Shown here: piece after piece, positions 1 through 64,000 of the stretch
Layout of the letters: every line of letters begins with the position of its first letter
How positions within the stretch are numbered: the stretch's first letter is position 1
DNA from: Candidatus Latescibacterota bacterium
GTDB lineage: Bacteria; Latescibacterota; UBA2968; UBA8231
Reading direction: 5' to 3'
Assembly (NCBI GenBank): GCA_965248265.1
Contig: CBDFJF010000001.1
Coordinates: 64,001 to 128,000, forward strand
Length of the DNA stretch: 64,000 nucleotides
Notes under the pieces: generated by a model
The model's input: the letters and a program-made list of their open reading frames with translations, nothing else
What the model was told of the DNA's origin: nothing
The model's database searches: none
Program-made: the position numbers and the translations under genes

Positions 1-207
1 TTCGAGTGCCAGGCTGCGCCTTCCGGCGGCTTCGATCTGGGCGGTGGTTTGATCAGCTCCTTCCAGTGTGATATCGGCGATCGCGACGTCGGCGCCCGCC
101 CGCGCTAGAGCCGCGGCGATGCTGCGTCCCAGTCCTCCATTGCCTCCGGTCACTAGCGCGACCTGTCCCTGCAGGTCGAACGGTGACGAAGCCGCTGCTT
201 CAGCCAT
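1..207 (-). CDS. Short-chain dehydrogenase/reductase (N-terminal part; runs off window)
   Basis: Manual translation from ATG at 207: [45 protein letters not shown], carrying the SDR TGxxxGxG motif. Starts 4 bp after the stop of the PKD gene. Confidence 0.9.
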
Positions 208-211
208 TACT

Positions 212-3200
212 CTAACCCCCGCTTTCCTCTTCTGTATCCGAGCCATCCCCAGGAGCCGGGGGCTCCTGAGGATCCTCTACCGTGATGATCACTTCGTCCG
301 GTGTGCTCTCGAGGCTGCCGTCGCTGACAACCAAGACGATGATGAACTCTCCAGTCGCGGAGGCGACGAAACTCGCCATCTCTGCGTCAGCCTGTTGCAG
401 TGCTATGCTCTCCGGGGCCTCCCAGCGATAGCTGACGATCTCGCCCAGAAAGGGATCCTCGCTTCCGGAACCATCCAGCTGCACGGTGTCCCCGAGTGCC
501 ACCGTCTGATCCGGACCGGCATCGGCAATCGGCTGTGCGTTCTGGAGAACGGCGATAATACGGATTCCGTCCGGCGAACTCGACGTACGGCCGTCGCTGA
601 CCACGAGGGAAAACTCATAGCGCCCGGAATCCGGAGCAACGAACGTGGCGGTCCCATCCTCCCCTGCCATGAGCTCGACTTCGCGGCCCGTCGTCTGTTC
701 CCAGAAGTAGATGATCTCGTCTCCGTCGGGATCGACGCTGCCACGGCCATCCAGCAACACCGGGGTTCCAGCGGCGACAACCTGATCCAGTCCAGCGTCG
801 GCGCTGGGTGCAGCCGGTCCCGGCCCCGGCGCCGTCACGGTGATGACGACGACTACGGGATCACTGCGAAAGACGCCATCGCCGACGGTCAGCGTGAACG
901 TGTACACATCCTCCTCGGTTGCCGTGAACTGAGGCTGTGCGATCGTTGGGTCGTCCAGTGCGACTTCGGCGGGAGCAATCCATTCGAACGTCAACTCGTC
1001 ACCGTCGGGGTCGCTGCTGGCGCTGCCGTCCAACTGCACGACGGTGCCGACCTCCACACTCTGACTGCCTGCCACCCTGGCGATCGGCGCTTCATTGAAG
1101 ATCCTGCCCGTGATGGTCACACGGTCGGGTTCACTGTTCGATTCGCCATCGTTGACGACGAGATCGAACACGTAGGTCCCGACCTCATCGACCAGAAATA
1201 TCGGTCGAACCCCGGCTGGATCAGAAAGCGACACCTCGGGACCCGTCGCCTGACTCCACGAATAGGTCAACGGATCTTCCTCTGGATCGCTGCTGTCGCC
1301 GCCATTCAATTGAGCTGAAAACCCGACCTCGATTTCCTGGTCGGACCCCGCCTCCGCCACGGGAGGTAGATTGATTTCCGTCGCGCGCACGATGACGGTG
1401 TCCGGCTCACTCTCGATTTGACCGTCACCGACAGTGAGCGTAAGCGTGAAGATGCCCTCCTCCAGTGCCGTGAACCGCGGCATCGCCGTGTCGGTTCCTG
1501 TCAGGTCGCCGGAGGGCCCAGATTGACTCCACGCGTAATCCAGATCATCGCCGTCGGGATCGCTGCTGGCGCTGCCATCCAGGGCGATGGTTGTCCCGAC
1601 AATGGCTTCGACGTCAGGGCCGGCAACAGCCGTCGGTACGCCGTTGACGACGAAATCGACGATCAGTGTGTCATTGGCCGTGTTCAGCTCTTCGATCGTC
1701 GAGGCCGCCGGCACCAGCATGATGCGCAACTGATGCTCTCCCCTCGTCGTTTGCCAAGGATCGGTGGTGTAGGTCGAGCTGCGCTGCACCCCGAGATCCA
1801 GGGCGTCAAGCTGATAGAGCGGGGAGTCACTCTGATCCAGAAAGACCACTAGACTGAAGCCGTTGGAAGCCAGGCTGCCGGCATTCGACACGGCAATGCG
1901 AAAGGCGACGGCTTCCCCCTCGTGGATCTGTGCGATCACGATACCGTCCTCATCCTCCGCCTGCAGCCCCCGGACCTGCAGGTCGGGGCGGTCACGTTCG
2001 GAGACAGTTACCGAGTGACTGGTCGAGTCGACGATGTCGGGAGTGGCCCCGAAAACCCAGAGTGTGATCTCGTAGACGCCTGGCTCTTCATACGTAAAAT
2101 TGGGAGGCGATTCCTCCTCGACCCGTTCCTCCGTCCCAAATGACCAGAGATAGGTATCGCCGTAGTCAGAACTGTTGGTCAAGGTCACCGTCAACGGCGC
2201 CTTGCCACCTTCAGGCTCGACGTTGAACGCAGCCATTGGGGCGGGACGCGGGACGGTAATGATCACTGAGACGGGCGCACTCTGCGCTGCCACTTCATCG
2301 ATAACGACGAAGACAAAGCGGAACTCGCCGTAGGTATCGGGAGTGAAGGTCGGAGCACTGCTGGTCGAATCCGACAGCAGATCGACCCGCTCGCCTCGCC
2401 AACGGTACTGCAACGCATCGGCATCCGCATCCACTCCCGAACCGCGCAGGCGCCCGTTGCGGCCAACCTCAACCTGCTCGGGCGCCTCGATAACGGAAGC
2501 CTGTGGCGCGGTATTGGGAATGATCGCGATCAAGGTGTCAGGGGTGCTGATGACGCCGGTTTCCGGGTCTTGGACCTGCAGGAGAAAAGCGTAGGTCCCC
2601 CTGCCTACCGTGCGACTGAAAGAGAGTTCACGGCCGTGGACGGTGTGATTGTCAGGGTTCGACGCGACTACAGCGGTGGAAGCGATTCCTGGGCCCTGCA
2701 GCTGCGACCAATGGTAGATGATCTCTCCCTCGGGACGTCCTCTGCTGAGATCCGCTCGCAGCAGCACACTGTCTTGCGTTGCTTGTGAGAACAGGGTATC
2801 TCGGCCGGCCCCGGTCCCGGCGACGGCCGTCAACTCGAATGCATGGAAGGTCACGGCCGCGCTGTTGATCATTCCAGTGCGATCGCGCGCCTCCACTCTG
2901 GCCGAGAAACCACCGACCGAGGTGACGACGACCTCCGTCGTCTTATCCGTCGTCCATTCCACCTCGAAGATTCCATCATCATCCAGATCCCAACGCACCC
3001 ACAGCGAATCTGTCCGGTCATGGATGTCGGTGACGGAAGCCTCCAGGCGAAAAACAGAATCAACCAATCCGACCTGCGGAGTAACTTGGGCGCTGAGAAT
3101 ATCGGGAGCGGTGTCGTCGACGCGCTGCAGGACCATCGTCACTTTGGCCACTTCGTCGGCTGTGATCTGGACGGTCGCATCCCCACGCCAGAGGATCTGG

Positions 3201-3526
3201 GCCGTCGGACCTTCGAGCCCGAGATCGACGTGACGCTCTCCCACGGGGATGCCCAGCACACGAGCCTCGATAACACCCCCATTGACGAACAGCAGGCTGT
3301 CGATCGTCGTCATGCCTTCGCCGGAGATTCGCAGTCTGGCGCCAGTGACGATGATACGGGCAGCTGGGGTGGTAGCACCCTGTGATGCCGGGCGGCTCGG
3401 CGCCACCGAAATCCGCAAGTCCAAGCCACCGGTCGCGCTCGGACCGGCAGAGGTTGAGCCGCCGTCGCAACCAAGCAATGCCGCCATGGCGAACAGCAGA
3501 GCAAACAGGGCTCGTGTGCCGATCAT
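212..3526 (-). CDS. Large surface lipoprotein with tandem PKD/REJ-like Ig repeats and a CARDB-like domain
   Basis: Lipobox LLGC. About six PxAxAGxDQxVxxGxxVxLDGSxSxDPDGDxLxYxW repeats, one classic PKD (YLWSFG...[11 protein letters not shown]) and PDLQV...ELNTAND (CARDB-like). Confidence 0.85.
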
Positions 3527-3542
3527 CGTTGGTCGCCGAGCA

Positions 3543-4526
3543 TCAAGGAACTACAACCTCGATCTCCACCCCACCCGTCGACGGCACCTGGTCTCCATCG
3601 GAGCTGGCCACCGCGATGCTGCCGGCCACACCCAATCCAAGCAGCAGCCACAACCACTTCCTGCTCCGGGACTGCTCTTCGGCAGTCATGGCCAGGAGAG
3701 GGTTGTCGGTCCCCGGCTCTCGTTCATCGAAAAGGAACATGAAATCCTCACTCGACGATGACGAAAACCAGGGCACCTGGTCAGTGGTGGTATTGGTGAC
3801 CAGAGCTCTGGCCGTGCGAAGAACCTCCGGCAACGTGCGCCCGGGAATGGCCATGCTTTTGAGAAGCATCTTCGTGTAAAGGCTGTTGCCCCCAGCAGGC
3901 GCTGCAACGTTGACGACGGTCCCCGGGCTCGTGGAGAATGCCACGAACACGCCATCGGATGATTCAACCCGCGCCAGACCGGTGGCGGAGGACGACAGCT
4001 TCCTGGCCCCCGGGTAGGGCCTGCCGGCTTCCAGAATGACGATGTTGATCCGATTCCCTGCCGTTTCCATCGTCGACACCAGCGCTCCGAGATCCACGGC
4101 CTCGAAAGCGGCCGCTGACTCGCTGTCGATGTTACTGCCGATGGGCACCAGATAGTTCCTGTTTGCGACCTGCACGGCGTAGCCGGCGTAGTAGAACAAC
4201 CCGGCACCGCCGCGCCGGAGGCGCTGGCGAAAATCGCCAATGGCATCCGTGATGCCGCGCTTGTCAGCGTCGAGGCGTTGAATAACCTGAAAACCGGAGG
4301 CCTTGAGAGCACGGTTCATGGCCAGAGCGTCATTCGTTGCGGTCGCGAGTGGGCGTTCGGTGTACACCCCATTGCCGATCACGAGAGCGACTCTTGGTTC
4401 GTCGAGAATCTCCATCGACCCCCCGCTCCTGGCTGACACAAATCCAGCCTGGCACACGGCAATCAGGACAAGGGTGGACGTCCTGGCAAAAGCGCGTCCA
4501 GTCGGGGATGTCGTTGATATCATCAT
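3543..4526 (-). CDS. Caspase-family (peptidase C14) domain protein, catalytic dyad absent, C-terminal TM/Gly-rich anchor
   Basis: RVALVIGNGVY, NDA, LFYYAGYA (canonical FYYAGHG), ILEAGR (canonical ILDACR), QVPW. Signal peptide and KWLWLLLGLGVAG tail. Confidence 0.85.
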   Translation of the reverse strand: MMISTTSPTGRAFARTSTLVLIAVCQAGFVSARSGGSMEILDEPRVALVIGNGVYTERPLATATNDALAMNRALKASGFQVIQRLDADKRGITDAIGDFRQRLRRGGAGLFYYAGYAVQVANRNYLVPIGSNIDSESAAAFEAVDLGALVSTMETAGNRINIVILEAGRPYPGARKLSSSATGLARVESSDGVFVAFSTSPGTVVNVAAPAGGNSLYTKMLLKSMAIPGRTLPEVLRTARALVTNTTTDQVPWFSSSSSEDFMFLFDEREPGTDNPLLAMTAEEQSRSRKWLWLLLGLGVAGSIAVASSDGDQVPSTGGVEIEVVVP

Positions 4527-4671
4527 GCCAGTCTCAACTTAGACCTTTGACCGCAACCGGATAAGGACGCACCCAGACGCAACTATTCCAGCACGGGATT
4601 CAGCAAGCACTGATATCTGGAGTCGGTAACAGAGGAGATTGCGGGGCGCGGAAATCAGGGGCGGCACGCCT

Positions 4672-5490
4672 TCACTTGAGCAGAGTGGCTTTGTACGATT
4701 CGCGCCGCTCTCCCGCCCGCAGGCGGATGACGGAGACCCCGGTCGAAACCTCGCGACCACCGTCGTCCCTTGCGTCCCATTTGGCCCCGTAGCTCCCCGC
4801 TGTCTGGCGACCGGAGACGAGACGGCGCACCGGCCTGCCCAACAGGTCGAAGACGCTCAGATCTACGGGACCTGTCTGGTCGATGCTGTAGTTGATGAGG
4901 GTTTCGGCGTTGAAGGGATTGGGATAATTGGGCCGGAGTTCAAACTGTGCCGGCGACACCTCCTCGATCTCGATCGCCGTCATCACACCGAGCACGATGC
5001 GCGCATCAGTCGTGTACACCGCGCGGTCGGTTGTGCTGGGACCGATACTCAAACTCACCAGGGAGACTTCCGTCTTGCCGGGGAACCCTTCCTCAACAAG
5101 AAAATCGATTTCCATCAGATCAGTCGGCCCCTGGATAGTCGCTCCCAGGATGGAATAGGCGAACTTGACCCCAGACTCTGACACGGACCCGGCGGAAACC
5201 GGGGTGATGGCATCTGCGTACAGACCCACAGCTCTGCTGCTGACTGGCGTCAGGGCAAGAGCGTCGTAGGCGAGATCGACCTCCAGCTGGCTGAAAGGAC
5301 CGGGGTCAGCTAGCAGCGTCAACTGCAGCGTGATGGTTTCACCGACTCTGGCCTCGGGAGTCATCAACACACCCTGCGCCCCCGCATTGAGGTCGAGATC
5401 CAGGGCAATGCCAGGTTCCTGGGCGAGAGTCACCAGCGGACAAACCATCATGCATGAACCGACGATTACGGCTTTGAGTAGTGAACCCAT
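4672..5490 (-). CDS. Secreted protein with cohesin-like domain and C-terminal FlgD-Ig/T9SS-type sorting domain
   Basis: Signal peptide. C-terminal FELRPNYPNPFNAET...VFDLLGRPVRRL...WDARDDGGREVSTGV. Confidence 0.8.
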   Translation of the reverse strand: MGSLLKAVIVGSCMMVCPLVTLAQEPGIALDLDLNAGAQGVLMTPEARVGETITLQLTLLADPGPFSQLEVDLAYDALALTPVSSRAVGLYADAITPVSAGSVSESGVKFAYSILGATIQGPTDLMEIDFLVEEGFPGKTEVSLVSLSIGPSTTDRAVYTTDARIVLGVMTAIEIEEVSPAQFELRPNYPNPFNAETLINYSIDQTGPVDLSVFDLLGRPVRRLVSGRQTAGSYGAKWDARDDGGREVSTGVSVIRLRAGERRESYKATLLK

Positions 5491-5645
5491 TTCTCATTCC
5501 CTTTGTCTATTCAGTATTTCGGCAGGTATACACTGAAAATGTAACCGTTTTGCACCACCTCCGCCCCAGAACAAGATGGTCTACTTGCAACCGGCAAGCC
5601 GCCGTGTGACTGTTCTATGGTGAGAATGACGCCAACGCAGCCCAA

Positions 5646-6446
5646 ATGGGATACTCGGACAGGCTCATGAAGACCGCCATGCACATGATTCGTCATCATA
5701 CGCGCACCATACTGGTAGCGCTGTTGTTGCCTTGCGCTGCGACAGGTGGGGAGGGCAAAATTGGGCCTGATGTCGACTCGCTGTTGCGTCGCTTCGACGA
5801 GATGTATGAATCCTCCGGGACGATGGCACTCGTCGAAATTGAGATCACCCGGCCGGGCAAGACACGAAGCTTGCGCATGCGTTCGTGGAGCAAGGGTGCG
5901 GACAAAGCCCTCATCGTCATCGACGCTCCCTCACGTGATGCCGGCACGGCGACGCTCAAGGTCGAGCGCAACCTGTGGAACTACCTGCCCAAGATATCTC
6001 GCACCATCCGCGTGCCGGCCTCACTGATGATGGGCTCGTGGATGGGCAGCGACCTGACCAACGACGACCTGGTGCGGGAATCGTCGTACGGCGAGGATTA
6101 CGAAGCAGTACTGACCGGCACCAGTGAGGATCCTCCTGGTTGGATCGTCGACCTCAAGGCCCGACCGGATATTCCGGGGTTGTGGGAGCGCGTCGAGGTC
6201 GTGTTCTCTCGCGACCAGTTGGTACCGGTGCGGTCACGATACTTCGATCGCAAGGGACGGCTGGCGCGTACCATGCACCTGGATGAAATCAAGACGATCG
6301 GGGACAAGCTGGTAGCGACCCGTATCATGGTTGAGCCCGAGCGCGAACCCGGGAAGCGCACGGTGCTGCGCTACCTGGAGGTAAATTTCGACGTAGAACT
6401 CGACGAGAACCTGTTCAGCCTGGCGCAACTGGAACGCCGGCGATAA
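5646..6446 (+). CDS. Outer-membrane lipoprotein-sorting (LolA-like) protein; start uncertain
   Basis: P..DAGTATLK...LWNYLPKISRTIRVPASLMMGSWMGSDLTNDDL is typical of the LolA-like family. First gene of an ABC operon. Confidence 0.85.
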   Translation: MGYSDRLMKTAMHMIRHHTRTILVALLLPCAATGGEGKIGPDVDSLLRRFDEMYESSGTMALVEIEITRPGKTRSLRMRSWSKGADKALIVIDAPSRDAGTATLKVERNLWNYLPKISRTIRVPASLMMGSWMGSDLTNDDLVRESSYGEDYEAVLTGTSEDPPGWIVDLKARPDIPGLWERVEVVFSRDQLVPVRSRYFDRKGRLARTMHLDEIKTIGDKLVATRIMVEPEREPGKRTVLRYLEVNFDVELDENLFSLAQLERRR

Positions 6447-6455
6447 GGGAGCGTC

Positions 6456-7694
6456 ATGGAACCGACCTCCTCTACCTGGACGATCGCCTGGCGCAACCTC
6501 GGTCGCAACCGCAAGCGCTCCCTGCTCGCCTGTAGCGCCATCGGGCTGGGCCAATTCGCCTTCCTGTGCACGGCCGCCATCATGCACGGCTATGCCGAGC
6601 AGTACTTCGACTCGATCACCGGACCGATGATCGGCCATGTCCAGATTCATGCACCGCAATGGCGAGAGGACCGTGCCGTCGAACGAACCATCGAAGTTGA
6701 AGCCGCTCTCAACGCGATCCGCTCCGACCCGGCAGTCGAGCGCGCTGCCCCCAGGCTATACGCCCCGGTGCTGGCGGCTCTGGAAGACGAAGGGTTCATG
6801 GCCGTGGTCGTGGGAGCTGACCCCGGTGCAGAGTCCCATCCCAATGGTCTGCTGCCGCGAGCGGAGTTTTCCCGTTTTCTGAGTGAAGGACGCGTCCTCG
6901 TCGGACATGGATTTGCGCGCCGGCACGGAATCCAACCCGGCGCCGAGCTGGCCGTGATCGGCCAGGACATTGACGGTTCGATCGCCAGCGAACTGTATGA
7001 GGTGGCGGGGGTGATCGATTCCCCGGTGGAGCTCGTCAACAGTTCCGGCATCGTCGCCTCGCTGGATGACGTCAGAGCCCTCCTGCGCATGGGCGACGAG
7101 GCTCACGAGATCGTTGTTCATCTTGAGCAGAGCGATCGCGTCGCCGAGGCAGCAACACGACTGGCGGCCCAGCCGTCATTGGCAGCGACCGAGGTCAGTC
7201 CCTGGCACGATGTGGTGCCGCAGATGGCCGGCATCATCGACATGATGAACACCTACACCCTGATCATCCTCCTGATCGTCTTTCTGGCATCGGCCGCCGG
7301 CATCGCCAATACCTTGTTGATGTCTACGTTCGAGCGCCGTCGTGAGCTGGGCATGTTGCTGGCACTGGGGTCACATCCCACCCGTCTCGTCGGCATGGTC
7401 GCAATCGAGGCCGTACTGCTGGGTCTGATCGGGGTGGCGGCCGGCACATGCCTGGGAATCCTGTTTACCGCATTGACGGCCGGTCCAGGCTTCGACCTGG
7501 TCGTTCTAGGAGGGCAAGAGTCGTTCGAAGTCGGCTATCAGGGCGTTCAAGTCTCGTCCCGTGTTTTCCCCGAGCTCAGGGTCCAGGATGTACTCGCCGG
7601 CGTCGCCGCGGTAGTGGTGACCGCCCTTGCCGCCTGCGTCTGGCCGATGCTGCATATCTCCCGCCTGGAGCCGATGGAGGCGATGCGGATATGA
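6456..7694 (+). CDS. ABC transporter permease, LolE/FtsX/MacB family
   Basis: IAWRNLGRNRKRS, periplasmic domain, GIANTLLMSTFERRRELGMLLALG, RLEPMEAMR. Confidence 0.92.
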   Translation: MEPTSSTWTIAWRNLGRNRKRSLLACSAIGLGQFAFLCTAAIMHGYAEQYFDSITGPMIGHVQIHAPQWREDRAVERTIEVEAALNAIRSDPAVERAAPRLYAPVLAALEDEGFMAVVVGADPGAESHPNGLLPRAEFSRFLSEGRVLVGHGFARRHGIQPGAELAVIGQDIDGSIASELYEVAGVIDSPVELVNSSGIVASLDDVRALLRMGDEAHEIVVHLEQSDRVAEAATRLAAQPSLAATEVSPWHDVVPQMAGIIDMMNTYTLIILLIVFLASAAGIANTLLMSTFERRRELGMLLALGSHPTRLVGMVAIEAVLLGLIGVAAGTCLGILFTALTAGPGFDLVVLGGQESFEVGYQGVQVSSRVFPELRVQDVLAGVAAVVVTALAACVWPMLHISRLEPMEAMRI

Positions 7695-8920
7695 CGCTGA
7701 AACTCGCCTTGCGTTCGCTGGGTCGGAGCCGGCGGCGCACCCTGCTTTCGGTACTGGGCGTCGGCGTGGGGTGCGCGATCGCCGTGTTCTCGACGGCCTT
7801 TATGCGCGGTGGCCGCGAGTTGCGGGTGCGGGCTATTTCCGAGAGTGGTTTCGGCCATGTTCGCCTGGCTCCCGCCACGTGGGAGCAGAATCGTGACAAT
7901 GACCTGCGCCTGCCGGAATGGAGCCGATTGCTGGCATCAGTCCGCGCCATCGAGGGCGTCGCCGTTGCGACCCCTCACGCCAGGGCGCAGGGGTTGTTGG
8001 CCTTCGGTACCCGTATTTCGGGAGTCGAGCTGCTCGGCGTCGATCCGCTCATGGAAGGTCGGGTAAATCGGCTGGTACGCGCACTTTCGAAAGGCCGCTA
8101 CTTGCGGCCCTCCGACACCGGATCCGTCGTGGTCGGACGCGCTCTGGTCGAGCGCCTCGACGTGGAACTCGGCGACGATCTGCTGCTCACCCTGTCCCGG
8201 GCCGACGGTGAGCTCGAATACTCCATGCTGCGCATCGTCGGCATCGTCGAAACCGGCAGTCGTGAGATCGATTCCTCGATCTGCCACGTCACGCTGGAGC
8301 AACTGGAACGGCTGACCGGCCTTCGGGGCGCCGCGGAGATTACGGTGGTAGCTGCTGATCCGCTGCGCCTCGACCAGATGGCACAGCAGCTGGCACAATC
8401 GATGCCTGCGAGCGCACAGGTGCTCACCTGGCGGCAAGTGCTGCCGGCCATGGGTGGTGATGCCGCCGCTGACAGGGCCTTCACCAATCTGTTCATCGGC
8501 ATCGTCATCCTCGTCGTCATTCTCGGAGTGACCAGCGCTCAATTGACGGCCGTCCTGGAGCGCCGCCGAGAGTTCGCAGTATTGAACGCTCTGGGCATGA
8601 AAGACATCCACATCGTGTGGCTGGTGTTGCTCGAGGCGGCAGCCATGGGGGCAGTGGGAACGTTGGTCGGACTCGCACTCGCCACTCCCCTCGTCTACCA
8701 CACAGCGACTGAGGGCATCGACTTCTCCGAGCTCATGAGTGGCGACGTCGCCGTAACGGGCGTGTTCTTCGACCCGATCATTTACTCAGATATGGGTCTG
8801 TGGATGCTGCCCTATGCCGGCTTCGTGGGCATGGCATCGGCCCTATGCGCGGCACTCTACCCGGCCTGGCTGGTCATGCGCCAGAATCCGGCCGCAGCCC
8901 TTGGTTACTCGAATGGATAG
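7691..8920 (+). CDS. ABC transporter permease, LolE/FtsX family (second copy)
   Basis: ATGA overlap with the previous stop. LALRSLGRSRRRT, AVLERRREFAVLNALG, ALYPAW. Confidence 0.9.
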   Translation: MTLKLALRSLGRSRRRTLLSVLGVGVGCAIAVFSTAFMRGGRELRVRAISESGFGHVRLAPATWEQNRDNDLRLPEWSRLLASVRAIEGVAVATPHARAQGLLAFGTRISGVELLGVDPLMEGRVNRLVRALSKGRYLRPSDTGSVVVGRALVERLDVELGDDLLLTLSRADGELEYSMLRIVGIVETGSREIDSSICHVTLEQLERLTGLRGAAEITVVAADPLRLDQMAQQLAQSMPASAQVLTWRQVLPAMGGDAAADRAFTNLFIGIVILVVILGVTSAQLTAVLERRREFAVLNALGMKDIHIVWLVLLEAAAMGAVGTLVGLALATPLVYHTATEGIDFSELMSGDVAVTGVFFDPIIYSDMGLWMLPYAGFVGMASALCAALYPAWLVMRQNPAAALGYSNG

Positions 8921-8924
8921 AGGT

Positions 8925-9626
8925 ATGGTCGAGGTACTGGTCGAGACAACCAACCTGGAGAAAGAATTTCGCACGGGTGAGGTACGGGTACAAGCGTTGC
9001 GCGGCGTGGATATGACGATACATGCAGGTGAATTCATGTCCATCGTGGGACCCAGCGGCAGCGGCAAGACCACACTGCTCAACCTGATCGGTGCCCTGGA
9101 CGTGCCGACGGATGGCCGCATCCAGGTGTTCGGACATGATCTTTCTAATTTGAGCCGGCACGCCCGTGCTAACCTGCGGTTGCATTCGTTGGGCTTTGTC
9201 TTCCAGGCCTACAATCTGGTGCCCGTTCTCACAGCGCGAGAGAATGTCGAGTTCGTACTGGAGATACAGGGTATGCCCGCGGGCCAACGCCGCGCCCGCG
9301 CCGAAGAGACACTCAGTGATCTCGATCTGACAGACCTCGCTGAGCGCCGCCCGGGCGAGATGTCGGGGGGTCAGCAGCAGCGTGTGGCGGTGGCACGTGC
9401 GGTGGCAGCGCGCCCCCGGTTGGTATTGGCTGACGAACCAACAGCCAACCTCGACAGTGACAACGCCCATGCCCTGCTTGAGATGATGCGACGGCTCCGC
9501 GACGATCGCGGCATGACCTTCGCGTTCTCAACTCACGATCCACTCGTCATCTCCTACGCCTCTCGCGTACTGACGCTGCGTGACGGCAAGGTCGTCAGTG
9601 ATGAACCAGGCGAAGCAGGCGGTTAG
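8925..9626 (+). CDS. ABC transporter ATP-binding protein (LolD-like)
   Basis: Walker A GPSGSGKT, signature MSGGQQQRVA, Walker B LADEPTANLD, H-loop STHD. Confidence 0.95.
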   Translation: MVEVLVETTNLEKEFRTGEVRVQALRGVDMTIHAGEFMSIVGPSGSGKTTLLNLIGALDVPTDGRIQVFGHDLSNLSRHARANLRLHSLGFVFQAYNLVPVLTARENVEFVLEIQGMPAGQRRARAEETLSDLDLTDLAERRPGEMSGGQQQRVAVARAVAARPRLVLADEPTANLDSDNAHALLEMMRRLRDDRGMTFAFSTHDPLVISYASRVLTLRDGKVVSDEPGEAGG

Positions 9627-10887
9627 TCTCAGGTCCAGTGCGGCCGCCCTCTTCTGCCTGCTTTGTACCCCTGCAGCCGCGGTCGAGATTGGATCCAGTG
9701 GTGATGGCGACCAGGCGTGGACCCTCAACACGGCTCTCAAATGGACCTCACTCATGTCGCGCGCCCCGAGCGATGTTGCCCTGTATCCGGAGCCCTGGAG
9801 CAGCGCCTCCCTCTGGCGCGGCCGCCTCACTCTCGGCACTCAGGCGACCTCGAATGTGTACCTGGAGACCGCTTACGAACACCGCCTCCGCACGGTGTCC
9901 GACGGTGCGGAGGCCAGCGGTGGCAGTGGAATACTGGTTCCAGAGATACGGGCACCCTACAGGATCTGGCAGATCGATGATGCGCTGGTAACCAGCGGCC
10001 AATCGTTGTCCTACCGGCACGGCCTGGACCGCGCCGTGCTCGCAACCCCAATCGGATCCGCAGAGCTCCAGATCGGCCGCCAGGCGCTCGGCTGGGGCCG
10101 CGGCGTCCTGTTCGGCGCCGTCGACATCTTCGCGCCGTTTACACCTCTCGAGAACGACCGCGAATGGCGCCGTGGGGTTGACGCGGTGAGAATCAGCATA
10201 CCGTTGACCGACCTGGTGGCGCTCGAGACCGTAGCTGCTTTCGGTGAGGACATCGACCGATCAGCCTTCGTGGCTCGCCTTTACGGATACATCGGCGACG
10301 TCGACGGCGAACTGCTCCTGGGCCGTCGCCGCCGCGACCTGTTCCTGGGTACTGCCCTATCAGCCTCACTCTTGGACGCAGAGCTGCACGGTGAACTGGC
10401 GATGTTCAACACAGAGGAGGAACTGCGGCACGGCGCTACCTTCGGCCGCGACGACGTAACCCTCAAGGCCGTCGTCGGTGGATCATACGGATGGGATACC
10501 AGCGGAGGCACGATGCTGATCGGGGAGTACCACTTCTCGGGGTTCGGTGTCGACGAGATCGAGGAAGTGACGCTGTTGCTGCTCGATCCGCAATACCGCC
10601 AGCGCGTCTTGCTTGGCGACACTCAGGTACTGGGCCGTCACGCAGCCGCGTTACAATTGTCCCGTGGCCTGGGGAGTGAGTTGCCCTCGACGTTGGGTTG
10701 GATCCTCAGTCCCGCCGATGGCTCGGGCGTGGTGACTGGTGTCACGTCCTGGATTTTCTCCGACAACCTGACCCTTACAGCCAACCTCTATCTGCCTTAC
10801 GGCGCCGAGCCTGAAAACGGCATCCTGAGCAGCGAGTACGGAGGCGTTCCCGCCAGCGGATTGCTCCAGATCAACTTCTACTACTGA
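9601..10887 (+). CDS. Putative outer-membrane beta-barrel protein of the LolA-like/ABC operon
   Basis: Signal peptide, LDRA...IGRQALGWGRG...DIFAPF...GVDAVR pattern, aromatic C-terminus (INFYY). Confidence 0.75.
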   Translation: MNQAKQAVSLRSSAAALFCLLCTPAAAVEIGSSGDGDQAWTLNTALKWTSLMSRAPSDVALYPEPWSSASLWRGRLTLGTQATSNVYLETAYEHRLRTVSDGAEASGGSGILVPEIRAPYRIWQIDDALVTSGQSLSYRHGLDRAVLATPIGSAELQIGRQALGWGRGVLFGAVDIFAPFTPLENDREWRRGVDAVRISIPLTDLVALETVAAFGEDIDRSAFVARLYGYIGDVDGELLLGRRRRDLFLGTALSASLLDAELHGELAMFNTEEELRHGATFGRDDVTLKAVVGGSYGWDTSGGTMLIGEYHFSGFGVDEIEEVTLLLLDPQYRQRVLLGDTQVLGRHAAALQLSRGLGSELPSTLGWILSPADGSGVVTGVTSWIFSDNLTLTANLYLPYGAEPENGILSSEYGGVPASGLLQINFYY

Positions 10888-10964
10888 AGCGGGTCGCTAA
10901 AGCGGGTCGCTAAAGCGGGTCGCTAAAGCGGGTCGCTAAAGCGGGTCGCTAAAGCGGGCTGCTA
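10887..10964. repeat. 13-bp tandem repeat (AAGCGGGTCGCTA)x5 plus one variant copy
   Basis: Read directly: units start at 10887, 10900, 10913, 10926 and 10939, with variant AAGCGGGCTGCTA at 10952. Fills the whole gap between two convergent stop codons. Confidence 0.95.
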
Positions 10965-11753
10965 CTCCACGGCATAGAGTGAGTTCACGCAGCCGTCTAC
11001 CCAAACGGACTCCGAGTAGTGATTTACGGCAATTCCATCAGCGATCGGCGTAGGCTTGTTGACGATGAACTCGATCCAGTCCGGGCTGTTGAAAGCCGAA
11101 AAAGCCAACCGAAAGGCTTCGGGATTGCGCTCGACCGGCTGTGAAAAATCCGCGTAGACGACCGGCCCTGTGTCTGTTTGATAGAACACATGACGCTCAC
11201 TGACATTGATCGTCGTCACCGGATAGTCGATGACGATGCCATATCCATTCGACTCGTATTGGGTGCGGGCCGTTACCGGCAACGCGGCATCGACGGCCTC
11301 CACGACCTCCATCGGAGTGCCTAATTCGACTACCTCGATCGGCTTGGGCTTGATCTGATGCTTCCAGAAGAAGTCGGTGTCGATGAGCTGCCGTTCCGGC
11401 TGTTGCCCCAGCGACGGCGGGTCGAGCATGACGGTCTTGCCCTGCTGTGGCCAGCTCTTGACGATCAGCGAGTCCTTCTGTGACATGATGATGCGAAAAT
11501 CGGCATTGGGCTGGGTGAAGATGCCCAGTTCCCTGTCGGATCCCACTCGTTCCGTCTTGCAAGCTTCTGACAGGTAATATTCGGAGACACTTCCCTGTGG
11601 ATCGGTAAGCGTCAGATGGCAATCGACCCGTACTCGCGCGCGGTTGTGGACATTCTGTCGTAGATCGGAAACCGTTTTCGGCGGATGGGCTTCGAAGTCT
11701 GATTCGAAGAACAAGAAGGATCTGTCAAAATCGAGCATGGTAATTGTGACCAT
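10962..11753 (-). CDS. Hypothetical protein (263 aa)
   Basis: Long ORF with GGGAGA RBS upstream and plausible soluble composition; no motif recognised. Confidence 0.75.
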   Translation of the reverse strand: MVTITMLDFDRSFLFFESDFEAHPPKTVSDLRQNVHNRARVRVDCHLTLTDPQGSVSEYYLSEACKTERVGSDRELGIFTQPNADFRIIMSQKDSLIVKSWPQQGKTVMLDPPSLGQQPERQLIDTDFFWKHQIKPKPIEVVELGTPMEVVEAVDAALPVTARTQYESNGYGIVIDYPVTTINVSERHVFYQTDTGPVVYADFSQPVERNPEAFRLAFSAFNSPDWIEFIVNKPTPIADGIAVNHYSESVWVDGCVNSLYAVE

Positions 11754-11804
11754 GGCCTGTCTCCCGTATTGTCGAGGACGATCCGTCCCTCAAGGGACGA
11801 TCGG

Positions 11805-12305
11805 TTACTCAAGCCTGATCGTCGTGTCTTTGTGGAACGTACGCCACCCCAGGCCGGCCCCCGCCGCTGAACCCAGGCCACCGGCGAGCACCACCCCGGC
11901 TGCGTCGACGCTACCGGTCAGGGCCAGCACGCCGGCAGTCAGCGCCCCGATGCCGATCGCCGTTACCGCCGACAACAGGACCTCCGTGATCCCTGCACGC
12001 AGGATGACCCGGTCAACCTCACGAGTGGACACCTGCATCGTGTCTCCCGAACTGCTGCTGTGCAGGACAAATCGATCCCCATGCAGGGTCCGAAGTCTGC
12101 CAACCTTGAACTCGCCGCTGCGCAATACCATGGTCATTTCACGATCAGCGAAACGACGCACCAACTTGCGGGCGCGAACATGACGTGCCTGAGACAACTC
12201 GTCGTCGCGACGGACGGAATCTGCGGCGGCGGACTCCGTGGCAAGAGCGGGCTCGCCGCTCAGGCATGTAAACGACAGGATGAGGTAGAAATAGAGTCGA
12301 TTCAT
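11805..12305 (-). CDS. Hypothetical exported protein with Sm/SH3-like module and Gly-zipper-like tail
   Basis: Signal peptide, LRSGEFKVGRL...VSTREVDRV, then Gly/Ala-rich hydrophobic helices. Confidence 0.7.
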   Translation of the reverse strand: MNRLYFYLILSFTCLSGEPALATESAAADSVRRDDELSQARHVRARKLVRRFADREMTMVLRSGEFKVGRLRTLHGDRFVLHSSSSGDTMQVSTREVDRVILRAGITEVLLSAVTAIGIGALTAGVLALTGSVDAAGVVLAGGLGSAAGAGLGWRTFHKDTTIRLE

Positions 12306-12310
12306 GGCTC

Positions 12311-13642
12311 TCAGAGCTCGTAAAATTCCCAGTAGAGGGTTATGAAAGGTTTTTGGAAATGCATCCCCAATCGCAGCGTCTCTGACACGGCCATGAGCAC
12401 GCCAAAGTCCATGTCCACTGGTCGGTAGCGACCACTGGGACTGTCGAAGGTGAACGGCTCACCGACGTCACCCAGGTAATCGTCCATCGCCTTTCCAAAA
12501 CTCAGGTACTTGTAGCCATTGTCGGCCCACAGCCGTCCTATCAGTTTGAGTCGTTTGGACAAATCGTAGTCCGCGGCCACCCAGACCCGGTACGGAAAGC
12601 GGAAATCGGAATCCCAGGTGAAGGACGAGTCTTTCAGGGCCGGTTTATCGAAGGCCATGCCGTTGGTCGAGAATCCCAGGTGCCACCCCCACTTGCCCCG
12701 GCCCGAACCCAGGGGTTGGCGGTGACTGAGGACGGTGTGGAAGGTCCAGTCGAATTGACGTGCATCTGGATCCTCGAGTACGTCTTCGATCTCCATCGCA
12801 TCGGGTGAGATCTCGTCGAAGCGCTGGTCATCGGAAACGATTACTCCATCTCGGCCCCTGCCGAGCCAATGGCTGTACTGCCGGTAGCGAGAGATCATGC
12901 GGTGGTCGCGAAAGAGCCCAAGCCCGACGGCAAGCGCGGTTTCCGACGCGCCTTGCGCCCGCTGAAAGACGGCGTAACGCAGTTTCACGTTCAGATCGCC
13001 GTTGAAATCGGGTCCGATGTTGGTGAAGACGTTGAAGCGTTCCGAAAAACCGTACCCCAGACTCAACCCGCTTATGTAGAAGGTGTGCGGACGCAACAGA
13101 AACGCTGTCGGATCGGTAAAGGTACCGGTCAAGGTCGCCTCCCCCTGGTAAAAACGCTTCTTCTCTTCTGCCCACGAAATGCGCTTGCCGCCATAGTAGC
13201 GATGCATCTCGCGAATGTCCTCCTTGGAGACGACGACATCGCCGTAGGCGCTGCGAACGACCACCTCCTGAGAATCCTCCTTCAGGACGGGACCGTCGTA
13301 CCCGGTATCATCCTTCTTAACCACTTCTACCGTCTCCTCCAGGATCGCCATGGCCGGTATCCGCAGGGTCCCGTCGAGGGTCTCGATCGTGCACACGTTG
13401 ACGCCGTCGATGTCGACGATCTTGCCAGTGACGGCGTTGCCGTCACGTAGGTGGAAGCGCTTGGACATCCCTATGTGCAGGGCCCGCGCAGCGCTTGAGG
13501 ACGCCGGTGACACCAGCTCCAGAGAGTCCGCTTCAGGTGAGATGGCTCCGGCCCAGGTTGGCCCGGCCACGAGCAAAACAATGATCGTTATGATCGGTAT
13601 CATCGTTATCATGGTAGTGGTGTACGAAGCGATCGCTTTCAT
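12311..13642 (-). CDS. Hypothetical outer-membrane protein with two N-terminal Sm-like repeats
   Basis: GGAGG RBS and signal peptide. LRDGNAVTGKIV and KKDDTGYDGPVL repeats, followed by an amphipathic beta-rich region ending ITLYWEFYEL. Confidence 0.75.
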   Translation of the reverse strand: MKAIASYTTTMITMIPIITIIVLLVAGPTWAGAISPEADSLELVSPASSSAARALHIGMSKRFHLRDGNAVTGKIVDIDGVNVCTIETLDGTLRIPAMAILEETVEVVKKDDTGYDGPVLKEDSQEVVVRSAYGDVVVSKEDIREMHRYYGGKRISWAEEKKRFYQGEATLTGTFTDPTAFLLRPHTFYISGLSLGYGFSERFNVFTNIGPDFNGDLNVKLRYAVFQRAQGASETALAVGLGLFRDHRMISRYRQYSHWLGRGRDGVIVSDDQRFDEISPDAMEIEDVLEDPDARQFDWTFHTVLSHRQPLGSGRGKWGWHLGFSTNGMAFDKPALKDSSFTWDSDFRFPYRVWVAADYDLSKRLKLIGRLWADNGYKYLSFGKAMDDYLGDVGEPFTFDSPSGRYRPVDMDFGVLMAVSETLRLGMHFQKPFITLYWEFYEL

Positions 13643-13708
13643 GACCGAACCTCCCTGGTGTTGTTACGCGTTTTCAAGACATTGGCGAGAGTGCCACTTA
13701 AACCGTCG

Positions 13709-14833
13709 TCATTCGGACCGGTGACCGGTTGCCTTGACCTCTCCCCACGAAGTGGATGCGACAGCCGTTGACTGACCATTGACCCGCAGCGTCGAGACCA
13801 CGCCGGCATGATCGGACGGCCACAGATCGGATGCCGTGCGGTTATCGGAGTCCGCACCTACGACGCTGGCCGTTTCGACTGAGCTGATCATCTCTGAGCG
13901 GGGACCGCCGAACAGGATGAGATCGATGCGCCGGTTGAAGGACACGGTCGGATTCAGCAGATCGTCGTCGTGACAACAGGTGTACCCCGCGGCCTCATCC
14001 TCTCCAGCCTCCTTCCATGCGTCGCGGAAGCCGGCCTGCATCATCATGCCGTAGGTATCGGTTGTACTGCCGTCGGCAGCCGAGTTGAAGTCACCCAGCA
14101 GGACGACCGGATGCGGTGAGGCCGCGGCGATTTCCAGCAATTGAGCTGCTTGTGCCATCTGCACCGGTGCGGCGGCTCCGCCGCGCTCTAGATGCGTGCT
14201 GACGAAGCGAAAGGTCGCGCCATCCGCGATTACATCGGCCGCCGCCCAACCTCGACGTAGCGTGATGGGGGGGCCCTCTTCGCCGCCGATGGGCAAGGTT
14301 AGATTGATGTCGTAATTGCCGGCCTCTCCGCCCTGAACACTCATGTCTGATCGGACCAGGATCACGTCGCGGTCGGTGAGTCGGATATCGTCCCCCGTGG
14401 AATCGAGCATCTCGACATCAGTCCCGATCATGGTCGAGACCTCATGATAGGAGGCACCACGAGCCTCCAACTCGTCGAGCAACAGGGCGAGGAAGTCGAC
14501 GGCGACCTCGGTGGCCTGCTCGGGATTCCCCTCAAGGAAATCCCCCGGTGACTGAATGCGATACAATGCCACTTCCTGCAGCCCTACGACGTGTGGATTG
14601 GCGTCGGCGATCTCGGTGGCAATCACCCGGGCTCGCTGAGAGAAATCGGTAGCCTGAATGGCCGACCACATCTCCGTCACCAGCGGTGGGACCTCAGCCA
14701 TGGACTGCGCCGCCAGTAGCGGATTGATCGGCGCCCCTATATAGATGTTGCGAGTCATCACCTTCATGTCTTTCGCTCCAACCACCACTGTGGCGACTGC
14801 GAGTGTCAATGGGATCAGGATCTTCCTCTTCAT
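13709..14833 (-). CDS. Secreted endonuclease/exonuclease/phosphatase (EEP) family protein
   Basis: MKRK signal peptide after a GGAGG RBS. VMTRNI, VGLQEV, STHLE, LLGDFN, RIDLI and PSDHAGV motifs; C-terminal TAVASTSWGEVK. Confidence 0.92.
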   Translation of the reverse strand: MKRKILIPLTLAVATVVVGAKDMKVMTRNIYIGAPINPLLAAQSMAEVPPLVTEMWSAIQATDFSQRARVIATEIADANPHVVGLQEVALYRIQSPGDFLEGNPEQATEVAVDFLALLLDELEARGASYHEVSTMIGTDVEMLDSTGDDIRLTDRDVILVRSDMSVQGGEAGNYDINLTLPIGGEEGPPITLRRGWAAADVIADGATFRFVSTHLERGGAAAPVQMAQAAQLLEIAAASPHPVVLLGDFNSAADGSTTDTYGMMMQAGFRDAWKEAGEDEAAGYTCCHDDDLLNPTVSFNRRIDLILFGGPRSEMISSVETASVVGADSDNRTASDLWPSDHAGVVSTLRVNGQSTAVASTSWGEVKATGHRSE

Positions 14834-14915
14834 CGGAGCCCTCCGCGTGTGAGTTCGAATGACGGGGTTGCGCATGACACGTTGTCGGCGCCAACCCGGT
14901 CGCACCGCACACCTG

Positions 14916-14931
14916 GCAAAGTCGGTACCAG
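14916..14931 (-). promoter_or_regulatory. Sigma54 -24/-12 promoter for the EEP operon
   Basis: Minus strand reads CTGGTACCGACTTTGC (GG-N10-GC), about 80 bp upstream of ATG 14833. Confidence 0.75.
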
Positions 14932-14960
14932 TAGCCGTTTCGAAATCAGCCTGCCGTCCA

Positions 14961-14973
14961 TAACCTGTTAATT
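14961..14973 (-). promoter_or_regulatory. IHF-like site (1 mismatch)
   Basis: Minus strand AATTAACAGGTTA versus consensus WATCAANNNNTTR, 30 bp upstream of the left sigma54 promoter. Confidence 0.45.
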
Positions 14974-15035
14974 TTATGTCGGTTACATATGAAACTATCT
15001 CCCCTTTCAGAGCTTTCGTGTCCACGAAAATCGAT

Positions 15036-15199
15036 TGCGCATATATGCGCGAACGTGCGTAACTTCTGCACACTTACCCAAATATGGCTTGCAATCAGAG
15101 ACACCGAGGGTATATTGACGTTGCTAATCTTGCGTAATAGTGCGCTAATTTGCGTAATCATTGCGCGACCATGCATCCTGAGTTGCATTCGAGATTGCG
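15036..15199 (+). repeat. Two helically phased arrays of TGC(G) direct repeats (putative enhancer/UAS)
   Basis: TGC(G) cores at 15036, 15046, 15056, 15067 and at 15122, 15131, 15141, 15151, 15162, 15172, 15184, 15196. Best unit TTGCGTAAT. Confidence 0.7.
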
Positions 15200-15221
15200 A
15201 TTCACATCCTATGAACCGTAA

Positions 15222-15234
15222 AATCAAGAAGTTA
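15222..15234 (+). promoter_or_regulatory. IHF binding site
   Basis: AATCAAGAAGTTA is an exact match to WATCAANNNNTTR, lying between the repeat array and the right sigma54 promoter. Confidence 0.65.
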
Positions 15235-15261
15235 CGCATCTGATCGAACGCTCGCTGTCAG

Positions 15262-15277
15262 TTGGTACATTCTTTGC
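15262..15277 (+). promoter_or_regulatory. Sigma54 -24/-12 promoter for the regulator gene
   Basis: TTGGTACATTCTTTGC (GG-N10-GC), 70 bp upstream of ATG 15347. Confidence 0.75.
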
Positions 15278-15346
15278 GTAACCACTGACAGAAGGCCAAA
15301 ACGCGCAATTCGATCGACAGGAATTCTAACTTGTGAGAGGTATACG

Positions 15347-17350
15347 ATGACTCAGTTGGCAACAAACCCTGCGAGTCCGATGCGGGCGAGAGGCCCAGAA
15401 CCTGCAGTCCTCAAGAGATTGCGCCGCGCAGTACAACGCGACCGTCTCATCGCCGACATAGCCGCCATGGCGCCGCAGGACCAGGCCCTGGTGCTGACCA
15501 ATCGGCTCGCTCAGACCACCGTCCGCTACCTCACCTCCATCGATCAGATTACCGGCCAACGACTGGCGGAGGAACTGCGCTCGATCACCTCCCCGAGTGA
15601 GTACGATATGCTGCTGGAGGATCGGACCTACACCTTCTTTCACGTAGTTCAGTTTCTCTATGAGTACGCGAAACACTACGCCACGGTCTCTGACCGCCGC
15701 TTCTTCTGCTTCGGCATGGGGCGTGGAGGTGGTGGTATTGAAGTTGCCCCCGACACCGAAGTGGTCAGCTTGCTGGTGCTGTTGATGAGCGCCTTGCCCT
15801 CGGATTCCGACAGCCACAACCTCAATCTCGTCATGGAACAGCTGGGGCCGACCATTCTTCAGACGGTCCTGACCCCCTCCCTGTTCGACGTCGAGGTCAA
15901 CACCATCGGCAACTCCGGTCTGCGGTTGACCTTGCGTTATTCTGATCGACGCCAGTTGGAAGCCCGTCTTGGCGAATACGGCCTTGAGGGTGACACCGGG
16001 CAGCTTTTCCTAAACACTGCCATGCATGTTCAAGGCCTGGTGCAGCTGGCCTTTGACACCTTCGTCCAGAACGCCGACGGGGCGATACGTACCGAGGGGC
16101 TCATTCAGGATCTGTCAACGGACGAGTCCGCGCAGATCGAGAGGACCTGCACCTGCCATTGGCAGATTGAGTGGGACTTGGATGTGGTACTGCGACGCGA
16201 GGCTGAGCCGCAACAGGTCCTGCAGCTGGGCAGCGTGATATTCCAGGCCCTGCACCGCAAGGACCTGCAGTACTACCATGAGCGCATCAAAACACTCGAG
16301 ATGCAGGTCCAGGAGCTGTCACAAGATGGCCGCTTTCACGAGATGATCGGCCGCAGCTCGAGAATGAGACAGCTGTACCAGCTGGTCGATCAGGTAGCCA
16401 CTTCGGACCAGACGGTTCTCATTCGCGGCGAGTCCGGCACCGGCAAAGAGCTTACCGCCCGGGCCCTGCACCAGAGTAGCCCGCGTCGCGACCTTCCGTT
16501 TGTCGCCGTCAATTGCGCTGCGTTTTCTGAAAATCTGCTGGAAAGCGAGCTCTTTGGGCACGAAAAGGGGGCCTTCACCGGCGCCATTCAAACCAAACCC
16601 GGACGCTTCGAGCGTGCGGACGGAGGCACCTTGTTTCTCGACGAGGTTGGCGACATCCCGCTCATCACGCAGGTCAAGCTGCTGCGCGTGATCGAAGACC
16701 AAACCTTCGAGCGTGTCGGTGGAACGGAGAGCATTCGTGTCGATGTCCGCATCGTCGGGGCGACCAACCGCAATCTCGAGGAGCTTATCGCGAGCGGCCA
16801 GTTCAGAGAGGATTTCTTCTTCAGACTGCACGTGCTGCCGATCGAACTGCCTTCACTGCGCGAACACGCCGAGGACATCCCGGAACTTGCCCAGCACTTT
16901 CTCGAGCAAATCGCCACGCGCTCCAAAAAGGAGGTGACCGGACTGTCCCGCGGTGCCGTCGAACGGCTCGTCAGTTACCCGTGGCCCGGCAACATTCGCG
17001 AACTCAGAAACGTCATCGAACGCGCCGTGGCGGTTTATGCCAGGGAATCAACGCTGAGCGAAAGTGACATATCCCGGTCGTTGGGCATGCACGAACGAGC
17101 AGCGCCAGTAGTACCACTGAACCTCAGACAACGCCGTCAGGTAGAGTTCATGAACGGCTTCCCGTCAGGCTCCACCATCGAGGACATTCTCGAGCATCTC
17201 ATCCACGCGCAGACTCCAGGCAGCTCCCGGCGCAGCCTGCAGAACGACCTACGCAAGCTTTCCGACATGGGCTACGTCGTCTGGCTCAAGGACGGCAGCG
17301 CTCGAACCTACACGACAACGGAGCTGGGACGGCAGCTGTCCCAATCGTAA
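15347..17350 (+). CDS. Sigma54-dependent enhancer-binding transcriptional activator with non-REC N-terminal domain and C-terminal winged helix
   Basis: [49 protein letters not shown]-terminus LNLRQ...[18 protein letters not shown]...GSARTY. Confidence 0.95.
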
Positions 17351-17443
17351 GCCGGACCCCTTCCTCGAAAACACACACTGGGTGTCTGCGCGGTTCTACA
17401 ATCGTTAGATTGTGCGCTCCCCTTTTCGCGAAACGAGGATGCC

Positions 17444-18457
17444 ATGGCCACCCAGGCGACGGTAGACGTCAGATCATTCATAGTCGGAGCGTTGGTCGGA
17501 GCCGTCGTCCTGTTCGCCGTTGGAGCGTGGTTCTGGGACCGGCAGGAAGCACCGTTACGGTGGAGTACGGCTGAGACCGAACGAGACCGCGCCGAGGAGG
17601 TTACTCCGAACTCGAATGTGTTTGATTACGCCGCCCAGTTCGAGCAGCAGCTGAAGGTCGAGGATGCGTTGCAGAAAAAGGCTCAAACCATGCTCGATGG
17701 GATTATCGGAAAGAATCGATCCTTCGTGAGGGTCAACGTCAGCATGGACTTCAGCCGCCGTACGATGGAGGCCAGCTCGGTGGAACCGGGAACCACCCAG
17801 ACCGTGCTGAGTGAGGAGACCTCTGAGAAGAATTCAGCCGAAACAGGTACCGAAGAGAGCGTCGCGCGCAGCTACGGCGTCAACCGCTTGATTGAAGACA
17901 CAACTGGATCCATCGGCACGATCACCAGACTCACTATGGCGCTGTCAGTCGACATGACCAAGGTCATTCACGACATCGAGACCAATGAGTTTCGCGAGGT
18001 CGACCGTCAACAGGAGGAGATCGACCAGCTGGAGCAACTCGTGAAGCAGTCCGTTGGTTTCGACGAGACGCGTGGTGACGAGAGCACCATTTTCGCACTG
18101 CGCTTCGACAAATCCCAGGAGATTCAGGCAAAGGAAACTGCCGTAACAAAGGAGCGGCGCGGGTTTTGGGTCAACGTTGCCAAGATCGCTGCCATACTCA
18201 TCGCCCTGCTGGTACTGCGACGGATGTGGCGAAGCAGTGATTCCAACGATATCAGGAGATACTTGGCGGACAAAGACAGTCAAGCCGCGTTGTTGATCGC
18301 CGCCGGTGTCTTTCTGTGTGCCCACGCCCTCCACTTGTGGGGCGACTCTCTGAGCTGGGGTGAACTCGGCGCACTGCCCGGACTGTTCTTTCTACTGCTG
18401 GGAGTATCCAGAGTCTGCCGATGCTGCTCATCGCCGGAGGCACCACAGTCAGCGTGA
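17444..18457 (+). CDS. Membrane protein containing only the FliF C-terminal ring-building (RBM3/beta-collar) domain
   Basis: QTMLDGIIGKNRSFVRVNVSMDFS...VLSEE...YGVNRLIE...GTITRLTMALSVD...LEQLVKQSVGFDETRGD matches the FliF C-domain; N- and C-terminal TM helices. Confidence 0.8.
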   Translation: MATQATVDVRSFIVGALVGAVVLFAVGAWFWDRQEAPLRWSTAETERDRAEEVTPNSNVFDYAAQFEQQLKVEDALQKKAQTMLDGIIGKNRSFVRVNVSMDFSRRTMEASSVEPGTTQTVLSEETSEKNSAETGTEESVARSYGVNRLIEDTTGSIGTITRLTMALSVDMTKVIHDIETNEFREVDRQQEEIDQLEQLVKQSVGFDETRGDESTIFALRFDKSQEIQAKETAVTKERRGFWVNVAKIAAILIALLVLRRMWRSSDSNDIRRYLADKDSQAALLIAAGVFLCAHALHLWGDSLSWGELGALPGLFFLLLGVSRVCRCCSSPEAPQSA

Positions 18458-19770
18458 CAGACCCGAACATCGTAATCCCCGACAACGGCTATCCGCAGGT
18501 ACTGCCCACCGCTTCCGGCGAACCCATCACAATCGTCATCGATGCCACCGCAGAGGCGTCGTTTCAGCGTCTGTGGGGGTTGACTTTGATAGAGCGGAGC
18601 GTGCGTCTCGTGGAACGGTTGGGAGCGCGATCCATACACATCTTCGCGCGCGCAGCGGATGAGGACCGGGCTCGACGCCGCAAGCTTTCCGGACCATCGG
18701 AGCCAATTATACATACTGCAGAAACTGTCTTCGGTGAGGAACTGGAGCGGTTGATCGGCGAGGCGCCTGGAGCGGTCCTCCTCCTCGAGGGCCATACAGT
18801 GTATGATCGCCGTTTCGTTGGGCTGATGTGGCAGCAGCCCGCGCCCAGTGTGGGAGTCAGAAACGACAACCAGCCGCTCGAAGCGCTGGCCCTGCTCATA
18901 GATGCCGGCTCGGCGTCCATCGTCGGCAATCTCGCGGATGGAAACGATGGAGATGAACGCGTTAGCACAATCCTGGCCAGCGGTTCGGTACGCAAGGTCG
19001 AGATGGATTCACTCGACCACCGCATCGCCCACCTGCGCAAATCCGTCGCTCCCGAGGTCATCCGCGTCGACGACAAGACCTCGCGCAAGCGCGCCGATGA
19101 CTATCTGAAATCGCTCTCCGGCAAAGGCATCAATGATCTGGTTGGTGAGTTCATCCACCCGCCGATCGAGTTTTTTCTCACACGGCTCGCCGCCCGCTCC
19201 CCGGTCACACCCGATCAGATATCCTACTTGATCATCATCCTCAGCATCGCCGCCATTCCCCTGTTCGCAGTCGGACGCCTGTGGGAGGGTATCGCCATCA
19301 ACCTGATTCGGGGAGTCGTCGACGGCGTCGACGGCAAGCTGGCCCGCCTTACCCTGCGCGAATCAGAAGGCGGCAACGTCCTCGACCACGGCACGGACAC
19401 CGCCTACCTGCCACTGCTGTTCGCTGCCTTCGGGTATTACCTGGCTGATGGCGACTGGCTTTCGTCTGCCGCCATTTCCAGCTACCTCCTCCACTTCTTC
19501 TACTGGCACAACCGCGTGTTTACTTCCTGGTACCGCAACTTCTTCGATGAAGCGGATGGGGAGTTTCGTGCCAGCGATCGCATTGTCCGGCGGTTCCATC
19601 CCAAGCGCAACATCTTCATCCTCATGCTCATCATCGCGATGGCAGCCGGGCGACCGGAACTCGCTCTCTATGGCATAACGGGGTTGACCATGTTCATGCA
19701 CTTCTTCCGCATCGCCCGCGTCGATCAGGAGGGACGCCGGCTCAAACGCGAGCGGGATTCAGCCAGGTAA
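18454..19770 (+). CDS. CDP-alcohol phosphatidyltransferase with degenerate N-terminal nucleotidyltransferase-like domain
   Basis: DGVDGKLARLTLRESEGGNVLDHGTD signature, VTPDQIS; GTGA overlap with the upstream gene. Confidence 0.88.
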   Translation: MTDPNIVIPDNGYPQVLPTASGEPITIVIDATAEASFQRLWGLTLIERSVRLVERLGARSIHIFARAADEDRARRRKLSGPSEPIIHTAETVFGEELERLIGEAPGAVLLLEGHTVYDRRFVGLMWQQPAPSVGVRNDNQPLEALALLIDAGSASIVGNLADGNDGDERVSTILASGSVRKVEMDSLDHRIAHLRKSVAPEVIRVDDKTSRKRADDYLKSLSGKGINDLVGEFIHPPIEFFLTRLAARSPVTPDQISYLIIILSIAAIPLFAVGRLWEGIAINLIRGVVDGVDGKLARLTLRESEGGNVLDHGTDTAYLPLLFAAFGYYLADGDWLSSAAISSYLLHFFYWHNRVFTSWYRNFFDEADGEFRASDRIVRRFHPKRNIFILMLIIAMAAGRPELALYGITGLTMFMHFFRIARVDQEGRRLKRERDSAR

Positions 19771-20291
19771 GTCTTCACCTCCGCCTTCACTTCCTCCAGA
19801 TCTCTCAGCCCTTCCCACCGGTCCAGGATGGTGCCCCGTTCATCCACGACAATTACCGTGGGAAGGCTGATCACACCGTAGGCCTTAGCCACCTTGTCTT
19901 CTTCGTCGAAGAGGGACGTTGTGGCGAGCGGATTGCGCTTCAGATAGGTCAGAAGGGTCTGCTTTTTCCCGAATGTATTGATCGCCAGCACCTGGAAACT
20001 CTCATCCTTGAAGGTATCCTGCAGCTCGTCCAGCTGCGGCAGCTCTTTCAGGCAGGGTGGACACCAGACCGCCCAGAATGCCAGGAGCAGGACGTCCCCT
20101 TCGTAATCACTGACCTTCCTTGCCTGTCCTTCCAGGGTCTGTCCCAGGTTCTGCGGCGCGGGCTTGGCCTTGTCAGCATCATGGAACCTGCTGTGAACCC
20201 ACTTGCCTGGCCATTCCCACCAGCTTACCTGAGCCACCACTGGTGTATGGAGGGCGATCAATGTGATCAGGATAGTCAAGAGTACAGTCAT
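19725..20291 (-). CDS. TlpA-family thioredoxin-like disulfide reductase
   Basis: Signal peptide, LLAFWAVWCPPCLKELP, YGVISLPT. 3' end overlaps the convergent gene by 46 bp. Confidence 0.9.
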   Translation of the reverse strand: MTVLLTILITLIALHTPVVAQVSWWEWPGKWVHSRFHDADKAKPAPQNLGQTLEGQARKVSDYEGDVLLLAFWAVWCPPCLKELPQLDELQDTFKDESFQVLAINTFGKKQTLLTYLKRNPLATTSLFDEEDKVAKAYGVISLPTVIVVDERGTILDRWEGLRDLEEVKAEVKTYLAESRSRLSRRPS

Positions 20292-20377
20292 TCATTTCCG
20301 CCATGTGCAGGATGCGCTTCTCACCCTCAGACGCGCCATCCTGCAGAAAGTCCCCGGGAGCCAAAGCTTCCCACAGT

Positions 20378-20530
20378 TCACCCTGACTCGGCAGCCTCCT
20401 TGCGCTTGCTCGCCAACGGATGCATTACGCCGGCACCGGCCGGCCAAACCCCCGGCTGTGCTTTCTGACATCGACTGATATGCTGCGCGTGCGGAGACAG
20501 GCGCTCCCACACCTCATGCGGCATGGTCAT
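20378..20530 (-). CDS. Possible 50-aa small protein
   Basis: GAGGAGAG RBS before ATG ACC ATG; no motif. Confidence 0.25.
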   Translation of the reverse strand: MTMPHEVWERLSPHAQHISRCQKAQPGVWPAGAGVMHPLASKRKEAAESG

Positions 20531-21014
20531 CTTGAATTCTCTCTCCTCAGCAGCCCACGCCGGAGCGTACTCGACATTGGGCATGGCCCGGACCTGGCGA
20601 CTCAGATTGGGCGTGGCTCCGTGCCAGGCTCGATTGTGCTGGCGCAGGTGCTCCCGTAGAGCACTTCGGGATCGTCAAACACACGACGTATCGGAGAACG
20701 CGGATCCGCGATGCCCGGCCTGCGCTCCTCAGCGCTCAGTCGGCGCCCGTCCTCATCGACGATCTCGTTCGCTTCAGTTCGAGCGCACCATCCTACCGGA
20801 GTGTCTTCGTTATACGGTCAGACCATCCAGTTCAGTCAATCTGACGGCCGTCTGATTCATGTTTCCTAATTTACCCTGGCTGCTCGGGCGCGTGAAGGTC
20901 GGCCCAGGGCAACACCTCGAAAACGAAGGGAGTCCCTCTTTATCTTCAGGGGCATGTTAATGTAATATGCAAGAATAGTCTGTCGCTTCATTACCCGAAA
21001 ACAATTGAGTTCCC

Positions 21015-21749
21015 ATGAAGAGAGATTGGTGTAATCGTGAATTCCGCAAGTTCGTCGCCCTCGGGGAAAGCACCACGGCCGGCGGCTGGAGTTCAAGCCG
21101 GGAACGCTGCTGGGTATCGCGGCTACAAGAGTTGATCGACGACATCCAGGAGCAACCGGTCGAGGTCCTAAACGCTGGCATCGGCGCCAACCTGATCTCC
21201 ACCCAGGCCCCCTGCTATTCGATAAGCGGTCAACCTGCCGCCGACGCCCGCCTGGAGAAACACGTAATCGCAGAGAGACCCGATCTCCTGGTCATCTCCT
21301 ACGGATTGAACGACGCCCGGGGAGGCACGCCCCTCGATGTTTTTTGCCAGGTGATGGTCTCCCTCATTCGCCGCGTCCGCGAAAAGATTGACCCGGTCAT
21401 CCTCCTGCCCGGTCCCTACTTCATGACCGATTTCAGCGTCGGCGGCGCCGACTGGAGCCATGCTGATCTGGACCTGTTCTCCACGTTCAATCAAGCCGTC
21501 GCCGGAGTAGCAGCCGAAGAGGATTGCTTGTATGTCAACTTGCTGGAGGCCTACGGCGGTGCCGAATGGATGGTCCACTACGACGGCGTCCACGCCAATG
21601 ATGTGGGCCACCGCGTCGTTGCCAACCGGATGTTCGAGGTCCTGGCACAGAACTGTTCAGGCCTGGCCAGGTGGACGAAACAGCAGGAGAGAAGCATCCC
21701 GCGCTGGCGGGACGAGTCCAGCCTCAAGATTGGCTTCGCCGATCGTTGA
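21015..21749 (+). CDS. SGNH/GDSL hydrolase family protein
   Basis: ALGESTTAG (block I), NAGIG, YGLND, DGVHAN. Confidence 0.9.
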   Translation: MKRDWCNREFRKFVALGESTTAGGWSSSRERCWVSRLQELIDDIQEQPVEVLNAGIGANLISTQAPCYSISGQPAADARLEKHVIAERPDLLVISYGLNDARGGTPLDVFCQVMVSLIRRVREKIDPVILLPGPYFMTDFSVGGADWSHADLDLFSTFNQAVAGVAAEEDCLYVNLLEAYGGAEWMVHYDGVHANDVGHRVVANRMFEVLAQNCSGLARWTKQQERSIPRWRDESSLKIGFADR

Positions 21750-21855
21750 GACGGACCCGGTCTCAGCTCCGCTCCCTGACACCCTCGCTCGCTGCCACGC
21801 CCTTTTCTCACCAGATTGTCCGAGCAGACAGCTTCCCGACTACAACGGGGTCGTG

Positions 21856-22674
21856 ATGGCGACAACCACACACCTGACCACAGAGCAGATTCAGCACTAT
21901 CGCGAACGGGGTTATATCGGTGGACCCCGGGTTCTCGACGACAACCAGATCGCCCGCCTGAAATCGCGTATTGACGGGCATCTAGATGGCAGTGTCACTC
22001 ACCCCGCCCACCTGCGGGGCGAAACGGTGGAGCAGTCCCGGAAGAAAGGGCAACTCCCTTCGCAAAAGGTGGTAAACCTGTTCCGCCACGATCAGGTCTT
22101 CGCCGATATCCTGGCAAACGAGGCGATCGGCTCGCTCGCTCATGACCTGGGGGACGGACCGGTGCGCGTCTGGGAAGACCAGATGATCTACAAACCGCCG
22201 CGGGAGGAAGACGCGGTGCTCGCCTGGCACCGCGACTACACCTTCTGGGATCACGTCGGTCCGGCCGAGCTGTTCACCTGTTGGATCGCCCTCGACGACG
22301 CCACCGTTGCCAACGGCTGTATGCAGGTGATACCGGGTAGCCATTTATGGGAGATGCCGTTCACTCGCGAGGAGGTCGCCGTCGACGATCCGCACTGGGT
22401 ACTCAAGCAGGGCGGAGTTCCCGACGGCGCCGATGTCACTCCAATGCCGTGTGAAGTGAAGGCCGGACATTGCCATTTCCACCACTGCAAGACGCTGCAC
22501 GGATCGTACGGCAACCGCACGGACAACCCCCGTTACAGTTACATCCTGCACCTCATGCCCGGCACCACGCGCCGCATCGGCGACAGCTGGAACGAGCGCA
22601 TGGCCCGCGTCGAGAACGTCGCCGTAGGCGAAATCGTTCACGGGCCCCAGTACCCCGAGTTGGTGCGGGTTTAG
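21856..22674 (+). CDS. Phytanoyl-CoA dioxygenase (PhyH) family Fe(II)/2OG enzyme
   Basis: WHRD, WIALDDATVANGCMQVIPGSH, LHGS..N.TDNPR. Confidence 0.92.
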   Translation: MATTTHLTTEQIQHYRERGYIGGPRVLDDNQIARLKSRIDGHLDGSVTHPAHLRGETVEQSRKKGQLPSQKVVNLFRHDQVFADILANEAIGSLAHDLGDGPVRVWEDQMIYKPPREEDAVLAWHRDYTFWDHVGPAELFTCWIALDDATVANGCMQVIPGSHLWEMPFTREEVAVDDPHWVLKQGGVPDGADVTPMPCEVKAGHCHFHHCKTLHGSYGNRTDNPRYSYILHLMPGTTRRIGDSWNERMARVENVAVGEIVHGPQYPELVRV

Positions 22675-22795
22675 GGGGGACTCGACACCAACCCCCAAAG
22701 CGATATAGACTAATGCCAATGACCGCCCGTCCGTCCGTGGCGTGAGGTATCGATGGCTGCGGTCGGCCTTCGAGCAACCAAGGAAGCAGCGCAAA

Positions 22796-24406
22796 ATGAA
22801 ACTGGCTGAGTTGATCATAGCTGAAGCCCACGATCGCGGACTGCGCCACTTCTTCGGGCTTCCAGGTGGCGGATCACCGCTGGACATGATGGAAGCTGGC
22901 CGCCGTTACGGCGTCGACTTCGTCAGCACCGCCCACGAATCGACCGCGGGCATAGCTGCTGCCTGCTACGGACTGATGAAGGAGACGGCTGGCCTGGCCC
23001 TGGCGGTGAAAGGAGTCGGTGCGGCCAACCTGGCCGGTGGTGCCGCCAACGCCTATTTCGAACGCCTGCCCGTGGTCTGCCTGTGCGAAACCTCGCCAAA
23101 CTCCGTGACGCAGAGGGAGATGGTCCAGCACTGCGATCACGCCGGGTTGTTTGAGGCCGTGACCAAATACCAGGCCACCCTCTCTCCGGCGGAGGGTCCC
23201 GATCTAGTGCGGGAGGCGATCTTCGCCGCCACCGAAGGTCGGCCCGGTCCAGTGCTGCTCAACCTGCCTTCCGATCAGGGGACGGCCGACACCGACAGTT
23301 TTCGACCGGTGGATCCCCCGCCCACACCCTCCGAACCCGATGAACCCTCCCTGGTCGCGGCGCGGGCCTTTGTGGAGGAAACTCGACGCCTGGTGGTTGT
23401 CGCCGGCACCGATGTCCACCGCCACGGTGCGGCCGCACAGCTGCTGGAGTTTGTCGAGAATTCCGGAGCTGCCGTGCTCGTGAACATGGACGCACGTGGT
23501 GTATTTCCGGAATCCGATCCACGATGGGCTGGCGTGCTGATGGGCAACTACATTCCCGGCATCGCCGAGACCGAGATCATGGATCGGGCGGACGGCGTGC
23601 TGCTGGTCGGTGCCGACGCCATGATGACCCATGTTCCCTGGAAGAGTGACCTGCCCACCTGCGAACTGGTGGCCAACAACGAGTACGAAACCCTCTCACC
23701 CTCCCCACGGGTAAGAGTGAACGGCAACCTCAAGAGTGCGCTGAAGGCTCTGTCGGGGATCCGCCGCGAGGGACTGCCGGTCGCCGACATCGAGGCCTCG
23801 AATGACGTTGTGCTGCGGAATTTTAAGCGACCCGACGATGCCCGTTTCGCCCCCCACGACATCCTCGAAATCACCCGTACGCTGATGCCGAGTGACGGAG
23901 TACTGGTTGCGGAGACCGGCATCTTCGTCGCTATGCTCGAACGCCTGTGGCCGGTGGACCGCCGTGGCGCCTACCTGGGCACGGCCGGCGGCCGGACCAT
24001 GGGCCTGACGATGCCTGCCATTCTGGGTGCCAAGCTCGCCCGGCCGGAAGTGCCCATGATCGGACTGGGTGCCGACGGCAGCCTGCTGATGCGGCTGGGC
24101 GAATTGGAAGTCTTGGCCCGCGCCGGCATCGCCGTCCCCCTTATCATTATCAACGATCGAGCCCTGGGTACCATGAAGTCGCGGCAGAAGTCCAGGGGAA
24201 TGGCTGAGTACGAACTGGACCTGCACCCGGTGGATCTGGCCGCCGTCGCCCGGTCGTGTGGCCTGGATGGTATCGCGGTGGAATCGCCGGACAGCTTCGA
24301 ACAAGCACTCAGAAACGCGCTGCATGCCGAGCGCACGACCCTCATCGACGCCCGGGTCGACGCGCAGGCATATCAGGACTGTTTCGGTCCCATGGTCGGT
24401 CTGTAA
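22796..24406 (+). CDS. Thiamine pyrophosphate-binding enzyme (acetolactate synthase large subunit-like)
   Basis: FFGLPGG, AHESTAG, GRPGPVLLNLP, GADGSLLM...IINDRALG TPP motif. Confidence 0.9.
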   Translation: MKLAELIIAEAHDRGLRHFFGLPGGGSPLDMMEAGRRYGVDFVSTAHESTAGIAAACYGLMKETAGLALAVKGVGAANLAGGAANAYFERLPVVCLCETSPNSVTQREMVQHCDHAGLFEAVTKYQATLSPAEGPDLVREAIFAATEGRPGPVLLNLPSDQGTADTDSFRPVDPPPTPSEPDEPSLVAARAFVEETRRLVVVAGTDVHRHGAAAQLLEFVENSGAAVLVNMDARGVFPESDPRWAGVLMGNYIPGIAETEIMDRADGVLLVGADAMMTHVPWKSDLPTCELVANNEYETLSPSPRVRVNGNLKSALKALSGIRREGLPVADIEASNDVVLRNFKRPDDARFAPHDILEITRTLMPSDGVLVAETGIFVAMLERLWPVDRRGAYLGTAGGRTMGLTMPAILGAKLARPEVPMIGLGADGSLLMRLGELEVLARAGIAVPLIIINDRALGTMKSRQKSRGMAEYELDLHPVDLAAVARSCGLDGIAVESPDSFEQALRNALHAERTTLIDARVDAQAYQDCFGPMVGL

Positions 24407-24408
24407 CG

Positions 24409-25767
24409 ATGCCCTCGAACTGGCAGGAAGCGTACACCACCAAGCGCCCAAAGAATCAGATTCTGTTCGACGATGCTCTAAAAGTCGTCGCCGGCGGCGT
24501 CGGCCACGACTTCCGCTTCACACTGCCGTTCCCCCTCTATATCGAACGCGCCGCCGGATCCCGCATGTGGGACGCAGACGGCAACGAGTACATCGACTAC
24601 TGTATGGGGAACGCCGCCCACATGCTCGGCCACAACCCGCCCGAGGTGTTGGCAGCCATTCACGAGGCCGTTGACCTGGGCATGCACTTTGGCGAAGACC
24701 ACCCTTTGCAGTTGGAATGGGCGCGGTTGGTGCAGCAGCTGATTCCGGTCGCCGATCGCGTCCGCTTCGTCAATTCCGGTACCGAGGCCACAATGTTGGC
24801 GTTGCGCCTTGCCCGGGCCTTCACCGGTCGGCGCAAACTCCTCCGCTTCGAAGGGCACTACCACGGCTGGCACGACTACGTCGCCATCGGCGTCGGCCCA
24901 CCGTTCGACGAGCCGATGTCCGCCGGCGTCCCCGACTTCGTCCTCAACTCGGTCGTGGTCGCTCCCACGGACCTGCAGTTCGTGGAAGATACCCTGAAGC
25001 GTGACCGGGATATCGCCGCCATCATCCTCGAACCCTCGGGCGCTTCCTGGGGAACCATCCCCCTGCCCGACAACTTCATACACGGCCTTCGCGGCTTGAC
25101 TGAACAGTACGAAGTGCCGCTCATCTTCGACGAGGTCATCACCGGCTTTCGCTACAGCCCGGGTGGTTACCAGGCTCTTTCCGGTATCACCCCCGACCTC
25201 TGCTCGCTGGGGAAAATCGTCACCGGTGGCATGCCCGGCGCCGCTATCGCCGGCCGCGCTGACCTCATGGACCAGTTCGACGGCCAACGGGCCCGTAGCG
25301 AGAGAGTCATGCACCTGGGCACCTTCAACGGCGCACCTCCCACGGCGGCAGCCGGTATCGCCACCCTCAAGCAGGTGGCAGACGGCCGGCCGAATGCACA
25401 TGCTGACCGCATCGCCGAGCTGCTGCGTCAGGGGTTCAACGAAATCCTGGAGGAGGAGAGAGCCGCCGGGTACGCCTACGGTGAGTCATCGCACTTCCAC
25501 GTCTACCTGGAAGCCCATCCCGGTTCCGGCAGCATCCGGCGCAGTAACCTGTTGACGGCGGATCCAAACGTATTGAAGGGAATCCCATCCGACCTGATCG
25601 GGGCGCTGCAGAAGAACATGCAGATCAACGGGGTGAAGTGGCTGTCCTACAACGGCGGTGTTACCAGTTCTGCCCACACCGACGAGGACGTGGAGGAGAC
25701 ACTGGTGGCGTTTCGTGCTACCGTGAAGGTGCTGGTGCAGGATGAGCTGGTGAGTCGGCTGGCCTAG
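24409..25767 (+). CDS. Class III aminotransferase (glutamate-1-semialdehyde aminomutase-like)
   Basis: DADGNEYIDY, VNSGTEA, FEGHYHG, LIFDEVITGFR, LGKIVTGG, GTFNG. Confidence 0.92.
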   Translation: MPSNWQEAYTTKRPKNQILFDDALKVVAGGVGHDFRFTLPFPLYIERAAGSRMWDADGNEYIDYCMGNAAHMLGHNPPEVLAAIHEAVDLGMHFGEDHPLQLEWARLVQQLIPVADRVRFVNSGTEATMLALRLARAFTGRRKLLRFEGHYHGWHDYVAIGVGPPFDEPMSAGVPDFVLNSVVVAPTDLQFVEDTLKRDRDIAAIILEPSGASWGTIPLPDNFIHGLRGLTEQYEVPLIFDEVITGFRYSPGGYQALSGITPDLCSLGKIVTGGMPGAAIAGRADLMDQFDGQRARSERVMHLGTFNGAPPTAAAGIATLKQVADGRPNAHADRIAELLRQGFNEILEEERAAGYAYGESSHFHVYLEAHPGSGSIRRSNLLTADPNVLKGIPSDLIGALQKNMQINGVKWLSYNGGVTSSAHTDEDVEETLVAFRATVKVLVQDELVSRLA

Positions 25768-25792
25768 CGGCGTTGCCCGCCGTCAGAGAAAT

Positions 25793-26215
25793 TCAAGCGA
25801 CATCTCCGCAACGACCCGACAGGCGTGCATCCCCTTCGGTGATGAAACGAGCACAGTCGCTGAGCGTCGGGCAATCACACCCCGAAACCCCTTCCAGAAC
25901 CTGCTTCATGCGGCGCGCCCGTTCGATCCGCTGGTCGATCTCTTTCAGCTTGGTCCTGGCCAGTTTTCTCCAACGCTGACTCGCCGGGCTCCGCATCGAC
26001 AGACCCTTTAAGAGCTGCTTCATCTCCGCGATCGTGAACCCGGCTTCCTTGGCCAGCTCGATTACGGCCAGGCGTTGCAGTACTTCAGCATCGTAAATTC
26101 GCTGACCACCCAGCCTGGCAGCTCTTGGCAGCAACCCCTGAGTTTCGTAGTAGCGGATGGCGGATGCAGCAACTCCTGATTGCGCTGCGACCTGGCCGAT
26201 TCGAAGATCGCTCAA
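25793..26215 (-). CDS. MerR-family regulator, SoxR-like (Cys cluster CDCPTLSDC)
   Basis: TTG start after AGGGAGAGG. IGQVAAQSGVAASAIRYYETQGLL...GQRIY...AKEAGFTIAEM. Confidence 0.9.
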   Translation of the reverse strand: MSDLRIGQVAAQSGVAASAIRYYETQGLLPRAARLGGQRIYDAEVLQRLAVIELAKEAGFTIAEMKQLLKGLSMRSPASQRWRKLARTKLKEIDQRIERARRMKQVLEGVSGCDCPTLSDCARFITEGDARLSGRCGDVA

Positions 26216-26229
26216 ACTTTTCCTCTCCC

Positions 26230-26260
26230 TTGACTTGAAGTGCACTTTAAGTATTAACGT
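26230..26260 (+). promoter_or_regulatory. MerR/SoxR-type promoter: TTGACT, 19-bp spacer with dyad, TAACGT
   Basis: Dyad ACTTGAAGTG/CACTTTAAGT (26233-26252, 1 mismatch) lies across a 19-bp spacer, the hallmark of MerR-activated promoters. Confidence 0.85.
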
Positions 26261-26283
26261 CTTCAAAGAAAGGAGATTACGCC

Positions 26284-26799
26284 ATGGTAGCAAACAAGAT
26301 AGCAATCCCGCGCTCAGGGCTCCTGTTCATCGTCCTCTCGATGGTTGGAGCCGAAGCTTTAGCTGCACAGGAAATTGAACCGGAGGACGAGCCAGGTATG
26401 TACTGTCGACTCGGCAGCGCCGAGATGCAGGAGCGTCTCGGAGAGATCAGAGGCAACTTCCTGGTACACGTTCGCGGAGTTGAAGAGCTGGAGAACGGAT
26501 ATCTCTACCGCTTCGAGAAAACGACGGACCGCATCCGAATGCTGACGGAGTTCATCGACTTTGAAAGCCGATGTTGTGCCTTCATGGGATTCGATCTTTC
26601 CGTGGAGCCGCGCGCTCAGGAGGTTTCCCTGAGTCTTACAGGGCCGGCCGGAACCAAAGAGTTGCTGGAGTCGATGATGACCTCGGTGGAGTTCGATTGG
26701 CGCGCGGAAGCCGGAGCCGATGGCGGTGGCCCTGTCATCAGCTCCGGAGGTCTGTCTGCTGAGATCGCCAACTGCCTTAGTCGCTTCGTCGGCGAATGA
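26284..26799 (+). CDS. Exported hypothetical protein with Cys-x-Leu and Cys-Cys motifs (MerR target)
   Basis: AAGGAG RBS, signal peptide, YCRL...ELENGYLYRF...FESRCCAFMGFDL...LTGPAGTKELL. Confidence 0.8.
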   Translation: MVANKIAIPRSGLLFIVLSMVGAEALAAQEIEPEDEPGMYCRLGSAEMQERLGEIRGNFLVHVRGVEELENGYLYRFEKTTDRIRMLTEFIDFESRCCAFMGFDLSVEPRAQEVSLSLTGPAGTKELLESMMTSVEFDWRAEAGADGGGPVISSGGLSAEIANCLSRFVGE

Positions 26800-27138
26800 A
26801 TAATACGCAGTTGCGACGAGCGTTTGTGGTTGGACTCTGCAGGTCGTCGAGGCCACAGGACGCCCCTTACTCGAGCGGCCCGAATGGATCGTGGACATGG
26901 CGCTGGAGTGGAAATCCCGTCATCGCCACCAGATGACATCCCCTCGGCATCATTGGCCACTGGTCCTCGACGGCTGGGTGGGTACGCACGAGTCGATGCC
27001 TCCGGGAGTATCCCCCTGACCGATCGGGTACGGTTTCGAGTTGCAGTCGATAATCTCTTGGATACTGAATACGACCATGCCGTCGGGGTCCGCGCCCCGG
27101 GAATCCTGCCACGGGTCGGATTGCACGGGGAGCTATAG
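26796..27138 (+). pseudogene. TonB-dependent receptor relic with two internal deletions
   Basis: Three segments in three frames: MNNTQLRRAFVVGLC (signal, ATGA-coupled), TGRPLLERPEWIVDMALEW, and LGGYARVD...VDNLLDTEYDHAVGVRAPG (TBDR C-terminal signature). Confidence 0.75.
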
Positions 27139-27279
27139 TAAGCGCCTTGACCAGGCTGCAGCCTGGCGTTAAAACAACATCAGTCGCCCACCTGTCCTAT
27201 AACTGTTGAGACCAGGTGTTCGAACAATTCTGCACGAGACAATGGAAAATTTCCGTCAACGCTGTACTGAGAGCCGCTC

Positions 27280-28353
27280 GTGAAGCGGGACGATCGACAA
27301 CTACGAGTCGGGATTCTCGGCTGCGGTCCGATTGCGCAAATGGCTCACTTCGACTCTTGTGCGAAGGCGCGCAATGTCGAACTCCACGCCATCTGCGATG
27401 TCGCCGAAGACCTCCGAGGCAAGATGGAAGCCCTGTGGGAGCCCAAGGTGGCGTATGGCGACTACGATCAGATGCTTGCTGACCCACAGGTCGAAGCCAT
27501 CATCGTGGCGGTCGCCGATCAGTACCATGTCCCGTTGAGTCTGAAGGCCATCGAAGCCGGCAAACATGTGCTGGTGGAGAAGCCGCTGGGCGTCAACCTC
27601 GAGGAATGTGAGGCACTAAGGTCAGGGGTTGCTGGTTCGAGCTTGACTCTGCAGGTCGGCAACAACCGTCGCTTCGATCCCGGAATCGCCTTCGCCAGAG
27701 AATTCGTCGACAACGAACTCGGTGAACGCATGGCCTTCAAGGCCTGGTACTACGACTCGACTTATCGCTATACCATGACGGACAATCTGCAGCCGATTCC
27801 GATATCCAGCAGCCAAAGTCAACGGCCCGAGGACAATCCCAAAGAGAACAAGCATCGCTACTACATTCTTGGCCATGCCAGCCACCTCGTCGACACGGCG
27901 CGGATCCTCGGGGGCGAGATAGTCAGCGTCGAAGCGCGATTACTGGAGCGGTTCGGGGCTTACTGCTGGTTCGTGGGGGTGGAATTCGCCGACGGCAGTC
28001 TCGGTCACCTCGACCTGTGCATTGCCGTACGGGGTGACTTCGAAGAGGGCTTTCGCATCTACGGCGAGCATGGCAGTGTCATCGGTCACGTCTACCTGCC
28101 ATGGTTCCACAAATCCAGCGTCGTCGAGTGTTTTTCCACCAAAGACCGGCAGTACCGCCGGCCGTTGGGCGAAGATGCCTACACCTACAAACTCCAACTC
28201 GAAGCCTTCGCGGATACCATCCTCGACGGGGCTCCGCAGATAGGAGCTGGAATCGACGACAGCCTCGCCGCAATGCAGGCCATGATTGCCATTGCTCGAT
28301 CCGCCGAGTCCGGGGAGCGAGTTCAGCTGGCAGACGTCACCGGAGCCGTGTAA
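27280..28353 (+). CDS. Gfo/Idh/MocA family oxidoreductase
   Basis: VGILGCGPIA, AGKHVLVEKPL, VGNNRRF. Confidence 0.92.
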   Translation: MKRDDRQLRVGILGCGPIAQMAHFDSCAKARNVELHAICDVAEDLRGKMEALWEPKVAYGDYDQMLADPQVEAIIVAVADQYHVPLSLKAIEAGKHVLVEKPLGVNLEECEALRSGVAGSSLTLQVGNNRRFDPGIAFAREFVDNELGERMAFKAWYYDSTYRYTMTDNLQPIPISSSQSQRPEDNPKENKHRYYILGHASHLVDTARILGGEIVSVEARLLERFGAYCWFVGVEFADGSLGHLDLCIAVRGDFEEGFRIYGEHGSVIGHVYLPWFHKSSVVECFSTKDRQYRRPLGEDAYTYKLQLEAFADTILDGAPQIGAGIDDSLAAMQAMIAIARSAESGERVQLADVTGAV

Positions 28354-28385
28354 TTGGCGCTATCACCGCCCCTAAAGCCAAGAAG

Positions 28386-28404
28386 ACGCAAGAATTTCTT
28401 GCGT
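28386..28404. promoter_or_regulatory. Perfect inverted repeat ACGCAAGAA-T-TTCTTGCGT (operator-like)
   Basis: 9-bp arms read directly, immediately followed by TAGAAT (-10-like). Confidence 0.5.
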
Positions 28405-28875
28405 AGAATGGTATGGAAGATGGACGAGTGCAGAGCTCTTCGAGAGACGCCGTCGAAGGGAATGCCACCCTCGACTTGCTGGCCGGGTATCGACTCTGGT
28501 AGTTGCGAAGTGCCGCAAGACACAGCGCTATCATCTGACCAGAAAGCGCCCGCCTGACGCGGAACTGCTCGCACTGCTGCTTGGACGCTCCGGAAAGCTC
28601 CGCGCGCCGGCCATGCATGTGGGGTCCAGGTTCCTGGTCGGCTATAACAGCGAGATGCTGACGAGCGAACTGTAGGAACGTGAGAGCAGCTCGCACTCGG
28701 CTGCTCAATCCTTTCCTAGCTCCACATGCAGTACCACCGGGAAGAGCGAACAGGTCACTTAGATCACCACACACGGCTGCATCCGGGTGCTTCGAATAGT
28801 TCTATGTTTTTGCCTTCCAGAAAGTTACGTTTGGCCTTGCACGACGCTATGATCCCGACTGCTCAGGAGGACTCG

Positions 28876-29380
28876 ATGGCGAAAAAGAGAGTCAACTTGG
28901 GGCCCGATCGCACGCCTCGCCATCAGTGACATAGAGCTGGAAACCCACCCGAAATTCATACAGATCCTGCCCGAGCGTGAAATCGTCTTGCTGCTGGCAT
29001 TCGAGGTCAACTCGACCAACATGTCAGGAAGGATGAGCCTCTGCTACCCCTTCCTGACGATTCAATCACTGCTTCCGCTGATGAATCGACACGGCTATAC
29101 GCGGCAGACCGATCTATCTGATGACGAACTCAAACTCGAAAACCGTCTGCGGCTTGGACCGGCACAGCTGCAAGCTTCGGCGCAGATCGGCAGTGTGGAA
29201 TTGACTGTGGAAGATGCCGGCAACCTGCGAGTCGGCGACGTCATTCGTTCGGGCACACGGACCTCCGACCCGGTGCCTGTCTTGATCGAAGGACAGCCGG
29301 CGTTCCTGGGTAGGCCCTTCGCCGCCGACGACGGCACGCAGATGATCAAGATTGCCGGAGACATGCCGGTGGGCAGCTAG
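28876..29380 (+). pseudogene. fliM: fliM relic (C-terminal part only, out of frame with its ATG)
   Basis: GGAGG-ATG MAKKR, then in the +1 frame ESTWGPIARLAISDIELETHPKFIQILPEREIVLLLAFEV...SGRMSLCYPF...LRVGDVI (end of FliM middle domain plus SpoA domain). Confidence 0.8.
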
Positions 29381-29548
29381 TGTCCCGATTAGGGGTGGGA
29401 CTATCAAGGTCTCCGCCTGGGCACACGCCGTCGCTCTACTACATGCGTTGCTCTCCAGAGGATTAGATGGTCTCGAAATTGCACACGAATCTTTGTAGAT
29501 TTGTCGTGGAGCCTAACAGCTCCGGTCTCTTCACAGGGATAGCATTCG

Positions 29549-29851
29549 ATGTCAGCTGATCAAGCTACAGAATTAACCGTCCGCGACGTGCTCTCACAGG
29601 TAGATCGTCGCATAGACCTGGTTGAAACCGACATTCTAAAACTGGACTCCAAGTTCGAAGCCAAATTCGAGGCCATGGACGCCAAGTTCGACGCCAGGTT
29701 TGGCGCTATGGACGCCAAGTTCGACGCCAGATTCGGCGCTACGGACGCCAAGTTCGACGCTAAATTTCGTGACCTGACAACGACCATGATTGCTGTAGCA
29801 GGAATCATGGTGGCGTCCGCCGGCGCCATTGCCGCGTACCTGAAGGTCTGA
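29549..29851 (+). CDS. Small coiled-coil protein with 11-aa repeats and C-terminal TM (CCDC90/DUF1640-like)
   Basis: DSKFEAKFEAM-DAKFDARFGAM-DAKFDARFGAT-DAKFDAKFRDL, then a hydrophobic tail. Confidence 0.75.
   Translation: MSADQATELTVRDVLSQVDRRIDLVETDILKLDSKFEAKFEAMDAKFDARFGAMDAKFDARFGATDAKFDAKFRDLTTTMIAVAGIMVASAGAIAAYLKV
29645..29776 (+). repeat. 33-bp intragenic tandem repeat, 4 imperfect copies
   Basis: GAC(G/T)CCAAGTTCGA-led units at 29645, 29678, 29711 and 29744. Confidence 0.9.
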
Positions 29852-29870
29852 CGCCGCTCTAGCTCGACCC

Positions 29871-30234
29871 TTACAACTTTACCACCCCCTTGATGTAGCT
29901 TTCATCCCCTTCCAGGATGCGTGCCATCAACGCCGGATAGTCCTCCAGCGAAGCCGTATGCGTAACGAATGGCTTGAGGTCGATGATACCCTTGTGGATT
30001 AGGCGGATGGCGGGCTCGAAGGTTTGCCGTAGCTTCGAACCGGGCGCCGAATTGGTCACCGTGAACCCCCCAAGGTGCCACTTGGTCGGATCGAATTGCG
30101 CTTTGTCTCCCTTGATCCAGCCGAACAGGTTGATGAGCCCTCCCCGGCGGACAATATCAGTGGCCAGGGTCGGGCACCTTCCTCTCGTAGAGATCGATGC
30201 TGCCGTCTGGCAGGTAGCGGATAGTCGTACTCAT
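29871..30234 (-). pseudogene. Zinc-binding (MDR) dehydrogenase relic with large internal deletion
   Basis: AGGAG-ATG MSTTIRYLPDGSIDLYERKVPDPG(H*), fused out of frame at CCTGGCC to LATDIVRRGGLINLFG...IDLKPFVTHTASLEDY...IKGVVKL. Confidence 0.8.
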
Positions 30235-30410
30235 ATGCTCGGTGTCTCCTGTGCTTGTCGACTACCTATAGCTGTCACCACTTCGCCCCCCCGGCCATTA
30301 AGCGCCGAAGCAGATCTGTTGTCAACCGGGGCCAAGGCCGCATATATTGCGCCATCTGACGATGGTCGGTCTCCAACCTGCAGTCTCACCCACATGCCAC
30401 TGTTGAACTG

Positions 30411-31259
30411 ATGACTACGAAAAGCTTCCGCGACAGCACCAAGCGGTCCTTCCCGACGCTTGAGGAGCTCAACCAGATGGACCGGGATCTCAGCTTTCAT
30501 GCCAGCGATCCCGCCAACGCCGCCAGCCTGACGAAGGCTCAGGTTGAGGAGTTCAATCAGCGTGGCTTTCTCGCCCCGCTGCGAGTCCTCAGCGAAGACG
30601 ACGTCGAAGACTATCGTCGGTACTTCGACGGAGTGCTGGAGCGAGCCCTTGCCGACGGCTATGACGGCTACTCCATCGTCTCCGCCCACATCAAACACGG
30701 ACGAGTGTACGACCTGTTGTCTCATCCCAGTATCGTCGATTGGATGAGCGACCTGTTGAGCACGGATCTGGTCTGCTGGGGAGCCCACTACTTCTGCAAG
30801 GTCCCAGGCGATGAGAAGCAGGTCACCTGGCACCAGGATGCCAATTACTGGCCCATCAGTCCGGCGCGTGCAATCACGGCCTGGCTCGCCGTAGACGATG
30901 TCGATGTGGAAAACGGTTGCATGCGATTCGTCACCGGGTCGCATCGCCGCGGTCCGTTGCAGGCCCGCCCGGCGACTGCCGACGAAAACAGCGTGTTGGC
31001 ACAGTCCGTGGACGGCGCGGAGGAATACGGTGAGGTCTACGACAACGAGCTCAAGGCAGGGGAAGTGTCGCTGCACTCCGACATGCTCCTGCACAGCTCT
31101 CAGCCCAACCATTCTACACGGCGCCGTGCAGGTCTTGCGCTGCGGTATGTACCTGTGGATGTGCGTGCCACTATGGACTGGAACACGGAAGGCGTGCTGG
31201 CAAGTGGAAGCGATCCTTCGGGCCATTGGGGAAACCCGGCCCGGCCAGCACAGGATTAG
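30411..31259 (+). CDS. Phytanoyl-CoA dioxygenase (PhyH) family protein
   Basis: WHQDANYW, AWLAVDDVDVENGCMRFVTGSH, LHSSQPN.STRRR. Confidence 0.92.
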   Translation: MTTKSFRDSTKRSFPTLEELNQMDRDLSFHASDPANAASLTKAQVEEFNQRGFLAPLRVLSEDDVEDYRRYFDGVLERALADGYDGYSIVSAHIKHGRVYDLLSHPSIVDWMSDLLSTDLVCWGAHYFCKVPGDEKQVTWHQDANYWPISPARAITAWLAVDDVDVENGCMRFVTGSHRRGPLQARPATADENSVLAQSVDGAEEYGEVYDNELKAGEVSLHSDMLLHSSQPNHSTRRRAGLALRYVPVDVRATMDWNTEGVLASGSDPSGHWGNPARPAQD

Positions 31260-32257
31260 CTACCGATCAACTCCCCCGTGGCCCGCAGCAGTGATTCCTG
31301 TACCAACAGTTCGTGGTCATAGGAACGATCCGGCTCGCGCTTGCCCTCGATGACTTCCACGAAAGCGGCAAGTTCCAGATCGTAGAGATCCTGCCTTGTC
31401 GTGGTCGCCACCTCGACCACCTGCTCCCCTTCCACGTACCCATCCCGCGCCTCTTCCAGACACAGCCGAATCCGGTCGCCCGGTTCAAAGGGCTCGGTTA
31501 TGATGGCACTCCCGCCAGTGCCATAAACCTCGAAGCGTCGTGCCATCGGCCTGGTCTCCATGGCGGCGATATCGATGAGTGCCATAGCCGAGTCGAATTC
31601 GAAGACGGCCAGGGTATTATCCTTGAAGGCAGGAACCTCACCCGTGTCGTTGCGCAGGAAGGGTGTAACCGTGTGCGGGCGGCCTAGCATCCAGAGTATC
31701 GAATCCAGCACGTGGCCGGCCAGGTCGTAGAGGATCCCTCCGGCGAAAACGCTCATGCGCTCGCGAGTCGCGCTATCGACCATCGTCGACATATGCGCCC
31801 GCACCGAGAACAGCTGCCCCAGCATACCCGAGCGCGCCCAGTCCACGACTAGACAAAAACCGGGATGGTAGCGGAACATGTAACCCATTTGAATCTGCAG
31901 ACCGGCATCGCTCGCTCTCTCGAACACGAGCTGACACTGTTTCCAATCATACCCGGCCGGCTTGTCGTACCACACGTGTTTTCCGGCCTCGATCAAGCGC
32001 TCAGTCTGTTCCAGGCTCTCGGAGTTGTCTCCTTCTGAAGCTACGGCGCGTATGCTTTCGTCGCTCAGCACCTCCTGTTCATTGTCGAGCCAGCGCAAAC
32101 CGTCATAGGCATCGTCATTCTCCGCCTCAGTGCGCCTGTCGGGGTCAGGTTCATAGATCCCGACGACCTCGACGCCTTCATGATTTCGCATCGATTTCAT
32201 TTTTCCCGCCGCGTGACCATGGGCGGTCCCGTACTGTGCCATTTTCACTGTTGCCAT
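31256..32257 (-). CDS. Gfo/Idh/MocA family oxidoreductase
   Basis: AQYGTAHGHA, AGKHVWYDKPAG, QMGYMFRY, YDLAGHVLD; GGGGAG RBS. Confidence 0.9.
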   Translation of the reverse strand: MATVKMAQYGTAHGHAAGKMKSMRNHEGVEVVGIYEPDPDRRTEAENDDAYDGLRWLDNEQEVLSDESIRAVASEGDNSESLEQTERLIEAGKHVWYDKPAGYDWKQCQLVFERASDAGLQIQMGYMFRYHPGFCLVVDWARSGMLGQLFSVRAHMSTMVDSATRERMSVFAGGILYDLAGHVLDSILWMLGRPHTVTPFLRNDTGEVPAFKDNTLAVFEFDSAMALIDIAAMETRPMARRFEVYGTGGSAIITEPFEPGDRIRLCLEEARDGYVEGEQVVEVATTTRQDLYDLELAAFVEVIEGKREPDRSYDHELLVQESLLRATGELIGS

Positions 32258-32447
32258 TCTGCTCCCCTTACGTTGCTCATCCGATGTCACATTGCCCGCT
32301 CCCGCACCACCCGGCCCGGATCACAATATAGGCCAGACCGGCACTTCGTTGACCTGCCCAGCGCCCGGAGCCATATTCGATTTCCGCCAGAAAACACCCA
32401 TCCGAGCTACCTTCCGGGCCCTCCAGGGGAGCCACAGCTATAAAAAA

Positions 32448-33467
32448 ATGAGCAGTCTGCCTGTTTCCCGATTCCAGCACAACCATCGTTTCCACGGTAC
32501 CTCAACTTCGGGAGAACGACGCGTCAGCTACGTCATTCTGCTGACCGGTATAATGATGGTGGTGGAGGTCGCCGCCGGCGTGATGACCAATTCCATCGCC
32601 CTGCTGGCCGACGGCATCCACATGGGCACGCACCTGGCCGCGCTCAGCATTACCGTCTTCGCCTATTGGTACGCGCGCCGACATGAGGACGATGGCCGCT
32701 TCACTTTCGGCACGGGCAAGGTCAGCACCCTTGGCGGCTTCGCCAGCGCAATCTTCCTGGCCGCGGTAGCCTTGTTCATGGCTGCCGAATCCGCTGCCCG
32801 CTTCTTCGATCCCCTCGACATTCAATTCGATCAGGCCATCACCGTCGCCTGCATCGGCCTGGTCGTCAACCTGCTCAGTGCCGTGCTGCTCCGAGACCAT
32901 CATCACCACAGTCACGGGCACGGCCATCATCATCATGATCACGAACACGATGATCATCACGAACACCAGCATAGTCATGAACCTGACGCCAAGTTGGGCA
33001 CCGATCACAATCTGCGCGGCGCTTACCTGCACGTGTTGGCGGATGCACTTACCTCACTGACTGCCATCATTGCGCTGTCCTCTGGCATGTTGTACGGATA
33101 TGTCTGGATGGACCCGGCCATGGGGGTCCTGGGCTCGCTGGTGGTGGCACGCTGGGCTTACCTCCTGATCAAGGAGACGGCCTATGTCCTCGTGGATGGG
33201 GACCACCACGGTGAGATTGTCGACCAGGTGAGAGCCTGTATCGAGGCGGAGCCGGAGACCCGAATCGCCGACTTGCATATCTGGCGTGTGGGGCCCGGCC
33301 ACCTCGCCGCCATCCTCTCCATCGTCACCCGCATCCCGCACCCACCCGCCTACTACAAGGAACTGCTGGCTCATAACGACAGCCTGGCTCATGTCACCGT
33401 CGAGGTCATCGAGCCGGTCGATGACGTATCGGTCGACACGACTGGGCGGCGCCGGGAAGAGCGCTGA
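32448..33467 (+). CDS. dmeF: CDF-family Co(II)/Ni(II) efflux transporter DmeF with His-rich loop
   Basis: ALLADGIHMGTH, FTFGTGKV, HHHHSHGHGHHHHDHEH loop, DHNLRGAYLHVLADALTS, DLHIWRVGPGH. Confidence 0.9.
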   Translation: MSSLPVSRFQHNHRFHGTSTSGERRVSYVILLTGIMMVVEVAAGVMTNSIALLADGIHMGTHLAALSITVFAYWYARRHEDDGRFTFGTGKVSTLGGFASAIFLAAVALFMAAESAARFFDPLDIQFDQAITVACIGLVVNLLSAVLLRDHHHHSHGHGHHHHDHEHDDHHEHQHSHEPDAKLGTDHNLRGAYLHVLADALTSLTAIIALSSGMLYGYVWMDPAMGVLGSLVVARWAYLLIKETAYVLVDGDHHGEIVDQVRACIEAEPETRIADLHIWRVGPGHLAAILSIVTRIPHPPAYYKELLAHNDSLAHVTVEVIEPVDDVSVDTTGRRREER

Positions 33468-33472
33468 CACCG

Positions 33473-34297
33473 TTGAAGGATTCGAGCCACTTTCACGCCG
33501 GCATCATTGCGCCAATCAATGCCGTAGAGAAACCCCTGTTCTTCGCCTTCCACGACGACCGGCTGCTGGTCCACCAGAACACGGCAGTGTCCCTGCCTGA
33601 GCTTGGGTCTTTCGACGAGCTCGGCCTGTCCCACGGAAGCCTACACTTTCTCGGCTGTCTTGGAGCGCAACCCTGTTTCGCCGTCGATCTTGAAGAGGAT
33701 CAGCCGTTACCCGACGGCATGGCCCTGTCGGGCCTGCGTCGCCTGTTCGGCGCGATCAACGAGGAGCTCTTTCAGATCGGTGGCCGCGCCTTCCAGGTCC
33801 TCAACTGGGATCGCACCCACCGCTTCTGCGGCCGCTGTGGCACGGCCACGGACTATCACGAGACAGACCGCGCCCGTGAGTGCCCGCAATGCGGACTGCT
33901 CTCTTTTCCGAGAGTTTCACCTGCCGTTATCACCTTGATTCAAAAAGGGGACGAGTTTCTCCTGGCCCGCAACGCCCGCTTTCCGGGCAAGCGCTACAGC
34001 ATAATCGCCGGGTTCGTTGAACCGGGTGAAACCCTGGAAGAAGCCGTGCACCGCGAGATCAAGGAAGAGGTCGGCATCGATGTCCGGGACGTGCGCTATT
34101 TTGGCAGCCAGCCCTGGCCCTTCCCCCATTCACTCATGGTCGGCTTCACCGCCCACCACGCCGGTGGAGAGATTCAGGTCGACGGTGAGGAAATCGTCGA
34201 TGCCGGCTGGTACTCGGCCGACAACCTGCCAGAGCTGCCCGACGGCATCAGCATCTCGCGCCATATCATCGACTGGTTTCTGGAGCAGCAGGGGTGA
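33473..34297 (+). CDS. nudC: NAD(H) diphosphatase NudC
   Basis: Zn ribbon CGRCG...CPQC, Nudix box GFVEPGETLEEAVHREIKEEVG, SQPWPFPHS. Confidence 0.95.
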   Translation: MKDSSHFHAGIIAPINAVEKPLFFAFHDDRLLVHQNTAVSLPELGSFDELGLSHGSLHFLGCLGAQPCFAVDLEEDQPLPDGMALSGLRRLFGAINEELFQIGGRAFQVLNWDRTHRFCGRCGTATDYHETDRARECPQCGLLSFPRVSPAVITLIQKGDEFLLARNARFPGKRYSIIAGFVEPGETLEEAVHREIKEEVGIDVRDVRYFGSQPWPFPHSLMVGFTAHHAGGEIQVDGEEIVDAGWYSADNLPELPDGISISRHIIDWFLEQQG

Positions 34298-34938
34298 AGG
34301 CAAAGCGTCTGACCAAGGCCGAGAAGGCCAGCATCATCAGCAAAACCCTGGACGAACTCTTTCCACAGACACCGATCCCGCTCGATCACGCCGATCCCTA
34401 CACCTTGCTCATCGCCGTCCTGCTATCAGCCCAGTGCACGGACGTACGCGTAAACCAGGTAACCCCGAAGCTCTTCGCCAAAGCCCGAACCCCCCAAAAA
34501 ATGGCCCGCCTGTCAGTTAATCAAATTGAACAGATCGTGCGGCCCTGCGGACTGGCCCCGGCCAAATCCAAGAACATCTCAAGGCTGTCTCAGATTCTCG
34601 TGGAGGAACACGGCGGCGTGGTACCGGATACCCTTGAAGAATTGGAAGCGTTGCCGGGGGTCGGCCACAAGACCGCTCAGGTCGTCGTTGCCCAGGCATT
34701 CGGCCAACCGGCGTTTCCCGTCGACACCCATATCCACCGCCTGGCCTACCGCTGGGGTCTATCGTCGGGCAAGAACGTCGTGCAGACCGAGAAGGACCTG
34801 AAGCGATTGTTTCCGATCGAGGATTGGAACAAGCTGCATCTGCAGATCATCTACTGCGGCCGCCAGTACTGTCCTGCCCGGGGGCACGATCGCGACGAAT
34901 GCCCGGTCTGCAGCAAGGTAGGACGCAAGTCCATGTGA
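34294..34938 (+). CDS. nth: Endonuclease III
   Basis: LLSAQCTDVRVN, HhH LPGVGHKTA, VDTHIHR. Confidence 0.95.
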   Translation: MKAKRLTKAEKASIISKTLDELFPQTPIPLDHADPYTLLIAVLLSAQCTDVRVNQVTPKLFAKARTPQKMARLSVNQIEQIVRPCGLAPAKSKNISRLSQILVEEHGGVVPDTLEELEALPGVGHKTAQVVVAQAFGQPAFPVDTHIHRLAYRWGLSSGKNVVQTEKDLKRLFPIEDWNKLHLQIIYCGRQYCPARGHDRDECPVCSKVGRKSM

Positions 34939-34957
34939 TCAGATTAGAATCGTCGAC

Positions 34958-36181
34958 CTACCCCATGCCGGTAGCGTACCCGGTGATGGCACCGGCAATG
35001 ATCAACCAACCCGGGCTGATCCGCTGCGACAACATGATCAGCAGCGCGGCCGCTGCCATCCACATGGAGAACTCATCGACCATCGCGCTCTCCGCCAGAC
35101 GCACCAGCATCGCCCCCATCAGACCGACGGCGCTGACGTTCACAGCGTCCAGAAAGGCCGCCATCAAACGTGATGAACGCAGCTTTGCGATCACCGGGTT
35201 CACGGCAGCCACGAAGACGAAGGAAGGCAAAAAAATGCCAACGGTGGCGACGATGGCTCCTGCTGGCCCGGCAATGAGGTAGCCGATGAAGGTGGCCGTC
35301 GACAGCACCGGTCCGGGCGTGAACTGGCCGACGGCTACCGCGTCCATCAGCTGCACGCTGGTCAGCAGACCGAGATCGTGCACCAGACCGCCCTCGAGAA
35401 AGGCGAAGAGCACATAGCCACTGCCGTAGAGGACGGCTCCGACTTTCAGGAAGAACAGCCCCAACTGCCAGATCGCCACCCCCCCTGTTGTTGTCCCAAC
35501 AGCTGCCCCTGCACCCGTGGCCGCGACAGCGACACCAGCTCGGAATGCGTCGCCCGAGTCCAGTGAGTCGACTGCTCTCAGGCTCTGTGCCTCCGCTTTG
35601 GCAGCGAGTCCGCCCCACCACGCAGCCACCGCACCTCCCGTTCCTTTGACGTACACCCACAGCATGCCGATGACGGCACCACCCAACAGAACCAGGACGG
35701 GGTGGCCTTCCCGGTAGACGATGGCGGCAACGGCGACTCCAACCATGCCCAGCCGCCAATCCTTGACCGCCGACCTTCCCAGACGCCACAGCGCGCCACA
35801 GATGATGGCGACGACGACCGGCTTGATTCCAGCGAGCAAAGGTAAGGCCTCAGGCAGCGCTCCGTAGCGCACATACCCCCATGCCAACAGCCCCGTTATT
35901 GCGGTGGCCGGCACAACGAAGCAGATCCCGGCTACCAGCAACCCACGCCAACCAGCACGCTCGTACCCGATGTGGATGGCCATTTCCGTGGAATTGGGTC
36001 CCGGGATGAGATTGGTAACGCCCAGCAGGTCGAGAAAGCGCTCGCGTGACACCCACTTCCTTCTGACGACGACCTCCTCCTCCATCATCGCCAGATGAGC
36101 CGCCGGACCGCCAAAACCAAACGTGCCCAGCTTGAGAAACAGGCGCGCCAGTTGCGAGAGCTGTGTATGGTTTTGTGCCAC
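34958..36181 (-). CDS. chrA: Chromate transporter (long-chain CHR)
   Basis: FLKLGTFGFGGPAAH, IPGPNSTE, LYGSGY, FTPGPVLSTATFIGY. Confidence 0.93.
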   Translation of the reverse strand: MAQNHTQLSQLARLFLKLGTFGFGGPAAHLAMMEEEVVVRRKWVSRERFLDLLGVTNLIPGPNSTEMAIHIGYERAGWRGLLVAGICFVVPATAITGLLAWGYVRYGALPEALPLLAGIKPVVVAIICGALWRLGRSAVKDWRLGMVGVAVAAIVYREGHPVLVLLGGAVIGMLWVYVKGTGGAVAAWWGGLAAKAEAQSLRAVDSLDSGDAFRAGVAVAATGAGAAVGTTTGGVAIWQLGLFFLKVGAVLYGSGYVLFAFLEGGLVHDLGLLTSVQLMDAVAVGQFTPGPVLSTATFIGYLIAGPAGAIVATVGIFLPSFVFVAAVNPVIAKLRSSRLMAAFLDAVNVSAVGLMGAMLVRLAESAMVDEFSMWMAAAALLIMLSQRISPGWLIIAGAITGYATGMG

Positions 36182-36334
36182 CGCGCTATGACCTCCCGGT
36201 CGCCGTGTCTGCCTCCAAGTGAACGGCCGCCATCAAGGTAACCGGCCTTAACTGCGACACCAGCTCCTTGTCAGCAGGTTCGTTGATGTTACATACAATG
36301 GTAAATCACAACTGAAATCTCATGGGTAGCCGCC

Positions 36335-36564
36335 ATGCGTGCTGTTTCGATGCAGTCAAACACCGCCAGGGATCTCGCGGCGCCTCGCGCAACGACTTCG
36401 ACCAGGCCATCGCCCACATCGAAAAAGGCGACATCCCCGTCGACGACCTCGTCGACACCTCCCCGCTCGAGGAGGCTATCGGTGCCTTCGACGACTCCAT
36501 CGCCAAGACCACGCAGAAAGCCGTCCTGTTGCCGCTCACTCCGAAGCTTGCCCGGTCAGTCTGA
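36335..36564 (+). pseudogene. Second zinc-binding (MDR) dehydrogenase relic
   Basis: MRAVSMQ start fused out of frame to an MDR C-terminus GSRGASRNDFDQAIAHIEKGDIPVDDLV...LEEAIGAF...KAVLLP. Confidence 0.6.
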
Positions 36565-38170
36565 TCTCGATCGATTCTTCACCCATAGCGTTGCTCTCGA
36601 GATGGAGAGAGGCTGTGTGATGACCTGCTGCCAATGGTTCATACCCTACCTCGAAGGCGAGCGACTCTCCCGGCTTTACCGTGGCCCGTGAGGGTGTGCC
36701 AGGCGCCAGGTTGAAGGATGACCCCGTCAATGCGATCGTCGACAGTTCCAGCGTCTGCGTTCCGAGACTCGCGATCGTTACCCTCCTGTTCTCGCGTTCG
36801 CCGACACTCACGGATCCGAAGAGGACGATCGAAGGACTCACTTTCATGAGAGCGAACTCCTGCAGCGTGGTACGGCCCTTCGAAGCGCGCTGCAAGCTTC
36901 CCTTGCGCAGATCGAAATCCTCCTGCAACAGCTGCTGAGCTTCTCTGTAATACCCCGATTCCACGAGGGCCTGACGCAAGGAGTACCGGATCGCCCCGTT
37001 GTTCGGGTCCACCTTCTGGCCGGCACGCAGCACCTCCAGTGCCTCATTATGCCTGCCAACACTGAGCAATAGATCACCGTAGTAGGGAGCGACTTCACGT
37101 AGTCTGTCCGTCTTGAGCTCTTCGTAAACTGTGAGCAGCCGGGCGATTTTGTCCTGGTTGGGCTGGTATTCAGCGCCCAGGGGAAGAAACCTGGTGAGGT
37201 TGATGATGAGTCTGTTGGTGTCGGAGAACAGGATTGGCGGCAGCACCTGGAACCGCTCCGCGAGTTCATAGCTGCGCATCACCGGCTCCATGACGCAGCC
37301 TTCCTGAGCGATGTGGATGGCGCCGAGAACATGACCGATCTCGTGGACGAAAATGTGGGCGTTCATTTCCCGGTTGACGACAATGTTCGTCAGCACCCGG
37401 GCATAGCCGATGGCGCGGGAGCCCATGCGGGCTGGAACCGGTGGACCGATGCATACCAGCGTGAGGTCGACCTCCTCTCTCCCGGGAACACCAGTCACTG
37501 CCTCGGCAACGCCGAAGATGTCGGTTGCCGGCGCCGACCAGCGCTCGATTCTGTGTACATCGAGGGCGATGCCGAATTCCCGCGCCAGCGTCCGCGAAGC
37601 GATCGCCAATTGCGATTCGAGGTACCGCCGGGTGGGCTCTCCCGGGCCGTCCAGCCTCTGATCGGACAGTACCAGCAGCTGCAGGCGCCGGGTGATCTCG
37701 TGGGTCCTTGCCGGAAGATCCTGGAATACGTCATCGAGGTTGCCGTATGGTTCCACATGGAGGTACCTGGGTGGATCAAAATGCGGTGCACGCAGCTTTG
37801 CTTTCCACGATTTGAGTTTCTTCCCTCGCTCGGTATCTACCAGTCGCAGTTTGGCCTTAGCCGTATTCTCATAGGCCTCGAATCCCTCTACCTTTACCAC
37901 GAGCACCGCTTCAGCCCCCAGCTCGAGAGCGCGGGCACGCGCTTCCTTCTCAGAGCTCACGTAGTACTGGTCGAGGTTGTAGGCGGTATAGCCCTTTATG
38001 TTCTCCAGGTAACCGGCCAGAAACACGCTGACATCCGGTGGGATGGCATCACCCTTCTTGATAACGGTGTACACCCCGATCGAGCGCAGCTGCTGCAGCG
38101 CATCGTCGTCAGCACTCGCAGTCGAGGCCAATCCAAACAACAGGATGATCGAGATTGTTCGGCGTAACAT
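36536..38170 (-). CDS. Secreted zinc metallopeptidase (M12/reprolysin-like) with TPR and C-terminal ASH/Ig-like domain
   Basis: Signal peptide, HEIGHVLGAIH...CVM (Met-turn), TPR-like helices, FGSVSVG...LGTQTLEL...VKPGES. Confidence 0.85.
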   Translation of the reverse strand: MLRRTISIILLFGLASTASADDDALQQLRSIGVYTVIKKGDAIPPDVSVFLAGYLENIKGYTAYNLDQYYVSSEKEARARALELGAEAVLVVKVEGFEAYENTAKAKLRLVDTERGKKLKSWKAKLRAPHFDPPRYLHVEPYGNLDDVFQDLPARTHEITRRLQLLVLSDQRLDGPGEPTRRYLESQLAIASRTLAREFGIALDVHRIERWSAPATDIFGVAEAVTGVPGREEVDLTLVCIGPPVPARMGSRAIGYARVLTNIVVNREMNAHIFVHEIGHVLGAIHIAQEGCVMEPVMRSYELAERFQVLPPILFSDTNRLIINLTRFLPLGAEYQPNQDKIARLLTVYEELKTDRLREVAPYYGDLLLSVGRHNEALEVLRAGQKVDPNNGAIRYSLRQALVESGYYREAQQLLQEDFDLRKGSLQRASKGRTTLQEFALMKVSPSIVLFGSVSVGERENRRVTIASLGTQTLELSTIALTGSSFNLAPGTPSRATVKPGESLAFEVGYEPLAAGHHTASLHLESNAMGEESIEIRLTGQASE

Positions 38171-38202
38171 GATTATTAACAATTTGTTATATTGTCGGCC
38201 TG

Positions 38203-39153
38203 ATGTCTACCATGATGCTGGATAAGCCTCTACACGGCGCCCGCGCGTGGACGGCCGCGACCATCGACGAACCCGCCTCCTGGCACTACGCCCTCGATGC
38301 AGACTGCCTGGCCGAACTGGATGCTCTGGGGGTGCAGGATGAACGAGGCGCTGACGGACCCGTTACTGATATTCGTATCGACGGAAGGCTGCCGGCTTGC
38401 GCGCGCTGTCTGCAACCGGCACTGGATGCCCTCGAGCAGTGTCGCGGATTCATCATCATCGATCCCCCCTCCGCCTCTTGGACCTCGGAGCAGCAGATCG
38501 CCGCATACTGGTTGCTGGGTCAGGTATTCGGCTCGCCATTCGAGCAGGATGTGGCCGGCACGCTGCTTTTCGACGTACATGACACTGGGCGCTCCGTGAC
38601 CGAGGGGGCCCGGTTCTCCGTCACCAACGCGGAGAGCTCCTTCCACACCGATAGTGCGTTCAATCCCAGTCCACCCGATTACGTCGGATTGCTGTGTCTG
38701 CAGACAGCGAAAGCGGGGGGCGAGAGTCAACTCGTCAGCGGCCTGGCTCTACACGACGAGTTGCTGACCCACCACCCGGAGGTACTGCGCACCTTGTACA
38801 GCTCATTCTGCTTCGATCGCCGAGGACAGTTCACGGCGGACGAACCTGATGTGCTGGAGAATCCGGTTTTTGTTTGGGATGGACGGCAGATGGTGCTTCG
38901 CTATTTGTACTATTACATCCAGGTCGGTCACGAGAAGGCACAGCGGCCCTTGGATCGGAATCAACGCGAGGCCCTGGACCTGGTCGAGGAGCTTGTCAGA
39001 AAGCCTGAGCTACGGGTCGAGTTTCAACTCGAGCGGGGGCAGATGCTGATCACGAACAACCGCTGGATCCTCCACAACCGCACCGCTTTCGAGGACCACG
39101 CGGAGCCCGAGAACCGGCGCCACTACGTCCGCTTGTGGCTCAGAACAGACTGA
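38203..39153 (+). CDS. TauD/TfdA family Fe(II)/2OG dioxygenase
   Basis: FHTD, VGLLCLQTAKAGGES, NNRWILHNRTAF, RHYVRLWL. Confidence 0.92.
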   Translation: MSTMMLDKPLHGARAWTAATIDEPASWHYALDADCLAELDALGVQDERGADGPVTDIRIDGRLPACARCLQPALDALEQCRGFIIIDPPSASWTSEQQIAAYWLLGQVFGSPFEQDVAGTLLFDVHDTGRSVTEGARFSVTNAESSFHTDSAFNPSPPDYVGLLCLQTAKAGGESQLVSGLALHDELLTHHPEVLRTLYSSFCFDRRGQFTADEPDVLENPVFVWDGRQMVLRYLYYYIQVGHEKAQRPLDRNQREALDLVEELVRKPELRVEFQLERGQMLITNNRWILHNRTAFEDHAEPENRRHYVRLWLRTD

Positions 39154-39163
39154 CCCACGCGCA

Positions 39164-39952
39164 TCACTGCGAGCCTCTCCGCAAGCGCTTTATCTGCTGC
39201 TCGAACCAGGGAAAACCACTCAAGCGCAGCGCCTCTGCATAGCTTGCCAGTGCAGCACTGGTATCCCCCCTGGCCTCGGAACCGGAGGCCATCTGTGAAT
39301 AGGTCATGTACGACTCGGGAAAGTGTTCGAGGTTGAGTTCCAGCATTCGTTGCTCAGAAGCGTCCTCGCCGGCCCTGCGCAGTCGACGTGCTACCGAAAG
39401 AAGTGCGAATTCTCCAAAATCGTACACGGCTCGTCCGTAAAACTCCTCTCGTAGACGCCCGTACTCAGCCACGGAGGCTTCCACGCCCTCCTCTTCGAGC
39501 TTCACAAGCAGCACGGACTCGAGTGTGCGAGGCTTTGGTTGACCGTGGTGGCAGGTAACACACTCAACCTGCGAATCCTCGCGGCCGGCCAACGGCAACA
39601 ACTCCTCGTTGATCACCTGCGTCATCCGCATCATTTCGCGCGCAACCAGCTTCGGCTCCTTCTGGTCCGCGACATAGTCAAACTTCCCTTCGGCATTGTC
39701 GGTGTGTACATGGCAATAATCGCAACCCACCCCAAGAGCCAGCGTGAAGTCGTCCATCACCGTCATCAGATCTTCGTGATCGATGTCTAGTGGAAGGACC
39801 TGCAGATTGATCGGAATGTGGTGATCGGAGTGTGCCGGCACGGGGGAAGGCATCGCCCATGCAGTCGCCATCACCAGGAAATACAGGATAGGGCTACTGT
39901 TGACGATCAAAGCGGGGACTGTGAGTGCGGCCCCCACAGGGGGAGGCCGCAC
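39164..39952 (-). CDS. Periplasmic diheme c-type cytochrome (reaction-centre cytochrome c-like) with TPR tail; start uncertain
   Basis: NLQVL...ALGVGCDYCH...AREMMRMT..IN...VECVTCHHG; LNLEHFPES TPR-like. Confidence 0.85.
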   Translation of the reverse strand: MRPPPVGAALTVPALIVNSSPILYFLVMATAWAMPSPVPAHSDHHIPINLQVLPLDIDHEDLMTVMDDFTLALGVGCDYCHVHTDNAEGKFDYVADQKEPKLVAREMMRMTQVINEELLPLAGREDSQVECVTCHHGQPKPRTLESVLLVKLEEEGVEASVAEYGRLREEFYGRAVYDFGEFALLSVARRLRRAGEDASEQRMLELNLEHFPESYMTYSQMASGSEARGDTSAALASYAEALRLSGFPWFEQQIKRLRRGSQ

Positions 39953-39983
39953 ACAAACGAAATCGACTGCTATTGTACCCTAC

Positions 39984-40619
39984 TTACTCGTGAGCGGTGC
40001 CGTCGTCGCCATGGTCGCCACCGTCGTCGTGACCCATATCGCCATGGTCGCCGCCGCCGTCATGGTCGCCGCCCTCGTCATGACCGCCTTCTTCATCCAT
40101 CATGCGCATCTCTTCTTCCATGCGAGCGATCTCGCCGTGGATGTGCTCTACTTCACGCCTTACATCATCCCCGTGCTGACGAAGCTCTTCCTGCATGCGC
40201 TCGGCATGGCCGCGCATTTCCTCGATCTCGTGATGCATGCGCTCACGGTGCTCACCCTTCTGAGCCTCCCAGTGCTCGTGCATCTCCTGCTCCATGTGCT
40301 CGCGCATCTCATGCTCGACCTGCTCCCGGATCTCATGCTCGAGTTCCTGGCGGATGTGCTCGCGCATTTCCTCCATATCCGGCATCTCACCGCCATGCAT
40401 GTCGCCCGGGGGCATGCCACCGTCGTCATGCATCGGCATCGAGGCGGCAAACTCCATGAACTCGTCGTGATCAACAGTGCCGTCTCCGTTGAGATCCATC
40501 TTGCCGAACATCTCGGCTGGATCGGGAGGATGCATTTCGCCTTCCTCATGGTGATCAGCCTGCAATGCTACACCACTACACAAAAAAGCCGAGGTCAGAA
40601 AAACTGCGAACTTGCTCAT
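39984..40619 (-). CDS. Exported EF-hand protein with His/Met/Glu-rich coiled coil
   Basis: AAGGA RBS, signal peptide, EF-hand DLNGDGTVDHDEF, MREH/EHE repeats, GGDH-rich tail. Confidence 0.8.
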   Translation of the reverse strand: MSKFAVFLTSAFLCSGVALQADHHEEGEMHPPDPAEMFGKMDLNGDGTVDHDEFMEFAASMPMHDDGGMPPGDMHGGEMPDMEEMREHIRQELEHEIREQVEHEMREHMEQEMHEHWEAQKGEHRERMHHEIEEMRGHAERMQEELRQHGDDVRREVEHIHGEIARMEEEMRMMDEEGGHDEGGDHDGGGDHGDMGHDDGGDHGDDGTAHE

Positions 40620-41166
40620 TTTGGTTCCTTTCTTTCCATGGTTACGCACCGCGCCAGCGAGCCGGTCTGGTTTCAGCTGGCAGCCCAACAGGCATGTGTA
40701 TGGGCGTCGGTACTTGTGAGCTTGCTCACAGGTGGAGCAAAAACACCCTCCCGGGAGCATATACCTACAAGTCTGATGCGCAGTAATGTAGGGAATTTAT
40801 AGACAAATACAGTGTTAAAGATCACGCGGCCACAAACTAATCGTCATGGTACGCGAACTATTGCAGAAAACCCACTGTTGTGGGCGGAATGCCCCATTTT
40901 GCCGGGCAATTCCGTCCTGAGCGCTCGCATCCAGGTCCGATACGAAGCCGACTGCTATAGCCTCCACGTTTTTGCGCACGAACCATTCGGGAACTCCATC
41001 GCCGACCGTGTCGGTGCCCGGCCCCCATTGACGTGCACGACCTGGACTAACTTGTTAATATAAACGCAGTTACATCCCTGGCATGAACCGCTACTGGTCG
41101 ATCATCAGCAAAGGGATCGGCAACCTTTCAGGAGGCACTGGCAATGACAGCGTTGGATGATGCCGT

Positions 41167-42411
41167 GTGGGCTCCGTGGCCTTCCCCTTGAGGCGTTCCG
41201 TCGTTGCCGGCCTGACCATCGGCGCCGCAGCCTTCTTTCTTATCTGCGGCTACGAGTTCGCTCGCAGCGCCTCCTACTCCCTCTATATAGGTGCGTTCGG
41301 AGCGGAGCGGTTGCCGTTCGTGATGGCGCTGTCGCCGCTGGGTACGCTGGCGATCGTCTATCTCTACAGCAGGGCACTGTCCCGGCTGGGATCGCGCCAG
41401 ACCCTTTTCTGGACAGCGATTGCTGCTGGCGCAGCCATGCTGTTGTGCTATGTGCTCATCGGGACCGGGGTAAGTCTTGCAGTAGCCGCCCTGTACATCG
41501 TCCGCGAGTCCTACATCGTGCTGTTGATAGAGCAGTACTGGTCCTTCATCAACAGTACCCTGACGCAGGAACAGGCGCGTCGTTTCAACGGGCCCATCTG
41601 CGGCGTCGGGTCGGTAGGAGGGATCTTGGGTGGACTGGCCGTGGGTGCTTGGGCGGAGCCGTTGGGCAGCGAAACACTCATCCTCTTCGCGGCTGTTTCG
41701 GTGATTCCGGCAGCGGGACTCGGATGGCTGGCTCACCGCTTGGGTGGCGATCCCGTTCCCGATACTGAAGCTTCAGAGCGACGCTCGGGATATCTGGCAC
41801 TGGGTTTGTTTCGCCAACACCGGACCCTGGTTCTGCTCGCCGCGCTGATCGTCGCCACGCAAATCGTCGCCACTACCCTGGACATCCGTCTGGGAATCCT
41901 CGCAGAAGAAGCGATACCGGATACCGACAAGCGCACTTCCTACATCGGTTACCTGAACGCGGCTGTAAATGGCTCCGCTTTCCTGCTTCAGTTCGTAATC
42001 GCGCCGCTGTTGCTACGTCGCGTGCCTTTGTTCTTCGTCTTTCTCGCCATTCCGGTCGTGCATCTGGTGACCTGCAGTCTGTTGGCGATACAACCGAGTT
42101 TGACCATGGGCGCTGTTGCGTACCTACTGTTCAAGGCCCTGGACTACTCGATCTTTCGCGCCAGCAAAGAGATCCTCTACATCCCCCTGCCCTTCGACGC
42201 CCGTTACCGCGCCAAGGAAGTCATCGACGCCTTCGGTTATCGGGCATCCAAGGGCAGTACTTCCGCCCTGCTGGCCCTGGTCAGCGCCGCTGTTGAAAGG
42301 ATGCCGGTGGCCGCCTACCCACTCATCGCCCTGGGCGCCGCCGCGACATGGGTATCCCTGGTGATCAAAATGGTGCCGCGCCCCGCTCCATCCTCTTCAT
42401 CGACTCATTGA
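41167..42411 (+). CDS. MFS-like TLC/Npt1-Npt2 family nucleotide transporter homolog (true start possibly ATG 41144 with a 2-bp frameshift)
   Basis: YWSFINSTLTQEQARRF, KALDYSIFRASKEILYIPLPFDARYRAKEVIDAFGYR; about 12 TM segments. Confidence 0.8.
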   Translation: MGSVAFPLRRSVVAGLTIGAAAFFLICGYEFARSASYSLYIGAFGAERLPFVMALSPLGTLAIVYLYSRALSRLGSRQTLFWTAIAAGAAMLLCYVLIGTGVSLAVAALYIVRESYIVLLIEQYWSFINSTLTQEQARRFNGPICGVGSVGGILGGLAVGAWAEPLGSETLILFAAVSVIPAAGLGWLAHRLGGDPVPDTEASERRSGYLALGLFRQHRTLVLLAALIVATQIVATTLDIRLGILAEEAIPDTDKRTSYIGYLNAAVNGSAFLLQFVIAPLLLRRVPLFFVFLAIPVVHLVTCSLLAIQPSLTMGAVAYLLFKALDYSIFRASKEILYIPLPFDARYRAKEVIDAFGYRASKGSTSALLALVSAAVERMPVAAYPLIALGAAATWVSLVIKMVPRPAPSSSSTH

Positions 42412-43236
42412 CAGCCCGAGTCCCACGGATGGGCCCGCCCCTACGTTCTCTCCCGAAAAAATCGATTCGTATGACAGATCCACTGATACCGCACCGTGTA
42501 CCTTCAAGGCCGTGCTTACCCCCCACTTGATGAAGTCACCCTCGGAAACCTGCATCGACATTGAATCCATGGCATCCATGAATCCACCGTCACCGATGAG
42601 GGTGTTGGTCCCCACCAGATAAGTTTTGGCGAAGACCTTTTCGTGTGGGGTCACTCCGACCTCCAGCGCGAATGGCACCTGCCTGGAGAATGGACCGCCC
42701 CGCAGACGGAAACCGAGTTCGGCCCCGACATAGACAGGTGCTGGGTACAGCGACCTGGAGGCCAGCAGACGGAACTCCAGATCCATATCCCCAGTTCCCA
42801 ATGGAGGATTGTCGTCTGAGTCGTATCCGGTCGGGATTTTCCATTTCACGTAGGGCGCTACCACCACCGGTGCATCCAACCACTGATACTTGGCTCCGAT
42901 CCCCAGGTCGCCTATCCCCCGGGTTGAATGGCGCTCCTGCGCTGTTCTGGAAACCAGTTCTCCCCAGTTGCCCTCACCCACCACCGTCAACCGGTCCATG
43001 GCGCCGTACTCGACGTAGAGAAAAACCTGATCGGCATCGAAAGAATCACCGGCCGTCAGCGCCTCTCTCTTTCCATCAGTGGTATAGTGCTCGTCGGCGT
43101 TGTATGAAATACTCGACAGCTTGGCGTAGTACTGGCCTTTCGTCTGTGCCCATGCTCCGGCATCGACTCGTTGTGGCAGGATTCCAGCAACAACCAGCAG
43201 GGCCGCCACGACAAAGGTCCGCTTGTTCCACCGCAT
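42397..43236 (-). CDS. Hypothetical outer-membrane beta-barrel protein
   Basis: Signal peptide then AGAWAQTKG, YVEYG, GIGDLGIGAKYQ, KIPTGY...PLGTG. Confidence 0.75.
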   Translation of the reverse strand: MRWNKRTFVVAALLVVAGILPQRVDAGAWAQTKGQYYAKLSSISYNADEHYTTDGKREALTAGDSFDADQVFLYVEYGAMDRLTVVGEGNWGELVSRTAQERHSTRGIGDLGIGAKYQWLDAPVVVAPYVKWKIPTGYDSDDNPPLGTGDMDLEFRLLASRSLYPAPVYVGAELGFRLRGGPFSRQVPFALEVGVTPHEKVFAKTYLVGTNTLIGDGGFMDAMDSMSMQVSEGDFIKWGVSTALKVHGAVSVDLSYESIFSGENVGAGPSVGLGLSMSR

Positions 43237-43405
43237 GGTGACTTCTCCTCGAAAGGGTTGAAATCTTCCTGAGTTTCTGTCGGATGGTGCGGAGTATGAT
43301 AACGCATTGGTCCCGCGATGGCGATGACTGTCAATTCCTCTCCATCGTCCCTATTTTTTCACCCTGAAGACGGGCAGTTTGTCGGGTGGCCTATCAGGAG
43401 CGATC

Positions 43406-44128
43406 ATGCTCGAGATTATCGGTCTGAGTAAACACTTCGGCGACGTGAGAGCCGTCAACGATCTCAACCTGACCATCAACCCAGGTGAGATATTCACCAT
43501 GCTTGGAGCCAACGGGGCCGGGAAGACGACGACCCTGATGGTGTCGCTGGGGTTCACCGAGCCCACATCGGGCACCGTCAGGATCTGTGGCATCGACGTA
43601 ATGGAAGACCCCCTGGAAGCGAAGCGGCACGTGGCGTACGTATCAGAAAACGTGATGCTGTACGGGAATTTTACTGCAAGACAGAACCTGGATTTCTTCA
43701 CCAAACTGGGTGGCCGCAAGGACGCGAGCGATGAAGACTACGAGCAGGCCATGGGGCGAGTCGGCCTGCAACGAGAGGCCTATCACCGCCGCGTCAAGGG
43801 ATTCTCCAAGGGGATGCGCCAGAAACTCGGCATTGCCATCGCCATCATGAAGGATGCGGAAGTCATTCTACTGGACGAGCCCACCTCCGGACTCGACCCC
43901 AAGTCGGGCGCTGAGTTCCTCCAACTTCTTGCTGAACTGCGCGCCGAGAACAAGGCCATCTGGATGACGACTCACGATATCTTTCGGGCCAAGGCCGTGG
44001 CTGACCGGGTCGGAATCATGACGGAAGGTTCGCTGGTCAGGATTCTCACCAGGGACGAACTGGAGGAAGCGGATCTCGAGAAGATCTACATCGACTACGT
44101 CAGCCAGCCGGCTGACCAGCTCGCTTGA
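43406..44128 (+). CDS. ABC transporter ATP-binding protein (ABC-2/CcmA-like)
   Basis: GANGAGKTT, FSKGMRQK, LLDEPTSGLDP, TTHD. Confidence 0.93.
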   Translation: MLEIIGLSKHFGDVRAVNDLNLTINPGEIFTMLGANGAGKTTTLMVSLGFTEPTSGTVRICGIDVMEDPLEAKRHVAYVSENVMLYGNFTARQNLDFFTKLGGRKDASDEDYEQAMGRVGLQREAYHRRVKGFSKGMRQKLGIAIAIMKDAEVILLDEPTSGLDPKSGAEFLQLLAELRAENKAIWMTTHDIFRAKAVADRVGIMTEGSLVRILTRDELEEADLEKIYIDYVSQPADQLA

Positions 44129-45494
44129 ACCACACTAATTCATCCGCCATGCGCTACCTCTTCGCCACCGCCCCATTACTGCTCGCGCCCCTGATTGCAC
44201 CCAACGCCGCGGCCGAGCCAGTGACCATCACCCTCGATCGCTCGATCGCGGCGGCCGCCGAACACAATCGCGAACTGATCCAGGCACGTACCCGTGTCGA
44301 AGAGGTGCAGCGCGGCGACCGCATCATCGTTCGTTCACGGTACATGCCACACTTGAGCGTCACCACGACCTACGACGTCGAGGCCAGTGCCAATACACCG
44401 AGCGGCAAAACCGAAGAGGAATTCGGCGGCCGCGTGGAGTACTCCCAGCGCTTATTCGAGTTTGGGCCGAATGCGACTCAGGAAATCGGCCTGCGCTCCG
44501 ACCTGCGCCAGGCTCTCTTCGCCTACCAGGACAAGCTGCACGAGGTGCAGGCCCGGGTATGGCAGCTGTTCCAACTCGTTCTCCTACAGGAGGAGCAGAT
44601 TCAGCTGCGCCGCGACTCACGGGACAGATTCATGTCAACGCTGGAGCGCCAACAAGCCCGTTTCGACAAGCGATTGGCCTCAGAGGAGGATCAGCTGAAC
44701 GCTGAGCTCAACGTTCTCAACGAAGACCTCGCCATCAACAGACTCGTGCGACAACAGTTCAACAACAAGATGGAGCTGCTCAAGCTCACCGGCCGGCCGG
44801 CACCCAGGTGGAGCTCGAAGGGAAGTCCGTCCCTTTTCCCGTTGATCAGGAGGAGGCCGTCGCCATCGCGCTGGGACGGGACGTCGGACTTGCCATTCGA
44901 GAAGAAGAGCTGAACGAACAGCGACGCGCGCTGGCAGAGGTCAATTGGGAATACAGTCCGGATCTGTCGGTGCGTGCCGGGGTTGAGGATGGCCGTGCGG
45001 ATGCCGAGATCAACGTCGATCGCCGGGCCGGAACCTGGGGCCTGGATGTCGCGTCAGGATATGACCTGAAGGAAAAGGATGATGCTGATCCCCAACCCGG
45101 TGACCCTCAGTGGTCCGCCGAGATCGAAGCGCGCATCCCCATCTTCGAGGGCGGCTCCAGGATCGGCCAAAAACGTCGCGAGCAAGCCAGGCTCGAACGC
45201 ATCATGGAGGAAATTCGCGACCTGCGTGCCGGTGTTGATTTGGACGTACGCCAGGCGTTTCAGTCGATGCTCGAAGCCGAGGTGCAACAACGGATTCAGG
45301 AGAAACGCGTCTTTATCGCCCGTCGCCGGCTTGACATCAATCAGTACCTCAAGGATAAGGGCCGCGCTGACGAGGCCAAACTCGAGCAAGTCCGTGACCA
45401 GTTTTTTGGCGAGCAGGACGACCTTTTCGACGACCGGGTAAACTACATCAACCGGCAAGCTGAGCTACGCCGCCTTATGGGGTTCGTGGAGTAA
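44125..45494 (+). pseudogene. TolC-family outer-membrane efflux protein, split by a frameshift at (CCGG)3, 44789-44800
   Basis: ORF 44125-44913 (TLDRSIAAAAEHNREL, RYMPHLS) continues in another frame as ORF 44808-45494 (IPIFEGG, LDVRQAF, AELRRLMG). Confidence 0.8.
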
Positions 45495-45552
45495 TTCGAC
45501 GATTGCTTGCACCACTCGCCTGCGCACCGAGCGCAACAACCGGGAGACCGTA

Positions 45553-46104
45553 ATGAAGTCAAGATTCATTCTCGCCACTGCAGCTGTCAGCATGGCAACC
45601 CTTACCGCCGCATTCGCCCAACCTCGAATCGGCTATATCGATTCCCAGGTGCTCACGCAGCAGCTACCTGCATTTCAGGATATCCAGCAACAGCTGGAGA
45701 ACCTGCGACAAAGTTTCCAGCAAGAGGCAATCGATCGAGAAAGCAAGCTCAGGTCCATGCAGGAGGCCTTCACCAAGCAAGAGTTGCTGATGAGCGAGGT
45801 GCGCAAGGCACAGATGCAGCAGGAAATGGAAACGCAGTACATGCAGCTGCAACAGTACACGCAGGAAAAACTCGGCCCGGAAGGCGAGTTGGCCCGCAGG
45901 CATCTCGAGCTGTCATCCCCCATCTTCGCACACGTGAACGACGTCTTGAAGATGATCGCCGACGAAGATTCCTACGATCTCATCCTTGATGCTGCCGTGG
46001 GTGGGGTCATCGTTTTCGCCGACCCGCAGTACGACCTCACGGACAAGCTGTTGGCAAGGCTGCTGGCGGAGAAAGAGAGCGCTCAACCGGAGGAGGCGGA
46101 GTAA
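45553..46104 (+). CDS. skp: OmpH/Skp periplasmic chaperone
   Basis: Signal peptide, RIGYIDSQ, Gln-rich coiled coil, YDLILD...VIVFADPQYDLTDKLL. Confidence 0.9.
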   Translation: MKSRFILATAAVSMATLTAAFAQPRIGYIDSQVLTQQLPAFQDIQQQLENLRQSFQQEAIDRESKLRSMQEAFTKQELLMSEVRKAQMQQEMETQYMQLQQYTQEKLGPEGELARRHLELSSPIFAHVNDVLKMIADEDSYDLILDAAVGGVIVFADPQYDLTDKLLARLLAEKESAQPEEAE

Positions 46105-46152
46105 AGCGGCTCGCCCAGACTCTACAGTCAGCCGGGCTCCCGATCACGAAAA

Positions 46153-46968
46153 TCATTTTCGTGCCGACGCCGACCGCTTGAACACCGGCCGGAGATCGGC
46201 GGATTCCTTCTTGTCGAAGCGGTACCCACCGACATCGAATCCAGAAAGCTCCCCGGGTTTCTTCACATTGTTGTCGATGATCCAGCGCGACATGAGGCCA
46301 CGCGCGTACTTGGCGAACAGGCCCATTACTTTGAACTCGCCCTTGGACTCATCCTTGAACGCCGGATGGACCACCGGGCACGGAAGTTCGGCCTCCTTCA
46401 CCGATTTGTAGTACTCCCCACTGGCCAGGTTGCAGATCCAGTCGGGCTTCTCTTCGACCAGAGCCTCGGTGATGGCGCTGCCCCAGAACTCGTAGAGGTC
46501 TTTTCCCCTCGGCGTCTTCAGCTTGGTGCCCATTTCCAGTCGATAGGGCAGGATCTGGTCGTAGGGTTTGAGCACGCCGTAAAGGCCCGAAAGCATGCGG
46601 ATGCTAGCCTGGGCCCGTTCGATTTGCTTCGCCTTCATCGAGGGCGCGTCCAATCCCTGGTACACATCGCCGGTGAAGGCCCACAGGGCCTGCTTTGCCG
46701 GCGGAGGAACGCCATCCTTCGTGCTCCTTTTCTTGCCGGCCTGCTTGTGGATGAGGGTGGCCTCGAAACCCTGATAGCGTTCATAGTTGAGCCGCGCTAG
46801 CCCCTTACTCAAGCCCATCAGCTCGGCGAGGTCACTCTCCTTTTTCTTCTTCAGCACCCCGGCCAACGCACTCGTCTGTTCGTCGAGGAATCTCGGCACA
46901 CCCGTTTTCTTCGTCGGTGCGGGCGTCTCAAAATCGAGTGACTTGGCGGGGGATAACAATATCAACAT
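46153..46968 (-). CDS. yaaA: Peroxide stress protein YaaA (UPF0246/DUF328)
   Basis: MLILLSPAKSLDF, FTGDVYQGL, LSGLYGVLKPYD.I.PYRLEMG, NLASGEY, AKYARGLM. Confidence 0.93.
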   Translation of the reverse strand: MLILLSPAKSLDFETPAPTKKTGVPRFLDEQTSALAGVLKKKKESDLAELMGLSKGLARLNYERYQGFEATLIHKQAGKKRSTKDGVPPPAKQALWAFTGDVYQGLDAPSMKAKQIERAQASIRMLSGLYGVLKPYDQILPYRLEMGTKLKTPRGKDLYEFWGSAITEALVEEKPDWICNLASGEYYKSVKEAELPCPVVHPAFKDESKGEFKVMGLFAKYARGLMSRWIIDNNVKKPGELSGFDVGGYRFDKKESADLRPVFKRSASARK

Positions 46969-47083
46969 CAATCGTTTCTCCTGATCGGTGGTGGTCCTGG
47001 ACGTGCGGATCCCGCATTGCATGGTCTAGTAGTCAGTAATGCCGTAGGTTGAAGATAACAATGGAAAGAGGAAAGGATAAACG

Positions 47084-47764
47084 ATGCACAACAAGACCGT
47101 GTTTTTGGGAGAATTGACCCGAAAGGAGCTGGGAGAGGCCATTTCCAGCGGCACCGTTCAGGTGGGTATCGTGCCCACGGGCGCCACAGAGCAACATCAG
47201 GACCACCTGGCGATGATCCACGACACCGCCAGTGTCACCGAGATCGCACGGCGCGTGGCCATGCGCTTCTTCCCGCAAGTGTTGGTAACACCGACGATCT
47301 CAATGTCGGTCTCCGAACACCACATGAACCGCGGCGGGGCCCTGACCGTGCGACCGGAGATTCACGCCGAGCACCTGTACGACATCTGTCACAGCCTCAA
47401 ACGGCTCGGCGTGCCGAAGGTCATCGTCGTCAACGGCCATGGCGGTAACAAGCTCCCCAAGCTGGAGGACAAAGCGCCAGAAGCCATGCAGAGGCTCAAG
47501 GAGCTGGAGGTGGAGTACGTGACGTATTGGCAGACAATACCTGCCGAGTTTTACGAGACGCACCTGGACAACGATCGCAGCGCCGGCCACGCCGGTGAAT
47601 TCGAGACCTCGTTTGCCATGATCGCCTTCCCCGAACGCATCCGGGTCGATTGCATCGAATTCGAGTCAGCGAAGCTAGCCACGCTCCCCAAGGGCGGCCT
47701 CATCATGGATGCGGTCGTGAATGGGGTGGCCGGCGAGGTACAAAAGCTGCTGGATCGAGACTGA
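47084..47764 (+). CDS. Creatininase/creatinine amidohydrolase family protein
   Basis: PTGATEQHQDHL...DT, NGHGGN, HAGEFETS. Confidence 0.92.
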   Translation: MHNKTVFLGELTRKELGEAISSGTVQVGIVPTGATEQHQDHLAMIHDTASVTEIARRVAMRFFPQVLVTPTISMSVSEHHMNRGGALTVRPEIHAEHLYDICHSLKRLGVPKVIVVNGHGGNKLPKLEDKAPEAMQRLKELEVEYVTYWQTIPAEFYETHLDNDRSAGHAGEFETSFAMIAFPERIRVDCIEFESAKLATLPKGGLIMDAVVNGVAGEVQKLLDRD

Positions 47765-47777
47765 GATCCGCCCTGGC

Positions 47778-48446
47778 ATGAGTCTCGTAATCTTTGATTG
47801 CGATGGTGTCCTGGTAGAGAGTGAGGCGATCTACGTCGCCGCGGAGCTCGAATACCTGTCGCAGGCAGGTTTGACCTTCGACCGCGGCGATTATTTGCGA
47901 CAGTTCATGGGTCTGCCGCCCGATGTCTGGCAGCAACGCGTTTCCGAAGTGATAACGGCGCAAGAGCGCGGCGAACTCGAGGATGACTTTTTCGACCGGT
48001 TACAGGACTTCACGACGCGGAAACTGAAGAGCGAGCTGGTTCCGGTGGAAGGTGCCCGTAAGGCAATCGAATCCATCGAGATGGAGCGATGTGGTGCTTC
48101 CAGTTCCTCGCCCGAAGGGCTGCAATGGAAGCTCCAGCACACAAACTTGATCGACCTGTTCGAACCGAATCTGTTTTCGACCCAGTTGGTCGCAAACGGC
48201 AAACCAGCGCCTGACCTGTTCCTGTTGGCCGCCGAACGAATGGGGGTGCCGCCTTCGGAATGCATCGTCGTCGAGGACAGCTCGAACGGAGTACGTGCGG
48301 CTAGAGGTGCCGGGATGAAGACGATCGGGTTTACCGCCGGCAGTCATTGCCTGGATGGTCATGGGGATACGCTTCTTGCCGATGGTGCTGACGTGATCGT
48401 GGAGGATTCCTACAGCTTGCTGCCCGCCGCGATCGGGCGGCTGTAG
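47778..48446 (+). CDS. HAD-superfamily phosphatase (subfamily IA)
   Basis: VIFDCDGVLVESE, GKPAPDLFL, VVEDSSNGVRAA. Confidence 0.92.
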   Translation: MSLVIFDCDGVLVESEAIYVAAELEYLSQAGLTFDRGDYLRQFMGLPPDVWQQRVSEVITAQERGELEDDFFDRLQDFTTRKLKSELVPVEGARKAIESIEMERCGASSSSPEGLQWKLQHTNLIDLFEPNLFSTQLVANGKPAPDLFLLAAERMGVPPSECIVVEDSSNGVRAARGAGMKTIGFTAGSHCLDGHGDTLLADGADVIVEDSYSLLPAAIGRL

Positions 48447-48612
48447 CTATCTCACCGCTGCCAGCGCCCACACCGCGTGGTCGCAGGAATACCATCGCCA
48501 CAAAGTGCTCATCAGGTGCACCGATCGCAGTCGCGTATTATTATAACTTATTGTAATTATTACGATTAGGTCTATATATTCTTGATTTATCATATTACTT
48601 GATATAAAGTAG

Positions 48613-48639
48613 TAAAGTTTAATGCCAGGGTGCCGATAT
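48613..48639 (+). promoter_or_regulatory. Sigma28 (FliA)-type promoter
   Basis: TAAAGTTT-N11-GCCGATAT versus consensus TAAAGTTT-N11-GCCGATAA, preceded by an AT-rich tract of about 80 bp. Confidence 0.75.
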
Positions 48640-48685
48640 GTCGGATAGAGCTTCGGATACTTTAATCCGATAGGAGGGTACCAAC

Positions 48686-48919
48686 ATGGAGCGTTTGTTG
48701 ATGGTGACCGCAGCCCTGGTCATCCTGCACGTAGGTCCACCCGCGACCGATTCCGCAGTCCCGCCAGCGCAGCAAATCGAAGCAACTGACCTTCGCGAAA
48801 AAGGGGAACGCGAAGCCCTGGCACCAGCCAAGGAGGTCGATCCGCTGTTGGCTTGCAAGCAGCGTGAGTGCTTGGAGCTCGAGGATCTTCCTGCCGGCAT
48901 ACGAGAGCGGCCGGATTGA
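48686..48919 (+). CDS. Small exported hypothetical protein (77 aa)
   Basis: AGGAGG RBS, hydrophobic N-terminus, CKQREC near the C-terminus; directly downstream of the sigma28-type promoter. Confidence 0.6.
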   Translation: MERLLMVTAALVILHVGPPATDSAVPPAQQIEATDLREKGEREALAPAKEVDPLLACKQRECLELEDLPAGIRERPD

Positions 48920-48933
48920 ACCAGATTCTGAAG

Positions 48934-50028
48934 CTACTCGATATACTGCTCGAGCGCGCCGACTGAAATCCGCTCGGGCAGATTGCGTTCCGCCATGCGT
49001 GCGAAGGCTTCCTCGTCGTTGAACGCCGAACCGGTGATAAGGCAGACCGCCACTTCACCTTTTCGAATCACGCCTTCCGCAGCCGCTTTGAGGGCCGCCA
49101 TCACCGGTGCCGCGCCGGCCGGCTCGGCGAGAATACCCTCTTCGCGCGCCAGCCTTGCCTGCACCCCGAAAATCTCGCTGTCGCTGCCGGTGAATCCGGT
49201 GCCGCCCGAAGCTCGAGCCATTTCAATCGCCGGCGCGGCGTCGAGCAGCACGGGCACCTTCAGCCCCGTCACTGCCGTGTGAGCCCGCTGCACCTCGTCC
49301 CCGCCATCGCGACCTTCACGCAGACAGGAGGCTATGGTGTCGCAGCCTTCGGGCTGGACTATGTGGACGGCCGGTTTCTGCCTGACTTCCTCGTTCGCGA
49401 AGCCTTTGGCCACCGCCAGGGCCAGGGCGCCTGAACCCGCAGGGATGAACACGTGGTCCATGCGCGACAGCCCGCTGTCGGCTTCCAGGAAATAGGCGAT
49501 GGTCTCGGCGCCGCGCATTCCCTGCGGACACATCAGATAGTTGCTGACCAGCAGCGCCGAGTCGTCTCGCGCCTTGCATGCGGTCTCGAGCAGGTCGAAT
49601 ACACGCCGATCTACTTCGACGTCCGTGCCGAATCCGACGATCTCGACAATGTCTGCTCCAGCCGCCGCCATTTTACGCACTTTGCCCAGCGGGGTGCCGT
49701 CGGCGATGGCGATCGTGCACGTCAGATTGGCGCGGGCGCAGTAGGCGGCCACGGCGCTGCCTGTGTTGCCGCTCGATGTGAGCAGACAGCGGCTCTGATT
49801 ATTGGCCACCATGTGTGAAATCGCCGAAGCCGCGAACACGGCCTTGTGCGACATCGACGGTTGGCCGGTGAGATCGAGGAACCACAGATCAACCCCGGCC
49901 TGGGGCCCAATGCGGACCGACTCCACCAAAGGGGCCGGCCCTTCTCCCATGGTGATGCGCGCGTGTGGAGGCACTGCGCCCTCAGGATCGATGCGCTCGG
50001 CCCAGCGCCAAATGCCCTTATTCAACAT
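48934..50028 (-). CDS. PLP-dependent threonine synthase-like enzyme (fold type II)
   Basis: ITMGEG.APL, PSMSHK (PLP Lys), SSGNTGSAVAAY, PAGSG, EGILAEPAGA, ITGS. Confidence 0.88.
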   Translation of the reverse strand: MLNKGIWRWAERIDPEGAVPPHARITMGEGPAPLVESVRIGPQAGVDLWFLDLTGQPSMSHKAVFAASAISHMVANNQSRCLLTSSGNTGSAVAAYCARANLTCTIAIADGTPLGKVRKMAAAGADIVEIVGFGTDVEVDRRVFDLLETACKARDDSALLVSNYLMCPQGMRGAETIAYFLEADSGLSRMDHVFIPAGSGALALAVAKGFANEEVRQKPAVHIVQPEGCDTIASCLREGRDGGDEVQRAHTAVTGLKVPVLLDAAPAIEMARASGGTGFTGSDSEIFGVQARLAREEGILAEPAGAAPVMAALKAAAEGVIRKGEVAVCLITGSAFNDEEAFARMAERNLPERISVGALEQYIE

Positions 50029-50217
50029 GTCTCACCTCCTGCACCTGAGCTTGGTAAGCCGTCGACCAGTTGGGGACATCTACGGCATCGGGATGCCATC
50101 ACTCGACGAGAAACCACCGTTTCACCATACTAACGCACATTGAGGAAGTAAGCGACGTCGGTCGCGCCGGCAACGGGTACGCCGATGCAGGCGCCTTGGG
50201 ATTGAGAGGGGTCACCT

Positions 50218-51222
50218 ATGGAACTCGACGCGGATAAGCTGCTCTGGATCTACGAACGCATGACCCTCATCCGCGAGTTCGAAGAGCGGGTGCACGTCGA
50301 TTTCGCCACCGGCGCTCTGCCAGGCTTCGTCCATCTCTACGCGGGTGAAGAAGCGGTCGCGGTCGGCGTATGCGCCAACCTCACCGATGACGACTTCATC
50401 ACCAGCACTCATCGGGGCCACGGCCATTGCATCGCCAAAGGGGTCGACGTAAGAAACATGATGGCTGAGATCCACGGCAAAGCGACTGGAGCCTGCAAAG
50501 GCAAAGGGGGCTCGATGCATATCGCTGACATCGACAAGGGCATGCTCGGCGCCAACGGCATCGTCGGCGGCGGCCCGCCACTGGCATGCGGTGTCGGCCT
50601 CACTGCTAAGTTGAAGGGCGCCGACCAGGTCTCTGTCTGCTTTTTCGGGGACGGCGCCTCCAACCAGGGTACGACCCTCGAGGGCATGAACCTCGCCGGC
50701 ATCTGGAGGCTGCCCGTCATCTTCGTCTGCGAGAACAATCGCTATGCCCAGTCAACTGGGGCCTCGTACCATGTTTCGGGCAATGACATTGCCGCCCGTG
50801 CCCGCGGTTTCGGCATACGCGCCGCCGCAGTGGATGGCATGGACGTGTTCGCCATGTACGAAGCGGCGCACGAAGCTGTAGAACGTGCACGCCGCGGCGA
50901 TGGCCCGGTGTTCATCGAAGCTCAGACCTATCGCAAGTACGGTCATTTCGAAGGCGACAGCTTTCTCTACCGCCCCGAAGATGAGCAGGAGTCTCATCGT
51001 TCGCGCGATTGCCTGCAGCACTTTCGCGGAGCCGTCCTCGCCCAGCAGCTGTTGAGCGAATCAGCGCTGGCCGCTGTTGAGCAGAAGGTCCGAGACGCGA
51101 TCGAAGAAGCGGTTGCTTTTGCCGGAGAGAGCCCCAAGCCCAGTCCGGCTGATACCCTGACCGATGTTTACGTGGACTTCCCGGATTCGGAGTTGTGGCC
51201 GTTTCAGGAGAGGCCGGTATAG
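50218..51222 (+). CDS. acoA: Acetoin/2-oxoacid dehydrogenase E1 alpha subunit
   Basis: PGFVHLYAGEEA, STHRGHGH, GKGGSMH, FFGDGASNQG, ENN, TYR.YGHFEGD. Confidence 0.88.
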   Translation: MELDADKLLWIYERMTLIREFEERVHVDFATGALPGFVHLYAGEEAVAVGVCANLTDDDFITSTHRGHGHCIAKGVDVRNMMAEIHGKATGACKGKGGSMHIADIDKGMLGANGIVGGGPPLACGVGLTAKLKGADQVSVCFFGDGASNQGTTLEGMNLAGIWRLPVIFVCENNRYAQSTGASYHVSGNDIAARARGFGIRAAAVDGMDVFAMYEAAHEAVERARRGDGPVFIEAQTYRKYGHFEGDSFLYRPEDEQESHRSRDCLQHFRGAVLAQQLLSESALAAVEQKVRDAIEEAVAFAGESPKPSPADTLTDVYVDFPDSELWPFQERPV

Positions 51223-51229
51223 GAGAGGG

Positions 51230-52261
51230 ATGAATGTCATGTCTGACCGATCGCTGAGTTACAGGGAAGCGCTGAACGAAGCGTTGCGCGAGGAAATGAG
51301 TCGTGACCCCTCCGTGGTTCTGATGGGTGAGGATATCTCCGGAGCGCCTCACAGCGATGACCCGGACCATTTCGACAGCTGGGGCGGTCCCCTGGGCGTG
51401 ACCAAACACCTCATCCACGACTTCGGGCGCGAGCGCGTTCGCGACACACCCATTACCGAGTCCGCATTCGTAGGTGCCGGAGTTGGTGGTGCCGCTACCG
51501 GCCTGCGCCCGGTTGTGGAGCTGATGTTCATCGGTTTCATGGGCGTTTGCCTCGACCAGATCACCAACCAGGCTGCCAAGATGCGTTACATGTTCGGGGG
51601 CAAGGCGAAAATCCCCCTGGTCATACGCACGATGATCGGCGCCGGGCTGCGCGCAGCGGCGCAGCACTCCGACTCGATGTACTCGGTCTTCGTCCACTTC
51701 CCCGGCTTGAAGGTCGTGGCCCCGTCAACGCCAGCCGATGCCAAGGGCCTCCTCACCGCGTCAATACGCGACGACGACCCCGTGATCTTCTGTGAACACA
51801 AAGTGCTTTACGACACGAAAGGTCCGGTACCCGAAGGAGAGCACATCGTGCCACTGGGCAAGGCAGACGTCAAGCGCGAAGGCTCGGACGTGACCATCGT
51901 GGCGATCTCGCGCATGGTCCACTTCGCGCTGGAGGCGGCCGACGAGCTCGAAAAGGAGGGCATCAGTGCCGAGATCGTCGATCCGCGCACTCTGGTTCCG
52001 CTCGACCAGGACACCATCCTGAATTCGATTCGCAAGACGGGGCGGCTGGTTGTCGTCGACGAAGACAACCCGCGCTGCAGCATGGCAACCGACATCGCCA
52101 CCCTGGCCGCGACGCAGGCGGTCGAGTACCTGTGTGCGCCGGTCAAGCTGGTCACGGCGCCGCACACCCCAGTGCCCTTCAGCCCGGATCTCGAAGACAC
52201 CTACATCCCTTCCCCCCGGCGCATCGTCACTGCCGTCCACGAAGGCGTCGCGTACAAATGA
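51230..52261 (+). CDS. acoB: Acetoin/2-oxoacid dehydrogenase E1 beta subunit
   Basis: DTPITES, DQITNQAAKMRYMFGG, AAQHS, HTPVPFSP.LE. Confidence 0.88.
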   Translation: MNVMSDRSLSYREALNEALREEMSRDPSVVLMGEDISGAPHSDDPDHFDSWGGPLGVTKHLIHDFGRERVRDTPITESAFVGAGVGGAATGLRPVVELMFIGFMGVCLDQITNQAAKMRYMFGGKAKIPLVIRTMIGAGLRAAAQHSDSMYSVFVHFPGLKVVAPSTPADAKGLLTASIRDDDPVIFCEHKVLYDTKGPVPEGEHIVPLGKADVKREGSDVTIVAISRMVHFALEAADELEKEGISAEIVDPRTLVPLDQDTILNSIRKTGRLVVVDEDNPRCSMATDIATLAATQAVEYLCAPVKLVTAPHTPVPFSPDLEDTYIPSPRRIVTAVHEGVAYK

Positions 52262-52305
52262 CCTCGCCCACCGACGTCCATCCGATGCACCACTGAGGAA
52301 GGCTC

Positions 52306-53682
52306 ATGGCTATCGAAGTCGTCATGCCCAAATGGGGCCTCAGCATGCTGGAGGGCGTCATCGTCCAGTGGCTCAAGCAGGAAGGCGACACCATTGAGAA
52401 AGACGAGCCCCTGCTGGAGGTCGAGACCGAAAAGATGGTCTCCGTCGTCGAGGCGCCTGCTTCCGGTATCGTTGCCAGAATCCTGCATCCTGTCGACAGT
52501 ACGGTGCCGGTCAGTCAGGTGATCGCCGTAATCACCGAGCCCGGTGAGTCCGTGCCCGACATCGCTCCCTCGAGCGCACCAGTGCATGATACGGCCACAC
52601 TGCCGTCGCTCGACGTTCCCGCCCCAACGCAGCCGCGAGAGCGATTGCCAGGCGACATCGTTCCGGCCGTTCCCGCGGCGCGACGCCTCGCCGGTGATCG
52701 CGGCCTCGACCTCGGCGGCATCCAAGGCAGCGGTCCCGCCGGTGTGATCACACGAGCCGATGTCGAGCGCGCCACGGCCCCTGTCCCCCAGGCAATTGAA
52801 AAAGCCACCTTCTTCAGCGAAGGTCATCGTCTCGACGGCCTGCTCTACACACCGCGGGACCTGAAGCCGGGGGAGAAGCGCCCGGCCGTCATCCTGTGCG
52901 TGGGCTTCACCTATCTCAAGAGCCTGGTCATGCCCGACATCGCCAGAGTGCTCAACGCAGCCGGCTATGTCGCCTTTATCTTCGACTACCGTGGCTTCGG
53001 CGACAGCGAAGGGCCGCGTTGGCGACTCATACCCGGTGAGCAGGTCAACGATGTCCGTGCGGCGTTGACCTTCGTCGCCGATCAACCGCACGTCGATCCC
53101 CAACGACTCGCAGCGCTCGGTGTCAGTCTCGGCGGCTCGAATGCCGTTGTTGCAGGAGCACTCGATCCACGCGTGGGTGCTGTGGTGGCGATCGAAGCGA
53201 TTGGCCACGGCGAGCGCTGGCTGCGCAGCCTGCGTCGCCACTGGGAATGGCTGGAGTTCCAGGAGCGTTTGAGTCGGGATCGCTCTCAACGCGTGAGGAC
53301 GGGTGAGTCTGATCGTGTAGACCCTCTCGAGATTGTGGTGCCCGATCCCGAGTCTCGAGAATTTCTGGAGGCCGTGTACCGGGAATACCCGCAGATGCAA
53401 TGTGACCTGCCGCTGGAGACCGGCGAGGCACTGATGGAGTTTCGACCCGAAGCCCATGTCGAGTTCATCGCTCCGCGGCCAGTGCTGTTCATCCACGGCG
53501 AGGACGACCGCCAGGTTTCCGCCGACGAATCGCGCTGCATGTTCGAGCGCGCCACGGGACCGTCTGAGCTTCACGTAGTGCCCGGCATTGGCCACTTCGA
53601 CTGGGTCATGTCCCCGAGTCCAGGATTCACCCGGGTGACCGGCCTGGTACTCGACTTTCTGCGGGCACACATGCCGGTGTGA
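52306..53682 (+). CDS. AcoC-like protein: lipoyl domain + E1/E3-binding domain + alpha/beta hydrolase
   Basis: MPKWGLSMLEG...VETEK (lipoyl Lys), PAARRLA...GSGPAGVITRADV, FDYRGFGDSEG, GVSLGG, HGEDD, GHFD. Confidence 0.85.
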   Translation: MAIEVVMPKWGLSMLEGVIVQWLKQEGDTIEKDEPLLEVETEKMVSVVEAPASGIVARILHPVDSTVPVSQVIAVITEPGESVPDIAPSSAPVHDTATLPSLDVPAPTQPRERLPGDIVPAVPAARRLAGDRGLDLGGIQGSGPAGVITRADVERATAPVPQAIEKATFFSEGHRLDGLLYTPRDLKPGEKRPAVILCVGFTYLKSLVMPDIARVLNAAGYVAFIFDYRGFGDSEGPRWRLIPGEQVNDVRAALTFVADQPHVDPQRLAALGVSLGGSNAVVAGALDPRVGAVVAIEAIGHGERWLRSLRRHWEWLEFQERLSRDRSQRVRTGESDRVDPLEIVVPDPESREFLEAVYREYPQMQCDLPLETGEALMEFRPEAHVEFIAPRPVLFIHGEDDRQVSADESRCMFERATGPSELHVVPGIGHFDWVMSPSPGFTRVTGLVLDFLRAHMPV

Positions 53683-54692
53683 CGATCGACGACCCACACG
53701 TGACCACCGTTGGCATCATCGCGAACCCGGCTTCGGGCAGAGACATCCGCCGGCTGGTGACGCACGCCACCGTCCTCGACAACGAAGAGAAAGTCAACAT
53801 CGTTCGCCGGGTGCTGCTCGGGCTCGAGTCGGTCGGCGTCGAACGGGTGCGGATCATGCCCGAATCGTACGGCATCGCACCCAGGGCCCTCGACGGATTG
53901 AAGACGCGCGTCGATGTCTCGATTCTGTCGATGAGCACGACCTTCACTCAAGATGACAGCAGCCGCGCTGCCGAGTTCATGGTACGGGATGGCGTCAGTT
54001 GCCTGGTCACGATCGGCGGCGACGGCACCAATCGCGCCGTGGCCAAGACGTGCGCCGACGTGCCCCTGGTGCCGATCTCCACCGGCACGAACAACGCCTT
54101 CCCCTCGATGATTGAGGGCACCATCGCGGGTATGGCTGCCGGTCTTGTGGCCCGCGGCGTGGCCCACGAGGCGGTGCAAACCATGCCGCGATTGGATGTG
54201 TTTACCGGTGTCGATGACGACTCGCCAGCGGACGTGGCCCTCGTTGACGCCGCCGTATATGATGGGCACTTCATCGCCTCTCGTGCGCTCTTGGATGCCA
54301 CGAAGGTCAAGGAAGTCGTACTGACCCGCGCCGAAACCGGGAATATCGGACTGTCAGCCATTGGCGCTCACGTGCACAACGGCAGCCGCTCCCCCGATCA
54401 AGGCCTGTATTTGCGCCTGGAACCCGGCGGACAACGGGTGCTGGCTCCCATCGCCCCAGGCGTGGTGTGCAGCGTGAGCGTCGGGGAGCATAGGTTGCTG
54501 AGCCCTGGAGATGAAGTCGTGATCGAGCGATCCGATCCCTATGTGCTCGCCTTCGATGGCGAGCGTGAGATGGCAGGACCGTCCGGAAAATCGGTCCGCA
54601 TACGCCTCAATGCTCGTGGCCCAAGAGTTGTTGACGTCGTCAAGGCACTCGAAGTGGCCGCCAGTGAAGGAGTGTTCGTCGAGAGTCCGTGA
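53679..54692 (+). CDS. acoX: Acetoin catabolism protein X (ATP-NAD kinase-like)
   Basis: VGIIANPASGRDIRRLV, GGDGTNR, STGTNNAFP, APIAPG, AFDGERE. Confidence 0.88.
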   Translation: MTIDDPHVTTVGIIANPASGRDIRRLVTHATVLDNEEKVNIVRRVLLGLESVGVERVRIMPESYGIAPRALDGLKTRVDVSILSMSTTFTQDDSSRAAEFMVRDGVSCLVTIGGDGTNRAVAKTCADVPLVPISTGTNNAFPSMIEGTIAGMAAGLVARGVAHEAVQTMPRLDVFTGVDDDSPADVALVDAAVYDGHFIASRALLDATKVKEVVLTRAETGNIGLSAIGAHVHNGSRSPDQGLYLRLEPGGQRVLAPIAPGVVCSVSVGEHRLLSPGDEVVIERSDPYVLAFDGEREMAGPSGKSVRIRLNARGPRVVDVVKALEVAASEGVFVESP

Positions 54693-54723
54693 TCGGTTCC
54701 TATTCTTCCTGATCCCCTGCTTT

Positions 54724-56280
54724 TCATTGCCAGATGCTCTTCATCCGCCACGCATCGAGAGATGTCAGCAGAGCGTCCTGGCCCTGTGCGCGTAACGAAA
54801 CACCGATGCTGTCCTCCCTTTCCGGATAGACACGGACGGCGAGGCATTGAGTCCCGTTCGCGAAAACTTCGACAACACTCCGGTCGACAAAGATGCGTAA
54901 TTCCAACGTTTCGCCTTTTGCCAGATCGAAAGGGGCGATCTCGGGCGGACGCGCCAGCACATCCGGAAAGAGTGACGATCGGGTCGAATCCAGGACGAGC
55001 GCATGTTCGCTGTGTGGCACCCCGAGTTTTCTCCGTTGGTAACCATCCTGAAGGAATTTGATCGACGTAGTCTCTTCCGCTTCAGGAGATCGACAGACTT
55101 CGACGCAGACTTCTCTGGCATCCTGTGGATCGATCCTGATCATCAGCTCCATCTCTCGACCAGCAATGCCATCCAGCACCACTGGTGTGTTGGCAGGAAG
55201 CACCCGCTCGTCCACCCGTCGATGCTCCATCCGCAATGATTCCAGCGCTTCCACCGGACCGGCCATCAACCTGCTCTGTGAATCGAGCGAAAGACGACGA
55301 GGCAGCGACATGATTTGATCCCAGGCGTCGTTCGGTTTCGCCCCGTTGATGTTGTGAATGACGTAGATGCCGCCGTTCCCGTCCGGTGTCGCCGACGGTG
55401 CGTGAACGCCGCCGTGCATCAGCTGGTTGAAATTGAAGCGGCCGTGCGCGAAGGGTTTGAATCGGTGGCGTTCCCGGTCGTAGTCGCCCAGCAGATACTG
55501 AGACCCTCTTTGGTGGCTGGCGAAAAGCAGGATGTGTTTGTCGCCGATCGGCCAGAAATACGGGACGGCGCCGTCTTCTCCCGGGCCGGTAAAGATGTCG
55601 CCTTCGATGAAATCGCCGAGATAGATCCAGCGCGTCAGATCCTGTGAAAAGAAGAGATATTCGATGACGCGGCAGTCCTCGAATAGCTCCCCTCCGACAA
55701 ACCCCCCGGTCAGGGCATAGTAGCCCTCGTCCTCTCGCCAAAGAAAGGGATCGTAAACACGGGACGGGCGTTCGTTGACTGCCTCCTCCGGGAGGTTGGG
55801 AATGACGGGACATCCATCGATCTTCTCCCAGTTCAGCAGCAGGGGATCAGAAGAGACCGCGGCCATGCTCCCCGCGCTTGTTCCCTGATAGAACGCGATG
55901 ACGCGGTCTTCTTCGACGAGCGTGCTGCCGCTGTACACCTTCTCCTCGATCCCCGGATAGATAGCCAACGGCAGATCTTCCCAGTGGACAAAGTCATCGC
56001 TCACCGCGTGGCCCCAATGCTGTCGGGGATCTTCCGGTGGATGAGCTTGGTAGAACAGATGATATCGGCCCTGCCAGTAGCACAGCCCGTTCGGATCGTT
56101 CAGTTTGCTCTCCGGATTCACGTAGTGATAGGCAGGTCGGTACGGGTCCGCCGAAAGCATCTTTCGTGATGCCGCAAAGCTCAGCAGCATCTCGTCTGAC
56201 TTCAGCTGCTCGCGCTGCTTTTCGAGCGTCGTTGCGTACGTGCGCCCGGAAATCTTCGGTGGATATCTGATTTCGCTCAT
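54724..56280 (-). CDS. Glycoside hydrolase family 32 protein, non-canonical catalytic motifs
   Basis: LNDPNG, YHLFYQ, WGHAVS, YSGS, YDP, and C-terminal LRIFVDRSVVEVF beta-sandwich. Confidence 0.9.
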   Translation of the reverse strand: MSEIRYPPKISGRTYATTLEKQREQLKSDEMLLSFAASRKMLSADPYRPAYHYVNPESKLNDPNGLCYWQGRYHLFYQAHPPEDPRQHWGHAVSDDFVHWEDLPLAIYPGIEEKVYSGSTLVEEDRVIAFYQGTSAGSMAAVSSDPLLLNWEKIDGCPVIPNLPEEAVNERPSRVYDPFLWREDEGYYALTGGFVGGELFEDCRVIEYLFFSQDLTRWIYLGDFIEGDIFTGPGEDGAVPYFWPIGDKHILLFASHQRGSQYLLGDYDRERHRFKPFAHGRFNFNQLMHGGVHAPSATPDGNGGIYVIHNINGAKPNDAWDQIMSLPRRLSLDSQSRLMAGPVEALESLRMEHRRVDERVLPANTPVVLDGIAGREMELMIRIDPQDAREVCVEVCRSPEAEETTSIKFLQDGYQRRKLGVPHSEHALVLDSTRSSLFPDVLARPPEIAPFDLAKGETLELRIFVDRSVVEVFANGTQCLAVRVYPEREDSIGVSLRAQGQDALLTSLDAWRMKSIWQ

Positions 56281-56565
56281 CGCGTCTTCCAAGCCTATGC
56301 TGGCAGCTCAAACTCGGTTTCAACTGCGCTGGTGATCCCAGCGACAGAGCCGCTGAAAGGTTCGTCGCTGTCGTTGCGTATTGTCGCCTCAAACGACCAT
56401 CGTTTTGTCGCGAACGGAGGTGACGATGTTACTAGCACGCCGGCGTGACTTTCTGGAAAGAAGGTTGTGACGATGGCGGCGACGCGCAACCGCCCGGTGC
56501 CAACACGACTGTGGTCCGGGGCAGTGATAGGTGTTATTGTAGGATCCTTACTGTAAAGGGATATC

Positions 56566-58437
56566 ATGGCCAGGAAGCGAATTGTCCAGCGCGACTTTCG
56601 CGACTACCAGCGCACCCGTTTCGTCGATGCCCAGACGAGCGCCACCGCCAGGCTGGCTCCCACTCTACTGCTGACCAACGAGCTCGGCGTCAACGGCGAT
56701 ATTCCAGACAGGCTAGGCCCGGACGACTGGGCCCGCGTCGAATTCGATGTTCCGTCGGCGCAGGTCAAGAGCGCCCAGCTGTTCTTCTATGTCAAGAGCC
56801 GCAACAGCACCCAGGAAAAACCGCTGCGCTTGCTGGTCAACGGAAGTCGCATCAACCACTACCAGAAGTACAGCAGGCTCGATCATCAGGGGTGGGACCT
56901 GGCGAAAATACCGGCTCGCTTCCTCAAGAAGGGCGTCAATGAGATCGTTTTCGGCATGAACGGCGTGCTCTACGTGGAACCGGGGCCGGGGGGCCGGAGC
57001 AGCCGCAGCTTCGACGGCGGCGAGACCTGGCATCCCAATGCGCTGGGGGGTGATGGCCGGATTGCGGGCGAATACCTGGTCCGATTGCGACTCAAGGGAC
57101 ATCCGCCTCGCGGCGAACTGGTGTCACCGGTATTTGACCTGGCCGATCCGGAGGGCAACGGTATAGCGCCGCGGGTCGATATCAGACGCCTGCGGTTGAC
57201 ACACGACAAAGAAGCCCCCCGGGGAACGCGGATCGACTTCGAAATGCGCTCGGGGTCCACCCCCGCCTTTTCACCGCGCCACTGGACGTCGTGGGTAGGG
57301 AAAACAGCGCTCGAAAGGCCAGGCCGCTTTGCGCAGTGGCGAGCTGTCCTGCGTACGGATTCGGCCGCCGCCACTCCGGTGCTCAAGAGCGTGGCGCTGA
57401 CCGTCGACTATGTGGCGGCACGGGGTTCGCTGAAGGGCATCGAACTGCTCGAGCTCGATCAGCCCGACATCGTCTACAGCTCCTACGACTTCGATTATCT
57501 CGGTCCCCATCACCGCGTCGACCGATTGGTCAAGCAGTACCGCCTGGATGAGGTCATCGCGCCCGGGGAGACCGAGCTGGAGAAGTTCGCCCTGCTGCGT
57601 GATTGGGTTCACAGCCAATGGCTGGGCTGGCAGGCGATCAGTTACCCCTACTGTCCGCCGTGGGATCCGCTTGAGATTTTGGAGACAACGAAGGGCAACT
57701 GGGGCTTCGGCATGTGCACCCATTATGGGGCCGTCTTCGCAGCGTGCGCTTCGGCGCTGGGGTACGTGGCTCGTGTTCTCATAGTCCATGGTCATTGCCT
57801 GGCCGAGATCTGGTCCCACGATCTACAGAAGTGGATTCTGCAGGACCCCGGACCCAGCGAGGAGTACGACGCTACGTACGAGCGCCGTGGAGTGCCCGTC
57901 AACGCGCTCGAGTTTCACCGGCTGCACGCGGCCGGCAAGGCCCATCACCTGACGATCAACAAGCTGCCACAGAAGACGAAGGCGAAGATGACCAACGCCT
58001 GGGGCAGCACGTTCCGTCGCTTCGGCATCCCCCTGCGCAACAATCATCTGGTCAAAGCGGAGCCCGCCGAATTGCACCACGGCTACAGCGCTTTCCACTG
58101 GGACGGGTACCTGTGGTGGTCCGTCGGCATCGATCCGAAATACGCCGAGTATTCGTTGCAGACCTCACGCCCGGCAGATTTCTACTGGTCGGTCGACCAG
58201 ACCCGCCTCTACCCTCGCGCCGGGGAGGAACCAGGGATGTTGGAAATAGACGTGGAGACGGCGACGCCGAACTTCTCGCATTATCAGGTCCGGATCGACG
58301 GCGGGGAGTGGGTGCAGGCCGAGGCACCGCTGAGTTGGGGCCTATGTCATGGTGAGAACGAAATGGAAGTGCGCGGGGTCAATGCCTTTGGTCGAGCCGG
58401 CCGCAGTGCGCGGTTGAAGGTGGGCTACACCGGGTGA
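56566..58437 (+). CDS. Transglutaminase-like domain protein with N-terminal beta-rich domains
   Basis: GMCTHYG (Cys), HCLAEIWS (His), WILQDP (Asp); Asp-box SRSFDGGETW. Confidence 0.8.
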   Translation: MARKRIVQRDFRDYQRTRFVDAQTSATARLAPTLLLTNELGVNGDIPDRLGPDDWARVEFDVPSAQVKSAQLFFYVKSRNSTQEKPLRLLVNGSRINHYQKYSRLDHQGWDLAKIPARFLKKGVNEIVFGMNGVLYVEPGPGGRSSRSFDGGETWHPNALGGDGRIAGEYLVRLRLKGHPPRGELVSPVFDLADPEGNGIAPRVDIRRLRLTHDKEAPRGTRIDFEMRSGSTPAFSPRHWTSWVGKTALERPGRFAQWRAVLRTDSAAATPVLKSVALTVDYVAARGSLKGIELLELDQPDIVYSSYDFDYLGPHHRVDRLVKQYRLDEVIAPGETELEKFALLRDWVHSQWLGWQAISYPYCPPWDPLEILETTKGNWGFGMCTHYGAVFAACASALGYVARVLIVHGHCLAEIWSHDLQKWILQDPGPSEEYDATYERRGVPVNALEFHRLHAAGKAHHLTINKLPQKTKAKMTNAWGSTFRRFGIPLRNNHLVKAEPAELHHGYSAFHWDGYLWWSVGIDPKYAEYSLQTSRPADFYWSVDQTRLYPRAGEEPGMLEIDVETATPNFSHYQVRIDGGEWVQAEAPLSWGLCHGENEMEVRGVNAFGRAGRSARLKVGYTG

Positions 58438-58552
58438 AGGGAGAGTACCTGATTGACCTGACTGCGGGTGTCCCAGGCTCGGGATACTACATCGGATCTC
58501 ATCTCAAAAATCAGAATGCTGGCAAGGTGATTTCAAGGGAGAAAGAGGGCTT

Positions 58553-59308
58553 ATGAATGTCTTGGTGACCGGTGCCGGGAGTCACCTGGGGAAGCAGATC
58601 ACCGCAGAGCTGGCCCCGCATCACAAGTTGCGTCTGTGGGGAACCGGGGAGGAGCCTTGCGACCTGGGCGACCAATCGGAGTGGTTGACTGGGGACCTGC
58701 GTGATGCCGGCACGGCGTGGCAGGCGGTTCGGGGAATGGAGGCGATCGTACACACGGGCGAACCGCCTCCCGAGCTACCTGATGGAGATCTGGAACGTGA
58801 GCAGGAACTATTGGATTTGGCGACACGAGGGACGCATGTGTTGTTCACTGCCGGCGTGGAGGCCGGGGTGAAGCGGTTTGTTTATGGAAGCACACTTCAG
58901 ATTTTTGAAGCCTATCCGGACGACGTGTATATCACGGAGTTGTGGAGGCCGAAGCCCGCTCCGGAAATGTACCAGATGACCCGGTATCTGGGGGAACTCG
59001 CTTGCCGCGAATTTGCCCGGGATTTTCTGGTAGCGGTGACCGCGCTTCGATTGGGCAGAATGGTGGTGGCAGAAGACGTCGCCGGCCAGACACCCGACTT
59101 GATGTGGGTGGACATTCGGGATGCTGCGCACGCGTTCCGCATGGCTCTGAACCGGGATGCCCGCAACGAAGTGAAATGGACTCAGCGGTTTGCCCTGCAT
59201 CACATCTGTGCAGATATGCCGAATGGCAAGTACCTGATCGGGACTCCAGGATTCCGACTCAATGGGTTTGAGCCGCAGCATCAATTTGAGACAGGGGGTG
59301 GGGTATGA
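58553..59308 (+). CDS. NAD-dependent epimerase/dehydratase (uronate dehydrogenase-like)
   Basis: VLVTGAGSHLG, GVKRFVYGST, YQMTR.LGE (YxxxK Lys replaced by Arg). Confidence 0.85.
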   Translation: MNVLVTGAGSHLGKQITAELAPHHKLRLWGTGEEPCDLGDQSEWLTGDLRDAGTAWQAVRGMEAIVHTGEPPPELPDGDLEREQELLDLATRGTHVLFTAGVEAGVKRFVYGSTLQIFEAYPDDVYITELWRPKPAPEMYQMTRYLGELACREFARDFLVAVTALRLGRMVVAEDVAGQTPDLMWVDIRDAAHAFRMALNRDARNEVKWTQRFALHHICADMPNGKYLIGTPGFRLNGFEPQHQFETGGGV

Positions 59309-60021
59309 AAAAGGTGCTCTTGCTCGGTGCATCGGGTCTGGTTGCTCCCAACATAACGGCTGGGCTCGAGCCCTACTATGACCTGCGCCTGGCCGATATC
59401 AAGCCGCATCCAGACAACAAACCGATAACGGAAGTAGATGTTCGGAATTACGATCAGGTGCTCGAGGCCGCCCGGGGGATGGATGCGATCATGAATTTCA
59501 CGGTTGTTCGTCCCCATGACCCGGTTCTGAGTTTTCACGTCAACACGTTAGGAGCTTTGCATGTGATGAAGGCGGCTGAAGCATTGGGTATCAAGAAGGT
59601 CGTACATTCGGGCCCGCAGTTGATCCGGATTCATTATGATCTGGATTTTGACGTGACGGATGTGCCACGGGCAGCGGGTGTAAGCTACTATGGATCGACC
59701 AAGATATTGTCGTATGAGATCTGTCGGATTTACGCCAGGACCTACGGCATCCAGACCATCTGTTTTACGTTCAATGGCCTGGGGGCCAATCCTACCGAAC
59801 AAGATTACGGAAAAGACTTCCCCCCATTCTTGATCATTTGGGAGGATTTACAACAGGCTTGCCGCCTGGCATTGGACATTGAAAAAGTCCCTGGTGATTA
59901 TCAGGATTTCAATATGACGAGCTTCGAAGGGCACGGAAAATACAATGCGGACAAGGCCCGGAGGATTTTGGGATTTGAGCCGTCACAACGTTGGGAAGAT
60001 TACTTCAAGCGGGAAACTTGA
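59305..60021 (+). CDS. NAD-dependent epimerase/dehydratase (uronate dehydrogenase-like)
   Basis: VLLLGASGLVA, YGSTK; ATGA overlap with the previous gene. Confidence 0.88.
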   Translation: MKKVLLLGASGLVAPNITAGLEPYYDLRLADIKPHPDNKPITEVDVRNYDQVLEAARGMDAIMNFTVVRPHDPVLSFHVNTLGALHVMKAAEALGIKKVVHSGPQLIRIHYDLDFDVTDVPRAAGVSYYGSTKILSYEICRIYARTYGIQTICFTFNGLGANPTEQDYGKDFPPFLIIWEDLQQACRLALDIEKVPGDYQDFNMTSFEGHGKYNADKARRILGFEPSQRWEDYFKRET

Positions 60022-60098
60022 TTTCAGGTCTCTGAGTAAATGGGTCAATCATCGACCAGCTTCGAGCAGGCATCTTGAGATTCGCGAGGAGCAGAGTA

Positions 60099-62168
60099 AT
60101 GGATGCGCCACTTGAGCGCGGCCGCTGGTTCAACCGACTTCTGAACGACCCGGAGTACGCGACACCCAATAGGGACGTTCGCAAAATGGACTCGCTCCTG
60201 GAGCGGATCGACGCCCTTTGTCCCCAGATCGTTCAAATTCCCGAATTGGGTCCCCTGTTCTACAGCGCCCCCTATCCGCCTCCACAGGAAGAACATCACT
60301 ACTCGAAGGAAGAGATTCATGAGCATCTGGAGCGGTGGCGCCGGTGCATTCAACAGATCCACCAGCGTGGTGCCAAGGCGGTAGGGGTCTTCAGCTTCTG
60401 TTACCATTTCGGGGACCTGAATCGCAGGTTGGGTTGGTTCGAATTCTGGGACAAGCTGTGGGATGAGGAACTCCTTGGACCCCAACCGGACGTAGATCCC
60501 ACGACGCTCTTCCAGCGCAGCCAGAACGGCCAGCCGATCGAATTGAACAAGGAGGAAATGCCGGGGAATGTGTATTACGGCTGTCCCAACAACCCGGCCT
60601 GGCAGCAGACCCTGAAGGCGATGCTCAAGGTCGCCATCGACCTGGGGATAGACGGATTCATTGTCGGGTTCAATTTCCGCAACATCTGTCGGTGTCCGTT
60701 TTGTCGGGAGGAGCTGAAACAGTACTTCGGCAAGTACCCTCCTGAAACGCTGCTCGAGAAATTCGGGATCGCGGACCTGGAGGATCCCGCCTGGCTGAAT
60801 TTCACGGCCGACACGTCAAAACCCGGTGATCTCAGCTCCGGATATCCCTACAGGGTACCCCAGAGCCCATCGGAGTGGCTGGGGTTGGAGGCGAGACGAT
60901 GCCAGCATTACTGGGAAAAGACGCGTTTCGATGAAATCTTCATGGATTACGGTCGTTCACTGAAACCGGATCTAATCTTGTGCGAGTGGTTTCACTTCAA
61001 CTTTACGGCGCCCAACGAACGGTCTCTGCTGTCCCGTGATCTGTGGGCCAAGGGAGAGGACTACATCTGGTACTGTCATTTCCGGGGGCCGACCAACCTG
61101 CAAGAGGGCCACGTCGCGGACTCGACGTTAGGCGCGAAATACTGCCGCGCCATGGGCCGGGGAAAACCCTTTTTGGTGAATACCTATGATACCCGCTACC
61201 GCGTGGGCGTGGCCGACCTTGTCGCCAATGGCGGCATTGCGTGTGGGGTCCAGAAACCGCCGGTGCACGAGGACGATATAGAGGGACTGTCAACCTACTT
61301 TCGTTTCTTCCGCGAGCAGGAGCAATACTACCATCCCGCCACTTCGTACGCCGAGGTCGCGCTGGTCTATGCCGATCAGGCAATGCAGCTTGGAAACGCG
61401 CCTCTTCTTCGCACCCTGCAACGCCTGGGACGCCGGTTGATCGATGGTCACGTTCCCTTCGACATGGTGATCGATGCAGATCTCTCGCCCGAGCTCCTGA
61501 AACCATATCGTCTGCTCATCCTGCCCAACGTCAAGTACCTGAGCGCGAGACAGGTCGAACTCATCCGCGCCTTCGTCGAAGGCGGCGGCTTGTTAATTGC
61601 AACGGACGAGACTGCCTGCAGCGACCAGAACGGAACAACGCTTCCCAATTGCATGTTGGAGGAGGTGTATGGTACTCGTGGGAACGGTGAGATCTCGTTG
61701 AGTGAGTTTGGCAAAGGCGCATGTCTCTATGTCCCGGAGGTGCCGCAGGACGAACGGAATCCCGGCGGCGGATGCAAGGATGACATACCTCCGAGGCCGG
61801 CGGCGGATGCCTTTGGTCAGGATTTCCTTCGCCGGCTGCATGAGCTGGCCGAGCCACCGCTTTTGCAGACGACAGCCTCTTGGAAAGTGGCGATCACGCC
61901 CTACATCCAGGAGGCGCAAAGCCGCCTGGTCGTGCACATGGTCAACTATAACCGGGATGAGAGTGCTTCGAATGAGGTCCCGATCCCAGAGCGGGATATC
62001 CGGGTCTCGATCCGTCTTCCAGAGAGCAGCTCCGCTGCCGATGTTCGTCTGCTGTCACCCGACCGCGACGCTGAGGAGTCCCTGCCGTTCGAGCAGGACG
62101 GAATGTATGTCCGGTTCATGATGCCGGAGGTGCTGGCCTACAATCTGGCCGTCGTGGACATGCGATGA
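60099..62168 (+). CDS. Putative glycoside hydrolase-like protein (TIM barrel + GATase1-like trimerisation domain)
   Basis: GCPNNPAW, GIDG, CRCPFC, AEVALVY, HVPFD...YRLLILPNV.YLS...FVEGGG, VVHMVNY. Confidence 0.7.
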   Translation: MDAPLERGRWFNRLLNDPEYATPNRDVRKMDSLLERIDALCPQIVQIPELGPLFYSAPYPPPQEEHHYSKEEIHEHLERWRRCIQQIHQRGAKAVGVFSFCYHFGDLNRRLGWFEFWDKLWDEELLGPQPDVDPTTLFQRSQNGQPIELNKEEMPGNVYYGCPNNPAWQQTLKAMLKVAIDLGIDGFIVGFNFRNICRCPFCREELKQYFGKYPPETLLEKFGIADLEDPAWLNFTADTSKPGDLSSGYPYRVPQSPSEWLGLEARRCQHYWEKTRFDEIFMDYGRSLKPDLILCEWFHFNFTAPNERSLLSRDLWAKGEDYIWYCHFRGPTNLQEGHVADSTLGAKYCRAMGRGKPFLVNTYDTRYRVGVADLVANGGIACGVQKPPVHEDDIEGLSTYFRFFREQEQYYHPATSYAEVALVYADQAMQLGNAPLLRTLQRLGRRLIDGHVPFDMVIDADLSPELLKPYRLLILPNVKYLSARQVELIRAFVEGGGLLIATDETACSDQNGTTLPNCMLEEVYGTRGNGEISLSEFGKGACLYVPEVPQDERNPGGGCKDDIPPRPAADAFGQDFLRRLHELAEPPLLQTTASWKVAITPYIQEAQSRLVVHMVNYNRDESASNEVPIPERDIRVSIRLPESSSAADVRLLSPDRDAEESLPFEQDGMYVRFMMPEVLAYNLAVVDMR

Positions 62169-64000
62169 GTGCTTTGGCGCCTACTTTGCGCGCCCTCTTC
62201 GTGGGTACGGTGGGAGCTCTGGCCATCGGCGTCGGGGTGCCCTACGGCAACATGGTAATGAGCGGCTCCCGCCTTGCTTCCTATTTCAACACTCCAGCCG
62301 CCATCATCCTGTTCTTTTTCCTCGTCTTGTTTGTCAACTCCGCGTTGGGGCTGATTCGCCGCACCTGGAGGCTGAACCACGCCGAACTGGCCTTGGTCTA
62401 TGTGATGTGGATCGTCGCCACCGCCATCCCCGAAAAGGGATTGGTCTCTTTTCTGCTGCCGGACATCACCAGTGTCATCTACTATGCCACTCCCGAGAAC
62501 AATTGGGACGAAACGCTTCGTCCGTTTATTCCCAACTGGATAATCCCCCACCACGACTTCGTTCGCATCCAGCACTTTTACGAAGGGGCTCCGGCGGGCC
62601 GGGGTGTGCCCTGGATGCTATGGCTGCCGCCCCTGGCCTACTGGGTTTCCTTTGTCCTGGCTCTCTACCTGGCCATGATCTCCATCATGGTCATCCTGCG
62701 CAAACAGTGGATCGAAAACGAACGCCTCTCCTTTCCGCTTGCTCAGCTCCCGGTAGCCATGATCCAGGAGGACGACGGCGGGGAAAGCCTCATCCGGCCT
62801 TTCTTCAAGAGCTGGGTCATGTGGCTCGGTTTCGCCGTCCCTGCCGTCCTCCAGAGCATCAACGGGCTCCATCACTATTTCGCCGCCATTCCACGGGTCG
62901 ACATAGGCACCGTCGTTGGCCTGTTCGGTAACAGCGTACACCTGGAGCTCTACCTGAGTTTTCAGCTCCTCGGTTTCTCCTATTTCATCAAGCCCAGTGT
63001 CGCGATCGCCCTGTGCTTTTTCGGACTTCTCAACATCATCCAACGGGGAGTCTTGCTCATGTTCGGCTTCGGCGCGATGGATCCAGTCCTCGGCGTTTTC
63101 AGCTCCTACTCCAGTCCGATCATCGTCCATCAGGGATTTGGCGCTATGCTGGTGCTGGTGCTTTTCAGTCTCTGGACGGCGCGAGGCCATCTGCGCCAGG
63201 TATTCAGAAAGGCCTTCAAGGGGGACGAATCGGTCGATGACTCGGCAGAGATCCTCTCCTACCGAGCCGCCGTCTTCATGTTCCTGGGCAGCCTGACCCT
63301 GATGGGTGTATGGCTGTGGCAATCGGGGTTGCCTGGTTGGATCGTGCCGATCTACCTCTTCCTCGCCTTCGTCCTCTTCATCGGCATTACCCGGATCGTC
63401 TCAGAAGGCGGATTGGTCTTCGTCTTCGCGCCGATGATCGCCTCCGATTTCGTGGCAGCCAATTTCGGCACCCGCGCGTTGGGAGCTTCCGGAATCATCT
63501 CCCTCGCCTTCACCTACACGTGGGCAAGCGACATTCTCACTTTTGTGATGGCCTCCTGTGCCAACGGGCTCAAAGTGGTGGAAGAAACCGTTCAAAAAGG
63601 GCGGCGACTCATCTTCTGGAGCATGCTGATCGCCATCGTCGTCACCCTTTTCAGCTCCATCTACACCGTCCTTGATCTGGCCTATCGCTACGGCGGCGTC
63701 AATACCGACTGGGCTCATTTCGTCGAGCACGCCAACTATCCCTTTGACAACGCCGCCGAGCGGATGAAGTCTCTCCAGGGGCCCAATTGGGCGAACTGGG
63801 GCTATACCTCCATCGGCGTCATCATCATGACCCTGCTTATGATAGCCCACCAGCGTTTCGCCTGGTGGCCCCTCCACCCCCTGGGTTTTCCCATCAGCGG
63901 AGTGTCCACCTATATCCTGTTCAGCGTCTTCCTGGCCTGGCTGATCAAGACCCTCGTGTTGAAATACGGCGGGCCCGGCCTCTACGTGAAGACGCGCCCC
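62165..64000 (+). CDS. Polytopic membrane protein, DUF6785/DUF6784 type (putative transporter); runs off window
   Basis: Manual translation (absent from the ORF track because there is no stop): MSALAPTLRALFVG...AELALVY...YYATPENNW...LRKQWIENERLSFPLAQLP...RFAWWPLHPLGF. Confidence 0.85.
   Translation, partial: MSALAPTLRALFVGTVGALAIGVGVPYGNMVMSGSRLASYFNTPAAIILFFFLVLFVNSALGLIRRTWRLNHAELALVYVMWIVATAIPEKGLVSFLLPDITSVIYYATPENNWDETLRPFIPNWIIPHHDFVRIQHFYEGAPAGRGVPWMLWLPPLAYWVSFVLALYLAMISIMVILRKQWIENERLSFPLAQLPVAMIQEDDGGESLIRPFFKSWVMWLGFAVPAVLQSINGLHHYFAAIPRVDIGTVVGLFGNSVHLELYLSFQLLGFSYFIKPSVAIALCFFGLLNIIQRGVLLMFGFGAMDPVLGVFSSYSSPIIVHQGFGAMLVLVLFSLWTARGHLRQVFRKAFKGDESVDDSAEILSYRAAVFMFLGSLTLMGVWLWQSGLPGWIVPIYLFLAFVLFIGITRIVSEGGLVFVFAPMIASDFVAANFGTRALGASGIISLAFTYTWASDILTFVMASCANGLKVVEETVQKGRRLIFWSMLIAIVVTLFSSIYTVLDLAYRYGGVNTDWAHFVEHANYPFDNAAERMKSLQGPNWANWGYTSIGVIIMTLLMIAHQRFAWWPLHPLGFPISGVSTYILFSVFLAWLIKTLVLKYGGPGLYVKTRP

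Follow-up and report, generated by a model that had tools for sequence, protein, structure and literature searches.

The window, by which we mean the whole 64-kb stretch of DNA that was analysed, contains a 513-bp spacer (14834-15346) between a minus-strand operon headed by a secreted EEP hydrolase and the plus-strand gene of a 667-aa sigma-54 activator (bEBP). The spacer differs from its surroundings in composition (46-49% G+C vs 55-67% in the flanks). Two ORFs inside it, at 14946-15239 (-) and 14989-15243 (+), lack a Pfam match, sit in this 46-49% G+C DNA and were taken as non-coding. An Rfam scan of 14600-15600 with E-values up to 1 gave no matches, hence no known RNA element accounts for the spacer. 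The features discussed below are collected in Table 1.

Table 1. Features of the spacer and of the genes on either side of it (window coordinates; a dot stands for either strand).
Feature	Position	Strand	Details
263-aa protein	10962-11753	-	ORF, same strand as EEP gene
166-aa protein	11805-12305	-	hydrophobic signal-like N-terminus
443-aa protein	12311-13642	-	hydrophobic signal-like N-terminus
Secreted EEP family hydrolase, first gene behind P(-)	13709-14833	-	Pfam Exo_endo_phos, E 1.9e-12
Isolated repeat unit GTTGCGCATGA, in predicted 5' leader of EEP transcript	14867-14877	+	relatives-only PWM score 8.7
Putative promoter P(-) TGGTACCGACTTTGC	14916-14930	-	TGGTAC-N5-TTGC, sigma-54-type -24/-12; predicted start ~14904
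IHF-like site AATTAACAGGTTA, 1 mismatch	14961-14973	-	31 bp upstream of P(-)
Array 1, 4 phased TGC[AG] units (15036, 15046, 15056, 15067)	15035-15075	+	repeat scan
Sigma-70-like pair TTGCAA-16-TATATT, candidate basal promoter of activator gene	15089-15116	+	9/12 positions
Array 2, 7 phased TGC[AG] units (15131/41/51/62/72/84/96) and off-consensus TTGCT unit at 15121	15121-15205	+	repeat scan
Sigma-70-like pair TTGCGA-18-TAAAAT	15195-15224	+	-35 = last array unit
Exact IHF consensus WATCAANNNNTTR / AATCAAGAAGTTA	15222-15234	+	29 bp upstream of P(+)
14-nt imperfect inverted repeat (86%), bracketing P(+)	15255-15291	.	inverted-repeat search
Putative promoter P(+) TGGTACATTCTTTGC	15263-15277	+	TGGTAC-N5-TTGC, sigma-54-type; predicted start ~15289
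Inverted repeat unit ATTGCGCGTTT, just past predicted P(+) start	15299-15309	-	PWM score 12.6
One-component sigma-54 activator (bEBP), 667 aa	15347-17350	+	Pfam, NCBIfam, structure model

The start of the EEP gene at 14833 is backed by a GGAGGG ribosome-binding site, a signal-peptide-like N-terminus and P0062, a 374-aa EEP homologue with 93% identity at 100% coverage. Three genes follow on the same strand, the successive gaps being 66, 5 and 51 nt, and these probably form one operon with the EEP gene. Their 443-, 166- and 263-aa products had no matches in Pfam and NCBIfam. No intrinsic terminator was found 3' of the last minus-strand gene or of the activator gene.

The activator consists of an unnamed sensor (residues 1-320), an AAA+ core (333-584) and a C-terminal winged helix (approximately 593-667). 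The core matches Sigma54_activat (PF00158, E 3.3e-71, residues 333-500) plus an AAA lid, and carries a Walker A motif GESGTGKE (361-368), GAFTGA (408-413) and a Walker B motif DEVG (at 432). Judged by this core, the plus-strand gene encodes a true and intact bEBP, with a non-canonical D domain. When the protein was compared with NCBIfam equivalogs (NifA, NtrC, NorR, PrdR, RtcR, ZraR and others), the best 25 of 29 all remained below cut-off; NifA scored 372 vs a cut-off of 528.85, and the equivalog matches were confined to the central domain (approximately 266-619). The Fis-type HTH (Pfam HTH_8) was absent even at E-values up to 10. The C-terminal 91 aa show a winged-helix fold in an AF2 model (pLDDT 86.5), to which the DNA-binding domains of MarR, PadR, Fur and ArsR match with a TM of about 0.7. 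Regulators of the OmpR/PhoB type use a winged helix to read same-strand repeats about one helical turn apart; the window has a winged helix and same-strand repeats at 9-12 bp, and the best structural matches of this helix are MarR/PadR/Fur, not OmpR. Residues S51, R53, Q56, D58 and L59, located at or in the predicted recognition helix, do not vary across the 37 family members compared, in agreement with a DNA motif common to the activator family. The domain is rare: in an exhaustive search of 1.84 billion proteins it turned up in 20 representative clusters, with short fragments frequent among the representatives, and a word-based search with the C-terminal 83 aa retrieved six proteins.

The 320-aa sensor was modelled with high confidence. 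Its first 318 aa gave no Pfam match at E-values up to 10 and show no receiver domain, no partner kinase gene is found near the activator, and an ESM Atlas search with the sensor returned no usable match. Foldseek gave only weak H-NOX-like matches (E ~4e-3, target TM 0.45-0.64) and a few TRAPP/Bet3 chains, on which no name for the sensor was based.

Sigma-54 promoters are recognized by a GG and a GC exactly 10 nt apart in a context that resembles TGGCAC-N5-TTGC. The pattern TGGYAC-N5-TTGC has two matches in the 64 kb, both inside the spacer and facing outwards; P(-) and P(+) each fit it exactly and have one mismatch when compared with TGGCAC. Shuffles of the 64 kb (n=100) gave a mean of 0.24 matches and at least two matches in a single case, and dinucleotide shuffles of the 513-bp spacer (n=5000) gave a mean of 0.0018 and never two. 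Both promoter matches are far beyond chance. At the level of sequence, the spacer has a divergent pair of putative sigma-54 promoters, one of which heads the activator's own gene. TGGTAC-N4-TTTGC is common to P(+), P(-) and the second promoter of L002, a related locus described below. A palindrome like the one around P(+) was not found by eye in the upstream regions of the relatives, and a leader structure in the activator transcript was rejected, given that the predicted leader (15289-15360) folds no better than shuffles (z 0.98).

Putative IHF sites lie between the presumed activator sites and the promoters. The one upstream of P(+) is one of two exact consensus matches in the window, and at least one exact match occurred in 2.6% of the spacer shuffles (n=1000). 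The IHF-like site upstream of P(-) is statistically weak by itself: when one mismatch is allowed the spacer has two sites vs 0.5 expected, and 9.7% of the shuffles reach two. The exact site coincides in part with the right arm of an inverted repeat, 12 bp long and perfect (15056-15067 / 15227-15238), and thereby also holds an inverted array unit; it could therefore serve the activator rather than IHF. As read from the alignment, the left and right IHF blocks are identical at 14 of 18 positions, a TAAAAT tract included, and their distances are mirrored. The alignment score of the left and right modules was reached by two of 500 shuffles. A clean inverted duplication of the left module was nevertheless set aside as weakly supported, since MAFFT gives 46 identical columns out of 97 and the likeness is found mainly in the IHF and promoter blocks. 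In L001 an exact IHF match was read at the equivalent position of the upstream region.

The repeats form two blocks of plus-strand direct repeats TGC[AG], of four and seven units, with a spacing of 9-12 bp. No other TGC[AG] array of at least four units exists in the window (shuffle mean 0.05). Units 1 and 2 of array 1 form a 24-bp imperfect palindrome, and array 2 resembles array 1 in its first 28 nt, which have 71% identity to the beginning of array 1 at a distance of 95 bp. Measured upstream from the -24 GG of the promoter, array 1 is 106-146 bp away from P(-), as compared to 105-146 bp between the array of L004 and its promoter, and array 2 is 59-134 bp away from P(+). The unit TTGCGTAA has three copies in the window, all in the spacer (15130, 15150 and 15274), and the last of these is the -12 element of P(+). 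The inverted unit past the predicted P(+) start is complementary to 15160-15167 in a perfect inverted repeat of 8 bp. A PWM made from the 14 units of the relatives alone gave 43 matches in the window at a threshold of 9, six of which fall in the spacer, i.e. in 0.8% of the window; in the reverse test, eight of 43 matches fell within the 150 bp that precede the start codons of the relatives. The repeat array appears to be an element specific to this activator family.

The first-pass annotation of this DNA had described a mirror-symmetric bidirectional sigma-54 control region that also drives its own activator, and its inventory stands, with every element where it had been placed; its interpretation is supported in part. 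The EEP and bEBP genes on either side were correctly named, and the two promoter matches are present, as the sole TGGYAC-N5-TTGC matches in the 64 kb, with the common GGTAC variant (TGGTAC in both). IHF sites claimed at about 30 bp from the promoters are found at 31 bp (left) and 29 bp (right), edge to edge, and the right -12 element at 15274 is the array-unit copy it had noticed. The mirror symmetry applies to the promoter and IHF modules and is lost in the repeats. These do occupy the centre of the spacer, as the only such arrays in the window, but as two same-strand blocks rather than one mirror-symmetric block, and the single shared enhancer has to give way to two separate arrays.

Related loci were compared for five relatives (L001-L005) from Latescibacterota MAGs, whose activators are about 45% identical; closer homologues of the activator are P0001-P0004, at 98, 93, 80 and 78% identity. 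Both the array and P(-) are conserved. L002, L003 and L004 each have a sole phased array of at least four units per 12-13-kb locus, directly upstream of the bEBP gene and on the same strand; L005 has three units with exact 10-bp spacing and L001 an irregular set of unit sites only. In four of the five (L001, L002, L004 and L005) the opposite strand has a sigma-54 match, allowing a single mismatch, that lies 141-221 nt ahead of the bEBP start codon and faces secreted-protein genes different from those of the window. The idea of conserved divergent target genes was dropped, as blastp of seven window proteins against all L001-L006 ORFs gave no match at E-values up to 1e-3. Pfam neighbours include a TonB-dependent receptor in L002 and LPP20 and CsgG-like genes in L004, with unknowns elsewhere. 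L002 has a second sigma-54 match, downstream of its bEBP gene, with a TTGCGCAA palindrome approximately 120 bp upstream of that match. In every locus the divergent genes encode secreted or envelope proteins, which fits the proposal that sigma-54 controls the cell exterior (PMC3162934).

The conservation of P(-) does not extend to P(+): with at most one mismatch no counterpart was found in the five distant relatives, which contain two candidates with two mismatches only. Of the self-driving positive feedback proposed in the first-pass annotation, the sequence match at P(+) is there and such a counterpart in these relatives is lacking.

On balance, we lean towards the spacer being a divergent enhancer-dependent control region, by which the adjacent activator drives the P(-) operon and boosts its own gene. 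The one-component activator, presumably responding to a signal perceived by its own sensor, probably binds the helically phased TTGCR(Y) units via its C-terminal winged helix. The arrays, all on one DNA face, would raise its local concentration and help assembly of the AAA+ ring, and bends at the two IHF-type sites could bring the ring to sigma-54 RNA polymerase at both outward promoters. P(-) would turn on the four-gene operon headed by the secreted EEP hydrolase. Array, bend and outward promoter, the P(-) half, may represent the ancestral arrangement of the activator family, to which P(+) would have been added as a mirrored bend-and-promoter module with its own array, allowing the activator to boost its own gene. 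Synthesis of the activator could not begin from a sigma-54 promoter alone, hence a basal promoter must also exist. Two sigma-70-like pairs are candidates, a number that is not above chance (0.7 +/- 0.9 in shuffles); priming of the loop would fall to a weak basal promoter that probably overlaps the array. Bistability, and a capping of the loop by the array unit in P(+), are speculation. A more far-reaching version strikes us as doubtful: a first described class of winged-helix bEBPs, nearly confined to Latescibacterota-like MAGs, would sit head-to-tail on a phased TTGCR array with about one unit per protomer, the enhancer templating the AAA+ ring, and an ancestrally self-repressed gene would have become a self-activated and possibly bistable one through the mirrored IHF-promoter module and a partial duplication of the array.

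It is possible, if rather unlikely, that only P(-) works, that the P(+) match is a by-product of a TTGCGTAA unit 10 nt from a GG, and that the activator gene is transcribed from an array-overlapping housekeeping-type promoter and represses itself. Part of the P(+) match comes free from local TTGC enrichment, because its -12 element is an array unit, and activator-type units occur around and just past it (15231-15238, 15275-15282 and 15299-15309). The lack of a close P(+) counterpart in the relatives points in the same direction, as do their arrays, which at about 40-115 bp from the activator start codon better fit a sigma-70-type promoter with self-repression, and the -35 elements of the two sigma-70-like pairs, which are array units. 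There is also a precedent in the orp locus, where the site of DVU2106 overlaps a sigma-70 promoter and autoregulation is negative (PMC3897727). On the other hand, a second full promoter match is expected only 0.0018 times in this spacer, P(+) has its TGGTAC-N4-TTTGC in common with P(-) and the second L002 promoter, and the IHF site at the mirrored position matches the consensus exactly. The 513 bp of the spacer also exceed the 127-380 bp found in front of the relatives' bEBP genes, as though a module had been added.

It seems improbable that the TTGCR arrays are bound by another regulator or a nucleoid protein, with the true sites of the activator elsewhere or the activator acting from solution. 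Some bEBPs do act without any DNA binding, and a winged-helix fold alone does not identify the DNA target; yet the phased units track this bEBP family and keep to the gene strand (window and L002-L005, L001 being irregular) despite differing neighbours, the invariant recognition-helix residues parallel an invariant TTGC core, and no regulator gene other than the bEBP is common to the loci. We regard it as hardly credible that all these motifs arose by chance or from base composition in an AT-rich spacer where sigma-54 is unused. The composition of the spacer would suit this idea, and a scan of 57 window ORFs showed neither a Sigma54 factor domain (rpoN) nor an ihf gene, though it mostly left out ORFs below 100 aa, the size of an IHF subunit. 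Nevertheless, shuffles that keep the composition still reject chance, the same elements occur in related loci, and the adjoining gene encodes an intact sigma-54 activator, whose GAFTGA would imply that rpoN is present in the organism.

As a circuit, the preferred reading stays close to the textbooks: a divergent arrangement of sigma-54 promoters, bending by IHF and self-driving activators bring little that is new as a regulatory idea. The value of the locus is that it offers a well-defined case, open to testing, from a phylum that is uncultured, with an unnamed sensor, a rare winged helix and an enhancer of up to eleven same-face direct repeats instead of paired palindromes. If the binding is true, bEBPs would have a second mode of DNA recognition and ring nucleation, and the relatives without P(+) together with the window locus would provide a natural before/after pair for a shift from self-repression to self-activation. 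A literature search on Latescibacteria and sigma-54 had no work naming the phylum among the matches listed.

ZraR drives two divergent sigma-54 promoters, those of zraP, which encodes a periplasmic protein, and of its own zraSR operon (PMC4987338), and the zraP<>zraS spacer appears as an RpoN site in a table of PMC8743547. The zraP-zraSR system of E. coli and Salmonella is alike in that one activator acts on two divergent sigma-54 promoters, its own operon included. ZraR is however a two-component response regulator, whereas the window activator is a one-component protein with an unnamed 320-aa sensor, a winged helix and arrays of four and seven phased direct repeats. ZraR has a Fis-type HTH and palindromic sites. 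The first-pass annotation had stated that bEBP genes are usually sigma-70-driven, but this does not make the locus new in view of zraSR (PMC4987338) and DVUA0100 (PMC4641369). The latter, involved in type III secretion in Desulfovibrio vulgaris, sits in one of two divergent sigma-54 operons.

In D. vulgaris the orp1 and orp2 operons have two divergent sigma-54 promoters and a single cognate EBP, DVU2106 (OrpR), with functional IHF sites between the EBP sites and each promoter (PMC3897727). The window shares the divergent promoters, the single EBP and the intervening IHF sites, which are putative here; DVU2106 differs in having its own sigma-70 promoter, self-repression and palindromic sites, as the source describes it. 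DVU0151, also a one-component EBP, has a long N-terminal region of unknown nature, and a winged helix is predicted in place of the Fis HTH; its gene is divergent from a sigma-54 promoter (PMC4641369). It has GAFSEA where the window activator has GAFTGA. Both DVUA0100 and DVU0151 are comparative-genomic predictions from another phylum than that of the window.

Nla28 of Myxococcus xanthus acts on a sigma-54-type promoter of its own operon, with tandem imperfect direct repeats that are often clustered (bioRxiv 10.1101/2021.11.28.470282). It differs in being a response regulator and in its 8-bp half-sites, on average 25 bp apart and read as dimer sites; neither a 10-11-bp phased run nor a divergent partner promoter is described for it. 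The layout as such is already known from other bacteria and is found here under an unstudied activator family with an unusual DNA-binding domain. At glnAp1/glnAp2, NtrC sites overlap and repress a sigma-70 promoter and activate the downstream sigma-54 promoter of the activator's own operon. This would be the same logic as that proposed for the basal promoter and P(+), although glnAp1/glnAp2 is unidirectional and two-component and has palindromic sites.

The spacer between the gene for an EEP (endonuclease/exonuclease/phosphatase) family hydrolase and the gene for a sigma-54 enhancer-binding protein (bEBP, hereafter the activator) spans 14834-15346 (513 bp) and is the sole markedly AT-rich stretch nearby, with 46-49% G+C against 55-67% in the flanks. 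It contains both TGGYAC-N5-TTGC matches of the 64-kb window, P(-) and P(+), each directed at the gene that flanks it. Two matches compare with 0.24 expected, and at least two occurred in one of 100 shuffles. Shuffling of the spacer only, which preserves composition and, in dinucleotide terms, TTGC richness, gave a mean of 0.0018 and two copies in none of 5000 replicates. The two outward sigma-54 promoters predicted in the first-pass annotation are thereby upheld as sequence matches, as is their common variant, both reading TGGTAC-N4-TTTGC.

Features of the spacer and its flanking genes (window coordinates)
Feature	Position	Strand	Basis
EEP-family protein, 374 aa	start 14833	-	Pfam E 1.9e-12
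P(-)	14916-14930	-	TGGYAC-N5-TTGC match
Array 1	units 15036, 15046, 15056, 15067	+	TGC[A/G] chain
Array 2	units 15131, 15141, 15151, 15162, 15172, 15184, 15196	+	TGC[A/G] chain
P(+)	15263-15277	+	TGGYAC-N5-TTGC match
Activator (bEBP), 667 aa	15347-17350	+	Sigma54_activat E 3.3e-71 at residues 333-500, plus AAA lid

The start of the EEP gene was set by homologue P0062 (374 aa), which is 93% identical at full coverage. The gene is preceded by ribosome-binding site GGAGGG and its product has a signal-peptide-like N-terminus. Behind it, on the same strand and with gaps of 66, 5 and 51 nt, lie ORFs of 443, 166 and 263 aa, for which neither Pfam nor NCBIfam yielded a family match.

Each promoter is accompanied by an IHF-type site. 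The exact consensus is found at 15222-15234 and occurs in 2.6% of spacer shuffles; the left site (14961-14973, minus strand) is indeed present but has one mismatch and is statistically weak on its own, two spacer sites with at most one mismatch comparing with 0.5 expected and being equalled in 9.7% of shuffles. The two blocks align with identity at 14 of 18 positions, TAAAAT tract included, are similarly oriented with respect to their own promoter and lie 31 bp (left) and 29 bp (right) from it, in line with the proposed 30 bp or so. When IHF site and promoter are taken together as mirrored modules, the alignment score was equalled in 2 of 500 shuffles. The -12 element of P(+) is, as had been noticed, a copy of the repeat unit, namely the third of three TTGCGTAA occurrences in the whole window, all inside the spacer. 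The -24 element of P(+) sits between two TGCGTAAC units that form an 8-bp inverted pair, and a 14-nt inverted repeat (86%; 15255-15291, arms 9 nt apart) encloses the promoter core. This palindrome may have arisen by chance or may serve some other factor as its operator; nothing resembling it was seen by eye in the upstream regions of the relatives described below.

The control region had been described as mirror-symmetric; its central repeats are not. Chaining of same-strand TGC[A/G] at 9-12 bp spacing identified two direct-repeat arrays, each lying on the plus strand. Arrays of at least four units occur nowhere else in the window (shuffle mean 0.05, n=100), and arrays of at least six units appeared in 0/100 shuffles. 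As the spacing is about one helical turn, all units share one DNA face. Direct repeat D1, shared by the array starts, comprises the opening 28 nt of each (71% identical, offset 95 bp); an extension of this similarity to 95 nt was rejected as unconvincing, its score being equalled in 26 of 500 shuffles. A perfect 12-bp inverted repeat connects 15056-15067 (TGCGTAACTTCT) with 15227-15238 (AGAAGTTACGCA) across 159 nt. Because its right arm runs into the exact IHF consensus, that site may be used by the activator, by IHF or by both.

The activator is considered an intact bEBP since the Sigma54_activat domain, the AAA lid, Walker A (361), GAFTGA (408) and DEVG (432) are all present. Against NCBIfam equivalogs it stays below cut-off in each of the best 25 of 29 matches, these being confined to the central domain. 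HTH_8 was undetectable even at E up to 10 and the C-terminus has only sub-threshold Pfam matches, to HxlR and HTH_11. The C-terminal 91 aa, modelled with AlphaFold2 from a 37-row alignment (pLDDT 86.5), show the order H-H-H-hairpin-H, and Foldseek matched this model, at probability 1.00 and a query TM of about 0.6-0.73, to winged helices of the MarR, MepR, SlyA, PadR, PerR, Fur and ArsR types. Residues S51, R53, Q56, D58 and L59, at or in the third helix, are invariant across the activator family, which parallels the constancy of the TTGC core. When 1.84 billion representatives were searched exhaustively with phmmer, this winged-helix domain was recovered in only 20, many of them fragments. 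The sensor domain (residues 1-318, window 15347-16300) was modelled with pLDDT 90.5 and has no Pfam family; structurally it matches only H-NOX-like proteins, weakly, and a few TRAPP/Bet3 chains. His99, His227, Cys121 and Cys270 are invariant in A1, a domain-only alignment of 10 rows, hinting at a metal or cofactor site.

Using the N-terminal 330 aa as query, 40 proteins of about 640-690 aa and like architecture were identified, four of them close (98, 93, 80 and 78% identity) and the remainder at 41-57%; all that are named come from Latescibacteria or Latescibacterota. One relative of 1065 aa additionally carries PF07494, and in P0029 the sensor is joined to a SpoIIE phosphatase domain that replaces the AAA+ core. 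Homologues of the EEP protein (P0074, 55% identity) and of the activator (P0031, 45%) are encoded on one JGI contig (142,101 bp), so the EEP-activator pairing possibly recurs elsewhere. Searching species-representative genomes with A1 yielded six loci, L001-L006, all at 44-47% identity. L006, where the match lies in a 195-aa ORF that looks like a truncated copy, was left out of the counts because only residues 18-96 are covered; bEBP start codons of the other five were assigned from reading frames. L005 is labelled as a Gemmatimonas phototrophica MAG, and since its activator and array are Latescibacterota-like, closest to L003, the bin or label may be wrong. In L001 an ISL3-family transposase gene (3169-4446) lies on the divergent-gene side beyond two unannotated ORFs, so this neighbourhood may have been rearranged.

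In these five distant relatives conservation extends to one promoter of the pair. A P(-)-type promoter, an opposite-strand match with at most one mismatch located 141-221 nt upstream of the bEBP start, is present in four (L001, L002, L004, L005) and faces in each a gene with a signal-peptide product; L003 has no outward sigma-54 promoter, its upstream gene being a co-directional aminotransferase. A plus-strand P(+)-like match with at most one mismatch occurs in none of the five; two candidates with two mismatches were seen, one in L004, which shares TTTGCGTA and lies 35 nt away from the start codon, and one in L002, against about 0.3 expected from the background rate. L002, L003 and L004 each have exactly one array of at least four units per 12-13 kb, directly upstream of the bEBP gene and on its strand; in L005 there are three units, exactly 10 bp apart, and L001 has a less regular set including TTGCGCAA-type palindromes. 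With a PWM derived solely from the 14 units of the relatives, 6 of 43 window matches (threshold 9) fell in the spacer, a region making up 0.8% of the window; with the reciprocal PWM from window units, 8 of 43 matches fell at most 150 bp upstream of a start codon in the relatives. The divergent genes vary: L002 has a TonB-dependent receptor, L004 a lipoprotein along with LPP20 and CsgG-like genes, and L001 and L005 products of no assigned family, with no homologue of the window operon in any. The array thus accompanies the activator rather than its targets. A segment of L002 (8081-8219), downstream of the bEBP gene and ahead of genes for a formyl-transferase and an AMP-binding enzyme, combines a second sigma-54-type match, TGGTACGCCCTTTGC (TGGTAC-N4-TTTGC), with a TTGCGCAA palindrome that precedes the match by about 120 bp; this may be a second target of the L002 activator.

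Bidirectional sigma-54 control by the adjacent activator, as predicted from sequence, is well supported by this comparative evidence. The winged helix would bind the phased units, clustered same-face sites would promote assembly of the AAA+ ring and IHF-type bends would bring this ring within reach of promoter-bound sigma-54 polymerase. The first-pass annotation envisaged one shared enhancer; the repeats do lie between the promoters but form two separate blocks. Array 1 and the -24 GG of P(-) are separated by 106-146 bp, similar to L004 (105-146 bp) and L001 (about 104-142 bp), and array 2 is 59-134 bp from P(+), so each promoter possibly has its own block. The half consisting of array, bend and P(-) is conserved in the relatives and therefore probably ancestral.

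What drives the activator gene is a separate matter. The relatives' arrays lie about 40-115 bp from the bEBP start codon, which by analogy would suit a housekeeping promoter overlapped by activator sites, that is, self-repression. Given this layout and the lack of P(+) in all five, P(+) is probably a lineage-specific addition conferring positive autoregulation; with its IHF site it mirrors the left module and coincides with a longer spacer (513 bp versus 127-380 bp). Self-activation via P(+) is plausible, on the strength of this one sequence; bistability and loop-capping, also suggested for this locus, are speculation. Since a sigma-54 promoter is silent without activator, a basal promoter for the activator gene is required; the sole candidates (15089-15116 and 15195-15224) are not above chance. 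Neither rpoN nor ihf was seen among the window ORFs scanned, a set mostly of at least 100 aa.

Elsewhere in the window, a 337-aa protein (17444-18457) with a match only to the C-terminal portion of FliF/YscJ and another, FliN-C-like, of 130 aa (28988-29380) are isolated flagellar/type III pieces, no further flagellar genes being seen in the window. Two overlapping ORFs at 44125-45494 (262 and 228 aa), with one OEP (TolC-like) repeat apiece, look like a single outer-membrane efflux gene split by frameshift or sequencing error. At 212-4526 a 1104-aa multi-PKD protein adjoins a caspase-family (Peptidase_C14) and a cohesin-domain protein.

Divergent sigma-54 architecture is already known. Passages of PMC3897727 describe divergent sigma-54 promoters with functional IHF sites for the Desulfovibrio vulgaris orp operons, and for their activator DVU2106 a housekeeping promoter overlapped by activator sites, with self-repression. 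According to sections of PMC4641369, D. vulgaris DVUA0100 lies within one of two divergent sigma-54 operons with a motif in the common spacer; DVU0151 is described there as a one-component activator whose N-terminal region is unknown, whose DNA-binding domain is predicted to be a winged helix and whose gene diverges from a sigma-54 promoter. From a single site, according to PMC4941409, Bacillus thuringiensis SoxR turns on a pair of opposed sigma-54 units, and it also exerts self-repression; Nla28 is described in part of bioRxiv 10.1101/2021.11.28.470282 as acting on its own promoter through tandem direct repeats. What sets this locus apart is that an uncharacterised sensor and a rare winged-helix D domain occur together with long phased direct-repeat arrays; the activator gene, moreover, appears to be driven differently here than in the relatives.
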